Assembly (NCBI GenBank): GCA_028826165.1
Contig: JAPDFW010000126.1
Coordinates: 1-64,000 of the forward strand
From: Anaeramoeba ignava BMAN
Taxonomy: Eukaryota; Protista; Anaeramoebae
Direction: 5' to 3'
Length of the DNA stretch: 64,000 nucleotides
Below, piece after piece: positions 1 to 64,000 of the stretch. The position numbers and the translations under genes are program-made. How positions within the stretch are numbered: position 1 is the stretch's first letter; each line of letters opens with the position of its first letter. The notes beneath the pieces are model-generated. The model was not told the origin of the DNA and did not search any database. It was given only the letters and a program-made list of their open reading frames with translations.

Positions 1-1580
1 TGAAGTTTTGCATTTTCATTTTTTAATTGGTTGACCATTTTTTTTACGTTTTCCTTTTTGTTTTTAATTTGATTCATTTCGTTTTGCAATTTTTTCATTT
101 TCTGCTCTTGTTCTTGTTTCCATTGATTAAACTTCTCATTGAAAAGATTAGAAAAGCTATGGATATTAAGAGAATTTTGATTGAATTGAGAATCTTGATC
201 CAAATCAAATTTATTATTCTTATTCATCTCATTAATAATCTCAATAACATCATTAACAGTTCTTTTTTCTTTTAAAATCTGAATTGGATCGATAATTTCA
301 TCTGAACTGAAAACATTTTCTTTTGTGATAAAATTTTTAATCCATCTATCGAAAAAGAAAAGAATTAAATTGTTGCTTTTTGAACTAGGAGCTAATTGAA
401 TCAATTCTGCCATTTCAATAATTTGGTTATGATTTATGGAATCCACATCACTTTCAGTAACAAATCTTTGAGCATTGTCTTGAATAAATTGTTTGGAATA
501 TTTAAAAAGGAAAAGTGATTTGATTTTTCGACTTTTGAAATAAACATTAGCAACATTTGTTGTGTTAATTCTTGCTCTTACATATTTTTCTATTTTAATC
601 TTGAGGCTTTCCATTTCAAGAAAATTTGCAAGTAAATAAAATTGATCAAATTGTTCTAGTTGAAATTCAATTTTTCCTTTGTAGATAAATTCAATCACTA
701 ATTCAACAATTTCAGGTTCAAATTTTGGAAGGAATAATTCTCTCTCATTATTTTCTTGATATAAAGTATAAATAAATGGAGATCTTGCCATAAGAGGGAA
801 TAAATGACAAGGAATTTCTTTTTGAGATTTTCCTGCATAGATAGAATAATCATATGTTGGCATTTCATACATTCTTTGAAATGCTGATAAAGTTTCAAGA
901 ATTAATAATTGATCAAAATCTTTATCTTTCATTTGATAGCAATTTTCTGATTGAATTATTTTAGTATTTTCATCTAAAGGAAAATATTTCACCACGAATT
1001 CCTTTTCATTTTCGTTTTGAATCTGAATTTGATTTTGTAAATTTGAATTAGTTTTTGTTTGATTTTGATTGTTTGAATTAGTTTTTGTTTGATTTTGATT
1101 GTTTGATTTAGTTTTTGTTTGATTTTGATTGTTTGAATTAGTTTTTGTTTGATTTTGTTTGTTTGAATTAGTTTTTGTTTGATTTTGTAAATTTGAATTA
1201 GTTTTTGTTTGATTTTGTAAATTTGATTTAGTTCTTGTTTGATTTTGATTGTTTGAATTAGTTTTTGTTTGATTTTGATTGTTTGAATTAGTTTTTGTTT
1301 GATTTTGATTGTTTGATTTAGTTTTTGTTTGATTTTGATTGTTTGAATTAGTTTTTGTTTGATTTTGTAAATTTGAATTAGTTCTTGTTTGATTTTGTAA
1401 ATTTGAATTAGTTTTTGTTTGATTTTGTTTGTTTGAATTAGTTTTTGTTTGATTTTGATTGTTTGAATTAGTTTTTGTTTGATTTTGATTGTTTGAATGT
1501 AAATTTCGTTTTGAATTGTTTTTTGGTTTCAAGGTTTGTGAATGATGCGCAGATGATTGTTTTCTGTAATTTTGTTGCAT
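1..1580 (-). CDS. BTB/POZ-BACK-like protein with N-terminal 10-aa tandem repeat; runs off the window start (3' partial)
   Basis: ATG at 1580. Manual translation gives MQQNYRKQ..(NSNNQNQTKT)n..YDYSIYAGKSQKEIPCHLFPLMARSPF..LPKFEPEIVELVIEFIYKGKIEF..FYLLANFLEMESLKIKIEKYV..INTTNV, a BTB signature followed by the start of BACK. I found no stop before position 1, which explains its absence from the ORF track. Confidence 0.8.
   Translation of the reverse strand, partial: MQQNYRKQSSAHHSQTLKPKNNSKRNLHSNNQNQTKTNSNNQNQTKTNSNKQNQTKTNSNLQNQTRTNSNLQNQTKTNSNNQNQTKTKSNNQNQTKTNSNNQNQTKTNSNNQNQTRTKSNLQNQTKTNSNLQNQTKTNSNKQNQTKTNSNNQNQTKTKSNNQNQTKTNSNNQNQTKTNSNLQNQIQIQNENEKEFVVKYFPLDENTKIIQSENCYQMKDKDFDQLLILETLSAFQRMYEMPTYDYSIYAGKSQKEIPCHLFPLMARSPFIYTLYQENNERELFLPKFEPEIVELVIEFIYKGKIEFQLEQFDQFYLLANFLEMESLKIKIEKYVRARINTTNVANVYFKSRKIKSLFLFKYSKQFIQDNAQRFVTESDVDSINHNQIIEMAELIQLAPSSKSNNLILFFFDRWIKNFITKENVFSSDEIIDPIQILKEKRTVNDVIEIINEMNKNNKFDLDQDSQFNQNSLNIHSFSNLFNEKFNQWKQEQEQKMKKLQNEMNQIKNKKENVKKMVNQLKNENAKL
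1035..1500 (-). repeat. Coding 30-bp minisatellite, about 15 copies
   Basis: Unit gtttttgtttgattttgattgtttgaatta repeats in exact 30-bp phase. Confidence 0.95.
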
Positions 1581-1684
1581 TTTTATTCCAAAAAAAAAAT
1601 GAAAAAGAAAAAAAAGAATAAATAAACTCGGAAAAAAAAAAATTTAAAATTTTAAATCACTAATTCAAACTTGAAAAATTTAAT

Positions 1685-2443
1685 AAATCAAATGATTCAT
1701 TTAAATTCAAAGTTCATAAACAAATTCTTTTATTAAGATTTGATTACAATCAATCAATTCTAAAAAAATTTATTAATAATTGTAAAAGAAAATCAAAAGA
1801 AATTGTTGAAATTGCAATTAATTTCATTTATACTGGATTTCCTAATTTTGATAATTTAATTCAAAAACTCAATAATTTAATTAATTATAAGTTTCGAACA
1901 GTTTCTGTTCATAATGAAGTTGTAAACAAACTTCATTTAAATGAAATATTTTATAAATTTGAACAAATTGATAATTTAAGAGAAAGTGAAAAAGAAGAAG
2001 AAAAAAGAAAAGAAAAAGAAGAAATGGAAATTAATGAAGAATTTTTTAAAGAAATTGGATTTGATTCAAATTGGATTAAATCCAAATCCAAAAGAAAAGG
2101 AATAATAAAAGATTTATCAAAATTATATGAAGAAAATGATTCAAAAAAAGATTTTACAATAATTTGTGAAGAAGAAAAAGAAATTAAAGTTCATAAATTA
2201 ATATTATTTTTAAGAAGTGAATTATTCAAAGGAATGTTTCAATTAAATATTCAAGATAAATCAAATCAAGTTCATGATTATTCAGAAAAATCATTTGAAA
2301 CTTTAAATCAATTTATTTATTTCCTTTATCATGATAAAATTGAAGAAAACAAAATAAATTTGAAAATTATTGAAGAATTTGAAGATATTAAAGATTATTT
2401 CCAATTAAATCTAAATTCAATTATTGATTTAATTTTGAATTAA
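1685..2443 (+). pseudogene. 5'-truncated paralog of the C-terminal BTB half of the ankyrin-BTB gene at 2494-4668
   Basis: Frame is open from 1664 (KSNDSFKFKVHKQILLLRF..FIYTGFPN..) but the first ATG is at 2024. Bases 2026-2440 are nearly identical to 4221-4633. No ankyrin repeats upstream. Confidence 0.75.
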
Positions 2444-2493
2444 ATGATTTAAAAATGAAATTTTGTTTTTTTTTGGAAATTCATTTTTTTTAA

Positions 2494-4668
2494 ATGAAAA
2501 AAAGAGAACAATTACCTTTAAATTTAGTTTCTCAAATCCAAAACCAAGAATCATTTAAAGATATTAAATTATTAATTGAAAAAACAGAAGATGTTAATTA
2601 CAAAACCAAATCAAATCAAACCTCTTTACATTTAGTTTGTCAATACCAAAAAGAAAATACACTTGAAATTATCCAATATTTAGTTGAGAAAGGTGCAGAT
2701 GTTAATCTCAAAAATAAAAATAACCAAACACCTTTGCATCTAGTTTGCCAATTTCAAAAGAAAAAAAATACATTTGAAACTGTCAAATTTTTAGTTAAAA
2801 AAGGTGCAGATATCAATGCCAAAACCAATCATGATCAAACCTCTTTACATTTAATTTGTCAATTTCAAAAAGTTAAATCTTTTGAAATTATCCAATATTT
2901 AGTTGAAAAAGGCGCAGATATCAATGCCAAGAATGAAAAAAAAGAAACAGCTTTACATTTAGTTTGCAAATATCAAAAACAAAATCCAATTGAAGTTGCC
3001 AAATTATTAGTTGAAAAGGGAGCAAAAATTAATCCAAAAACTTTTGAAAATCAAACACCTTTACATTTTACTTGTCAATTTCAAAAAGAAAAATCTATCA
3101 AAGTTCTTCAAATTCTACTTGGAAAGGGAGCAAATGTCAATGCCAAAACAAATGAAAATCAAACACCTTTACATTTTGCTTCAAAACATCAACATCAAAA
3201 ATCTTTAAAAGTTGTCAAAATATTAATTGAGAAAGGAGCAGATGTAAATGCCAAAAATAAATATCAACAAACACCTTTACATTATGCCTGTCAATATCAA
3301 CAACAAAATTCATTTGAAATTATCAAATCTTTAGTTGAGAAAGGTGCAGATGTTAATCTCAAAAATAAAAATAACCAAACACCTTTACATTATGCTTGTC
3401 AATTTCAAAAAAATCACAATGAATTGAAAATTATCAAATTTTTAATTGAAAAAGGTGCAGATATCAATGCCACAAATAAAGAAAATGAAACACCTTTACA
3501 TTATGCTTGTCAATTTCAAAATAAAAAAGAAACTTCTTTTGAACTTATCAAGTATTTAGTTGAAAAAGGTACTGATGTAAATGCCACAAATAAATATAAT
3601 CAAACACCTTTAGAGCTTGTATGCCAATTTCAAAAGCAAAAAGTTTTTGAAATTGCGAAATTTTTGATTGAAAAAGGTGCAGATGTTAATTTTAAGAATA
3701 AAGAAAATCAAACTCCTTTATACATTGCAATTCAAAGAAATGATTCAAAATTAATCAAGTTATTAATGATAAATGATGCTAATATTTTTGAATTGAATGA
3801 ATCAGAAATTACACAAGAAATTATTAATTTATTTCCCAAAATTTATTCAATTAATCATGATTTAAACAATTTACTAAAATCAAATGATAATTTATCAGAT
3901 TTCGAAATTGAATCAAATGATTCATTTAAATTCAAAGTTCATAAGCAAATTCTTTTATTAAGATTTGATTATGATAAATCAATTTTAGAAAAATTTACCA
4001 ATAATTGCTTACAAAAACCAAAGAAAATTGTTGAAATTGCAATTAATTTCATTTATACTGGATTTCCTAATTTAGAAAATTATTATAAACAAATTAAACA
4101 AATTAAACAAATGAGAAATGAATATTATGAATCTAAAAAAATTTCTTCAAATAAACATGAAGAATTAAAAGAAGTATTTAAATTAATCGGCGAACAAATA
4201 ACAGAAAGAAAAAAACAAAATGAAATTAATGAAGAATTTTTTAAAGAAATTGGATTTGATTCAAATTGGATTAAATCCAAATCCAAAAGAAAAGGAATAA
4301 TAAAAGATTTATCAAAATTATATGAAGAAAATGATTCAAAAAAAGATTTTACAATAATTTGTGAAGAAGAAAAAGAAATTAAAGTTCATAAATTAATATT
4401 ATTTTTAAGAAGTGAATTATTCAAAGGAATGTTTCAATTAAATATTCAAGATAAATCAAATCAAGTTCATGATTATTCAGGAAAATCATTTGAAACTTTA
4501 AATCAATTTATTTATTTCCTTTATCATGATGAAATTGAAAAAAACAAAATAAATTTGAAAATAATTGAAGAATTTGAAGATATTAAAGATTATTTCCAAT
4601 TAAATCTAAATTCAATTATTGATTTAATTTTGAATGATTTAATTTCATCAACATTTAAAAAGAAATGA
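2494..4668 (+). CDS. Ankyrin-repeat (about 11-12) plus two BTB/POZ-like domains; putative Cullin3 adaptor
   Basis: Intronless 724 aa. Repeats of TPLHxxCQFQ..LVEKGADVN. BTB motifs SDFEIE..FKVHKQIL..FIYTG and KDFTI..IKVHKLIL..RSELFKGMF..FIYFLY. Confidence 0.9.
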   Translation: MKKREQLPLNLVSQIQNQESFKDIKLLIEKTEDVNYKTKSNQTSLHLVCQYQKENTLEIIQYLVEKGADVNLKNKNNQTPLHLVCQFQKKKNTFETVKFLVKKGADINAKTNHDQTSLHLICQFQKVKSFEIIQYLVEKGADINAKNEKKETALHLVCKYQKQNPIEVAKLLVEKGAKINPKTFENQTPLHFTCQFQKEKSIKVLQILLGKGANVNAKTNENQTPLHFASKHQHQKSLKVVKILIEKGADVNAKNKYQQTPLHYACQYQQQNSFEIIKSLVEKGADVNLKNKNNQTPLHYACQFQKNHNELKIIKFLIEKGADINATNKENETPLHYACQFQNKKETSFELIKYLVEKGTDVNATNKYNQTPLELVCQFQKQKVFEIAKFLIEKGADVNFKNKENQTPLYIAIQRNDSKLIKLLMINDANIFELNESEITQEIINLFPKIYSINHDLNNLLKSNDNLSDFEIESNDSFKFKVHKQILLLRFDYDKSILEKFTNNCLQKPKKIVEIAINFIYTGFPNLENYYKQIKQIKQMRNEYYESKKISSNKHEELKEVFKLIGEQITERKKQNEINEEFFKEIGFDSNWIKSKSKRKGIIKDLSKLYEENDSKKDFTIICEEEKEIKVHKLILFLRSELFKGMFQLNIQDKSNQVHDYSGKSFETLNQFIYFLYHDEIEKNKINLKIIEEFEDIKDYFQLNLNSIIDLILNDLISSTFKKK

Positions 4669-4677
4669 ATAAAAAAT

Positions 4678-5390
4678 AATAATATTTTTATTAATAAATA
4701 AATTAATAATAAATAATTATATTTCAATAAATAAATTTAAAATATAATATTAAAAACATTTTATTTATTATTTACTATTAATTATTATTTTAAAATTTAA
4801 TAAAAAATTGATTAAAAATATATTAATATTTTTATTAATAAATAAATTAATAATAAATAAGAATATTTCAATAAATAATTTTAAAATATAATATTAAAAA
4901 CATTTTATTTATTATTTACTATTAATTATTATTTTAAAATTTAATAAAAAATTGATTAAAAAAAATAATATTTTTATTAATAAATAAATTAATAGTAAAT
5001 AAGAATATTTCAATAAATAAATTTAAAATATAATATTAAAAACATTTTATTTATTATTTATTATTAATTATTATTTTAAAATTTAATAAAAATTGATTAA
5101 AAATATATTAATATTTTTATTAATAAATAAATTAATAATAAATAAGAATATTTCAATAAATAAATTTAAAATATAATATTAAAAACATTTTATTTATTAT
5201 TTATTATTAATTATTATTTTAAAATTTAATAAAAAATTGATTAAAAAAAATAATAATATTTTTATCAATAAATAAATTAATAATAAATAAGAATATTTCA
5301 ATAAATAAATTTAAAATATAATATTAAAAACATTTTATTTATTATTTATTATTAATTATTATTTTAAAATTTAATAAAAAATTGATTAAA
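4678..5390. repeat. AT-rich tandem satellite, ~143-bp unit x5
   Basis: aatatttttattaataaataaattaat recurs near 4681, 4825, 4967, 5110 and 5255. Confidence 0.9.
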
Positions 5391-5471
5391 AAAAAGAGAG
5401 AAAATTGAAATTTTTTTTCATTTTTTTTTTCATTTTTTTTCTTACAAAAATTTTTTTTACATAAATAAAAA

Positions 5472-8400
5472 ATGATTCCAACTTTACAAGGACTTCTTGA
5501 TATGGGATTTGAATCAGAAACAGCAAAAATAGCACTTGATAAATATAGGGATTGGGATTCAATAATTTCTTTTTTAACAAGTAAAAAAAGAAAAAACAAA
5601 AAAAAAACCAAAAAAAAAGCAAGAAAAATTTAATAAAGAAAATATCAAAAAAAATTTAAATTAAAAGCTGGTTCTCCAGTTGATAATCGTTCTTTAGAGA
5701 AAATTGAAATTTTTAATTTTTCATTATTCATAAAATTTGAAGAAAGAGGAATAACTCCTGATCATCATCGATGTAAAATTTCCAATTAAAATTCTAATTA
5801 AATTTCCAATTAAATTTCCAAATAAATTTTCATTTAAATTTTCCAATTAAAATTTAAATAAATTTCCAATTAAATTTCAATTTAAATTTTAAATAAATTT
5901 TCTTAATTAAATTTCCAATTAAATTTTAAATAAATTCTAATTAAATTTCCAATTAAATTTCAATTTAAATTTCCAAATTAAATTTTAAATAAATTTCCAA
6001 ATTAAATTTAAATAAATTTCCAATTTAAATTTTAAATAAATTTTCTTAATTAAATTTCCAATTAAATTTTCCAATTAAATTCTAATTAAATTTTAAATAA
6101 ATTTTCAATTTAAATTTCCAATTAAATTCTATTTTAATTTCAAATTTAAATTTTAAATAAATTTTCTTAATTTAAAGCAAATGGTGCTCCTTCTGCAAAA
6201 AGACCAAAAACTAATTCTCAAATTGATGCAGATAATAATAAACAAAGAAGAACAAATGATTCTCGTGATGAAAGAAATCGCAGTAAATTTAAATTAATTC
6301 AAAAATTGAAATCAGAAATAAATGGTTGACAATTTAAAATGATTTAAAAATTGGAAATTCGGAAAAAATTCATTTTAATTTTAATTTTAATTTTAATTTA
6401 AATATTAATTTAATTTTAATATTAATTTTATATTGGATTTTATATTGAATTTTATATTGAATTTTATATTGAATTTTAAATTTTAATTTTAATATTAATT
6501 TTAATTTTAATTTTAATTTTAAATTTTAATTTTAATTTTAATTTTAATTTTAATTTTAATTTTAATTTTAATTTTAATTTTAAATTTTAATTTAAATTTG
6601 AATTTTAAATTTTAAATTTTAATATTGAATTTTAAATTTTAATTTAAATTTAAATATTAATTTTATATTTAATTTTAATTTTAAATAATTAGGAAATCCA
6701 CATAAAAGAAGTGTATCTTTTGAAAGTAGACATGATCATCCAAATGAAATGGATATTTCATTAGTAATTTAAAACAAAAAAAAAAAGAAAACAAAAATAA
6801 TTAAGAAAACAAAAATAATTTAAAACAAAAATAAAAAAAATAGAATGATACAAATCTAAATCGAGCAATAGAAGAGAGTTACAGAGATATGAAGAAAACA
6901 GATTATCATTACGAACCAGTTTTTTCTAAATCAGATCTTCGAGAAGAGAATACTCCAGTCGGATTGAAAAATATTGGGAATACTTGTTATTTAAATTCTT
7001 TATTACAAGCATATTTTCATATTCCTTCTTTTAGAAATGGAATTTTATCTTTTAATCCAACTCAAAAGGATTGGGTTGAAATGAGATCAAAATTAGATAT
7101 TGATGCTTCTTATGCTAATTTTTTTACACCTCTTAATTGTGAATATAAATAAAATTAAAATTAAATTTAAAATTAAAATTAAAATTAAAATTAAAATTAA
7201 AATTAAAATTAAAATTCATTTGAAAATTAAAATTAAAATTAAAATTAAAATTAAAATTAAAATTAAAATTAAAATTAAAATTAAAATCAAAATTAAAATT
7301 AAAATTCATTTGAAAATTAAAATTAAAATTAAAATTAAAATTAAAATTAAAATTAAAATTAAAATTAAAATTAAAATCAAAATAAAATTAAAATTCATTT
7401 GAAAATTAAAATTAAAATTAAAATTTAAATTAAAATTAAAATTAAAATTCATTTGAAAATTAAAATTAAAATTCATTTGAAAATTAAAATTAAAATTAAA
7501 ATTTAATTAGTAATTCATGAATTACAAAGACTTTTTTCTCGAATGCTTTTAACAAATCATCGAGCTGTTGATCCTTCAGATGCAGTAAATAAAATATTAG
7601 CAGATGATGGAACATCATTTAGAATAGGAAATCAACAAGATGTAACAGAATTTAATCATTTATTTTGGAAAAGACTTGAAGAAGGATTTTTTAGAATAGA
7701 AGATTATAAGATTAAAAAAGAAGAAGATAAAAAAAAGTTAAAAAGAATAGAAGAAATTAGAGAAGAAAGAAGAAAGAAAAAAGAAAAAGAAGAAAAAGAA
7801 AAAGAAGAAAAGCAAAATCAATTAGAAAATCAATTAGAAAATCAATCAGAAAATCAATTAGAAAATCAATCAGAAAATAAATTAGAAAATCAAATGGAAA
7901 ATCAAATGGAAAATAAATCAGAAAATCAATTAGAAAATCAAATGGAAAATCAATTAGAAAATAAATTAGAAAATCAAAATCAAAATCAAATGGAAAATCA
8001 ATTAGAAAATCAAATGGAAAATCAATTAGAAAATCAAATGGAAAATAAATTAGAAAATAAATTAGAAAATCAATCAGAAAATCAAATGGAAGATCAAATG
8101 GAAATTGAAAAAGATAAAAACTCAAAAAAACCTACTAATGCTTTTGAATCTTACCTCAAAAATTTCCAAAAAAATTTCCCAAAAATTATGGAAGAGAAAA
8201 AAAAACAAGAAGAATTAAAAAAAGAGCAAGAAAGACTTGCTCAACTTGAAGAAATAGAAATCCAAAAACAATATGAACAAGAAATAGCCGAACAAAAAAA
8301 ACAGGAGAAAACGGAACCAAAAAAGCAAAAGGATCGAGACAGTTTGCTATCTGATGTGTTCCATGGAAAGTTAAATCAGACAATTAATGGGAATGAAAAG

Positions 8401-10845
8401 GATGGAACAGAAATCAATCTCAAAATGCAAATGGATTTTGCACAAATTATTGTTGATGTTAATCATGAAAATTTATATTCAGGATTAGATGAATACACAA
8501 ATAAAACTACCATTGATTATAAAACACCTTTGGGTGAAGATATCAAGGCAATAAAACAAACAACAATTCAAAAATTCCCGCCCGTTTTAATTTTGCAACT
8601 TCAAAGAGCTGTTTTTGATTCTGAAAATAAGAAAGCAATTAAAAACAATGCAAAGTTCACTTTTGAGAATACAATTTATATCGATAGATATTTATCAAGA
8701 AATATCGATATTGCTGAAAAGAAAAGGAAAGAGGCTCAATTTATGAGGGAAAACATCAAAAAATTAAAACAAGAAAAAAAATCAATTGAAGAATATGAAG
8801 AAACCAAAATTCCTATTTTTATTCATCTTGAAAACGTGAAAAATTATTTTGAACAAATTTTAGCGGAAATTGAGAAGAAGCAAAACAAGGAAACAAAAGA
8901 ATCCCAATTAGAAATGGATATTAATGATGATATTCCATTGGATGGACAGAAAATCAATTACAGAAAAACAATTGATTTATTAAGTGATGAAATTGATTTG
9001 AATAAAAAACGTGTTGTTGATATTGAAAATGAGGTCGAAAAGAACGAGAACCAGATACGAGAGATATACAGCGAGATAGACAAAACACCCTATCATTTGT
9101 TTGCGATTCTAGTTCATCGCGGAGTTGCTGGAAGCGGGCATTATTGGGCTTTTATTTATAATTATATCAGCAAAAATTGGTGGAAATACAACGACCAAGT
9201 TGTCACGCAAGTAGATGAGAAAGTTGTTATGAATGACTCCTTTGGAGACGGCACTAATGCCGCAAATGCTTATTGTTTGATTTATATAAATTCTGATTTG
9301 GTTCAAGAACTTGAAAATGAAGAAGAAATTGAGAAGAAAAAAGAAGAAAATGAGGTTGTTGAAGAAAATAGTAATGATTCGAACAAGGAAATTGAAATTG
9401 AGAATAATACAAATACTGCGATCAAAATTGCAAATAATGCAGAAAATAAATTCAAGAATATTTTTATTCCTCAAGAACTAATTTATGAAATTCAAAGTGA
9501 AAATGAGGAACTTTTCAAAAAAGTGGTTGAATATGAAGAAAATCAAAAAAAGAAACGAGAAGAAGAAGAAGAAAAACAGAAACAAATGGAGCAAGAACGG
9601 CAATATAACCATTTAACACATGAGCAGCGAATGAAGATTCACGATGCAAGTAAGGAGCCAAAAGATGATGAGAAAATAAGACTTGTTGTTGAAAAGCATT
9701 CGGAAAAACTGTCAGAAGTGACACAAAAATTTGACGAGCTTGATAACAATAAGGACAAAGAATCATACCTATTAGCAACAAGTTTTGAGTTGTTTTGCAT
9801 GACTAAAAAGGGAATTGATTCTGCGATCTTCTCCATAGCTAGGGATGTTTTTCAGGAAATTTTTGGGAAAGATTACGATCTTGAAGTTGAGCATGAATCG
9901 AAGAATATAAATGCAAAAGAAATATTTGATAAGCTCAGTTTAGCAGCAGATAACGGTTCCGGTATGAGATCCTATTACAGACAATGGAAAACATATCTTA
10001 CAAATGTTTCCTTTTATTTGGAGGGTTTGAGTCAAATGCTTCTTTCAAATTTTGAAAAAGCTTTTAGTTTTCTTGCTGAATGTTTTTCTAGTTTATTACT
10101 TCTTGATTCAGGTGATCAAAATACACCAATTTTTCTACAGATTTGTTCTTTTATTATTTTTGAAAATGCGAGAAAAAGAATTGAGGAATATAAGTTTAAA
10201 AAGAACGAAGAAAATTTAATGAAGATTGAAAATATAAATGAAAATCAAAATATAAATGAAAATATAAATGAAAATACAAACGAAAATTCAAATGAAAATC
10301 AAAATCAAAATCAAAATCAAAATCAAAATCAAAATCAAAATCAAAATCAAAATCAAAATCAAAATCAAAATCAAAATCAAAATCAAAATCAAAATCAAAA
10401 TCAAAATCAAATTGAAAATGATTTAAATTCAGCTTGGAATATCACAAATTATTCTTTTGATATTTTTGATCAAAAAAGATTTGATTCTATAGATAATATT
10501 GAAGATGAAAATTTGGATGAATTAGTTTTAATTAAAATTCGAGATGATTTTTTGAATTTTGTTCAAAAAAAAGGTGAAGAATTTGGATTGATGAATTATG
10601 ATTATTCGAAATTGGATTTTATAGGCAAAATGATTCGAAATTTTATTGAAATTTTTCAAACAGGAGTTTCAAAAAAGGATTTTATTCAATTAAAATGTGA
10701 ACTTTCTGAAGAAAAAGTTCCTGAATTAATTTCTCAATATGAAAAAATTACAAATAATTCAAAAAGTCAATTTATTCAGATTTCTCAAAGGATGGAAGAT
10801 TTAAAATTTAGAATTAAGCAAGATTTTATTACTCAACATATTTGA
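5472..10845 (+). CDS. Ubiquitin-specific protease (peptidase C19) with UBA and UIM-like motifs, USP25/28-like; multi-exon
   Basis: Approximate exons 5472-5580, 5668-5771 (may hide a short in-frame intron), 6178-6282, 6693-6763, 6844-7138, 7511-10845. UBA LQGLLDMGFESETAKIAL; UIM-like LNRAIEES; Cys box GLKNIGNTCYLNSLLQ; QQDVTEF; His box LVHRGVAGSGHYW..WWKYND. Confidence 0.9.
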
Positions 10846-10964
10846 AGAAATTAAATAAATTTTTTTCTAAATAAAAAAAGACAAGAAAATTCAATTTATT
10901 TAAAAAAAGCAAATTAAATAAAAAATTTCACAAAATATCAAATTAAATTTAGATTAAATTTAGA

Positions 10965-13900
10965 TTAAAAATATATAAATAAATAAATAAAGAGAATCTA
11001 ATTTAATAAAATATTCCATTTTAAATAATAAATTTTAAATCATTTCTAAATTAAATCTAAATTAAATATAATTAAAAATAAAAATATTTCTTTATTAAAA
11101 AAATAAAACAATTTTAAATAAAAATATATAAATAAATAAATAAAGAGAATCTAATTTAATAAAATATTTCATTTTAAATAATAAATTTTAAATCATTTCT
11201 AAATTAAATCTAAATTAAATATAATTAAAAATAAAAATATTTCTTTATTAAAAAAATAAAACAATTTTGAATAAAAATATATAAATAAATAAATAAATAG
11301 AATCTAATTTAATAAAATATTTCATTTTAAATAATAAATTTTAAATTATTTCCAAATTAAATCAAAATTAAATATAATTAAAAATAAAAATATTTCTTTA
11401 TTAAAAAATGGAACAATTTTAAATAAAAATATATATATAAATAAATAAAGAGGATCTAATTTAATAAAATATTTCATTTTAAATAATAAATTTTAAATTA
11501 TTTCTAAATTAAATCTAAATTAAATATAATTAAAAATAAAAATATTTCTTTATTAAAAAAATAAAACAATTTAGATTAAAAATATATAAATAAATAAATA
11601 AAGAGAATCTAATTTAATAAAATATTTCATTTTAAAAATAAATTTTAAACCATTTCCAAATTAAATCAAAATTAAATATAATTAAAAATAAAAGATATTT
11701 CTTTATTAAAAAATAAAACAATTTTAAATAAAAATATATAAATAAATAAATAAAGAGAATCTAATTTAATAAAATATTTCATTTTAAAAATAAATTTTAA
11801 ATCATTTCTAAATTAAATCTAAATTAAATATAATTAAAAATAAAAATATTTCTTTATTAAAAAAATAAAACAATTTAGAATAAAAATATATAAATAAATA
11901 AATAAATAGAATCTAATTTAATAAAATATTTCATTTTAAAAATAAATTTTAAATCATTTCTAAATTAAATATAAATTAAATATAATTAAAAATAAAAATA
12001 TTTCTTTATTAAAAATAAAACAATTTAGATTAAAAATATATAAATAAATAAATAAAGAGAATCTAATTTAATAAAATATTTCATTTTAAATAATAAATTT
12101 TAAATCATTTCTAAATTAAATCTAAATTAAATATAATTAAAAATAAAAATATTTCTTTATTAAAAAAAATAAAACAATTTGGAATAAAAATATATAAATA
12201 AATAAATAAAGAGGATCTAATTTAATAAAATATTTCATTTTAAATAATAAATTTTAAATCATTTCTAAATTAAATCTAAATTAAAATATAATTAAAAATA
12301 AAAATATTTCTTTATTAAAAATAAAACAATTTAGATTAAAAATATATAAATAAATAAATAAAGAGAATCTAATTTAATAAAATATTTCATTTTAAATAAT
12401 AAATTTTAAATCATTTCTAAATTAAATATAAATTAAATATAATTAAAAATAAAAATATTTCTTTATTAAAAAAATAAAACAATTTAGATTAAAAATATAT
12501 AAATAAATAAATAAATAGAATCTAATTTAATAAAATATTTCATTTTAAAAATAAATTTTAAATCATTTCTAAATTAAATCTAAATTAAATATAATTAAAA
12601 AATAAAAATATTTCTTTATTAAAAAAATAAAACAATTTAGAATAAAAATATATAAATAAATAAATAAAGAGGATCTAATTTAATAAAATATTCCATTTTA
12701 AATAATAAATTTTAAAATCATTTCTAAATTAAATCCAAATTAAATATAATTAAAAATAAAAATATTTCTTTATTAAAAAAATAAAACAATTTAGAATAAA
12801 AATATATAAATAAATAAATAAAGAGAATCTAATTTAATAAAATATTCCATTTTAAATAATAAATTTTAAATCATTTCTAAATTAAATCAAAATTAAATAT
12901 AATTAAAAATAAAAATATTTCTTTATTAAAAAAATAAAACAATTTGGAATAAAAATATATAAATAAATAAATAAATAGGATCTAATTTAATAAAATATTT
13001 CATTTTAAATAATAAATTTTAAATCATTTCTAAATTAAATCTAAATTAAATATAATTAAAAATAAAAATATTTCTTTATTAAAAAAAATAAAACAATTTA
13101 GATTAAAAATATATAAATAAATAAATAAAGAGAATCTAATTTAATAAAATATTTCATTTTAAATAATAAATTTTAAATCATTTCTAAATTAAATCTAAAT
13201 TAAATATAATTAAAAATAAAAATATTTCTTTATTAAAAAAATAAAACAATTTGAATAAAAATATATAAATAAATAAATAAAGAGGATCTAATTTAATAAA
13301 ATATTCCATTTTAAATAATAAATTTTAAATCATTTCTAAATTAAATCCAAATTAAATATAATTAAAAATAAAAATATTTCTTTATTAAAAATAAAACAAT
13401 TTAGAATAAAAAATATATAAATAAATAAATAAAGAATCTAATTTAATAAAATATTCCATTTTAAATAATAAATTTTAAATCATTTCTAAATTAAATCAAA
13501 ATTAAATATAATTAAAAATAAAAATATTTCTTTATTAAAAATAAAACAATTTAGATTAAAAATATATAAATAAATAAATAAAGAGAATCTAATTTAATAA
13601 AATATTTCATTTTAAATAATAAATTTTAAATCATTTCTAAATTAAATCTAAATTAAATATAATTAAAAATAAAAATATTTCTTTATTAAAAATAAAACAA
13701 ATTTAAATAAAAATATATAAATAAATAAATAAAGAGGATCTAATTTAATAAAATATTTCTTTTTAAATAATAAATTTTAAATCATTTCTAAATTAAATCT
13801 AAATTAAATATAATTAAAAATAAAAATATTTCTTTATTAAAAAAATAAAACAATTTTTGAATAAAAATATATAAATAAATAAATAAATAGAATCTAATTT

Positions 13901-15045
13901 AATAAAATATTTCATTTTTAAATAATAAATTTTAAATTATTTCTAAATTAAATTCAAATTAAATATAAATAAAAATAAAAATATTTCTTTTATTAAAAAA
14001 ATAAAACAATTTTAAATAAAAATATATAAATAAATAAATAAAGAGAATCTAATTTAATAAAATATTTCATTTTAAATAATAAATTTTAAATTATTTCTAA
14101 ATTAAATTCAAATTAAATATAAATAAAAATAAAAATATTTCTTTATTAAAAAAATGAAACAATTTTGAATAAAAATATATAAATAAATAAATAAAGAGAA
14201 TCTAATCTAATAAAATATTTCATTTTTAAATAATAAATTTTAAATCATTTCTAAATTAAATCCAAATTAAATATAATTAAAAATAAAAATATTTCTTTAT
14301 TAAAAAAATAAAACAATTTTTTAAATAAAAATATATAAATAAATAAATAAAGAGAATCTAATTTAATAAAATATTTCTTTTTAAATAATAAATTTTAAAT
14401 CATTTCTAAATTAAATCCAAATTAAATATAATTAAAAATAAAAATATTTCTTTATTAAAAATAAAACAATTTTGAATAAAAATATATAAATAAATAAATA
14501 AAGAGAATCTAATCTAATAAAATATTTCATTTTAAATAATAAATTTTAAATTATTTCTAAATTAAATCAAAATTAAATATAATTAAAAATAAAAATATTT
14601 TTTTATTAAAAATAAAAACAATTTTTAAATAAAAATATATAAATAAATAAAAAAAAGAGGATCTAATTTAATAAAATATTTCATTTTAAATAATAAATTT
14701 TAAATCATTTCTAAATTAAAATCTAAATAAAAATAATTAAAAATAAAAATATTTCTTTATTAAAAAAATAAAACAATTTTAAATAAAAATATAATAAATA
14801 AATAAATAAATAGGATCTAATTTAATAAAATATTTCATTTTAAATAATAAATTTTAAATCATTTCTAAATTAAACCAAATTAAATATAATTAAAAATAAA
14901 AAAAAAAGAAAAAAAAATATTTTTGTGGAATAATAAATAAATAAAAAAAGGGGATCTAATTTAATAAAATATTTGAAAAAATTATTTTAAATTAAATCCA
15001 AAACAAATCCAAATTAAATATAATTAAAAAAAAAAAATATTTCTT
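10965..15045. repeat. AT-rich tandem satellite, ~153-bp unit x ~26 (about 4 kb)
   Basis: Unit aaaatatataaataaataaataaagagaatctaatttaataaaatatttcatttt...aaaacaattt repeats at about 153-bp spacing. The last units degrade into the kinase promoter. Confidence 0.95.
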
Positions 15046-15190
15046 TATAAAAAAAAAAAAGAAAAAAAAAATTGAAATTTTTCAAATCATTTTTTTCTTT
15101 TTTCATTTTTTCATTTTTTTTCTATCTTTTTTAAATTAACTTCAAAAAAAAATTACACAAAAAACAACGGACGAAAACAAAACGAACGAT

Positions 15191-16554
15191 ATGAGCATCT
15201 TCCCACACTCACATGGACAAACGGTGAAGATAACTTACAACAAAGATCGTGGACCAAAAAAATTATCGTACTACGAACTTGGCAAGGTTCTAGGGGAAGG
15301 ATCCTATGGAAAAGTGCGGGTTGCCACGGACGAACGAACGGGGCGGTATGTCGCAGTGAAGAAAATGCGACGGCGGAAACTGAAGAAAATTCCACACGGT
15401 GAAGAAAACGTTCAAAAAGAAATACAAGTGATGAAATTGATTTCACACAAAAACGTTGTTGAGTTAATAGAAGTAGTGGAGGACAAAGAGAAAGAGACTC
15501 TCTATGTTGTGCTCGAGTATATTCACGGAGGGTCTTTGAGAGAAATAATTGATTTTGTGACAGGAATTAATTACGATGACGCAATAACTGCAAATTATTG
15601 TCCCGATTCTGTCAATTCTGACAGCTATGCAATCCCTAAGCCAAAAAAACTGCTTCCTCTTTCACAGACACAGTATCTATTTCGCCAGATGCTTGAGGGG
15701 TTAGCCCACATACACAACGCAGGAGTGGTTCATCGCGATATAAAACCGGCAAATATGCTTGTCAGTGTGGAAAATGAATTGAAAATCACGGATTTCGGTG
15801 TTGCTGAAAAATTGGAGAAATCTTCAAACAATTCCGCCCAACCCATCGATTGGATCAAGACATCCTCTGCTGGATCCCCTGCCTTTCAACCCCCTCAAAT
15901 TGCTCGAGGAAACGAGTTTCTCCTCGGTTTCAAGTCAGACGTTTGGGCCCTCGGTATCACACCCTCTATTTAATGGTAACAGGCCGCTTTCCCTTTACTG
16001 GTCGCAACATATACAATCTCTATGAAAACGTTTCCCAGGGCAAATACCAAATTCCAGACTCCCTTGACCCTAATTTATCTGACTTGATCTCAAAACTTCT
16101 CGATCCTGATGAATCTCTTAGAATATCCGTCGACCAAGCCCTTGTTCATCCTTGGCTTCTCCAGACTCTTCCGGACGATCCATTCTTCTCCGTTCAGGAA
16201 ATACTCGACATTCGTCTGCAAAAGGAAAATAAATCCCCTTCAGATTCAGAAGTTGTGCAGGAACTTTCTTTTGATCCTCCTTTTGACGAAATGAAAAATT
16301 TTCAGAAAAATCTCAATCATAATTTTTCTGAAAATTCAGAAAATTCTCAAAATTCAGAAAATCAAAATCAAAATCAAAATCAAAATCAAAATCAAAATTC
16401 AGAAAATCAAAATCAAATTCAAAATTCAGAAAATCAAAATCAAAATAATCCAAAAAATAATACTAATATTGATGATATTGAAAACCCTTTAAATCCTAAT
16501 CTTCAACAATCTAAAAAACCACCTAAAACTTGTGGTTGTTGCATTCTTGTTTGA
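15191..16554 (+). CDS. STK11: LKB1/STK11-like Ser/Thr kinase with C-terminal CaaX; 2-bp frameshift at ~15959
   Basis: LKB1 hallmarks: LGEGSYGKV, KLKKIPHGEENVQKEI, HRDIKPANML, GSPAFQPP, GFKSDVWALGITLY, FPFTGRNIYNLYENV. Ends in CCILV. ORFs 15191 and 15850 join if the duplicated 'ac' in atc-ac-acc is removed, giving 453 aa. Confidence 0.8.
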
Positions 16555-16971
16555 TTTCTCTCATTTTTCTTTTGTTTTTTTATTGCACTTTTTTTTTACT
16601 TTCATTTTCCTTTTCCTTTTCCTTTTCCTTTTCCTTTTCATTCTTTCATTCTTTCATAGTTTTGAAAGAAATTTTTTTTTAATAATAATTTCCCTTTTTC
16701 TTGGAATAATTTTTAATTTTTAATTTTTAATTTTTTATTCCACTTTTTTTTTGCTTTTTTTTGCTTTTTTTTACTTTTTAAAAAAAAACTTTCAAAAGAA
16801 ATTTTTCTTTTGTTTTAATTTTTTTTTTTGAATTTTTGGAGACTTTTTCAATTCCAAACTAAATTCTTTTCTCAAAGAAACGAAAAAGAAAAAGAAGAAA
16901 AAAAAAAGAAACAGAAAAATGTTTTTTTTTTTTGAAAAATAACTTTGAATAAAATTGTGAGGTTTTTTCTC

Positions 16972-18423
16972 TTAATCTTGATTTGTATTTTCAATCTTTC
17001 TTTTATTCCTTTTTTGCTTTTTCATTTGAGCAACTTTATTAAGATAACCAGAACGAATAATCCATTTTGCAAGTTCGGGTGTACATCTTCCTTTTCGAAG
17101 AGAAGTAGAATTTGCTTTTTTCATCATTTGATACTTTGCAGGAAGTGTTGATTTTTTACAATGAGTGCGAATATTATTCTTGATATAAAGATAAATTATA
17201 ACTCCAAATGATGGATTTTTTCGGTTGATTTTTTCTTTTGGATTAAGTGGTTGCATCAGGAATTCTTGTATAATTTGTTCATCACTTGAAAGTGCTTCCA
17301 AATGATTTGGTTGATTCGCTTTTTGTTGCTCTTCATTCTCAAACTCGTTTTTTTCTTGTAATTTGTTTTCTCCAAAATTGAAATTATCATTTTCATTATC
17401 ATTTTCATTTTCATTTTCATTTTCATTTTCCAAATCGTTATCATTTTCATTATCATTTTCATTTTCAATTTCATTATCGCTTTCAGTTTCAGTTTCACTT
17501 TCTAGTTCTTTTTCCAGATTCAAAGATTTTTTTGGAATGTTGAATTCATTTTGATTTAAATTTTGATTTTCATTCAAATTTTCATTCAAATTTTCATCTT
17601 CATTTGTATTTTCTCCATTAAAATAATTAATTGCATCAAGAAACTCTTTTTCTTGATTTGATTTATATTCATCATTTGTATTTGAGAAAAATCTGCGAAC
17701 AAGTGATTCATTTGAGATGCTTTGATTGGCTAATGGATTAGAATATCTTTTCTCAGAAATGGAATTATCGAAATTACTTGGAATAAAGGAATTATCAAAT
17801 CGTGAATCAACAGGATTTCCACCTGAAAAAAGCATGTTTTGAATATTTGATTTTTCTGTTCTTGTATCAAATCCATTTTGGTTTGCTAAATCTGGAATTT
17901 CATATCTGTTTTCAAATATATTTACGTTGCTTGGGTCCTTGATTCCATAATTTTGTTTCATGTCATATTTATGCTCAAAATCTTGTTTAAGATCAATAGA
18001 ATCTTCTTCATTGGAAAATTTTTTTGAATTGAAATTTGGATTGAAATTTGGATTAAAATTTGAATTGAAATTTGAAGTTAAATTTCTGTTGTAATTTGAA
18101 TTGTAATTTGAATTGAAATTTGGACTGTAATTTGAATTGAAATTTGAGTTGTAATTTGGGTTAAAATTTGAATTGTAATTTGACTTAAAATTTGAATTTG
18201 GTTTTGAATTAAAATTTGAATTAAAATTTGTATTTGAATTTGAATTAAAATTCGCATTAAGATTTGTGTTTAAATTCGGATTTTCTGTTGTTTTGTTTTG
18301 TTTGTTATTTTCAATAAATGTTTCTTTTTCATTTGTTTGATTATTTGGAATTTCATTTATATTTTTGTTCTTTTCAATTTCATTTGATGATTTTTCTTGA
18401 TAAAATTGTGTAAAATGTTCCAT
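16972..18423 (-). CDS. Hypothetical N/E-rich protein with a short basic C-terminal domain
   Basis: 483-aa intronless ORF with (NSNF)n and (EN)n tracts. About 90 ordered residues at the C-terminus, with a KKQKRNKRK NLS-like motif. Confidence 0.7.
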   Translation of the reverse strand: MEHFTQFYQEKSSNEIEKNKNINEIPNNQTNEKETFIENNKQNKTTENPNLNTNLNANFNSNSNTNFNSNFNSKPNSNFKSNYNSNFNPNYNSNFNSNYSPNFNSNYNSNYNRNLTSNFNSNFNPNFNPNFNSKKFSNEEDSIDLKQDFEHKYDMKQNYGIKDPSNVNIFENRYEIPDLANQNGFDTRTEKSNIQNMLFSGGNPVDSRFDNSFIPSNFDNSISEKRYSNPLANQSISNESLVRRFFSNTNDEYKSNQEKEFLDAINYFNGENTNEDENLNENLNENQNLNQNEFNIPKKSLNLEKELESETETESDNEIENENDNENDNDLENENENENENDNENDNFNFGENKLQEKNEFENEEQQKANQPNHLEALSSDEQIIQEFLMQPLNPKEKINRKNPSFGVIIYLYIKNNIRTHCKKSTLPAKYQMMKKANSTSLRKGRCTPELAKWIIRSGYLNKVAQMKKQKRNKRKIENTNQD

Positions 18424-18863
18424 TTTTTTTTTTTAAATTCCAAAAAGAAAAATAAAAATAAAAATTAAAAATAAAAACAAAGAATAATTATTATTAAAAG
18501 AAATTAGGAAATAAAGAAAATAAAGAAAATAAAAAATTGAACAAATGAAATTAAATTTTTTTTCATTTTTTTTTTTAATTTTTTTTTTTTGCTTTTTTTT
18601 TATTTTCTTTTTTTAATTAAAAAAATTGACAGAAAATTAAATTAAATTTAATTAAAATTTAAATTAAAAATTTGATGAATTCTTTTATTAAAATAATATT
18701 CTCCTTTTTTTATTTAAATTTAAATTAAAAATAAAAATAAAAATAAAAATAAAAAAATGGATTAATTTTTCTCCTTTTTTTTTTATAATTAAAGAAAAAA
18801 TATTTTAAACAATAAAAATTATTTTTTTCATTTTTCTTTTCTTTTAATTTTCATTTATTTTTA

Positions 18864-21800
18864 ATGACAGATTGGGGTAATATTGCTCAACAAAAACCAA
18901 AAGAAACATTAGAAGAAATCTCCGATCAAATATTTCAAATTGATAAAAATAACCGACAATTAGAAGAATATATAAAGCAAATAGGAAAAAGCAAAGATGA
19001 TTCAAAATTAAGATCAAATCTTCAAAAAATTCGCAATTCTTCAAAAAAATTAGTTCAAAGTGTTAATGAAAAGCTTATGAAAGAAAAAAATAATCAAACT
19101 GATAAACATAAATGGGAAAAACTTTTTGCTCAATTTAATGATGTTTTAAAAAATTTTGAAAATTTATTTCGTGAATCAGTTAGAAAAGAAAGAGAAGTTA
19201 TACAAATTTTACAAGACAAAGGTTGATTTTATTTACAATTTATTTACAAATTTATTTACAAATTTATTTATAAATTTATTTACAAATTTATTTATAAATT
19301 TATTTATAATTTATTTACAAATATATTTACAATTTATTTATATATTTATTTACAAATTTATTTACAAATTTATTTATAATTTATTTATAATTTTATTTAC
19401 AAATTTATTTACATATTTATTTATAAATTTATTTATAATTTATTTATAAATTTATTTATAATTTATTTATAAATTTATTTATAATTTATTTATAATTTAT
19501 TTATAATTTATTTATAAATTTATTTATAATTTATTTATAAATTTATTTATAATTTATTTATAATTTTATTTACAAATTTATTTAAAATTTATTTACAAAT
19601 TTATTTACAAATTTATTTACAAATTTATTTATAATTTATTTATAATTTATTTATAAATTTATTTACAAATTTATTTACAAATTTATTTATAATTTTATTT
19701 ATAATTTTATTTACAAATTTATTTATAAATTTATTTACATAATTTATTTTATAAATTTATTTACAATTTATTTATAATTTATTTTATAAATTTATTTATA
19801 AATTTATTTACAATTTTATTTATTTATAAATTTATTTATAAATTTATTTACAAATTTATTTATAATTTATTTTATACAAATTTATTTATAAATTTATTTA
19901 CAAATTTATTTACAAATTTATTTATAAATTTATTTACAAATTTATTTATAAATTTATTTACAAATTTATTTATAATTTATTTTATAAATTTATTTTTAAA
20001 TTTTATTTACAAAATTTATTTACAAATTTATTTTATAATTTATTTATAAATTTATTTACAAATTTATTTATAATTTATTTATAAATTTATTTTACAATTT
20101 ATTTATAAATTTATTTATAATTTATTTTATAATTTTATTTACAAATTTATTTATAATTTATTTACAAATTTATTTATAATTTTATTTATAATTTATTTAC
20201 AATTTATTTATAATTTATTTATATAATTTATTTATAATTTATTTTATTTATAATTTATTTACAAATTTATTTATAAATTTATTTACAAATTTATTTTTAA
20301 TTTACAAATTTTTTTTTACAAATTTATTTATAATTTTTATTTATAAATTTATTTATAATTTATTTACAAATTTATTTACAATTTATTTATAAATTTATTT
20401 ACAAATTTATTTACAATTTATTTACAAATTTATTTAAATTTATAAATTTATTTACAAATTTATTTTACAAATTTATTTACAAATTTATTTACAAATTTAT
20501 TTACAATTTATTTACAAATTTATTTTATAATTTATTTATAATTTATTTTATAATTTATTTTATAAATTTATTTATAAATTTATTTATAAATTTATTTTAT
20601 AAATTTATTTATAATTTTATTTATAAATTTATTTTTACAAATTTATTTATAAATTTATTTATAAATTTATTTATAAATTTATTTTATAATTTATTTATAA
20701 ATTTATTTACAAATTTATTTATAAATTTATTTACAAATTTATTTATAAATTTATTTATAAATTTTATTTTACAAATTTATTTTACAAATTTATTTATAAA
20801 TTTATTTACAAATTTATTTATAATTTATTTATATAATTTATTTATAATTTATTTACAATTTATTTATAAATTTATTTATAATTTATTTACAAATTTATTT
20901 ACATAATTTATTTATAATTTATTTATAATTTATTTACAAATTTATTTATAAATTTATTTATAATTTATTTATAATTTTATTTATAATTTTATTTACAAAT
21001 TTATTTATAATTTATTTTACAAATTTATTATTTATTTATAATTTATTTATAATTTATTTTATAAATTTATTTATAATTTATTTACAAATTTATTTATAAT
21101 TTATTTATATAATTTATTTATAATTTATTTACAAATTTATTTATAAATTTATTTTATAATTTATTTATAAATTTATTTATATATTTTTATTTATATATTT
21201 ATTTATAAATTTATTTTAAATTTATTTATTAATTTATTTATAAATTTATTTTTATTTATTTATACAAATTTATTTATAAATTTATTTATAATTTATTTAT
21301 AATTTATTTATAATTTATTTATAATTTATTTTACAAATTTATTTATAAATTTATTTATTAATTTATTTATAAATTTTATTTATAAATTTATTTATTAATT
21401 TATTTATAAATTTATTTATAATTTATTTATAATTTATTTACAAATTTATTTATAATTTATTTATATTTTATTTACAAATTTATTTACAAATTTATTTTAT
21501 AATTTATTTATAATTTTACTATAATTTATTTACAAATTTATTTATAAATTTATTTACAAATTTATTTATAAATTTATTTATAATTTATTTACAAATTTAT
21601 TTATAATTTTATTTATAATTTATTTATAAACTTATTTACAATTTATTTATAAATTTATTTATAATTTATTTATAATTTATTTATTAAATTTATTTATAAA
21701 TTTATTTTACAAATTTATTTATAAATTTATTTTACAAATTTATTTACAAATTATTTACAAATTATTTATAAATTTATTTATAAATTTATTTATAATTTAT

Positions 21801-23669
21801 TTACAAATTTATTTTTATAATTTATTTATAAATTTATTTACAAATTTATTTACAATTTATTTACAAATTTATTTATAAATTTATTTATTATTTATTTTAA
21901 ATTTATTTACAAATTTATTTATAATTTATTTATAAATTTATTTATAAATTTATTTTACAAATTTATTTATAATTTTATTTTACAAATTTATTTTATAAAT
22001 TTATTTACAAATTTATTTATAATTTTATTTATAAATTTATTTACAAATTTATTTACAAGTTTATTTATTAATTTATTTATAGTTTATTTATTAATTTATT
22101 TACAATTTTATTTATAAATTTATTTATTAATTTATTTACAAATTTATTTATAATTTATTTATAAATTTATTTATAAATTTATTTATAAATTTATTTACAA
22201 ATTTATTTATAAATTTATTTACAAATTTATTTACAATTTTATTTACAATTTATTTATATAATTTATTTTATATATTTATTTTACAAATTTATTTATAAAT
22301 TTATTTATTAATTTTATTTACAATTTATTTATATAATTTTATTTATATAATTTATTTACAAATTTATTTACAAATTTATTTACAAATTTATTTTACAATT
22401 TAATTATAATTTTATTTACAAATTTATTTATAATTTATTTACAAATTTATTTTATAAATTTATTTTATAATTTATTTATAAATTTATTTTATAATTTATT
22501 TATAAATTTATTTATAACTTATTTACAAATTTATTTATAATTTATTTATAAATTTATAATTTATTTACAAATTTATTTACAAATTTATTTACAAATTTAT
22601 TTATAATTTTATTTACAAATTTATTTATAAATTTATTTTATAAATTTATTTATAATTTATTTATATATTTATTTATAATTTATTTATAATTTTGTTTTTA
22701 TAATTTATTTATAATTTATTTACAAATTTATTTATAATTTATTTACAATTTATTTATAATTTTATTTATAATTTATTTACAAATTATTTATAATTTATTT
22801 ATAATTTATTTATAAATTTATTTATAAATTTATTTACAATTTATTTCACAAATTTATTTACAAATTTATTTATAATTTATTTATAATTTTATTTATAAAT
22901 TTATTTATAATTTATTTACAAATTTATTTATAATTTATTTATAAATTTATTTTACAATTTTATTTACAAATTTATTTATAAATTTATTTATAAATTTATT
23001 TATAAATTTATTTATAATTTTATTTACAAATTTATTTATAATTTTATTTACAAATTTATTTAAAATTTATTTATAATTTTATTTACAATTTTATTTATAA
23101 TTTTATTTATAATTTATTTATAATTTATTTACAAATTTATTTAAAAATTTATTTACAAATTTATTTACAAATTTATTTATAATTTATTTACATAATTTAT
23201 TTATAATTTATTTTATATTGTAAAATTAAAAGAGGATAAAAAAGATCATGATCATGATAACGAATTTCAAATCCAAGAAGTCCAAAATTTTAATCAAACT
23301 GATTTGGAATTAATAGAAGAAAGAAATCGAGATCTTCAAAATTTAGAAGTTGATGTTCAAGAATTACATGAATTATTTATTGAAGTTGCTGCTTTAGTCA
23401 AAACTCAACAAAGTGGAATTGATCAAGTTGAACACAATGTTGAATCTGCTGATCATGATGTTGAAAAAGGAGTTGAAGAATTACAAAAAGTAAAAAAGAA
23501 AAAAAAAGCAAAAAATTTTCCCTAAAAAAAAAAAAATTTTTTCCCTTTTTGTTATTTTTATTTTTATTAGGCAAGTTTACTTCAAAAAGCTGCAAGATCT
23601 AAAATGTGTTGGATTATTATTTGTGTTATTATTATTGCTGTCATTTTTATGGCAATTTTTATCAGATAA
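18864..23669 (+). CDS. Syntaxin (Qa-SNARE, syntaxin-7/12/Pep12-like); 3 exons
   Basis: Exons 18864-19221, 23233-23488, 23571-23669 with consistent phases. Habc domain, SNARE motif IEERNRDLQNLEVDVQELHELF..QQSGIDQVEHNV, and C-terminal TM KMCWIIICVIIIAVIFMAIFIR. Confidence 0.9.
19222..23232 (+). repeat. 4.0-kb syntaxin intron made of an 11-12-bp microsatellite (tttattta[c/t]aaa)n
   Basis: GT at 19222, AG at 23231-23232. The interior is continuous repeat with almost no G. Confidence 0.9.
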
Positions 23670-23814
23670 TTTTCTCTTTTTCAAAAAATTACTTTCAAAA
23701 AAAATAATTTCAAAAACTTTTCAAAAATTATTTTAATTGATTCTTTTCTTTTCTTTGTTTTTTTTTTTTACAAACAAAATTAAAAAAGAAAAATTATTTT
23801 TTTTTTTGAATTTA

Positions 23815-23846
23815 TTTTTTTCATTTTTTTTTCATTTTCCATTTTA
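23815..23846 (+). promoter_or_regulatory. Initiator-like TCATTTT elements (one example of a window-wide motif)
   Basis: Tandem tcattttt immediately before ATG 23847. The same motif precedes most start codons on the coding strand. Confidence 0.6.
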
Positions 23847-26800
23847 ATGTTTCAAAAAGAAGTTTTTGTTTATGTTTTAGAAAGAATTCCAATTAAAATT
23901 AAAATTCAACAAAATAATACAATTCAAGAAATTAAAAAATTATTAATTGATGAATTAAATACTGATATAATAAATCAAAATTTCGAGCAAAATGAAACAA
24001 AATTAATATTTCAATCAGAAATAATTCCAGATTCTCAAAATTTACAAGAAAATTTATTCTGGAAAAAAAACAATTTCTTAATTTTTATTGCCAGTAAAAT
24101 TGATGAAAAAGAATTTATCAACAAATTTTACAAGTTAATATTATCACAAAGTAGGATTTAAACAATCAATAATCTTTATAGTATTAAAATTTGTGTATTT
24201 TATTATATTTTATTATTTTATCAAGATGATGATAATCACAATCAAAATGAAGTTTTGCAACAGAAAAACCAATTCTTTGTTTTGCATAAAAATGAAATTA
24301 CTTACTTCCGTTATCTGTTGTCAATGAAAAACCAATCAATAATTGAAAAGGAATTTACACAAGATACCATAGATAAAATTAAATATCTTTTGGCTTTCTT
24401 TGAAAATTTACAAAATTTACAAATTTTATCATCAAATTGGGGTGAATTAGACACTTATAGTTGCTCTATTTCTATGCTTTTTCCAAATATTAGGAAAATT
24501 TCCCTCCAAAAAGTCAGTCTTTTAAGTATTGATGATTTGCATTCAAGAAATTTTCATAATAATTTAGAGTATATTAAAGTGATTAATTGTAATGTAAATT
24601 CTCTATCAATTATTTTTCATCCAGAATTCAGCGAAAATGTTAATTGGAAAAAACTTTCTCATATTTTATGTCCAAATAATGAAATCGAAAAAGTGGAAAA
24701 AGGAATTGTAAATGGAAAAAAAAAATCTATTCAAATTCAAATTTTTTGTAAATTAAAATCATCTTTTTTTTTTTAATAGAAAAATTTAATGGAATTGCAA
24801 TATTTGGATTTCCAAAAAAACAAATTTACAAAGTTAAATTCTTTAAAATATTTACAAAATTGTTCAAAATTATCAATTATCAATTTTGCGTTTAATTCTA
24901 TTCAAGAAATCCCGAAATTGAAAATGGATTTTCCTTCAATTAAAGAGTTATATCTGAATGACAATAACTTAACAAATTTAAAAGGAATTGAACAATTCCC
25001 ATCAATTCAAATTTTGGATATTTCAAATAATAAAATTCAGGCATTAAATGATATTAAATGCCTGAAAAAATTAAACCAAATTCATTGGATAAAAATGAAA
25101 AATAATCCACTATCATTAAAAAGAAATTATCAAATTGTTGTTGCTTCTCTTTTCCTTCACAAATATAATGTTCAAGAAATACGGATTGATGAAGAATATA
25201 TTACAAATACTTTGAAGAGAAAAGCACAAATTCATAATCTTTCTCTCAAAAACCAGAAATTGTTTTCCTCCAAATTTCGTGATTTTTCTCAATTTAATTC
25301 AATTAAAAAAAGCACAAGTCAAATTATCAAAATTCAAAATGCAAATGAAATAGAAATTACAAAGAAATCCTCTCCTTTAAAAAGGCATATTCAAAATAGT
25401 ACAGAAAATTTAACAGATGATGCTTTTTTCCAAGAAGAAATTTATTTAACAAAAAATGATCATCAAAATCCTCAACAATTTGATCAATTTTTCCAAGTTA
25501 TTATGAATAAGATTCGAGTTTTTCGTGAGAATTCTGGGAGTAAATGGTTACTTTTATGGAATAATGAAATTGAATTGATACAAAATTTAAATCGAAATCT
25601 AAATTTAAATAAAAATCAAAATCAAAATCAAAATCAAAATCAAAATCAAAATCTAAATCAAAATGAAAATGAAAATTTAAATCAAAATTTAAATCAAAAT
25701 CAAAATGAAAATCAAAATCAAAATCAAAATCAAAATCAATATGAAAATCAAAATCAAAATCAAAATCAAAATCAAAATCAAAATCAAAATCAAAATCAAA
25801 ATCAAAATCAAAATCAAAATCAAAATCAAAATCAAAATGAAAATTTAAATGAAAATGAAAATGAAAATGAAAACATTGATCCTCAATTAATTGATAATTT
25901 TATTCAAGATACAGAAGAACAACCACAAAATTTAGATTTTACATTTTTTGCAAAACTTCATGATCTTCCAACATTAAATGTTTCAAAAGATTTATTAATG
26001 AGAATTTCAAATGAAAATTTGGTGATTATTTTTTCATCAAATTCAAATATTAATGAACATAAAATTTATCCTTTATCAAAATTAATTCATTTAGAAATAA
26101 TTTGGAAAGAAAACGAAAATAATATAATTTGTTTAGATTTTCAACAAGAAAATGAGAATTTTGAAACTATAAATTTTTCAACATCTTCTGGAAATATGGA
26201 AAAAATTATACAAAAATTGGAGTTTCAAATTCAAAAAAATGAAAATGAAAATCAATATGAAAATGAAAATGAAAATGAAAATCAATATGAAAATGAAAAT
26301 GAAAATCAAAATCAAATTCAAAATGAAAATGAAAATCAATATGAAAATCAATATGAAAATGAAAATGAAAATCAAAATGAAAATAAAAATCAAAATCAAA
26401 ATCAAAATGAAAATCAAAATCAAAATGAAAATCAAAATGAAAATCAAAATCTAAATCAAAATCAAAATCAAAATCAAAATCAAAATCAAAATCATAATCA
26501 ATATCCAATTATGGATGAATTTAATTATCAATTTGAAAATCAATATGAAAATGAAAAAAATCAAAATGAAAAAATTCAAAATAAAATTCAAAATAAAATT
26601 CAAAATAAAATTCAAAATAAAAATCAAATTGTAAATGTAATTGAAAAAGAAAAAGATTCATATGATGATTTGTATGGAATGATTAAAGAAACAAACCCAG
26701 GAATTGAAGAAACTTTTGATTCAAAAAAAGAAAATAATCAAAATAATGAAGAAACTAAAGAAATACCAAAAGAAAAAACAGATACACAAATTCTAACTCC

Positions 26801-28292
26801 AAAATTAAAAGAAATACAAAAAACTCCTAAAAAATATCAATCACGTTCTGATCAAAAAAATAAAGTTGATAAAAGTGAAAATATATTAAGATCTCACAAA
26901 AAAATTTCTCGTATTCTTCACTCAAAAAGTGCACAAAAACCAAAAAGAGAAAGAGAAAGAGAAAGAGAAAGAGAAAGAGAAAGAGAAAGACAAAGACAAA
27001 GACAAAGAGAAAGACAAACTAATCCCATTTTGAAAGATCAAAATTTAAAAGCATTCCAAGCACAAAGAAGTGAATCATTAAAAATACAAAGATTAAGAAC
27101 ACCTTTTAAATCACATTCATTTCACTCGAAAAGTTATTCATTCCAGAAATTGGAAGATGTTTTTGATCAAGTTGAAAATGATTCTTTGAGATTTTCTTTA
27201 GAAGAAAAAAATGATGATTTAAATTTAAATTTAGATTTAGATTTGAATTCAAATTCAAATAAAAGAAAAAATATTGATTTAATGGATGATCAAGAAGAAA
27301 ATATTCAAGAACAAAAAAAAGAAAAATGGAGAATGATTTTGGAAGAAGACCTAGACAAGGAAATTGATAAGAATTTTGTGATGGGATTTGAACATCACTG
27401 CCAAAGTTTTGGATTAATTGGAAAGAATGAAACTCCATTAAAAATTATGCGGATTACAATTTTGAATCAAAAATCAAATTTCAAAGAAAAAAAAAGAGTT
27501 CTTTTATCAACTGAGAAAAAAATATACTTCTTTTCAGAAACAAAAAAGGAGAAGAACCTGAAGGATCTTCATAGATTAATTTTTTCAGAAGATGTCAAGA
27601 AACTTTCTCATATTTTCATTGGATATAATCAACAATATTTAATATTTATATTTGGGAAGAAAAAATTCGAAATTATATTAACAAAAAGCAGAAAGAAAAC
27701 CAATGATTTTATTGATAGTTTCATGGAGTTTATGGAGAAAATGTTGTTAACAAATGTTCAAATTATTGACGCCAAAAAACCAATGATTTCTTTATTCCAC
27801 AAAAAAATTCAAAACACAAAAGAAAATTTGAAGAAATACAATGAAATGAAGGATTCAAAATTAAATGATATTGATAAGGATAGAATCCCAAAAAAATATA
27901 TGCTTGTTGATGTAATAATTAATGGTTCCGTTTCTCATTTTTCCTTGATTTTAACTTCAAAATATCTTTATCTTTTTGAAGAAGAAAAATCAAAATGGTT
28001 CATTTGGTTAAAAGAATCCCTTCTTGATTTGAAAGAAGATGCTTTTTCTCCTTCAATAACTTTTCTTGAATGTTTTTCACTTGGAGATTTTGAAATTGTG
28101 TTAGATTCATCAAAAACTTCAATTATTACTTTAGTTCTTCAATCACAAGAGAAATCAAGAATAACAAATTCAAATAAGATTGTTTTACAAATTGAATCAC
28201 CTTCTGAAAGAATTGAATTTATAGAAAAACTAAAAGAGATTTTTACTTCTCAGTATTTTGTTGATTTAACAATAAAAGTAGATAAATATTAA
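23847..28292 (+). CDS. Ubl-like + LRR + C-terminal PH-like protein, STK11IP(LIP1)/nischarin-like; 3 exons
   Basis: Exons 23847-24150, 24226-24707, 24780-28292. Ubl-like N-terminus (TIQEIKKLL..KLIFQSEIIPD). LRRs (LQYLDFQKNKF, IKELYLNDNNL, LDISNNKI, MKNNPL). W-x-x-L before the LRRs and a FRENSGSKWL motif resembling STK11IP. C-terminal PH-like segments. Confidence 0.7.
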
Positions 28293-28363
28293 GATAAATT
28301 TTGTTGATTAAAACTTATAACAAATGAATAAATTTTTATTTTGCGATTCTTATTATTAATTTT

Positions 28364-31300
28364 TCAATTTTTATCATTTGGTTCCTTTTTCAGCGTTTCA
28401 TCAATTTTTTCCAAATTTTGATAAACAACTTCAAAAGTAGGACGAGACTCAGGTTTTTCATCCCAACAAGATTTAATCAACGCAGCTACTTGAGGAGGGC
28501 AACTATAAGGGATAGTGGGCCTCTTTCCTTGACTGAGAACAGCAATAGCGAGTTGCAACGGATTCATTTGATGGAACGGGATTTCTCTTGTTGTGATTTC
28601 CCACAGAAGAATGCCAAAACTATAAATATCCGATTTGTTTGTATAATCCTCGTTTTTCAAAATCTCGGGTGCTGTGAAAGCTGGGTTTCCCATCCCGCGA
28701 TTTGTTTTATTGGCGATAATTTTCTTTGTTTTCAAAAATCCAAAATCGGATATTTTTATCGAGTTATCATTTCCAACCAAAATATTATCCGTTTTGAGAT
28801 CATGATGAACAACGCAAGGATTGCATGAATGAAGATAATGCATTGTTTTGGCGATATCAATTGCCCATTGCAATGCTGTTGATGTTTGTATTTCGATTTT
28901 CTTGTTCTGGAGAATGTGTCTTAGCGTTTTTTTGGGAATAAATTCATTGATTATTGAAATATTTGGTGGTTCAAATGATGCTCCTAAAAATTGAACCAAT
29001 TTGGGATGTCTTAGATTACTAATTTCCATTAGGTCTTGTTTAAATTCGAAGATTTCATTTTCTTGTAAATCTTGGACAAGCAATGTTTTAATTGCTATAT
29101 CAATTCCAAGCCATTTTCCTTTATAAACAACTCCAAATTCTCCAACTCCTATCATTTCTCCTCGTATGAAATCTTTTGGTTTGATTTCCCATTTTGGGTT
29201 TTTGAGTTGATTGTTTTCTTCTATGTTTTTTGTTTTTTGGATATTATTTGAATTTTCGAGTATTTCTTGGAAGTCATTAATATTATTAGTATTTATATTA
29301 GGATTAATAATTTTTTCATCTTGATTTGAATCTTTTGAATCTTCTGAGAGATCTTTTTTTTTCAAATTTGAATTAAATTTTGAATTTTATTTAAATTTTG
29401 AATTTTGAATTTGAATTAAATTTTGAATTTTGAATTGAATTTTGAATCTGAATTAAATTTTGAATTAAATTTGAATTTGAATTGAATTTTAAATAGAATT
29501 AAATTTTGAATTTGAATTAAATTTTGAATTTGAATTAAATTTTAAATTTGAATTAAATTAAATTTGAATTAAATTTTGAATTTGAATTAAATTTTGAATT
29601 TGAATTTTGAAATGAATTGTGATTTAAATTTTGAATTAAATTTTGATTTAAATTTTGAATTTGAATTAAATTAAATTTTGAATTAAATTTTGAATTAGAA
29701 TTAAAATTTGATTTAAATTAAATTTTGAATTTGAATTAAATTAAATTTGAATCTGAATTAAATTTGGAATTTGAATTAAATTTTGAATTAGAATTAAATT
29801 TTGAATTAAATTTTGAATTTAAATTTTAAATAATTAAAATTTGAATTTGAATTAAATTCTTTCTAAAATCTACCATCTTTTCTTGCTTTATCAATCATAA
29901 ATTCAAGACCTAAAGTTGAGTGAATTGAAGCACCTGTTCCTCCAACAATAAAAAGATTTTCTTTTTGTCTTCTAATTCTAAAATAATTTGAAGATCTCCA
30001 AGAACGAGTTTCTTGTAACTTAGAAGGTTCAAACATAACATCTAAAACATAATCAGTTCCATAAACACGAACAATATTCCAAACATGACCTCCAATTTCA
30101 TCTGCTTCTTGTGGGTTTGCATAAACACCCTGATAATAAAAATATCAAAGAAGAACATAAAGAAATTTTTAATTTTAATTTTTAATTTTAATTTTAATTT
30201 TAATTTTAATTTTAATTTTAATTTTAATTTTAATTTTAATTTTAATTTTAATTTTAATTTTAATTTTAATTATAATTTTAATTTTAATTTTAATTTTAAT
30301 TTAAATTTTAATTTTAATTTTAATTATTTTAATTTTAATTTTAATTTTAATTTTAATTTTAAATTTTAATTTTAATTTTAATATTAATTTTAATTTTAAT
30401 TTTAATTTTTAATTTTTTGAATTTAAATTTTATAAATGAATTTTAATTTTTAATTTTTAATTTTAAATTTTTAATTAAAAATTTTAATTTTTATTTTAAT
30501 TTTAATTTTAATTTTAATTTTTTTTAATTTTAACAATAAAAAGATTTTTTTTTTAATTTTAATTTTAATTTAATTTGAATATTTTGATTTTAAAATGAAT
30601 TCAAAATTTAAAATTTTAATTTTAGTTTTGACTTTAATTTTAAACATGACCTCCAATTTAATTTTAATTTTAATTTTATAAATAAAAATTTCAAATTTTA
30701 ATTTTAAAAGAAATTTTAATTTTAATTTTGATTTTCAATTTTAATTTTAATTTTAAATTTTTTAAATTTTAATTTTAATTTTAATTTTAATTTTAATTTT
30801 AATTTTAATTTTTATTTGAATTTTAATTTTAATTTAAATTTTAATTTTAATTTTAAATTTTAATTTTAATTTTATAAATGAATTTTAATTTTAATTTTAA
30901 TTTTAATTTTAATTTTGATTTTAATTTTATATTAATTTTAATTTTAATTTTAATTTTTAATTTTAATTTTGATTTTAATTTTATAAATGAAATTTAATTT
31001 AATTTTGATTTTGATTTTAAATGAATTTGAATTATAATTTTTTATTTACTCGAACAACTCTTGTATAAATCATTAAATTATGATCATCTTCAACAATATT
31101 CAAAGAATCTGAAATATATTTAAACATAATTGCTCTATGACGACAAAGACCATAATTAATAAATCCAATTGGAATAATATTTGATTTAAATCTCTTTTTT
31201 AATTGTCGAATATTCAATGAATTTTCAAAAACAATATTTGGATTATGAGATCCTCCAAATAAATTAGAAACCATTAAAGATAAAAGTAAAACACGAGTTC

Positions 31301-34300
31301 TTGCATCAGGTATACTTTTTAATGTTGAAACTGTATTATTTCGAAAAGTTTCTAAAGGTTTATCCACATTAATATCAACAAGTAATATTTCTCTTGAATT
31401 AACATCAACTTCTTCCTTTTGATGTTCAGGAAAAGAAAGAAAAGATGAACTTCTTCCAGGATCATAAAATCCATCAATAATAATATCATTAAAATTAAGA
31501 ACATTTTGTTCGTAATAAAGTCTTGAAATAGCCTCTTTTAAATATTGAATTTTAAAATAATTTTAAATTTTAAATTAAATATTAAATATTAAATTAAATA
31601 TTAAATTAAATATTAAATATTAAATTAAATATTAAATTTTAAATATTAAATTAAATATTAAATATTAAATATTAAATTAAATATTAAATATTAAATATTA
31701 AATATTAAATTAAATATTAAATTAAATATTAAATATTAAATATTAAATTAAATATTAAATATTAAATTAAATTTTGAATATTAAATATTAAATTAAATAT
31801 TGAATTGAATTTTAAATTAAATATTAAATATTAAATTGAATTTTAAATTAAATATTAAATATTAAATTAAATATTAAATTAAATATTAAATATTAAATAT
31901 TAAATATTAAATTACCAGGATTTTTTGCTTCTTGATTTGTTATTGTTGGTGATATAAAATGTTGGCTATTATAATCATAAGCATTTGGAATCTGTATTCC
32001 AAAAGGAAAATTACTACGATTTTCATCAATACTATAAGTTCTTGGTCTTATATTTTGAGAAAAAGCTTTTGTTAAATGGAAATGATAAGTTTGATTATCA
32101 GGAGTTTGAATCCCATTTTGTCTAAAATTAAATTGTTTAGATTTCTTTGAATTATGCATTGAATTTGGTTTTGGAAAATGTTGTTGTTGTTGTTGTTGTT
32201 CGATAATTTTTGATTGTTGTTCAATAATTTTTGATTGCTGTTTTTCCATTATATTTGAATGTGATGGACTTGATTTTCTCACTGAAAGTTCAGTATCAAT
32301 TCCTTTAACTAATTTTTCAATATCATCTCCTATACTTAACATAAAAGTATCGTTATAAAATAAATCTCCAATTCCAAGTCCTCCAAAAACAAAAACTCTT
32401 CCATTTGCAAGTGTCATAGTATGTCCTGATCGAGGTGCTGGCCATTTTCCTTTAGCTTCTTGTTTTTCCCATTTCATTTCCCCTTTTGATTTTCAATTTT
32501 CAATTTAATTTTTTGATTTAATTTTTTGATTTTATTTTTTTGATTTTAATTTTTTGATTTAATTTTTTGATTTAATTTTTTGATTTCAATTTAATTTTTT
32601 GATTTTGATTTTAATTTTTGATTTAATTTTGATTTCAATTTAATTTTTTAATTTTCAATTCAATAAATACTTGGATCAAGACTCCACATATCATTAAAGT
32701 AATTTTCTCCTCCACTTGATCCTCCCCAAAGTAATATTCTTCCATCACCTAAACTAACCATTGTATGTCCATCTCTTGCAGCTGGAGCACGATTTCCTCT
32801 TTTTATTTGATATTTTAGATTTAATTATAAATTTTGAAATGAATTTAATTATAAATTTAATAATAAATTTAATTATAAATATAATTATAATTTTAATTAT
32901 AAATTTAGTTATAAATATAAATATAAATTTAGTTATAAATATAAATATAAATATAATTATAAATTTAATTATAAATATAATTATAAATTTAATAATAAAT
33001 TTCATTATAAATTTAATTATAAATATAATTATAAATTTAATTATAAATTTAGTTATAAATTTAATTATAAATTTAATTACAAATATAATTATAAATTTAA
33101 TTATAAATATAATTATAAATTTGATTATAAATTTAATTATAAATTTAATTATAAATTTAATTATAAATTTAATTATAAATTTAAATATAAATTTAGTTAT
33201 AAATATAATTATAAATTTAGTTATAAATTTAAATATAAATATAAATATAAGTATAATTATAAATATAATTATAAATTTAATTATAAATATAATTATAAAT
33301 TTAATTATAAATTTAATTATAAATATAATTATAAATATAATTATAAATTTAATTATAAATATAATTATAAATATAATTATAAATTTAATTATAAATTTCA
33401 TTATAAATTTCATTCAGAACAAAAATGAAAAACCTTGTTTCTGGTGAAGTCCATTCCAATGTTCCTGTATCAAAAACATGAATTGCAGAAAAATATTGAT
33501 CAAAATTATGACCACCAAATAAAAGATAACGATTTCCTCCAATATGTGTCATACTATGTTTATCTCTAGTCATTGGAATACTTCCAGAACTTTCAACTTT
33601 TTCCCAAGTAAAAGTTTCTTTTGAAACACAAAACATTTTAATTTTAATTATAAATTTTAATTTTAATTTTAATTTTAATTTTAATTTTAATTTTAATTTT
33701 AATTTTAATTTTGATTTTAATTTTAATTTTAATTTTGATTTTCATTTTAATTTTAATTTTAATTTTAATTTTAAATTTAATATTAATTTTAATTTTAATT
33801 TTGATTTTAATTTTAATTTTAATATTAATTTTAATTTTAATTTTAATTTTAATATTAATTTTAATTTTAATTTTAATTTTGATTTATAAATGAATTATAA
33901 ATGAATTTGAAATATCAACCTGTGTTTAAAATATGCATATCATTATAAAAATCAGATTCTCCTTGAGAAAAATTATAACCACCAAATAAAAGCATTTTAT
34001 TTAAAGCAAAATTAGTAAAACTATGACCATGTCTTGGTTTTGGAATTGTTCCATTTGGTGATGCTTTTATCCATTTTGATGAATCTATTTATAAAAAAAT
34101 AATTTTGTTCAATTAATTTTAAAAGAGTTTCTCTTAAAATTGATAAAAAATTTAAATTCTTTTTCTTCTTCTTTTTTTACCAAGATCAAGAACATAAATT
34201 TCATTAGAATATTCAAGAACTGATAATGATCCTCCAAAAATTAACATTTTATTTGAATTATCAATTAGATTTGCTGTATGTCCTGCTCTTGGTGAAGGTC

Positions 34301-36439
34301 CTCCAGCTCTTTTTCTTGTTTGCCATTTTAATGTTTCTTTTTTTTTAAATTTGATTTTAATTTTAATTTAATAAATGAATTTTAATTTTAAATCAATTTT
34401 AAATTAATTTTATACCAATTTTAAATCAATTTTATATAAATTTTATATCAATTTTAAATCAATTTTATATCAATTTTATATCAATTTTATATTAATTTTA
34501 TATCAATTTTAAATCAATTTTATATTAATTTTAAATCAATTTTATATCAATTTTATATTAATTTTATATCAATTTTATATCAATTTTATATCAATTTTAA
34601 ATCAATTTTATATTAATTTTAAATCAATTTTATATTAATTTTATATCAATTTTATATCAATTTTATATCAATTTTAAATCAATTTTATATCAATTTTATA
34701 TCAATTTTATATTAATTTTAAATCAATTTCAAATCAATTTTATATCAATTTTATATCAATTTTAAATCAATTTTAAATTAATTTTATATCAATTTTAAAT
34801 TAATTTTAAATAAATTTTATATCAATTTTATATCAATTTTATATTAATTTTATATCAATTTTAAATCAATTTTAAATCAATTTTATTAATTTTAAATCAA
34901 TTTTAAATCAATTTTTAAATTAAAATTTTAAATTAATTTTATATTAATTTTATATCAATTTTAAATCAATTTTATATCAATTTTATATCAATTTTAAATT
35001 TATATCAATTTTAAATCAATTTTATATTAATTTTATATCAATTTTATACCAATTTTATAATCAATTTCAAATCAATTTTATATCAATTTTATATCAATTT
35101 TAAATCAATTTTAAATCAATTTTATATCAATTTTAAATCAATTTTATATCAATTTTAAATCAATTTTATATCAATTTTAAATCAATTTTAAATCAATTTT
35201 AAATCAATTTTAAATCAATTTTATATCAATTTTAAATTAATTTTATATTAATTTTATATCAATTTTAAATCAATTTTTAAATCAATTTTATATTAATTTT
35301 AAATCAATTTAAACAATTTTTTAAATTAATTTTAAATCAATTTTATAAATTTATATTAATTTTATATCAATTTTATATTAATTTTTAAATCAATTTTAAA
35401 TTAATTTTATATCAATTTTATATCAATTTTAAATCAATTTTAAATCAATTTTATATTAATTTTAAATCAATTTTAATTAAATTTTATATTAATTTTAAAT
35501 CAATTTTAAATCAATTTTAAATCAATTTTATATTAATTTTAAATTAATTTTATATCAATTTTATATCAATTTTATATCAATTTTAAATCAATTTTAAATT
35601 AATTTTAAATTAATTTTATATTAATTTTATATCAATTTTAAATCTTATATTAATTTTATATTTTTAAATTAATTTTATATTAATTTTAAATCAATTTTAT
35701 ATAAAATTTTAAATTAATTTTTATTAATTTTAAATCAATTTTATATCAATTTTATATCAATTTTTATCAATTTTATATCAATTTTATCAATTTTATATCA
35801 ATTTTAAATCAATTTTAATTTTATATCAATTTTATATCAATTTTATATCAATTTTAAATCAATTTTAAATCAATTTTAAATCAATTTTATATCAATTTTA
35901 TATTAATTTTAAATCAATTTTATATTAATTTTAAATCAATTTTATATTAATTTTAAATCAATTTTAAATTAATTTTATATCAATTTTAAATCAATTTTAT
36001 ATCAATTTTATATCAATTTTATATCAATTTTAAATCAATTTTAAATTAATTTTAAATTAATTTTAGATCAATTTTATATCAATTTTATATCAATTTTAAA
36101 TCAATTTTATATCAATTTTATATTAATTTTAAATCAATTTTAAATCAATTTTATATCAATTTTAAATCAATTTTATATCAATTTTATATAAATTTTAAAT
36201 TAATTTTAAATCAATTTTAAATCAATTTTAAAATTTTAAATCAATTTTATAATTTCAAATCAATTTAAAGGAAATCAACCTGAATCAAGCGTATAAACTT
36301 CATTATAAAAAATTTCAGTTTCAGTTCTCAAATTCTTTGCATGACCTCCAAATATAACAAGCTTTTTATCCCAAAGAAGAGTAGAATGTGTGTGTCTTTC
36401 AGTTGGAGGTCTTCCATTTCCTTTAACTTTACTCCACAT
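28364..36439 (-). CDS. Six Kelch repeats + EDR1/CTR1-type peptidase-like domain + Raf/TKL kinase domain; 9 exons
   Basis: Exons 36439-36280, 34336-34181, 34084-33920, 33617-33434, 32798-32671, 32482-31916, 31534-31050, 30129-29874, 29352-28364, all GT-AG with matching phases. Kelch R-x-x-H..FGG six times. EDR1 motifs IIDGFYDPG, REILLVD, IPIG..GLCRHRAIMFKY, GHVWN..VLDVM. Kinase GVGEFG, IAIK, HHDLK, DFG, APE. Confidence 0.85.
34340..36278 (-). repeat. 1.9-kb intron microsatellite, 11-bp unit (atcaatttta[t/a])n
   Basis: Continuous repeat between exons 1 and 2 of the Kelch kinase gene. Confidence 0.9.
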
Positions 36440-36674
36440 TTTTAAAAAAAGAAAAAAGAAAAAAATGAAAAATAAAAAAATAAAAAAAATAAATAAAAAA
36501 GAAAAATACATATTTTTTAAAGTATATATAAATTTATATGTGATTAATAAAATGATTTAATTTTTTTTAATTTTTTCTTTTTCATTTTTCTTCTTTAATT
36601 CAATTAATAAATAAAAACTCCTTTTAATCAAAAAAATTCGAAATTAAAACAAAAAGCAAAAACGAAGAACAAAA

Positions 36675-37850
36675 ATGGAAATTCAAGTTCAAATTGGAAA
36701 GAAAAAACATAAAATTTCCGTTGATGATCTTGAAACATTGATTGGCATCATACAAACATTACCGAATGCACCAAGTAACTTCCGGCTCATGATAGGAAAG
36801 CCACTAAGAGAAACGAAGAAGTTTTCTGAGATCAAAGCAGCGAAAATCGTGGTTGTAGAAGCGAAGGCAGCGGAGAAAAAAGTGGAAGAAAAAAGCACAA
36901 CGGAAACCGACGACAGCGACACAAACAACGAAGACAGCGACAGAGAAATCGACGGTACAGATGACGACGAAATAGATAGCTATTCAGAAGACGATCTTTT
37001 CGAAGAAGATAATTCAAAAGTTCTTTCAACAACAACATACGATCCAAACGACTACGACAAAACAAAATCGTTTCTTCCGCCAGTCGAAGAGGTCGAGGCG
37101 CTCTCGTTACTAAACCCGATGCAAGCCGAGGCTATGAAATATGTGGTGGAGTTCTCTAAAAAGAAAAGCGAGCAAGAATATCCAAATGTTTTGAAAAGAG
37201 CGAAAAATTTGCACTTTAAAGAAGAAGAATTACAACGTACTCTTCTTTATATCAGAGACGAAGCCCCTATTAATGTGCACTTCGACTACGCACAGACTTT
37301 CAATGCTTTGATGAAGGATAAGCACTACCGCAACCTGTTTGAAACTGGCTACGGAAGGGGAGGAAATGATACCCATTCAAGAGTCACTTGGGAAGACCAA
37401 ATGTTCAATAAAATTTATCATGATTCAAAGCCCTTTGATCGCGTCAAATACGGTTCTCTTAATATAGTCAACGATCCCCACGGCGTCAAGTGTGTTTACA
37501 GTTACGGTGATTCTTTTTTGGTTCTTAAAAAAGTCAGACTCAGAACTACATTCACTTCCAAAGATTCGTGTACTAACCCCCAATTAGCTTGCTGTGAATA
37601 CTATTGCCATGTTCTTTCAGAGTTCTCCGACCAGGAGCTAAAGGCCGTTATGGAGGTCGCTAATAAAAAAGTCCAGTTTCATGACTCAAATGTTATGCAT
37701 ACTTTTAAGGAAACCCAAATTCATGGCCCAATTATTCTTTCTGAACATCTTGTTTCCATTGTCATGAACCCAAGATACAAACAATATGAAAAAGAGGTTG
37801 ATCGTTTTGCTCAGAAAAATAATTGCAAAGTTGTTTGGATGCCAAAATAA
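36675..37850 (+). CDS. DUF3626-like protein with a short N-terminal (possibly beta-grasp) domain and acidic linker
   Basis: Intronless 391 aa. Motifs INVHF, YRNLFETG..GG, R..WE..MF, RVKYGSLN, YGDSFLVL, RTTF..DS and ETQIHGPI match my recollection of the mainly bacterial DUF3626 family. Confidence 0.7.
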   Translation: MEIQVQIGKKKHKISVDDLETLIGIIQTLPNAPSNFRLMIGKPLRETKKFSEIKAAKIVVVEAKAAEKKVEEKSTTETDDSDTNNEDSDREIDGTDDDEIDSYSEDDLFEEDNSKVLSTTTYDPNDYDKTKSFLPPVEEVEALSLLNPMQAEAMKYVVEFSKKKSEQEYPNVLKRAKNLHFKEEELQRTLLYIRDEAPINVHFDYAQTFNALMKDKHYRNLFETGYGRGGNDTHSRVTWEDQMFNKIYHDSKPFDRVKYGSLNIVNDPHGVKCVYSYGDSFLVLKKVRLRTTFTSKDSCTNPQLACCEYYCHVLSEFSDQELKAVMEVANKKVQFHDSNVMHTFKETQIHGPIILSEHLVSIVMNPRYKQYEKEVDRFAQKNNCKVVWMPK

Positions 37851-37942
37851 TTTTAATTTTTCTTTTTCTTTTAAAATTTTTTTTCCAGGAAATCAAAAAT
37901 GAACACAAAACCAAAATTTACTTTCTATTTATTGATTTATTT

Positions 37943-38030
37943 ATTTTAAGATTTTAAGATTTTAAGATTTTAAGATTTTAAGATTTTAAGATTTTAAGAT
38001 TGATTGATTTATTGATTGATTGATTTATTA

Positions 38031-38065
<35 letters not shown>

Positions 38066-38800
38066 AATTGATTGATTGATTGATTGATTGTAATTGATTG
38101 ATTAATTGATTAATTGATTGATTGATTGATTGATTAATTGATTAATTGATGGACAAATTATTGTAATTAACAATTTAATTATTGTAATTAGTAATTGACA
38201 ATTGATCAAATGGACAATTGGATTTGATGATTGGATTATTGATTGAATTGATATTGGATTTGATTGTAATTGACAATTGACAATTGGTGGATTTGATTGA
38301 TGGACAATTATTGATTAATTGATTGGTAATTGATTATTTGATTGGACAATTTAATTGACATTATTTATTGGTAATTTATTGGTAATGAGTGGTTGATTTT
38401 ATTGGACAATTGGTAATTGGTAATTGGTGGTATTTATTATTGACAATTGACAATTGGATTGGATTGATTGTAATTGATTGGATTGGTAATTGGTGGTGAT
38501 TAATTACAATTGTAGTGGTATTGAATTTATTGATTTATTGGACAATTTTATTGATTGATTATTATTTTAAGTAATTGGTGATTAATGGATTGATTAATTG
38601 AATTTGACAATTGGATTGATTGATTGATTGGAATTATTTAATGCATCCAATTATTGATTGGTAATTTAGGTGATTCATTTGATGGGATTGATTGATTGAT
38701 TGATTGATTAATTGATTGATTGATTGATTAATTGATTGATTGATTGATTGATTATTTAATTGATTGATTTTAAGATTGATTTTAAGATTGATAATTGATT
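37943..38800. repeat. Intergenic (attttaag)n plus (attg)n microsatellite with a degenerate core
   Basis: 8-bp unit at 37943-38000, (attg)n on the flanks, noisy ggacaatt/ggtaatt variants at 38150-38690. Confidence 0.85.
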
Positions 38801-38944
38801 TTGGTTTTGAAACAAGTATTTTAAATCATTTGAAAGTTTTTCTAAATTTAAATAATTTTGCATTTTGATAAAAAAGTAAAAAAAATGAAAATTTTTTCTT
38901 TCATTTTTTTCATTCTTTGATTTGGTTTTTTCTTTTTAATTTTT

Positions 38945-40320
38945 ATGGAAAATCAAATTTTATTAAATTTTAAATCTTTAAAAGGAGATTCTTTTACAAT
39001 TTTAGTTGAAAAAAATTCAACGGTTTCTGAAGTCAAAAAAGAAATTGAAAAACAAAAAGGATTTGAATATTTAGGACAAAAAATTATATTTGCACATAAT
39101 GTTCTATCTGATGAATCAAAGATTTCTGAACTAAAAATTGAAGAAAATTCCATATTTATTGTTGTTTATCGACAAGTTCGTTAATTTTGCATTTATTATT
39201 TTTTATAAAATTTTTTTGAATTCATTCATTCATTATTTAAAATTTAAAAAATGGTTTTAGCCAACAAATAATTCTAAAAGAAAAAGTCCCATTTCTTCTA
39301 ATTCTCCAGAATTAGGAAATTTGAATGAAACTCAAGAAGATGAAAAAAATCCGAATCAAAATCAAAATCAATTAAAAATTCCGAGGATAACAAATAAAAA
39401 AGGGATTTCAATTCAAATTCCAAATCCGAATAATTTAGAAAATCCGAATAATTTAGAAAATCCAAAAGAAATTTCAATTCAAATTCACAAAAATAAAGAA
39501 GATGATCTTTTTGAAAAAAACAAAAAAGAAATTTTAAATATGGGTTTTTCAGATGAAGAATTAATCAAAAAAGCTCTTGAAAATTCTCGAAATGATCTTG
39601 AAGAAGCAATTAATTATTTACTTTCAGAAAAAGAAAAAGAAGAAAAAGAAGAAAAAGAAGAAAAAGAAGAAGAAGAAAGTAAATATTTTTTGTTTTTTTC
39701 ATTTTCAAAAATATTTGCTTTTTCTTTCATTTTTATTAGATCCATTAAATAGATTAAAAACAAAACCGCAATTTACTGAATATATTCAAAGATTCAACGA
39801 AGATCCAAAAACACTTGAAACTTTTCTTTCCGATATTCAAAAAACGGATCCAGATATTAATGAATATATCAATACACATCAAAGAGAATTTTTTGCTTTT
39901 CTTTCTGAAGAATCAAGAGCTCAACAAAACCGAAAAAATAGCGAAAATCAAAAGCATCAATCATTAGTAACTTCACCTAATTTTGGGTTATTTTTTGATG
40001 AAAACGATCAACAGAAAATCCAAAGATTAGTTGACATGGGGTTTCCACAACAAAAAGTGGAACAAGCATTATTAGTTTGTGATAAAAATGAGAATCTTGC
40101 TGCTGATCTTCTTACAAATTGGGAAAATGAAAGTGATGATGATGATGATGATGATGATGGAAGTTTAAATCCTTTGGATTTGATTTCTTTTTCTGGGTTT
40201 CAAGATGATGACGATGATGATGATGATGATGATAACGATAATGATAATGGAGATAATGGAGATGATGATTATGATTATGATTATGGAGATCAAAATGACG
40301 ATGATGAAGATGAATTCTAA
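38945..40320 (+). CDS. RAD23: RAD23-family ubiquitin shuttle (Ubl-UBA-XPC-binding-UBA, acidic tail); 3 exons
   Basis: Exons 38945-39175, 39261-39678, 39740-40320. FKSLKG..TVSEVKKEIE..QKIIF; ILNMGF..AINYLL; NPLNRLKTKPQF; IQRLVDMGF..CDKNENLAADLL. Confidence 0.85.
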
Positions 40321-40448
40321 TTTATTTCCATTTTTATTATTTACAATTCCAAAAATAAAAAAAAAGCAAAAAATTTTTTCGTTTTTTAAATTTATTTTCC
40401 TTTTATTTTTTTAAATTTGAATTGAATTGATTTGAAAAAATTAATAAA

Positions 40449-42785
40449 TTAATTAATCCAACTTTTTGCTTGATGTTTTGGTTCGAATTTAAAACCAGAT
40501 CCAACAGGACCCAAAAACATTTCTGAAATCAAAACCCAATCTTTAGGATCTCCACTAGCAAATAAAGATTCCAATTCATTTCTACCTGAAAAGGGTTGAG
40601 GTCTTGAATTCATTTTTTGCGGGAGAACTTCGAGCAAGCCAACAGGAACGTATCTATAAGTGAAAGAAAGCCATTCCAAAAAGAATTTTCTAGTTCTATC
40701 AACACCTTTTTTATCTGCCCCCCAATGATCCAAACCAAATTCCACGAATTTTTTATAAAGTTCCAATCTTTCAGAACTTGACATATCAATTCTTCTTTTT
40801 TCTTTAATTTCGCGAAAGATCCAAGGCTTGATCAATGCACCTCTTCCAATCATTATTGAAGAAACATTTGCCAGTTCAAATTGTTCAACAACTTGAGTGT
40901 AATCAAAAATATCACCGTTTCCAATTAGAGGCAAATCTGGTGTGTTTTTGGCAATTTCGTTTATGTAATCCCAATCAGAGAGTTTTGTGTATCGTTGCTG
41001 TTGAGTTCTTCCGTGAAGAGTTACTGCGTCAGCTCCCCAATTTTTGAGTTTGGGAACAAGTGAATGAGCGATGAGATTTTTTTTTTGGAAGCCTGATCTA
41101 ATTTTTATTGTTAATGGGCAAGAAATGACACTTTTCATACTTTTGAGGATTCTTTCTATTCTTTTTGGTTCATTGAGAAGATATGAGCCCATTTTATGTT
41201 TAACGATTAAGTCTATTGGGCAACCACAATTAAGATCTATAATTTTACAATATTTTTTTTATTATAATATTTATTTTAATATTTATTTTAATATTTTTAT
41301 TTTAATATTTATTTTAATATTTATTTCAATATTTATTTTAATATTTATTTAAATATTTTTATGAATATTTATTTTAATATTTATTTGAATATTTATTTTA
41401 ATATTTTAATATTTATTTTAATATTTATTTTAATATTTATTTTAATATTTATTTTAATATTATTTTGAATATTTTTTTTAATATTTATTTTAATATTTTT
41501 ATGAATATTTATTTTAATATTTATTTTAATATTTATTTTAATATTTATTTTAATATTTATATGAATATTTATTTTAATATTTATTTAATATTTATTTTAA
41601 TATTTTTTTTATTATAATATTTAATTTAATATTTATTTTAATATTTATTTTAATATTTTTATGAATATTTATTTCAATATTTATTTTAATATTTTATGAA
41701 TATTTATTTTAATATTTTTATGAATATTTATTTTAATATTTATTTTAATATTTATTTTAATATTTTAATATTCAATAAAAATTTTCACCAATAAAATCAA
41801 TTCCATTTGAAGAAATTAATTCTTTTTCAAGAAATTCAGATATTTTTGTAAGAATAGGAGCATTAGATCCAGCAAGTTGTACACCAAAAACATCTTCAGA
41901 TTGATGACGTTTAACAAGAGCCCATTCAGAAGGAGCACCTTGAAGAAGTTTTTTATCAATTGCCATTTCCCCGATTGTAATATCAACACCTTGTTCTTTA
42001 CAAAGTCTTCTAAAAGGCAAATTTCCTGTTGTTGTAAGTGGTGCAAGTATTATTTTTCCTTTAAAATCTATTTTCTTTCTTTCTCTAATTGGATCTGGAA
42101 GTAAAACGGTTTTTTCTATTTCTTCAAATGTTTGATTTTCCATTTTTTCTTTTGTTATGCTGTTTATTTTTTGTGAATTTGGAAGAGAATATTTTTTTTG
42201 ACGTAATAATTTAATTTTGTCAAATGGAATTTTGTTAAGAACAAATTTTTGATGTTGAGAAGTATCTCTCTTTTAAATTTTTGAATTTAATTTGAATTTT
42301 TAATTTTGAATTTTGAATTTTAAATTTTTGAATTTAATTTGAATTTTGAATTTTTAATTTTGAATTTTGGATATTTTGAATTTTTATACATTTTTAAGTG
42401 GATCTTCAACTAAATCTTTAAAATTCTCTAAATTAAATTTTTTATTTTTCATTTCATCCATCATAATCATAAATTCTTTTTTAATTTTCATTTCTTCATC
42501 ATTTTCATTTTCATTTAAATTTTGATTTAAATTTTGATTTTCTTTTAAATTTTCTTTTTGATTTTCTTTTAAATTTTCTTTTAAATTTTCATTTTGATTT
42601 TCATTTAAATTTTCTTTTAAATTTTCATTTTGATTTTCATTTAAATTTTCTTTTAAATTTTCATTTAAATTTTGATTTAAATTTTCATTTGATATTTTTT
42701 GTCTTTTAAATTCAATTTGTTCATTTTCTTTCAATTCTTCTTTTTTTAAATCTTTTGGATGTTTTGAATTAAGTAAATTTTCCAT
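40449..42785 (-). CDS. DUS3: tRNA-dihydrouridine(47) synthase; 3 exons
   Basis: Exons 42785-42390, 42269-41789, 41236-40449. LAPLTTTGNLPFRRLC, DLNCGCPIDL, HGRTQQQRYTK, IGNGD, RGALIKPWIF, GLDHWGAD, RYVPVGLLE. Confidence 0.93.
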
Positions 42786-43014
42786 TTTTTATTTAAATTT
42801 TAAAAAATAAAAAATCTAAAAAAAAAAATGAAAAAAAAAATTAACAAAAAAATTTTTTCCTTTTTCATTTTTTTTTTCATTTTTCTTTTAATTTCCTTTT
42901 TTTTTCCTTTTCTATTTGCTTTATAAAAAATTTTAATTTTAAATTCAAAAAAAAAAAACCAAAAAAAAATTAATTAAAAAAATAAAAAACGGCAAATAAA
43001 CAAATAAATAAAAG

Positions 43015-46000
43015 ATGAATAAAATTTATACAAATACAGAAAAAACCGATATAACCGATTTAACCGAAACTCCATTATGGAAAGTTTATCCAGGAAAACA
43101 AACATTTTGCTGCAGTGGGTATATGAATACTGGACCTGATGTGAGTAAACTTGTGATCTCACTTGTTATGTTTAATATTCCGTTGGCAATTTTTATTATT
43201 TTTGTTGCTTGGCCTTTAAAAATTTATGTTTTTTCTATTGCTTTGTTTTTGACTATTTCTACTGATATTAATCTTATTTGTACTGCTTTTGTTGATCCTG
43301 GAATTATTAACCCTTTACCAAAACAATCTACTCATGTATTTGAAAAATTATATTTATTCTACATTCATTTTGATTAAATTAAATATTAATTAAATATAAA
43401 TTAAATATAAATTAAATATTAATTAAATATTAATTAAATATAAATATTAAATATTGATTAAATATTAATTAAATAATTAAATATAAATTAAATATTAATT
43501 AAATATTAATTAAATATTAATTAAATAATGATTAAATATTAATTAAATATTAATTAAATATAAATTAAATATTGATTAAATATTGATTAAATATTAATTA
43601 AATATTAATTAAATATTGATTAAATATTAATTAAATATTAATTAAATATTAATTAAATATAAATTAAATATTAATTAAATATTAATTAAATATTAATTAA
43701 ATATTAAATTAAATATTAATTAAATATTAATTAAATATTAATTAAATAATGATTAAATATTAATAAATTAAATATTAATTAAATATTAATTAAATATTAA
43801 TTAAATATTAATTAAATATTAATTAAATATTAATTAAATATTAAATTAAATATAAATTAAATATAAAAAATATAAATTTAAATATAAATTAAATATTAAT
43901 TAAATATTAATTAAATATAAATTAAATATTAATTAAATAATGATTAAATATTAAATATTAATTAAATATTGATTAAATATTAATTAAATATTGATTAAAT
44001 ATTAATTAAATATTAAATTAAATATTGATTAAATATTGATTAAATATTAATTAAATATTGATTAAATGTTGATTAAATATTAATTAAATATTGATTAAAT
44101 ATTAATTAAATATAAATTAAATATAAATTAAATATTAATTAAATATTAATTAAATATTAAATAATGATTAAATATTAATTAAATATTAATAAAAATAAAT
44201 AAATATAAAATTAAAATAATGATTAAATAATGATTAAATATTAAAATATTAATTAAAATTAATTAAAAATTAAATATAAATTAAAAAAAAATTAATATTA
44301 AATATTGATTAAATAATGATTAAATATTAAATATTAATTAAATATTAATGATTAAATATTGATTAAATATAAAATTAAATATAAATTAAATATAAATTAA
44401 ATATTAATTAAATAATGATTAAATATTAAATATTAATTAAATATCAATTAAATATTAATTAAATATAAATTAAATATTAATTAAATATTAATTAAATATT
44501 AATTAAATATAAATTAAATATTGATTAAATAATGATTAAATATTAATTAAATATAAATTAAATAATGATTAAATATTGATTAAATATTGATTAAATATTA
44601 ATTAAATATTGGTTAAATATTGGTTAAATATTAATTAAATATTAAATATCAATTATTAATTAAATATTGATTAATCTTTCTTCTTTTTTAAAGGCAAATA
44701 CATCTATTATTCCGAAAAAAAAACAAATTGTTAAAAATCAAGAAATTAATTTACCTTATTGTGGTATTTATTAAACTGGATTTTATATTCCATTTTATTT
44801 CTATACTTTTTATTCAAGTTTTAAACAATTTTGCAATTAAAATTATTTTTTTTACAAATATTAAATTAATTGAAAAAAAATAAAGAAACTTGTAATATGC
44901 CTCGACCTATTAGGGCATCACATTGTAGTCGATGCAATCATTGTGTTGCTTGTTTTGATCATCATTGTATTTTATTTCGCAAACATTTGAATTCAATTTG
45001 AAAAATATTCTGATTTAATTTAATTTTATTTTAATATTTGGATTTAGATTTAATTTTAATTTAATTTAATTTAATTTAATTTAGATATTTAATTTAATTT
45101 AATTTAATTTAATTTGATTTAATTTAATTTAATTTAATTTAATTTGATTTAGATATTTAATTTGATTTAGATATTTAATTTAATTTAGATATTTAATTTA
45201 GATATTTAATTTAATTTAATTTAATTTAATTTGATTTAATTTGATTTAATTTAATTTAATTTAATTTAATTTAGATATTTAATTTAATTTAATTTAATTT
45301 AATTTAATTTAATTTAATTTAATTTAATTTTAATTTAATTTAATTTAATTTAATTTAATTTAATTTAATTTAATTTAATTTAATTTAATTTAATTTTAAT
45401 TTAATTTAATTTAGATATTTAATTTAATTTAATTTAGATATTTAATTTAATTTAATTTAATTTAATTTAATTTAATTTAATTTTAATTTAATTTAATTTA
45501 ATTTTAATTTAATTTTAATTTAATTTTAATTTTCAAAAATATCTAAATTTAAGGTCCTTGGGTTGGTACTGATATTGGAATAAGAAATTATAGATTTTTT
45601 GCATTATTTCTTTTTGGTGTATTTTTTGCATCAGTTTATGCATTAGCTTGTTCAGCTGTTTATTTAGCACTTTTATTATATAAATATATTACAGATAAAT
45701 TTACAATTGATAGTTCTTGGAGACTTACAATGACGTAAATAATCAAGATTGTCAATTAAATTGATAAGTTTTAATATTTTACTTTTTAATTAGTGTTATA
45801 TCTGGAATTGGAGGTGGAATTGGAATTTGGGCAATTCGTGCATTGTGTTTATTTCATTTTAGATTAATCTCAAAAAATTTAACAACAAGAGAATTTGTAT
45901 TTAGTTTTATTTCTTCTCAAGAAAATTAAAATTGATTTATAAAATCAAATGAAAATTTAAAATTGATTTATAAAATTAAAATTAAATTAAAATTAATTTA

Positions 46001-46624
46001 TAAAATTAAATGAAAATTAAAAATTCATTTATGAAATTAAATGAAAATTAAAATTGATTTATAAAATTAAAATTAAAATTAAAATTGATTTATAAAATTA
46101 AAATTAAAATTAAAATAAAAATTAAAATTAAAATAAAAATTAAAATTAAAATTGATTTATAAAATTAAAATCAAAATCAAAATTTAAATTAAAATGAAAA
46201 TCAAAATTAAAATTAAATTAAAATTAAATGAAAATCGGATAAAAATTTAAATCGGATAAAAATTAATTTTATTTTTTTTTTTGATAAAATTTTTTTATAA
46301 TTTTAGCATAAAGATATTTGGATTGATTCAAATCCATTTGATAAGGGTTGTTGTAAGAATTGGCAAGAAAAATTTTGTACAAGAATTGCACCTCGTATGA
46401 TTAATTTTCATTCAAGAGCAACTCAAGGTCAAATTTCTACTTTTTATCGTTATATTCAAGAAGATAAAGATAAATTTAAAGGAACTCAAAAAGCAAATAA
46501 ACTTGTTAAAGGTTTATATCAAGAATTTCAAAAAAGTTATACTGGTAAAAATAAAATGGAAGATGCTTGGGATATTGTTGATTTAAGTGATGTTGAATTG
46601 GAATTATCTTCAGATTATTTGTGA
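43015..46624 (+). CDS. DHHC palmitoyl acyltransferase (ERF2/ZDHHC9/14/18-like); 6 exons
   Basis: Exons 43015-43335, 44694-44763, 44886-44966, 45554-45734, 45794-45896, 46307-46624. [53 protein letters not shown]. Confidence 0.92.
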
Positions 46625-47014
46625 ATTTTTTTCTGAAATTTTTAATTTTTTTTTTTTGAAGAAAACAAACAATAAAAACAATTGAAATTTATTATATTTA
46701 ATTAGATTTAGATTTATTTAAATATTTATATTTAGATTTATGTTTTAATTTAAATTTTCTTATTGATTTTTTTGATTAATTTTTTAATTGAAAAAAATAA
46801 TTAGTAAAAAATTAAAATTATTAATAATTTTGTTTTTTTTTTTTTTTAATTTAATTTGCCCACAAAAATAAAAAAAAAATTAAATAAAAATAAAAAAAAT
46901 AAAAAAAAATTTTTTTTTTAAATTAATTTCCATTTTCATTTTTTTTTTTCTATTAAATAAAAATAATAAAAAAAAAAAAAAAAGAAAAGAAAAAAGTTAA
47001 ATTTTTAAACAAAA

Positions 47015-49035
47015 ATGTCAACAAAGAAAGCAGAAAAAAAACCAAAAGAAGAGAAACCAAAAGAAGAGAAACCAAAAGAAGAAAAATCAACAAAAAAAAC
47101 AGCAGCTCCAACAAAAAAACCAACAACTCAAACAAAAAAAGGCAAACAAGCAGATAAAGAGGTTAAAGAAGAAGAAACTCAAACTAGAAAAGAAATTCGT
47201 GAGTTAAATAAACAACTTAAATCAATTCCAAAACCTCCAAAACCAAATCGATCTGAACTTGAAGATTCTCTTAAACCTCTTTATGAAAAATTAGAAAACA
47301 TTCACAAAAAAATTGTACTTAATCATTTCATTTCAAATTTTCGAAAAAAAATTTTCCAAAAAAAAAAAAAAATAATTTATATCATTTTTATTTATTATTT
47401 TTATTTATTCAAAAGAATGAACTCTCTAAACAACAAGAAGAAATCCGAAAAAGACATACATCAATTCTTGATGAAAAAAAACTTGCTTTCGAAAAACTCA
47501 AACAATTAAATGACGACTTAAAAGCTGAAAGAGACAAAAAAACAAAAATTGCTGATAAGATTAAGTCTATTAAAGAATCCCGTAAAAAAAAGTATGAAGA
47601 AATTGATAAATTAAAGAGCAAACTTGAATTCAGAGATGTGAAGAAAATTGATATCGAAATTCGCAAAATTGAAACCAAAATTGAACAACAAACTTTGAAT
47701 CTTTCTCAAGAAAAAGATCTTGTTACAAAAACCAAACAATTAAGAGCAATGAAATCACAATTCTCGTAAATATTTAATTTTAAAATGAATTTTATCACAT
47801 TTCATGTTAATAATTTTTTTTTTGATTTTGATTTTGATTTTTTTTTCAGTGAAATTGATGCAATTTACAAACAAATTGATGAAGATAAAGATACTAATTC
47901 AGCACTTTATAAAAAACTTAAAGAACAAGAAAAAATTGTTAATCAAGCAAAAGAGAAAAGAGATGCTCAAAGAGAAAATGTGAATGCAACATTGCAAAAG
48001 AGAGACGCAATTAATAAAGAATTTGATGCAATTAAATCTAAAATAGGTAAGAACATTTCATTAAATTATAAAATATATTTTTTTCTTGACAATTCAAAAA
48101 TCAATAATTCAAAAATCAAAAGATGAATTCCTCAAACAAGATGAACAAATCCATAAACAACAAGATGATATCTATCATAAATATAATGAATCAAAGAAAA
48201 ATTTCGGAAATTATTTGGATAAATCTGGCGATTTACGTCAAAAGATTCAAGAAAAATTAAAGCAAGAAGATGAAGAACTCGAAAAACTTCGCCAATTAGA
48301 AAAGTAAAAGAAAATAAAATTTTTATTTTTATTTTTATTTCGATATTAAATTTTTTTTTTTTTTAAATTTTTAACAGAGAACAAGACATGAAGTTAATGG
48401 TTCCTTGGGAAAATGAAATCAATCTCTGCCGAAACTTAATCAACTTCTTAACACCAAAAGTTCAATCATATTTATCAAAACAAAACAAAACAACACAACA
48501 AAAAAAGGAAGTGAAAGAAACAAAACCCAAACCAACAGAAAAGCAAGATGACCTTTCAAAACAAATCCAAGAAGGAGAATTCACTGTTCACAAAAAAGAT
48601 GTTTCAAATCGAAAATTTTCTTACTCAAACAAGAAACAACCACAAAAACAAGCACGTCAAAAGAAACAAAAGAAACAAAAGAAACAAAACACAAAAAAAG
48701 CAGTTGATGGAGATTCAACAATAACAATTCCAATTGCCATGTTGAAGGATTTTGAGTTCTTACAAATTGATCCACCGTTATTTATCAAGTCCATCCCAGA
48801 AACTCTTAACAAATTAAAAGAGAAAATCAAATATTATGAAAACACTCCTTTCAATCTCGAAACTCTTTCTCAAACTCCAGACCAAGAAACACCTTCAAAC
48901 GAAAATATCCAGAAAGAAACATCTAAAAAAGTTCAAGTTCAAATTGATATCCCTCAACATGACAACCAAAAACCTCATGCAGTTCTCAAGATTGAATTTT
49001 CTCCTTCCGTTGCTGAAGAATCCCAAAAAAAATGA
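47015..49035 (+). CDS. Coiled-coil protein, BFR1-like; about 5 exons
   Basis: Spliced ORFs starting near 47015, 47415, 47850, 48123 and 48378. IPKPPKPN, LNLSQEKDLV, PWENEINLCRNLINFL and F..LQIDPP....IPETLNKLKEK resemble Bfr1-type proteins. Confidence 0.65.
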
Positions 49036-49395
49036 AAAAGAAACGAAATTTGAAAACAAAAAAGAAAATTTAAATTCAAACAGAATTTTTTCTTTTGATT
49101 TCTTTTTTCTTTTTTTCTTTTTTTCTTTTTTCTTTCTTTCTCATTTTTTTTTTACTTTACTTTACTTTTTTCTTTTCTTTTCTTTTAATACTTTCCAATC
49201 AGAATTGGATTAATTTTTCTCTCTTTTTTTTTTTTCAAATAAATCATTAGATTTACTTGCTTCTCGCAAAATCCAAAAAAAAAAAACAAATTTTATTAAA
49301 GTTTTTTTTAATTAGATTTGAAAATTAAAATTAGATTTGGAAAATTAAAATTAGATTTGGAAATTGAAAAATGGAAAATTGGAATGAAAATTGTT

Positions 49396-52300
49396 TCACA
49401 TCATATTGCATCTTTTATCTTCATCAGTATCAAATTTTAAAGGTGGAAGATCTTGATTGATGTATAAATCTGTTTTGACTGTAAACTTATTCAATAAAAT
49501 ATACATCATTGGACATCTTCTGATACAATCTTCAGTTAATTCTTTGGCAACACTTAAGGGTTGATCAGTTCCAATATCAAAATGAAAAGACATTTTAGGA
49601 ACAACAGGATTTTCATTTAACATCATTTCTCTTGAAATATCTTGATCTAATTGTGATTCAATTTCAATTGATTTAAGACTTAAAGCTCTTAAAGCAGAAG
49701 CATAAGCATAATGAGTTAAAAGACAACAACTTATTCCTCCTAAAAAGTATTGAAGTGGAAATGGTGCACTTGATTCTCCTCCCATCATTTTTCTTGAGTC
49801 TGTTTTCCAAAGTCCAAATTGTGGTTTTCCATCAATGAAAGTTGTATTGAATTGAGGACCAGAAACACTATTACATTCCCAAGCTCCTTCTACTATTTCT
49901 GGTTTAACTGATTCTTGTGGTTTTGCTCTTAATTGTGATTGGAATGTGTAAACTGAATCTAAATTGATGTGATTGATTTTCTTTCCTTTTTTTTGAGGTA
50001 CTTTTTTGTATTGAGTAATTGTTGTTTGTGTTGTTACTGAAACTGCATTTTCTGCTAAAAATACTCCTGGACATTGATCTCTTGCTATTTTAAAAGCATT
50101 TTCAAGTTTATCTTTGTTTTCAAATGAAAATACAGATGTAGATAAGATGATTTGAGTTGCTGGAGGTTTTTGCATATCAAGTCCTGTAATTCTTGTAAAA
50201 TCAAAATCAATTTCACATCTTGTAATAAGTTTATTAAGTTTAATATTCATTAAAGCACAAGTTCTTGCATAAGATCTATTTAAAAAATTAGATATTAAAT
50301 TAAATATTAAATTAAATATTAAATTAAATATTAAATTAAATATTAAATTTAATATTAAATTAAATATTAAATTAAATATTAAAATTAAATATTAAAATTA
50401 AATATTAAATTAAATATTAAATTAAATATTAAATATTAAATTAAATATTAAATTAAATATTAAATTAAATATTAAATTAAATATTAAATTAAATATTAAA
50501 TTAAATATTAAATTAAATATTAAATTAAATATTAAATTAAATATTAAATTAAATATTAAATTAAATATTAAATTAAATATTAAATTAAATATTAAATTAA
50601 ATATTAAATTAAATATTAAATTGATATTAAATTAACATTAAATTAGATATTAAATTAAATATTAAATTAAATATTAAATTAAATATTAAATATTAAATAT
50701 TAAATAAAAAATTAAATTAAATTAAATATTAATTGAATATTAAAAATATTAAATTAAATTAAATATTAAATTAAATATTAAATTAAATATTAAATTAGAT
50801 ATTAAATTGGATATTAAATTAAAATTAAATTAAATATTAAAATTAAATTAAAATTAAATTAAATATTAAAATTAAATTAAATATTAAATAAAATTAAAAT
50901 AAATTAAATTAATATTAAATTAAATATTAAATTAAAAAAATTAAATATTAAATAAATTAAATTAAATATTAAATTAAATATTAAATTAAATATTAAATTA
51001 AATAAAATTAAATATTAAAATTTAAATATTAAATTAAATTTCATTAAATTTAAATATTAAATTAAAATTAAATTAAATATTAAATTAAATATTAAATTAA
51101 ATATTAAATTAAATATTAAATTTAAAATTAAAATTAAATATTAAATTAAATATTAAATTTAAAAATTAAATTAAATATTAAATTAAATATTAAATTAAAT
51201 ATTAAATATTAAATTAAATTAAATATTAAATTAAATATTAAATTAAATATTAAATTAAATATTAAATTAAATATTAAAAAAAAATAAAATTGGATATTAA
51301 AATTAAATATTAAATTAAATATTAAATTAGATATTAAATTAAATATTAAATTGATATTAAATTGATATTAAATTAAATAAGTATTAAATTAAATATTAAA
51401 TTGGATATTAAAATTAAATATTAAATTAATAAAAAATAATATTAAATATTGGATATTAAATTAAATAAATAAATTAAATATTAAATTGGATATAAAATTA
51501 AAATTAGGATATTAAATTAAAGATACAAATTAAATTAAATTGAATATTAAATGGATATAAACAAAAATTGGATATTAAATTAAATATTAAATTAAATATT
51601 AAAATTAAATATTAAATTAAAATTAAATTAATATTAAATTAAATATTAAATTAAATATTAAATTAAGATATTAAATTAAATATTAAATTAAATATTAAAT
51701 TAAATATTAAATTAAATATTAAATTAGATATTAAATTAAATATTAAATTAAATATTAAATTAAATATTAAATTAAATATTAAATTAAATATTAAATTAAA
51801 TATTAAATTAAATATTAAATTAAATATTAAATTGGATATTAAATTAGATATTAAATTGATCTTTTTTAGGGTTATTTTTATAAAGGAAAAAAAGAAGAAC
51901 GAACAAAAAAAAAAATTTTTTTTTTAAATAAAATAAATAAAATAAAATATTTACGAAGCAAGAGATCCTGCAAAAGCTGTTAAGATTATTAATTGATTAT
52001 TTAAAAAAAAAAAAAGGAGAAAATGAAAATTAAATTAAAATTAAAAATAAAAATGCAAAAAAATAAATACCAAAAACACATAAAGCTAAAGGACTTGGTG
52101 CATTTCCAAGACCACCCATTGATTTTGGATTATCTGCTTTGATCTTTTCAACTCCTTGGTCAAAATGAAATGCTAATTTAATTTATAAAAAAAAAAAAAA
52201 GCAAAATTCATTTAAAAAAAAAATAAGAAAATAAAATAAAAGGAAAAAAAAAAGGAATAAGTAAAAAATTATTTAGAAAATTAATTACAAGCATCAAATT

Positions 52301-52427
52301 GAACTTTTCCTTTAAACATCCAATAAAATTCTAAGTTAATTTGTTTTATCGCATTTTCAGGTTTTTGTTTTAATTGAGTTGAAGTTTCCTTTAAATGATC
52401 AACATTCATATGATTAATAAATTGCAT
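49396..52427 (-). CDS. Tandem (double) OsmC-family protein with C-terminal CaaX, copy A; 4 exons, 380 aa
   Basis: Exons 52427-52289, 52172-52071, 51976-51955 (22-bp microexon), 50275-49396. Two repeats of INH.N....P...W...QF..D....GG...AP.PL..(C/S)...CP. Ends in KRCNMM. Confidence 0.85.
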
Positions 52428-54337
52428 TTTTACTAATTAAAAAAAAAGACACAAAATTAAAGTAAAAAAAATAAAATAGAAAGAAAAAAGTGATCAGAAT
52501 AAGAAATAAAAATAAAAAATAATTAAATTATAAATAAAAAAACCAACTGGACAAAATTATCCGCGTTTCAAAATTTAAAAATTAATTTATTGAAGAAGTC
52601 AATTTATTTAAATTAAAAATAAAGATTTATTTTTATTTATTTTGAAAGCTTTAAGATCAAAATAAGGGGATTTTTGCCCACATAAATAAAAAAAAAATTT
52701 TATTTTAATTAAATTTAATTTTTCTTCTTTCTTTTATTTTTATTTTTTATTTTTCTTCTTTTTTTTTTTTTAATTTTTTTTTAATTCATTTTTTTTTTGG
52801 ATATTTTTTTTTTTCAATTAATAAATCTTTTTAATTAAAAAAAAAAATCAAATAATAAAAAAAAAATTAATGTGTGCATAAATAACTTTCTTTTATTTCA
52901 TTCCTTTTTAAAAATTGTAAGAGATTTACTTAATAAATATTTTTTATTTTCTTTTATTTTATTAACGATCAATTTAACAAAAAAATGAATAAAAATAAAA
53001 ATTTTTCAATTAAGATCCATTTAATATAAATAAGTTTAACTAAATTTAAAAAATAAATTAAAATCCACCTCAATATTTTTTTAATTTACTTCTTCTTTTT
53101 AATTAATTTTAGATTTAAATCTAAAAAAAAAATTCAAATCTTTATTCCAATTAAATTAAATCCAAATCCAAATTCAAATCAAATCCAAATATTTAAATTA
53201 AATCAAATCAAATCAAATTAAATCAAATTAAATTAAATCAAATTAAATTAAAATCAAATCAAATTAAATCAATCCAAATCAATCCAAATCAATCCAAATT
53301 AAATCAAATTAAATTAAATCAAATTAAATTAAATTAAATCAAATCAAATCAAATTAAATTAAATCAAATCAAATTAAATTAAATCAAATCAAATCCAAAT
53401 ATTTAAATTGAATTAAATCAAATCAAATTAAATCAAATTAAATTAAATTAAATTAAATTAAATTAAATTAAATTAAATTAAATTAAATTAAATTAAATTA
53501 AAAAATTTAAAAACACGTAATAAAAAGATCTTTCTTTTTTTTCTTATTCTTATTCTTCTTTCATTAGTTCAAAAAACAATCAACAATTAATATTGGCAAA
53601 TTCAGTTCTAATTTTATCAACAATTTAATTAGAATTTATTAAGTTAGTTAAAAAGAATTAGTTGGAAATATATAAAATGAAGAAATTTTTAAAAAAGAAA
53701 ATACCCTATTAAATTTAAAAAGAAAATATAATTTATAAAAGGAGAAAGATCTTTTAATTTAAAAAGAATTTATTTAAAAATTAATCAATACAAAATCTTC
53801 ATAATTTCTCATAAAAATTGGATATAAATCCGTTACATTTTATCAAATTTAAAAAAGTAAAGAAAGAAATTAATTTGTTTATAAATTAAATTATGTAAAG
53901 AAAAGGAAAAAAAGAAAAAGTAAAATTGATCAATAAATTAATTTTAATTTAATTTTATATTTAAATTTATAATTAAAATAATTGTTGATTTTAGTTATTT
54001 TGAAATTAATTTATAATTTTTAAATTTATTTATTTTATAAATAAATAAATCTTTATTTTTATTAACGGGGGCAAAATCCCCCATCAAAAACAAAAAGTAA
54101 ATTAAAAATCAATTCTATTTTTTAATATTTAATTTAATAATTAATTTAAAAATTAATTTAAAATTTAATTTAGTTTGTAATTTAAAATTGTTTTTGTTTT
54201 TTTGTTTTTGTTTTTTTGTTGAGTTGGTTTTTTTTAATTAATTTATTTTTTTTTATTTATTTTTCTGATCACTTTTTTCTTTCCATTTTTTTATTTTTTT
54301 TACTTTGATTTTGTGTCTTTTTTTTTAATTAGTAAAA

Positions 54338-57300
54338 ATGCAATTTATTAATCATATGAATGTTGATCATTTAAAGGAAACTTCAACTCAATTAAAACAA
54401 AAACCTGAAAATGCGATAAAACAAATTAACTTAGAATTTTATTGGATGTTTAAAGGAAAAGTTCAATTTGATGCTTGTAATTAATTTTCTAAATAATTTT
54501 TTACTTATTCCTTTTTTTTTCCCTTTTGTTTTATTTTTCTTATTTTTAAATGAATTTTGCTTTTTTTTTTTTTTATAAATTAAATTAGCATTTCATTTTG
54601 ACCAAGGAGTTGAAAAGATCAAAGCAGATAATCCAAAATCAATGGGTGGTCTTGGAAATGCGCCAAGTCCTTTAGCTTTATGTGTTTTTGGTATTTATTT
54701 TTTTGCATTTTTATTTTTAATTTTAATTTAATTTTCATTTTCTCCTTTTTTTTTTTTTAAATAATCTATTAATAATCTTAACAGCTTTTGCAGGATCTCT
54801 TGCTTCGTAAATATTTTATTTTATTTATTTTATTTAAAAAAAAAATTTTTTTTTTTGTTCGTTCTTCTTTTTTTCCTTTATAAAAATAACCCTAAAAAAA
54901 ATCAATTTAATTAATTACAAGTCATCAAAATATTAAATATTTAATTTAATATCTAATTTAATAATTAATTTAATAATTAATTTAATAATTAATTTAATAT
55001 TTAATTTAATATTTAATTTCCGTTACATTTTATATCTAATTTTATTATAATAATATTCAAATTTAATAATTAAATTAATTTTTTAAATTTAATATTTAAG
55101 GAAAAATATTTAATTTTAATATTGATCAATAATTTAATATTTAATTTATATTTTAATTTTAATTAAAATAATTTTAATTTTTAATTTTTTAATTTTTAAA
55201 TTTTAATATTTAATTTTAATATTTAATAAATTTAAATCCAATTTAATATCTAATTTCAAATATTTAAATTAAATATCAATTCTATTTTTAATATTAATTT
55301 AATATTTAATTTTTAATATTTAATTTAAAATTTAATTTAGTTTGTAATTTAAAATTTAATATTTTGTTTTTTTTATGTTAGTTTTTTTAATTAATTATTT
55401 TTAATATTTAATTTTAATTTTTAATTTAATTTTTAATTTAATATTTAATTTAGTAAATTGCAATTTTTAATTTGATTGTTGATCATTTAAATCCAATATT
55501 AAAACAAATACCAGAAATTTAATATTTAATTTAATATTAAAATTTAATTTTTTTAATATAATATTTAATTTAAATTTAATATTAAATTTAATATTTAATA
55601 TAATATTTAATTTATTTATAAATTTTGCTTTATATAATTAAAATATTTAATTTTAATATCAAAAGCAGATAATCAAATTTAATATTTAATATAATAATAC
55701 CATTTAATTTAATATGTAACCAAATATTTAATTTAATATTTTTAATTTTAATTTATTTTAATTTTAATTTTTAAATATTTTTAATAATTTAACAATTTAT
55801 TATTTTAATTTAAAATTTTTATTATATAATTTTATTTAAATCCAACCCAATATTCTTTTTCCTTTATTTTGGTTTAATATTTCAATTTAATAATTTAAAG
55901 TCATCAAAAATTTAATATAATTAATTTAATATTTAATTTAATTTTTGATTTATTTCAATTTTAATGAATTAATTTAATTTTAATTAAAATAAAATTTAAT
56001 TTAATATCTAATTTAATATTTAATTTAATAATTAAAATTTAATATTTAATTTAATATTTAATTTAATATTTAATTTAATATTTAATTTAATATTTAATTT
56101 AATATTTAATTTAATATTTAATTTAATATTTAATATTTAATATTTAATTTAATATTTAATATTTATTTTAATATTTAATTTTAATATTTAATTTAATATT
56201 TAATTTAATATCCAAATTTAATATTCAAATTTAATATTTAATTTAATATTTAATTTAATAATTAATTTAATATTTAATTTAATATCCAATTTAATATTTA
56301 ATTTAATAATTAATTTAATATTTAATTTAATATTTAATTTAATATTTAATTTAATATTTAATTTAATATTTAATTTAATATTTAATTTAATATCTAATTT
56401 AATATTTAATTTAATATTTAATTTAATATTTAATTTTTATTTATTTAATTTAATATTTATTTAATTTAATATTTAATATTTAATTTAATATTTAATTTAA
56501 TAATTAATTTAATAATTAATTTAATATTTAATTTAATATTTAATTTAATATTTAATTTAATATTTAATTTAATATTTAATTTAATATTTAATTTAATAAT
56601 TAATTTAATATTCAATTTAATATTTAATTTAATATTTAATTTAATATCCAATTTAATATTTAATTTAATATTTAATTTAATATTTAATTTTTTAAATAGA
56701 TCTTATGCAAGAACTTGTGCTTTAATGAATATTAAACTTAATAAACTTATTACAAGATGTGAAATTGATTTTGATTTTACAAGAATTACAGGACTTGATA
56801 TGCAAAAACCTCCAGCAACTCAAATCATCTTATCTACATCTGTATTTTCATTTGAAAACAAAGATAAACTTGAAAATGCTTTTAAAATAGCAAGAGAACA
56901 ATGTCCAGGAGTATTTTTAGCAGAAAATGCAGTTCCAGTAACAACACAAACAACAATTACTCAATACAAAAAAGTACCTCAAAAAAAAGGAAAGAAAATC
57001 AATCACATCAATTTAGATTCAGTTTACACATTCCAATCACAATTAAGAGCAAAACCACAAGAATCAATTAAACCAGAAATAGTAGAAGGAGCTTGGGAAT
57101 GTAATAGTGTTTCTGGTCCTCAATTCAATACAACTTTCATTGATGGAAAACCGCAATTTGGACTTTGGAAAACAGATTCAAGAAAAATGATGGGAGGAGA
57201 ATCAAGTGCACCATTTCCACTTCAATACTTTTTAGGAGGAATAAGTTGTTGTCTTTTAACTCATTATGCTTATGCTTCTGCTTTAAGAGCTTTAAGTCTT

Positions 57301-57579
57301 AAATCAATTGAAATTGAATCACAATTAGATCAAGATATTTCAAGAGAAATGATGTTAAATGAAAATCCTGTTGTTCCTAAAATGTCTTTTCATTTTGATA
57401 TTGGAACTGATCAACCCTTAAGTGTTGCCAAAGAATTAACTGAAGATTGTATCAGAAGATGTCCAATGATGTATATTTTATTGAATAAGTTTACAGTTAA
57501 AACAGATTTATACATCAATCAAGATCTTCCACCTTTAAAATTTGATACTGATGAAGATAAAAGATGCAATATGATGTGA
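54338..57579 (+). CDS. Tandem (double) OsmC-family protein with C-terminal CaaX, copy B; 4 exons, 380 aa
   Basis: Exons 54338-54476, 54589-54690, 54785-54806, 56700-57579 total 1143 nt in frame. Domain 1 has ADNPKSMGGLGNAPSPLALCVFAFAGS..QCP; domain 2 has TDSRKMMGGESSAPFPLQYFLGGISCC..RCP. Confidence 0.87.
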
Positions 57580-57740
57580 AACAATTTTCATTCCAATTTT
57601 CCATTTTCCAATTCCAAATCTAATTTTAATTTTCAAATCTAATTAAAAAAAACTTTAATAAAATTCTTCTTGTTTGGATTTCAAACAAATCTAAAATTTC
57701 ATTTTTATTTTTTTCATTTTTTTCCTTTCATTTTTTTTAA

Positions 57741-59762
57741 ATGAAAAATTATTCTTCTAAAAAACAAAAAGAAAAAGAAAAAAATTCACAATCTAAAATG
57801 AAAATTGATATTGTTAAAATGACAGAAAATGAAAAAGCAAGTCGATCTGCTTATAAAAATATAATTCAAAAAATTTCTCATTTTGAAAATCAAATTTTTG
57901 ATTATTTTTTTGTAATTGGAATAAATTTATCAAATGAATCTTTAGAAAAAAACGAGAAATTTCAACCAAAAATATTAATGAAATTTCCAGAAGACAATAA
58001 AATATTTGAAGATATTGAATCATTTTGTTTTCCAAATGGAATTGAAACCAAAAAAATGGAGAAGAATCAATTGAATGGAGATTCAACTAAATTAGGAAAT
58101 GAAGAGCATTTCATTTTTTCCTTAACAACACCAGAAGGAATTATGTTTGGATTTTGTGTTTCTGTTAATACCTTAGTTGGTGTTTTTCCTTCTTTTATTC
58201 CAAATATTTCACAATTTCAAAAACCAATCAAAAACTTGATTCAAACAAAAATTTGTTATTGTATTCTAAGCAAACAACCCTATTATAAATTGCAATTTGA
58301 TTTGATTCACTCACTTATTTTTTTGGAAAATCTTCGTTTTAAAACCTCATCATTATTTTCAAACCCAAAAATACAAGATAATTTTATATTTACTCTTCAA
58401 ACAAATCGAAGAAGTATTTCAAGTTCTTTTAAAGAATCCGATCTTGATTTGAACCAATTTACTAATATTAATCAATCTTATTTGCAGAACAATTCTGAGA
58501 ATGAATCAATGAATATTCTTGAAAAGTGTCATAGCATCAAATTTGGTTTCCAGCAAAATTACATTTCAATTCCTTTAGGAGAAAAATTAAAGAATTTAAT
58601 TTTCCAAGTTCCTAATCATGAATATAAATTATATGGGGAATGGGGAATGGAAATATTATTCACTTATCTCCATCCGTATCATATTATAACAATAATATCT
58701 GAAATATTATTAGAGCACTCTGTGATTTTTATTAGTGAAAATGCAACGCTACTTTCATCAGTGATGTAAATTGAAATCAAAATCAATATAAAAATTTAAT
58801 TCAATATTCAATAAATATCTTCTCCTTTTTTTAGTTATTCAATCCTCTCTTTAATCCACCCTTTTAAATGGCAAGGTGTTTTTATTCCAATTCTTCCTTC
58901 AAATTTATTATCATTACTTGATTCTCCAGTTCCAATAATTTCAGGAATTTCTCAAAAAGTTTCATTTTCTCCTAAAAATTCAGCATTTATTGTTTTTGAT
59001 ATTGATAAAGATATTTTAGAAACTATTCAAAACCGATTCTCAACACCAAAAAAGAATTCAACCGTTTTTGAAATTCCAAAAATTCCTCATTTTGATATTT
59101 TATTTAAAACTTTAAATTTTTTATCCTATTGTTTTCGTGCTAAAAATAGGACTCCATTAGAAAATAATTTATCTCCTCAAATACAAAAAAAACCAAGAGA
59201 AAAAAGAAAGTCTCACATTTTTGAAATCAATCCAATTATTAATTTCTCAGAAATTTTTATTGATGAAGAAATTTTTAATCTCAAAAGAATCCAAAAAATG
59301 AATCAAAATTCAAATCAAAATCAAAATTCAAATCAAAAAAATTCAAATCAAAATCAAAATTCAAATCAAAATCAAAATCAAAATGATTTCTCAAAAAAAA
59401 TCACTTCAATTTTGAAAGAATGTTATGAATCTATAACAAATATCCCAGATGATCCAAATTCAATTCATATCAAAAATCTAAATGATTATATCAATATAAA
59501 TTCAATTAAAATTTTAATTAAAAATACTTTGAAAATTTTTAATTTATATTATTCTAATATGTTTGAGAACTTTCGTGTTCATACTGCATCAGATATTTCA
59601 GATCCAAAAGATCCAATAATGATATTTATTAAAGAAAGCTTTTTGACTTCTCTTCCAAATTGTGATAAAGGTTTTATGGAATTATTTCTTCAAACTCAAA
59701 TGTTCCAAGTTTTTTGTGATAAAAGAATTAAAAAAGAGATTAATTTATTAACAAAAATTTAA
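57741..59762 (+). CDS. DENN-domain protein (putative Rab GEF); 2 exons
   Basis: Exons 57741-58765 and 58835-59762. FDYFFVIG, FCFPNG, FIFSLT..FGFC, CYCILS, LLEHSVIF, HPFKWQGVFIPILP..LLDSPVP, FLQTQMF. Confidence 0.9.
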
Positions 59763-60410
59763 AATTTCAAATTTAAAAAGATTTGTGTTCTTTGTTTCAA
59801 AAAGTGGATTTTAATTTTGATTTTTTTTTTTTTAACAAATTTTTTTTTGTTGATAAAATGTTTTCTTTTAAATTTTTTATTTTAATTTTTTATCCGATTT
59901 TAAATTTAATTTTAATTTTAATTTTAATTTTAATTTTATAAATGAATTTTAATTTTGATTTTCATTTTAATTTTCATTTTAATTTTAATTTTAATTTTAA
60001 TTTTAATTTTAATTTTAATTTTAATTATAATTTCGATTTTAATTTTAATTTTAATTTTAATTTTAATTTTAATATTAATTTTAATTTGAATTTTAATTTT
60101 GATTTTAATTTTAATTTTAATTTGAATTATAATTTTAATTTTGATTTTGATTTTAATTTTAATTTTAATTTTAATTTTGATTTTAATTTTAATTTTAATT
60201 TTAATTTTAATTTTAATTTTAATTTTAATTTTGATTTTAATATTAATTTTAATTTTGATTTTAATTTTAATTTTAATTTTAATTTTAATTTTAATTTTAA
60301 TTTTAATTTTAATTTTAATTTTAATTTTAATTTTAATTTTGATTTTAATTTTAATTTTAATTTTAATTTTAATTTTAATTTTAATTTTAAATTTGATTTA
60401 GATTTTAATT

Positions 60411-62638
60411 TTAATTTTGATTTTGATTTTCATTTTCGTTTTCATTTTCATTTTCGTTTTCATTTTGAAATATTTTTGCGGAAATTCTGGGTTTAGGAAC
60501 TGGAATTGAATTTGGATCAAAAGATTTCCAATACTTATCATTGATATCATAAGGATTTTTAGGAACTTGTTTAGAATCAATATCTGAATCGATATATGGA
60601 TCATTTAAATTTTTATTTTTAGTTTGATTTTGATTTTGATTTTTAATTTGGATTTGATTTTGATTTTTAATTTGGATTTGGTTTTGATTTTTATTTTGAT
60701 TTTGATTTTGATATTGATTTTGATTTTGATTTTGGTTTTGATTTTTTTCGTTATTTTCCAAATCAAATTCCATATCATAAGCAAATTCTATCAGATCTTC
60801 TAAATCAATTTTGATATTTTTTGGATCAGAGAAATATAAATCCATTTTTGGATATTGAATTTTGATATCATTTGGATCTTTTCCTGTTTCAAGAAATTTT
60901 TGAAATTCATTTTGATTTTGATCTTGATTTTGATTTTGATTTTGATTTTGATTTTGATTTTCAATTTGATTTGAATTTTGAATTTGATTTTGAATTTGAT
61001 TTAGATTTTAGATTTAGATTTTGATTTTGATTTAGATTTTCATTTTGATTTTGATTTTGATTTTGATTTTGATTTTGATTTTGATTTTGATTTAGATTTT
61101 GATTTTGATTTTGATTTTGATTTTGATTTTGATTTTGATTTTGATTTTGATTTTGATTTTGATTTTTTTGATTTTGATTTTGATTTTCAATTTGATTTTG
61201 ATTTTGATTTTGATTTTGATTTTGATTTTGATTTTGATTTTGATTTTGATTTTGATTTTGATTTTGATTTTGATTTTGATTTTGATTTTGATTTTGATTT
61301 AGATTTTGATTTTGATTTTGAATTTGATTTTGATTTTGATTTTGATTTTGATTTTGATTTTGATTTTGATTTTGATTTTGATTTTGATTTTGATTTTGAT
61401 TTTGATTTTGATTTTGATTTTGATTTTGATTTTGATTTTGATTTTGATTTTGATTTTGATTTTCAATTTGATTTTGATTTTGATTTTGATTTTGATTTTG
61501 ATTTTGATTTTGATTTTGATTTTGATTTTGATTTTTGATTTGATTTTGATTTTGATTTTGATTTTGATTTTGATTTTGATCTTGATTTTGATTTTGATTT
61601 TGATTTTGATTTTGATTTTGATTTTGATTTTGATTTTGATTTTGATTTTGATTTTGATTTTGATTTTGATTTTGATTTTGATTTTGATTTTGATTTTGAT
61701 TTGATCTTTGATTTTGATTTTTGATTTTGATTTTGATTTTGAATTGATTTTGATTTTGATTTTGATTTTGATTTTGATTTTCAATTTGATTTTCATCTTG
61801 ATTTTGATTTTGATTTTGATTTTGATTTTGATTTTGATTTTGATTTTGATTTTGATTTTGATTTTGATTTTGATTTTGATTTTGATTTTGATTTTGATTT
61901 TGATTTTGATTTTGATTTTGATTTTGATTTTGATTTTGATTTTCATTATTTTGATCTTCAATTTGATTTTCATTATTTTGATTTTCATTCAAATTTTGAT
62001 TTTTAATTTGATTTTGATTTTGATTTTTGATTTTGATTTTGATTTTGATTTTGATTTTGATTTTGATTTTGATTTTGATTTTGATTTTGAATTTGATTTT
62101 GATTTTGATTTTGATTTTGATTTTGATTTTGATTTTGATTTTGATTTTGAATTTGATTTTCATCTTGATTTTGATTTTGATTTTGATTTTGATTTTGATT
62201 TTGATTTTGATTTTGATTTTGATTTTGATTTTGATTTTGATTTTGATTTTGATTTTGATTTTGATTTTCAATTTGATTTTGATCTTGATCTAGAATTTGA
62301 TTTTGTGTTTCTTTTGAATTTTCATTTGAATTTTCTTTTTCTTTTTGTATTGGATTTTGTGCTTCTGTTGTTTCTGTTTCTGTTTTTGTTTCATTTTGTG
62401 TTTCTTTTGAATTTTGATTTGAATTTTGATTTGAATTTTCTTTTTCTTTTTGTATTGGATTTTGTGTTTCTGTTGTTTCTGTTTCTTTTTCTGTTTCATT
62501 TTCATTTTGTGTTTTTGTTTCATTTTGTGCTTCTTTTTCATTTTGTGTTGAATTTTCTTTTTCATTTTGTGCTTTTGTTGGTTTTTCTTTTTCTTTTTCT
62601 GTTTCTGTTTCATTTTGTGCTTTTGTTGGTTTTTCCAT
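60411..62638 (-). CDS. Low-complexity E/T/K-repeat and (NQ)n protein; frame broken inside the hexamer tract
   Basis: ATG at 62638 follows an Inr-like motif. Ordered sequence EFQKFLETGKDPNDIKIQYPKMDLYF..DKYWKSFDP lies at 60480-60910. About 1.3 kb of (aatcaa)n with indels lies in between. Confidence 0.5.
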
Positions 62639-62810
62639 TTTAAAAAAAAAATGAAAAAAAAAATGAAAAAAAAAATTGTTTTTTTGAAAGAAAAAAAGAA
62701 ATTTGAATAAGCATTTATTTGAAGAAGCAAGAGCAAAATTTAAAAAGAAAAAGGAAATTAAAAAGAAAAATGGAAATTAATTAATTAATTAATTATCAAG
62801 TTGATTTGCT

Positions 62811-63661
62811 TCACCAATTAAAGAAATGTTGAATAAAGAATTGGTCTTCTTGGTTTTTAATCCATTCCAATAAATCTTCACATTTTTTTAATGTTTCAGA
62901 TTTACTTATTAATGGTGAGAAAACTGTATAAAGTTCATAATCAGGTTCAAGTCGGCCAAGAACTGTTTCTGAATCACTTACACTAAAATTTTGAAATCAA
63001 ATATTAAATTAAATATTAAATTAAATATTAAATATTAAATATTAAATTAAATATTATATTAAATTAAATATTAAATCAAATATTAAATATCAAATCAAAT
63101 ATTAAATCAAATATTAAATTAAATATTATATTAAATTAAATATTAAATCAAATATTAAATTAAATATTAAATATTAAATTAAATATTAAATCAAATATTA
63201 AATATTAAATCAAATATTAAATTAAATATTAAATATTAAATATCAAATATTAAATTAAATATTAAATATTAAATATTAAACATTTTCTAATTACCGGAAA
63301 TATGTTTTGTTTGTAATACTTGATTTAAAACTTGCTAATCGTGTTCTAACTACTTCATATAATCGAAATAATCTTTTACGTTCTTTTGGTATTGTATAAG
63401 GTGGACTTACTTTAGGACAAACAGTTTGATGTGTTAAATTAATTTTGTAAATAAAATGGAGTAATCCATCAATTTTAACATCACCTAATAAAAAGAGAAA
63501 TCAATAAACAAAGAATTGAATTTTGAATTTTGATTTGAATTTTGGATTGAATTTTGAATTTGAATTTTGAATTTGAATTTTGTAAATATACTCATTGTAA
63601 ATTTTTCTGATTCTTGAACTGCATTTCTAACTTCATCTAAAACTTTGTTTTCAGTTAATTG
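62811..63661 (-). CDS. MON1: Vacuolar fusion protein MON1 (Rab7 GEF subunit), last three exons; 5' part outside the window
   Basis: Exons 63661-63592, 63484-63295, 62982-62811. LLHFIYK..PPY...ERKRLFRLY..ETVLG..YELYTVFSPL..LLEWIKNQEDQFFI fits the third longin domain. Confidence 0.8.
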
Positions 63662-64000
63662 CTGAAAAAGAAGAAGAAATTAAAATTAAAATTAAAAATT
63701 ATAAATTAAAAATTAAAAATACTTTAACAATATTATCATTAAAATTAAATATTGAACAATTCAAAATAATATTTGCTCAAATAATAAATTAATATAAATA
63801 TTAAATATTAATATTAAATATAAATAAATATGAGCAAATTATTAATCGAATATCAAATATTAAAATTGGTTAAATCCAAATATTAAATCAAATATTAAAT
63901 ATTCAATTCAAATATTAAAATCAAATATTAAATTAAATATTAAATTAAATATTAATTTTAAAATTAAATTTTAATTTTAATTTTAAATTAAAATTTTAAT

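Follow-up and report, generated by a model that had tools for sequence, protein, structure and literature searches.

A Tandem OsmC Protein with a Conserved Farnesylation Signal in Anaeramoeba ignava: A Candidate Membrane-Anchored Hydroperoxide Reductase

Overview

Anaeramoeba ignava encodes a protein in which two OsmC units are joined in a single chain, only the C-terminal unit (C-half) combines a peroxidatic with a resolving cysteine, and the chain ends in a conserved farnesylation signal. Read together, a doubled OsmC, one complete cysteine pair, and a conserved lipid-anchor signal suggest that the protein probably acts at a membrane. Anaerobic protists endure oxygen pulses using prokaryote-derived enzymes, and the adaptation of such borrowed enzymes to the architecture of the eukaryotic cell is seldom visible. 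Three steps of adaptation can be made out in this family: a homodimer appears to have been fused, with decay of one of its two sites; the gene acquired spliceosomal introns, including those that delimit a 22-nt microexon; and the protein gained a lipid-anchor signal that is found only in eukaryotes, and that was retained only alongside the catalytic cysteines.

Locus and Gene Structure

The window analyzed was a 64,000-nt stretch of A. ignava BMAN contig JAPDFW010000126.1, within which the preliminary description had assigned positions 49289-57665 to a single gene. The four-exon model proposed for that gene stood, but the span was found to contain two genes, arranged as head-to-head copies of one four-exon gene, with the second copy on the minus strand (Table 1). 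Copies A and B have identical exon structures and are 7 coding nucleotides and 3 residues apart (3 non-synonymous and 4 synonymous changes, giving a dN/dS of 0.19 from few sites). They lie in an inverted duplication with three arm pairs (I1, 98%; I2, 94%; I3, 86%), and the duplication that gave rise to these divergently oriented genes is recent. The AT-rich spacer between the arms presumably serves as the promoter region of both copies.

Table 1. Features of the two double OsmC genes and of the inverted duplication that contains them (window positions).
Feature	Position	Strand	Remarks
Copy B exon 1	54338..54476	+	ATG at 54338; KAJ5067503.1 (P0001)
Copy B exon 2	54589..54690	+	Contains Cys78 codon, 54681-54683
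Copy B exon 3	54785..54806	+	22-nt microexon; Ser85 codon, 54796-54798
Copy B exon 4	56700..57579	+	Remainder of N-half OsmC domain, linker, entire C-half OsmC domain, tail, TGA
Copy B Cys272 codon	57250..57252	+	C-half canonical peroxidatic Cys position
Copy B Cys342 (RCP) codon	57460..57462	+	C-half resolving Cys position
Copy B CaaX box CNMM	57565..57576	+	Last codons ahead of TGA
Copy A exon 1	52289..52427	-	KAJ5067502.1 (P0150); ATG at 52427
Copy A exon 2	52071..52172	-	
Copy A exon 3	51955..51976	-	22-nt microexon
Copy A exon 4	49396..50275	-	Includes stop; CaaX codons, 49399-49410
Inverted duplication, left arm	49342..52547	.	Entire gene A and ~120 bp upstream of ATG
Inverted duplication, right arm	54218..57633	.	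Entire gene B
Spacer separating arms	52548..54217	.	AT-rich, short repeats; between divergent ATGs 52427 and 54338

Removal of the three introns of copy B, all of which are bounded by GT...AG, yielded a product of 380 residues, the length predicted previously, that was letter-for-letter identical to the GenBank protein KAJ5067503.1. The same product was present as a TransDecoder 'complete' ORF in the independent EukProt transcriptome of A. ignava. The intron positions and the microexon were common to the paralogues, which bears out the earlier statement that the gene had gained spliceosomal introns. In read run X1, 0.33 of the sampled words were present; exons account for the same fraction of the region sampled (1143 of 3351 bases), suggesting that the run is a transcriptome.

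Domain Architecture and Predicted Fold

HMMER comparison with the Pfam OsmC family (PF02566) gave 69 bits for the whole protein, and each half alone (38.2 bits for the N-half and 34.3 bits for the C-half) exceeded the gathering score of 27.5, as expected from the tandem OsmC-like domains recognized in the preliminary description. The two halves are 26% identical, and are no nearer to each other than to bacterial single-domain proteins. The AlphaFold model (pLDDT 94.9, pTM 0.92) predicted that the head-to-tail units fold as a single-chain intertwined pseudo-dimer, and Ohr/OsmC chains could be superposed over both halves (model residues 24-362; more than 30 chains at Z 8-10). The last strand stops at residue 360 and residues 375-380 have pLDDT values below 50; the model thus ends in a tail of about 20 residues, predicted to be disordered and flexible, that terminates in the CaaX box.

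The residues named in the preliminary description (FAGS, LC, QCP, GISCC, RCP, and KRCNMM followed by TGA) were all present. The N-half contains Cys78 (LALC) and Cys156 (QCP), with Ser85 (FAGS) at the canonical peroxidatic position, and the canonical peroxidatic cysteine is absent from the N-half in every member of the Anaeramoeba family. In the C-half, Cys272 is the second cysteine of ISCC and Cys342 belongs to RCP, making this the only unit in which peroxidatic and resolving cysteines occur together. Neither varied among the eight members that bear a CaaX box, even at identities as low as 22-31%. The asymmetric pseudo-dimer proposed earlier is therefore in keeping with both the predicted fold and the missing cysteine of the N-half.

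Relationship to GSU2788, Ohr, and OsmC

The double OsmC is closest to the GSU2788-like group, rather than to Ohr or OsmC proper. The best fold match was GSU2788 of Geobacter sulfurreducens (PDB 2opl; VIA Z of 12.9, rmsd of 2.0 over 171 residues), and comparison with GSU2788 and its relatives gave a sequence match with an E value of 6.6e-5 and Foldseek TM scores of 0.82-0.83. GSU2788 is a unit of ~175 residues with an N-terminal strand-helix extension, as in each half of the double OsmC, and shares the Cys...Cys(P) pattern with its ~174-aa bacterial relatives and with the double OsmC. Unlike the latter, the GSU2788 relatives are single-domain proteins, homodimeric in the crystal, that lack introns and a CaaX box and possess a third conserved cysteine. 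This cysteine lies seven residues before the peroxidatic cysteine in the bacterial relatives and is replaced by Phe in the C-half, a substitution that may entail different chemistry. One bacterial relative is encoded in a conserved gene row that adjoins an RND efflux transporter.

The Ohr/OsmC peroxidases (Xylella Ohr, 1zb9; E. coli OsmC, 1qwi) share with the double OsmC the intertwined dimer fold with cysteines on facing helices, at identities of only 11-19% and Z values of about 8-10. These enzymes consist of two chains with two active sites, whereas the double OsmC has one chain and one complete cysteine pair. Neither half matched TIGR03561 (Ohr) or TIGR03562 (OsmC) at an E value of 0.1 or better, and the nearest prokaryotic relatives scored 17-22 bits against these models, which have cut-offs of 86-89. 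The best NCBIfam match was NF041052, 'OsmC-related (seleno)protein', with 51.7 and 63.4 bits, under the cut-off of 95. Some proteins of families of this type have selenocysteine at a cysteine position. In the A. ignava gene, the codons at the cysteine positions are TGT, with no in-frame TGA there, and selenocysteine was rejected.

HMMER alignment to the Ohr protein 6mjn placed PLQ opposite PEQ, so that Leu takes the place of the catalytic Glu of the PE motif, immediately behind the conserved Pro. A hydrophobic residue occupies this position across the whole GSU2788-like subfamily. No conserved Arg was seen in the aligned N-terminal region, where the Ohr sequence alignments stop short of the catalytic-Arg loop. 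The earlier assignment to the OsmC/Ohr-type thiol peroxidases was thus upheld with respect to the superfamily fold and the cysteine pair of the C-half, but required revision with respect to the subfamily, which is GSU2788-like, and to the catalytic Glu. A literature search found no measured activity for any GSU2788-like protein, and we know of no member that has been assayed; the double OsmC would give this widespread, uncharacterized bacterial subfamily a testable function.

Origin and Tandem Duplication

Among single-domain proteins, the closest relatives come from bacteria such as Anaerolineae, Gemmatimonadota, and Dehalococcoidia (donor taxonomy taken from source names), a result that supports a prokaryotic type for the double OsmC, as had been suggested previously. 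In quick trees, the N-halves of A. ignava and A. flamelloides formed one clade (support of 95), and the C-halves another (94-96), and the two clades mirrored each other in topology. The tandem gene was therefore already present before these species diverged, and neither half has been lost since.

The best tree set the 22 Anaeramoeba halves together apart from the other sequences, by a branch with an SH-aLRT value of 44. This placement agrees with the earlier proposal of an internal duplication after acquisition, but tandem OsmC genes also exist in prokaryotes, leaving duplication after transfer weakly supported. Single-chain tandems were found in Promethearchaeota (P0010/P0011), in Chitinophagales (P0070), and on unassigned metagenome and assembly contigs, and ESM Atlas clusters of 363-387 aa added Thermomicrobiota, Actinomycetota, and Verrucomicrobiota; one of these clusters superposed on the entire model with TM scores of 0.84/0.87. 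The tandem architecture by itself is not peculiar to Anaeramoeba. Since prokaryotes also possess such genes, the gene may instead have been acquired already doubled, with no duplication inside the eukaryote. The low identity of the two halves would suit this scenario, which we regard as a less probable alternative: the weakly supported grouping of the Anaeramoeba halves runs against it, and the Promethearchaeota and Chitinophagales tandems, which likewise hold two OsmC units in one chain, arose by their own independent duplications, apart from the Anaeramoeba halves. The Asgard tandems are also asymmetric, but it is their C-half that lacks the peroxidatic cysteine, rather than the N-half as in Anaeramoeba. 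None of the prokaryotic tandem proteins compared carries a CaaX box.

The C-Terminal CaaX Box

Farnesyltransferase (FTase) acts on proteins with a cysteine at position -4 and Met, Ser, Gln, Ala, or Cys as the last residue (X). A C-a-a-M end was found in all eight members with the cysteine pair, six of them paralogues from A. ignava and two from A. flamelloides (CNMM, CNLM, CFFM, CFLM, CRLM, CSMM, CDIM, and CSLM). In each of these, the cysteine is exactly at -4, Met is last, and a2 is mostly aliphatic. The box is missing from four family members, all of them A. flamelloides paralogues that also lack the cysteine pair. Because the motif occurs in eight of eight members in two species, despite otherwise divergent tails, it is a conserved feature rather than a chance occurrence. 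Chance was also examined among 157 proteins, mostly prokaryotic OsmC-like relatives, and rejected: two proteins from outside Anaeramoeba had a cysteine at -4, and neither ended in Met.

The A. ignava genome encodes FTase beta (on C65), FTase alpha repeats, ICMT, and an Rce1-like protein; Ste24 was not found in the genome search for CaaX-processing enzymes. Together, the conserved ends and the encoded machinery sustain the interpretation of CNMM as a prenylation signal that was offered in the preliminary description. Farnesylated CaaX proteins of eukaryotes include Ras, Rheb, lamin B, and Ydj1, in which, as in the double OsmC, the cysteine at -4 belongs to a Met-type CaaX box behind a flexible linker. 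What differs is the cargo, here a bacterially derived redox-enzyme fold, for which no precedent was found in the literature. Literature searches on tandem or prenylated OsmC and on OsmC in Anaeramoeba turned up no account of this architecture, consistent with the novelty claimed earlier. A farnesyl group by itself confers weak membrane binding, and the tails contain only 2-4 basic residues, interspersed with acidic ones.

Proposed Function

The function that we favor, at roughly an even chance, is that of a farnesyl-anchored, one-site hydroperoxide reductase on the cytosolic face of a membrane, with the N-half as structural partner. The protein would be synthesized in the cytosol without an organelle presequence (see below), Cys377 would be farnesylated by the encoded farnesyltransferase, and the end would be trimmed and methylated by the Rce1-like protein and ICMT, such that the processed protein would sit on the cytosolic side of a membrane, where the Cys272/Cys342 pair could reduce hydrophobic (lipid or organic) hydroperoxides, while the degenerate N-half would act as a structural partner only, as the OsmC active site needs one at the dimer interface. 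Electrons would probably not come from the lipoyl proteins that serve hydrogenosomal OsmC. Such a membrane-bound reductase would represent a new route of lipid-peroxide repair where systems of the glutathione-peroxidase type are absent.

The family in A. flamelloides includes a protein (P0007) in which the tandem module, with cysteine pair and CaaX box, is C-terminal to an RGS domain, a second RGS-fused paralogue (P0099) without the cysteines and the box, and further paralogues with long coiled-coil N-terminal regions. With these fusions, signaling fits as well as detoxification. The protein might accordingly be a membrane-tethered redox or peroxide sensor, rather than a bulk detoxifier, in which oxidation of the cysteine pair shifts the conformation or hands a disulfide to a partner. 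The architecture of P0007 and the coiled-coil proteins, the single active site per chain, the low copy-specific divergence, and the absence of the Glu on which efficient Ohr/OsmC peroxidases rely for catalysis would all suit a regulator. We nevertheless consider this unlikely, given that a domain search revealed no output domain in the A. ignava double OsmC proteins, that seven gene copies suggest the dosage need of a scavenger, and that the RGS-fused P0099 has lost both cysteines and box. A narrower version, in which a farnesyl-anchored protein senses membrane lipid peroxidation, one half offers a regulatory or partner surface, and the RGS domain of A. flamelloides provides the link to heterotrimeric G-protein signaling, is somewhat less probable again. 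Were a sensor correct, membrane oxidation would be coupled to G-protein signaling, providing an anaerobe with an oxygen or peroxide alarm.

It is improbable that the double OsmC is a non-catalytic binder of lipids or other hydrophobic ligands, or a membrane scaffold, with cysteines that are structural leftovers. The retention of four A. flamelloides paralogues without the cysteine pair, the lack of the Ohr/OsmC Glu in the GSU2788-like subfamily, and the RND transporter beside one bacterial relative could be explained in this way, but the invariance of Cys272 and Cys342 in distant CaaX members speaks against it, and the selenocysteine known from proteins of the best-matching NCBIfam type would favor redox chemistry. 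Equally doubtful is a soluble, unprenylated cytosolic thiol peroxidase with the C-terminal cysteine as a mobile redox-active residue or protein-contact motif: the long tail, predicted to be disordered, might bring this cysteine within reach of the active site, and the second membrane signal in the tails is weak, but a cysteine always at -4 and a Met always last in an otherwise variable tail follow the farnesyltransferase rule, unlike the needs of a resolving cysteine, and FTase, Rce1-like protein, and ICMT are all encoded.

Comparison with Single-Domain OsmC Proteins

The hydrogenosomal OsmC of Trichomonas vaginalis is a single-domain matrix protein reduced by lipoyl proteins, according to the account of Nyvltova et al. 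(2016) given in PMC11316075, and a single-domain Anaeramoeba OsmC with a targeting sequence has been reported (bioRxiv 10.64898/2026.04.11.717937). Like the double OsmC, these proteins are of prokaryotic type, occur in anaerobic metamonads, and have been proposed to act in peroxide defense. In contrast to these organelle-matrix proteins, the double OsmC is doubled, carries a CaaX box, and has no presequence. An organelle targeting peptide was considered and rejected: the N-terminus aligns from residue 3-4 to residue 3 of the bacterial proteins, with no extension, and a presequence is therefore absent. Four single-domain OsmC genes were found in a row on another A. ignava contig.

Gene pair and transcript support

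The double-OsmC gene, of about 3.3 kb, was found to be present in two head-to-head copies roughly 1.7 kb apart, since the ORF list holds a 284-aa and a 48-aa frame twice each and the repeat finder returned inverted arms, with more arm pairs out to 52547 and 54218. The window is strongly AT-rich (G+C about 7-30%). Exon-by-exon searches of the gene model revealed two stretches matching Pfam OsmC in exon 4 alone, and a word search with this exon retrieved, at 100% identity, the 380-aa A. ignava GenBank protein P0001 (KAJ5067503.1, 'osmc family peroxiredoxin'), as well as paralogues of 379 and 382 aa. In a local script, joining and translating the four exons of copy B reproduced P0001 exactly, and copy A corresponds to the neighbouring accession, P0150 (KAJ5067502.1); both genes are thus already annotated in GenBank. 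The P0001 sequence also occurs unchanged, as a TransDecoder 'complete' ORF, in the EukProt transcriptome set of A. ignava; we take this entry, from its record name, to derive from a transcriptome assembly. The match supports both the splicing and the CNMM terminus from the RNA side, without recourse to the genome annotation, and the four-exon, 380-aa protein of the preliminary description stands.

Every intron of both copies starts with GTA and ends with AG, and exon 3, at 22 nt, is a microexon. Between the copies, 7 of 1143 coding bases and three residues differ, with a dN/dS of 0.19, calculated on few sites. Intron 3 consists, in both copies, mostly of short AT-rich tandem repeats with units like TAATTTAATATT, and, despite 99% identity of the exons, is 214 nt longer in copy B than in copy A. 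The ORF directly downstream of copy B carries uDENN and DENN domains, which identify it as a Rab GEF-type protein, and it probably extends into further exons. A Lys/Gln-rich 215-aa ORF adjoining copy A gave no Pfam match.

Coordinates of the gene pair and neighbouring features in the window, and of further OsmC loci on A. ignava genome contigs C60 and C87
Feature	Position	Strand	Source or remark
Copy B, exon 1	54338-54476	+	sequence reading, script check
Copy B, exon 2	54589-54690	+	sequence reading, script check
Copy B, exon 3 (microexon)	54785-54806	+	sequence reading, script check
Copy B, intron 3	54807-56699	+	1893 nt
Copy B, exon 4	56700-57579	+	sequence reading, script check
Copy A, exon 1	52427-52289	-	sequence reading, script check
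Copy A, exon 2	52172-52071	-	sequence reading, script check
Copy A, exon 3 (microexon)	51976-51955	-	sequence reading, script check
Copy A, intron 3	50276-51954	-	1679 nt
Copy A, exon 4	50275-49396	-	sequence reading, script check
284-aa frame	49396-50250	-	ORF list
284-aa frame	56725-57579	+	ORF list
48-aa frame	52281-52427	-	ORF list
48-aa frame	54338-54484	+	ORF list
Inverted arms	49342-50388 / 56587-57633		repeat finder, 98%
Lys/Gln-rich ORF	48388-49035	+	
uDENN/DENN ORF	57741-58769	+	
Tandem OsmC, L026	C60:1613894-1614703	-	
Tandem OsmC, L025	C60:1644724-1645533	+	
Single-domain OsmC row, L001-L004	C87:251344-257371	-	

Two OsmC domains in one chain

The N-half and the C-half of P0001 each exceed the Pfam OsmC gathering score alone, giving the two matches expected of a two-domain protein, and share 26% identity. 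In an AlphaFold2 model based on a 51-sequence alignment (mean pLDDT 94.9, pTM 0.92), the final strand ends at residue 360 and the six C-terminal residues are disordered. Among solved structures, the model is most similar to GSU2788, an OsmC-like protein of Geobacter sulfurreducens (PDB 2opl; Foldseek TM 0.82-0.83; VIA Z 12.9 over residues 1-173). In addition, over 30 Ohr and OsmC chains, each about 140 residues long, were matched at Z 8-10 to residues about 24-362 of the model and hence span both halves; this is read as the intertwined arrangement of the OsmC dimer being reproduced within one chain. The predicted structure is consistent with the pseudo-dimer proposed earlier.

When all halves were aligned with 20 single-domain relatives from bacteria, the latter proved to keep three cysteines, namely the peroxidatic one, one seven residues before it, and the resolving one in the RCP motif. 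The peroxidatic position is occupied by Ser, Leu, Met, Gln or another residue in every Anaeramoeba N-half, and the N-half resolving cysteine is also missing from several paralogues, whereas the peroxidatic and resolving cysteines of the C-half (Cys272 and Cys342 in P0001) are kept in 6/6 A. ignava paralogues and two A. flamelloides proteins. The claimed asymmetry between the halves is upheld. At the third position, seven residues before the peroxidatic cysteine, the C-half of the A. ignava paralogues carries Phe.

By sequence, the protein belongs to the OsmC superfamily, but to a separate subfamily, because a Leu faces the catalytic Glu of Ohr in the HMMER alignment to an Ohr structure and the halves gave no match to the NCBIfam Ohr and OsmC models; their best NCBIfam model, 'OsmC-related (seleno)protein', scored well under its cut-off. 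The literature yielded no assayed member of this subfamily, and we infer a peroxidase activity for the protein.

The CaaX box and the cysteine pair

A whole-library HMMER search (1.84 billion representatives) restricted full-length relatives to Anaeramoeba, with four matches below 1e-30 and more divergent ones. A. ignava has seven tandem-OsmC genes, comprising six distinct paralogues and the near-identical second window copy, which end in CNMM (both window copies), CNLM, CFFM, CFLM, CRLM and CSMM; two A. flamelloides proteins, P0006 and P0007, end in CDIM and CSLM. These tails are otherwise dissimilar, save for a few Lys or Arg. In A. flamelloides, the four paralogues lacking CaaX have all lost the C-half peroxidatic cysteine, and three have also lost the resolving one, a co-loss offered as a pattern rather than a statistic because it represents at most two independent losses. 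The CaaX box is thus conserved together with the cysteine pair. Of 157 proteins examined (mostly prokaryotic relatives), just two from outside Anaeramoeba carry a cysteine at -4, neither of which ends in Met.

The A. ignava genome encodes three prenyltransferase beta subunits, one best matching FTase beta and one RabGGTase beta, along with alpha-subunit repeats, ICMT and Rce1-like proteases; Ste24 was looked for in this genome and not found. A prenylation pathway is present, judging by these genes. Of the proposed prenylation box, the conserved CaaX with X = Met and the encoded pathway stand, and prenylation itself is a prediction.

Paralogous loci and gene fusions

The introns first described by sequence reading were confirmed, and the one before residue 89 is common to all five database paralogues. 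The microexon that precedes this intron was traced, as a matching 8-codon piece, at the locus of paralogue P0005 (L023) and at that of the sixth paralogue on C60 (L025). These introns are older than the family expansion, because their positions are common to paralogues.

L025 and L026 form a second, divergent tandem-OsmC pair, with 77% identity and about 31 kb between the genes; the L025 product ends in CFLM and is absent from the database matches. Four single-domain OsmC genes with both cysteines lie head-to-tail on C87, about 2 kb apart, and probably represent the organelle-type OsmC treated in publications on Anaeramoeba. In A. flamelloides, a Rheb GTPase gene directly adjoins a coiled-coil tandem-OsmC gene (P0155, P0055, P0156). 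One assembly annotates the two as a single 765-aa Ras-OsmC protein, likely a merged gene model, though the adjacency recurs.

Proposed function

From residue 3-4 onwards, the N-terminus of P0001 lines up with the beginning of the bacterial proteins, indicating that it has no presequence. In this it differs from the single-domain OsmC with a targeting signal reported in Anaeramoeba (bioRxiv 10.64898/2026.04.11.717937) and from the Trichomonas OsmC, a matrix protein (PMC11316075 and PMC10648710). Most likely, the tandem protein would be made in the cytosol and held at a membrane by a farnesyl anchor, where, as a one-site OsmC-fold thiol protein, it would act on hydrophobic hydroperoxides; the prenylation, the membrane, the substrate and the reductant are each presumed. 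The module may instead serve as a sensor or relay, given that A. flamelloides fuses an RGS domain N-terminal to it in P0007, which has the cysteine pair and the CaaX box, and in P0099, which has neither.

A literature search for tandem or prenylated OsmC found no describing paper. The OsmC fold and the CaaX anchor signal are known already; what is new is that the two are combined, that anchor signal and cysteines are retained together, and that an RGS domain is fused to the module.

Origin and prokaryotic relatives

Quick maximum-likelihood trees group the N-halves of A. ignava and A. flamelloides in one clade (SH-aLRT 95) and the C-halves in another (94-96), and the internal topologies of the two clades mirror each other, which places a single tandem ancestor before the split of the two species. 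The best tree places 22/22 Anaeramoeba halves on one side of a branch with a support of only 44. It thereby favours, without demonstrating, the claimed internal duplication within the Anaeramoeba lineage, and the tandem architecture also occurs in prokaryotes.

Promethearchaeota (Asgard) have tandem proteins of 455 aa (contigs L032-L034) and 581 aa, whose two units are most closely related to one another and have a single-domain protein as sister; this duplication is independent. Their C-half has lost the peroxidatic cysteine, whereas in Anaeramoeba the N-half has. Further tandem proteins are one from Chitinophagales and several from unassigned metagenome or assembly contigs. Similarity to the entire protein was also found for ESM Atlas clusters of 363-387 aa from Thermomicrobiota, Actinomycetota and Verrucomicrobiota (TM 0.84/0.87 for one).

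The proposed prokaryotic type agrees with the source names of the single-domain subfamily, which is widespread in bacteria (Anaerolineae, Gemmatimonadota, Rokubacteria, Dehalococcoidia, Thermodesulfobacteriota, Actinomycetota). In the best-covered bacterial contig (L028), genes for a ~712-aa unknown protein, a 179-aa OsmC-like protein and an RND (ACR_tran) transporter follow one another at gaps of 8-20 nt, and three shorter metagenome contigs (within L028-L031) repeat these lengths and spacings. Two other bacterial relatives, P0246 and P0031, are fused to a rhodanese or Fe-S cluster assembly (FeS_assembly_P) domain. Together, the fusions and the gene row hint at, but do not settle, thiol or sulfur chemistry near membranes.
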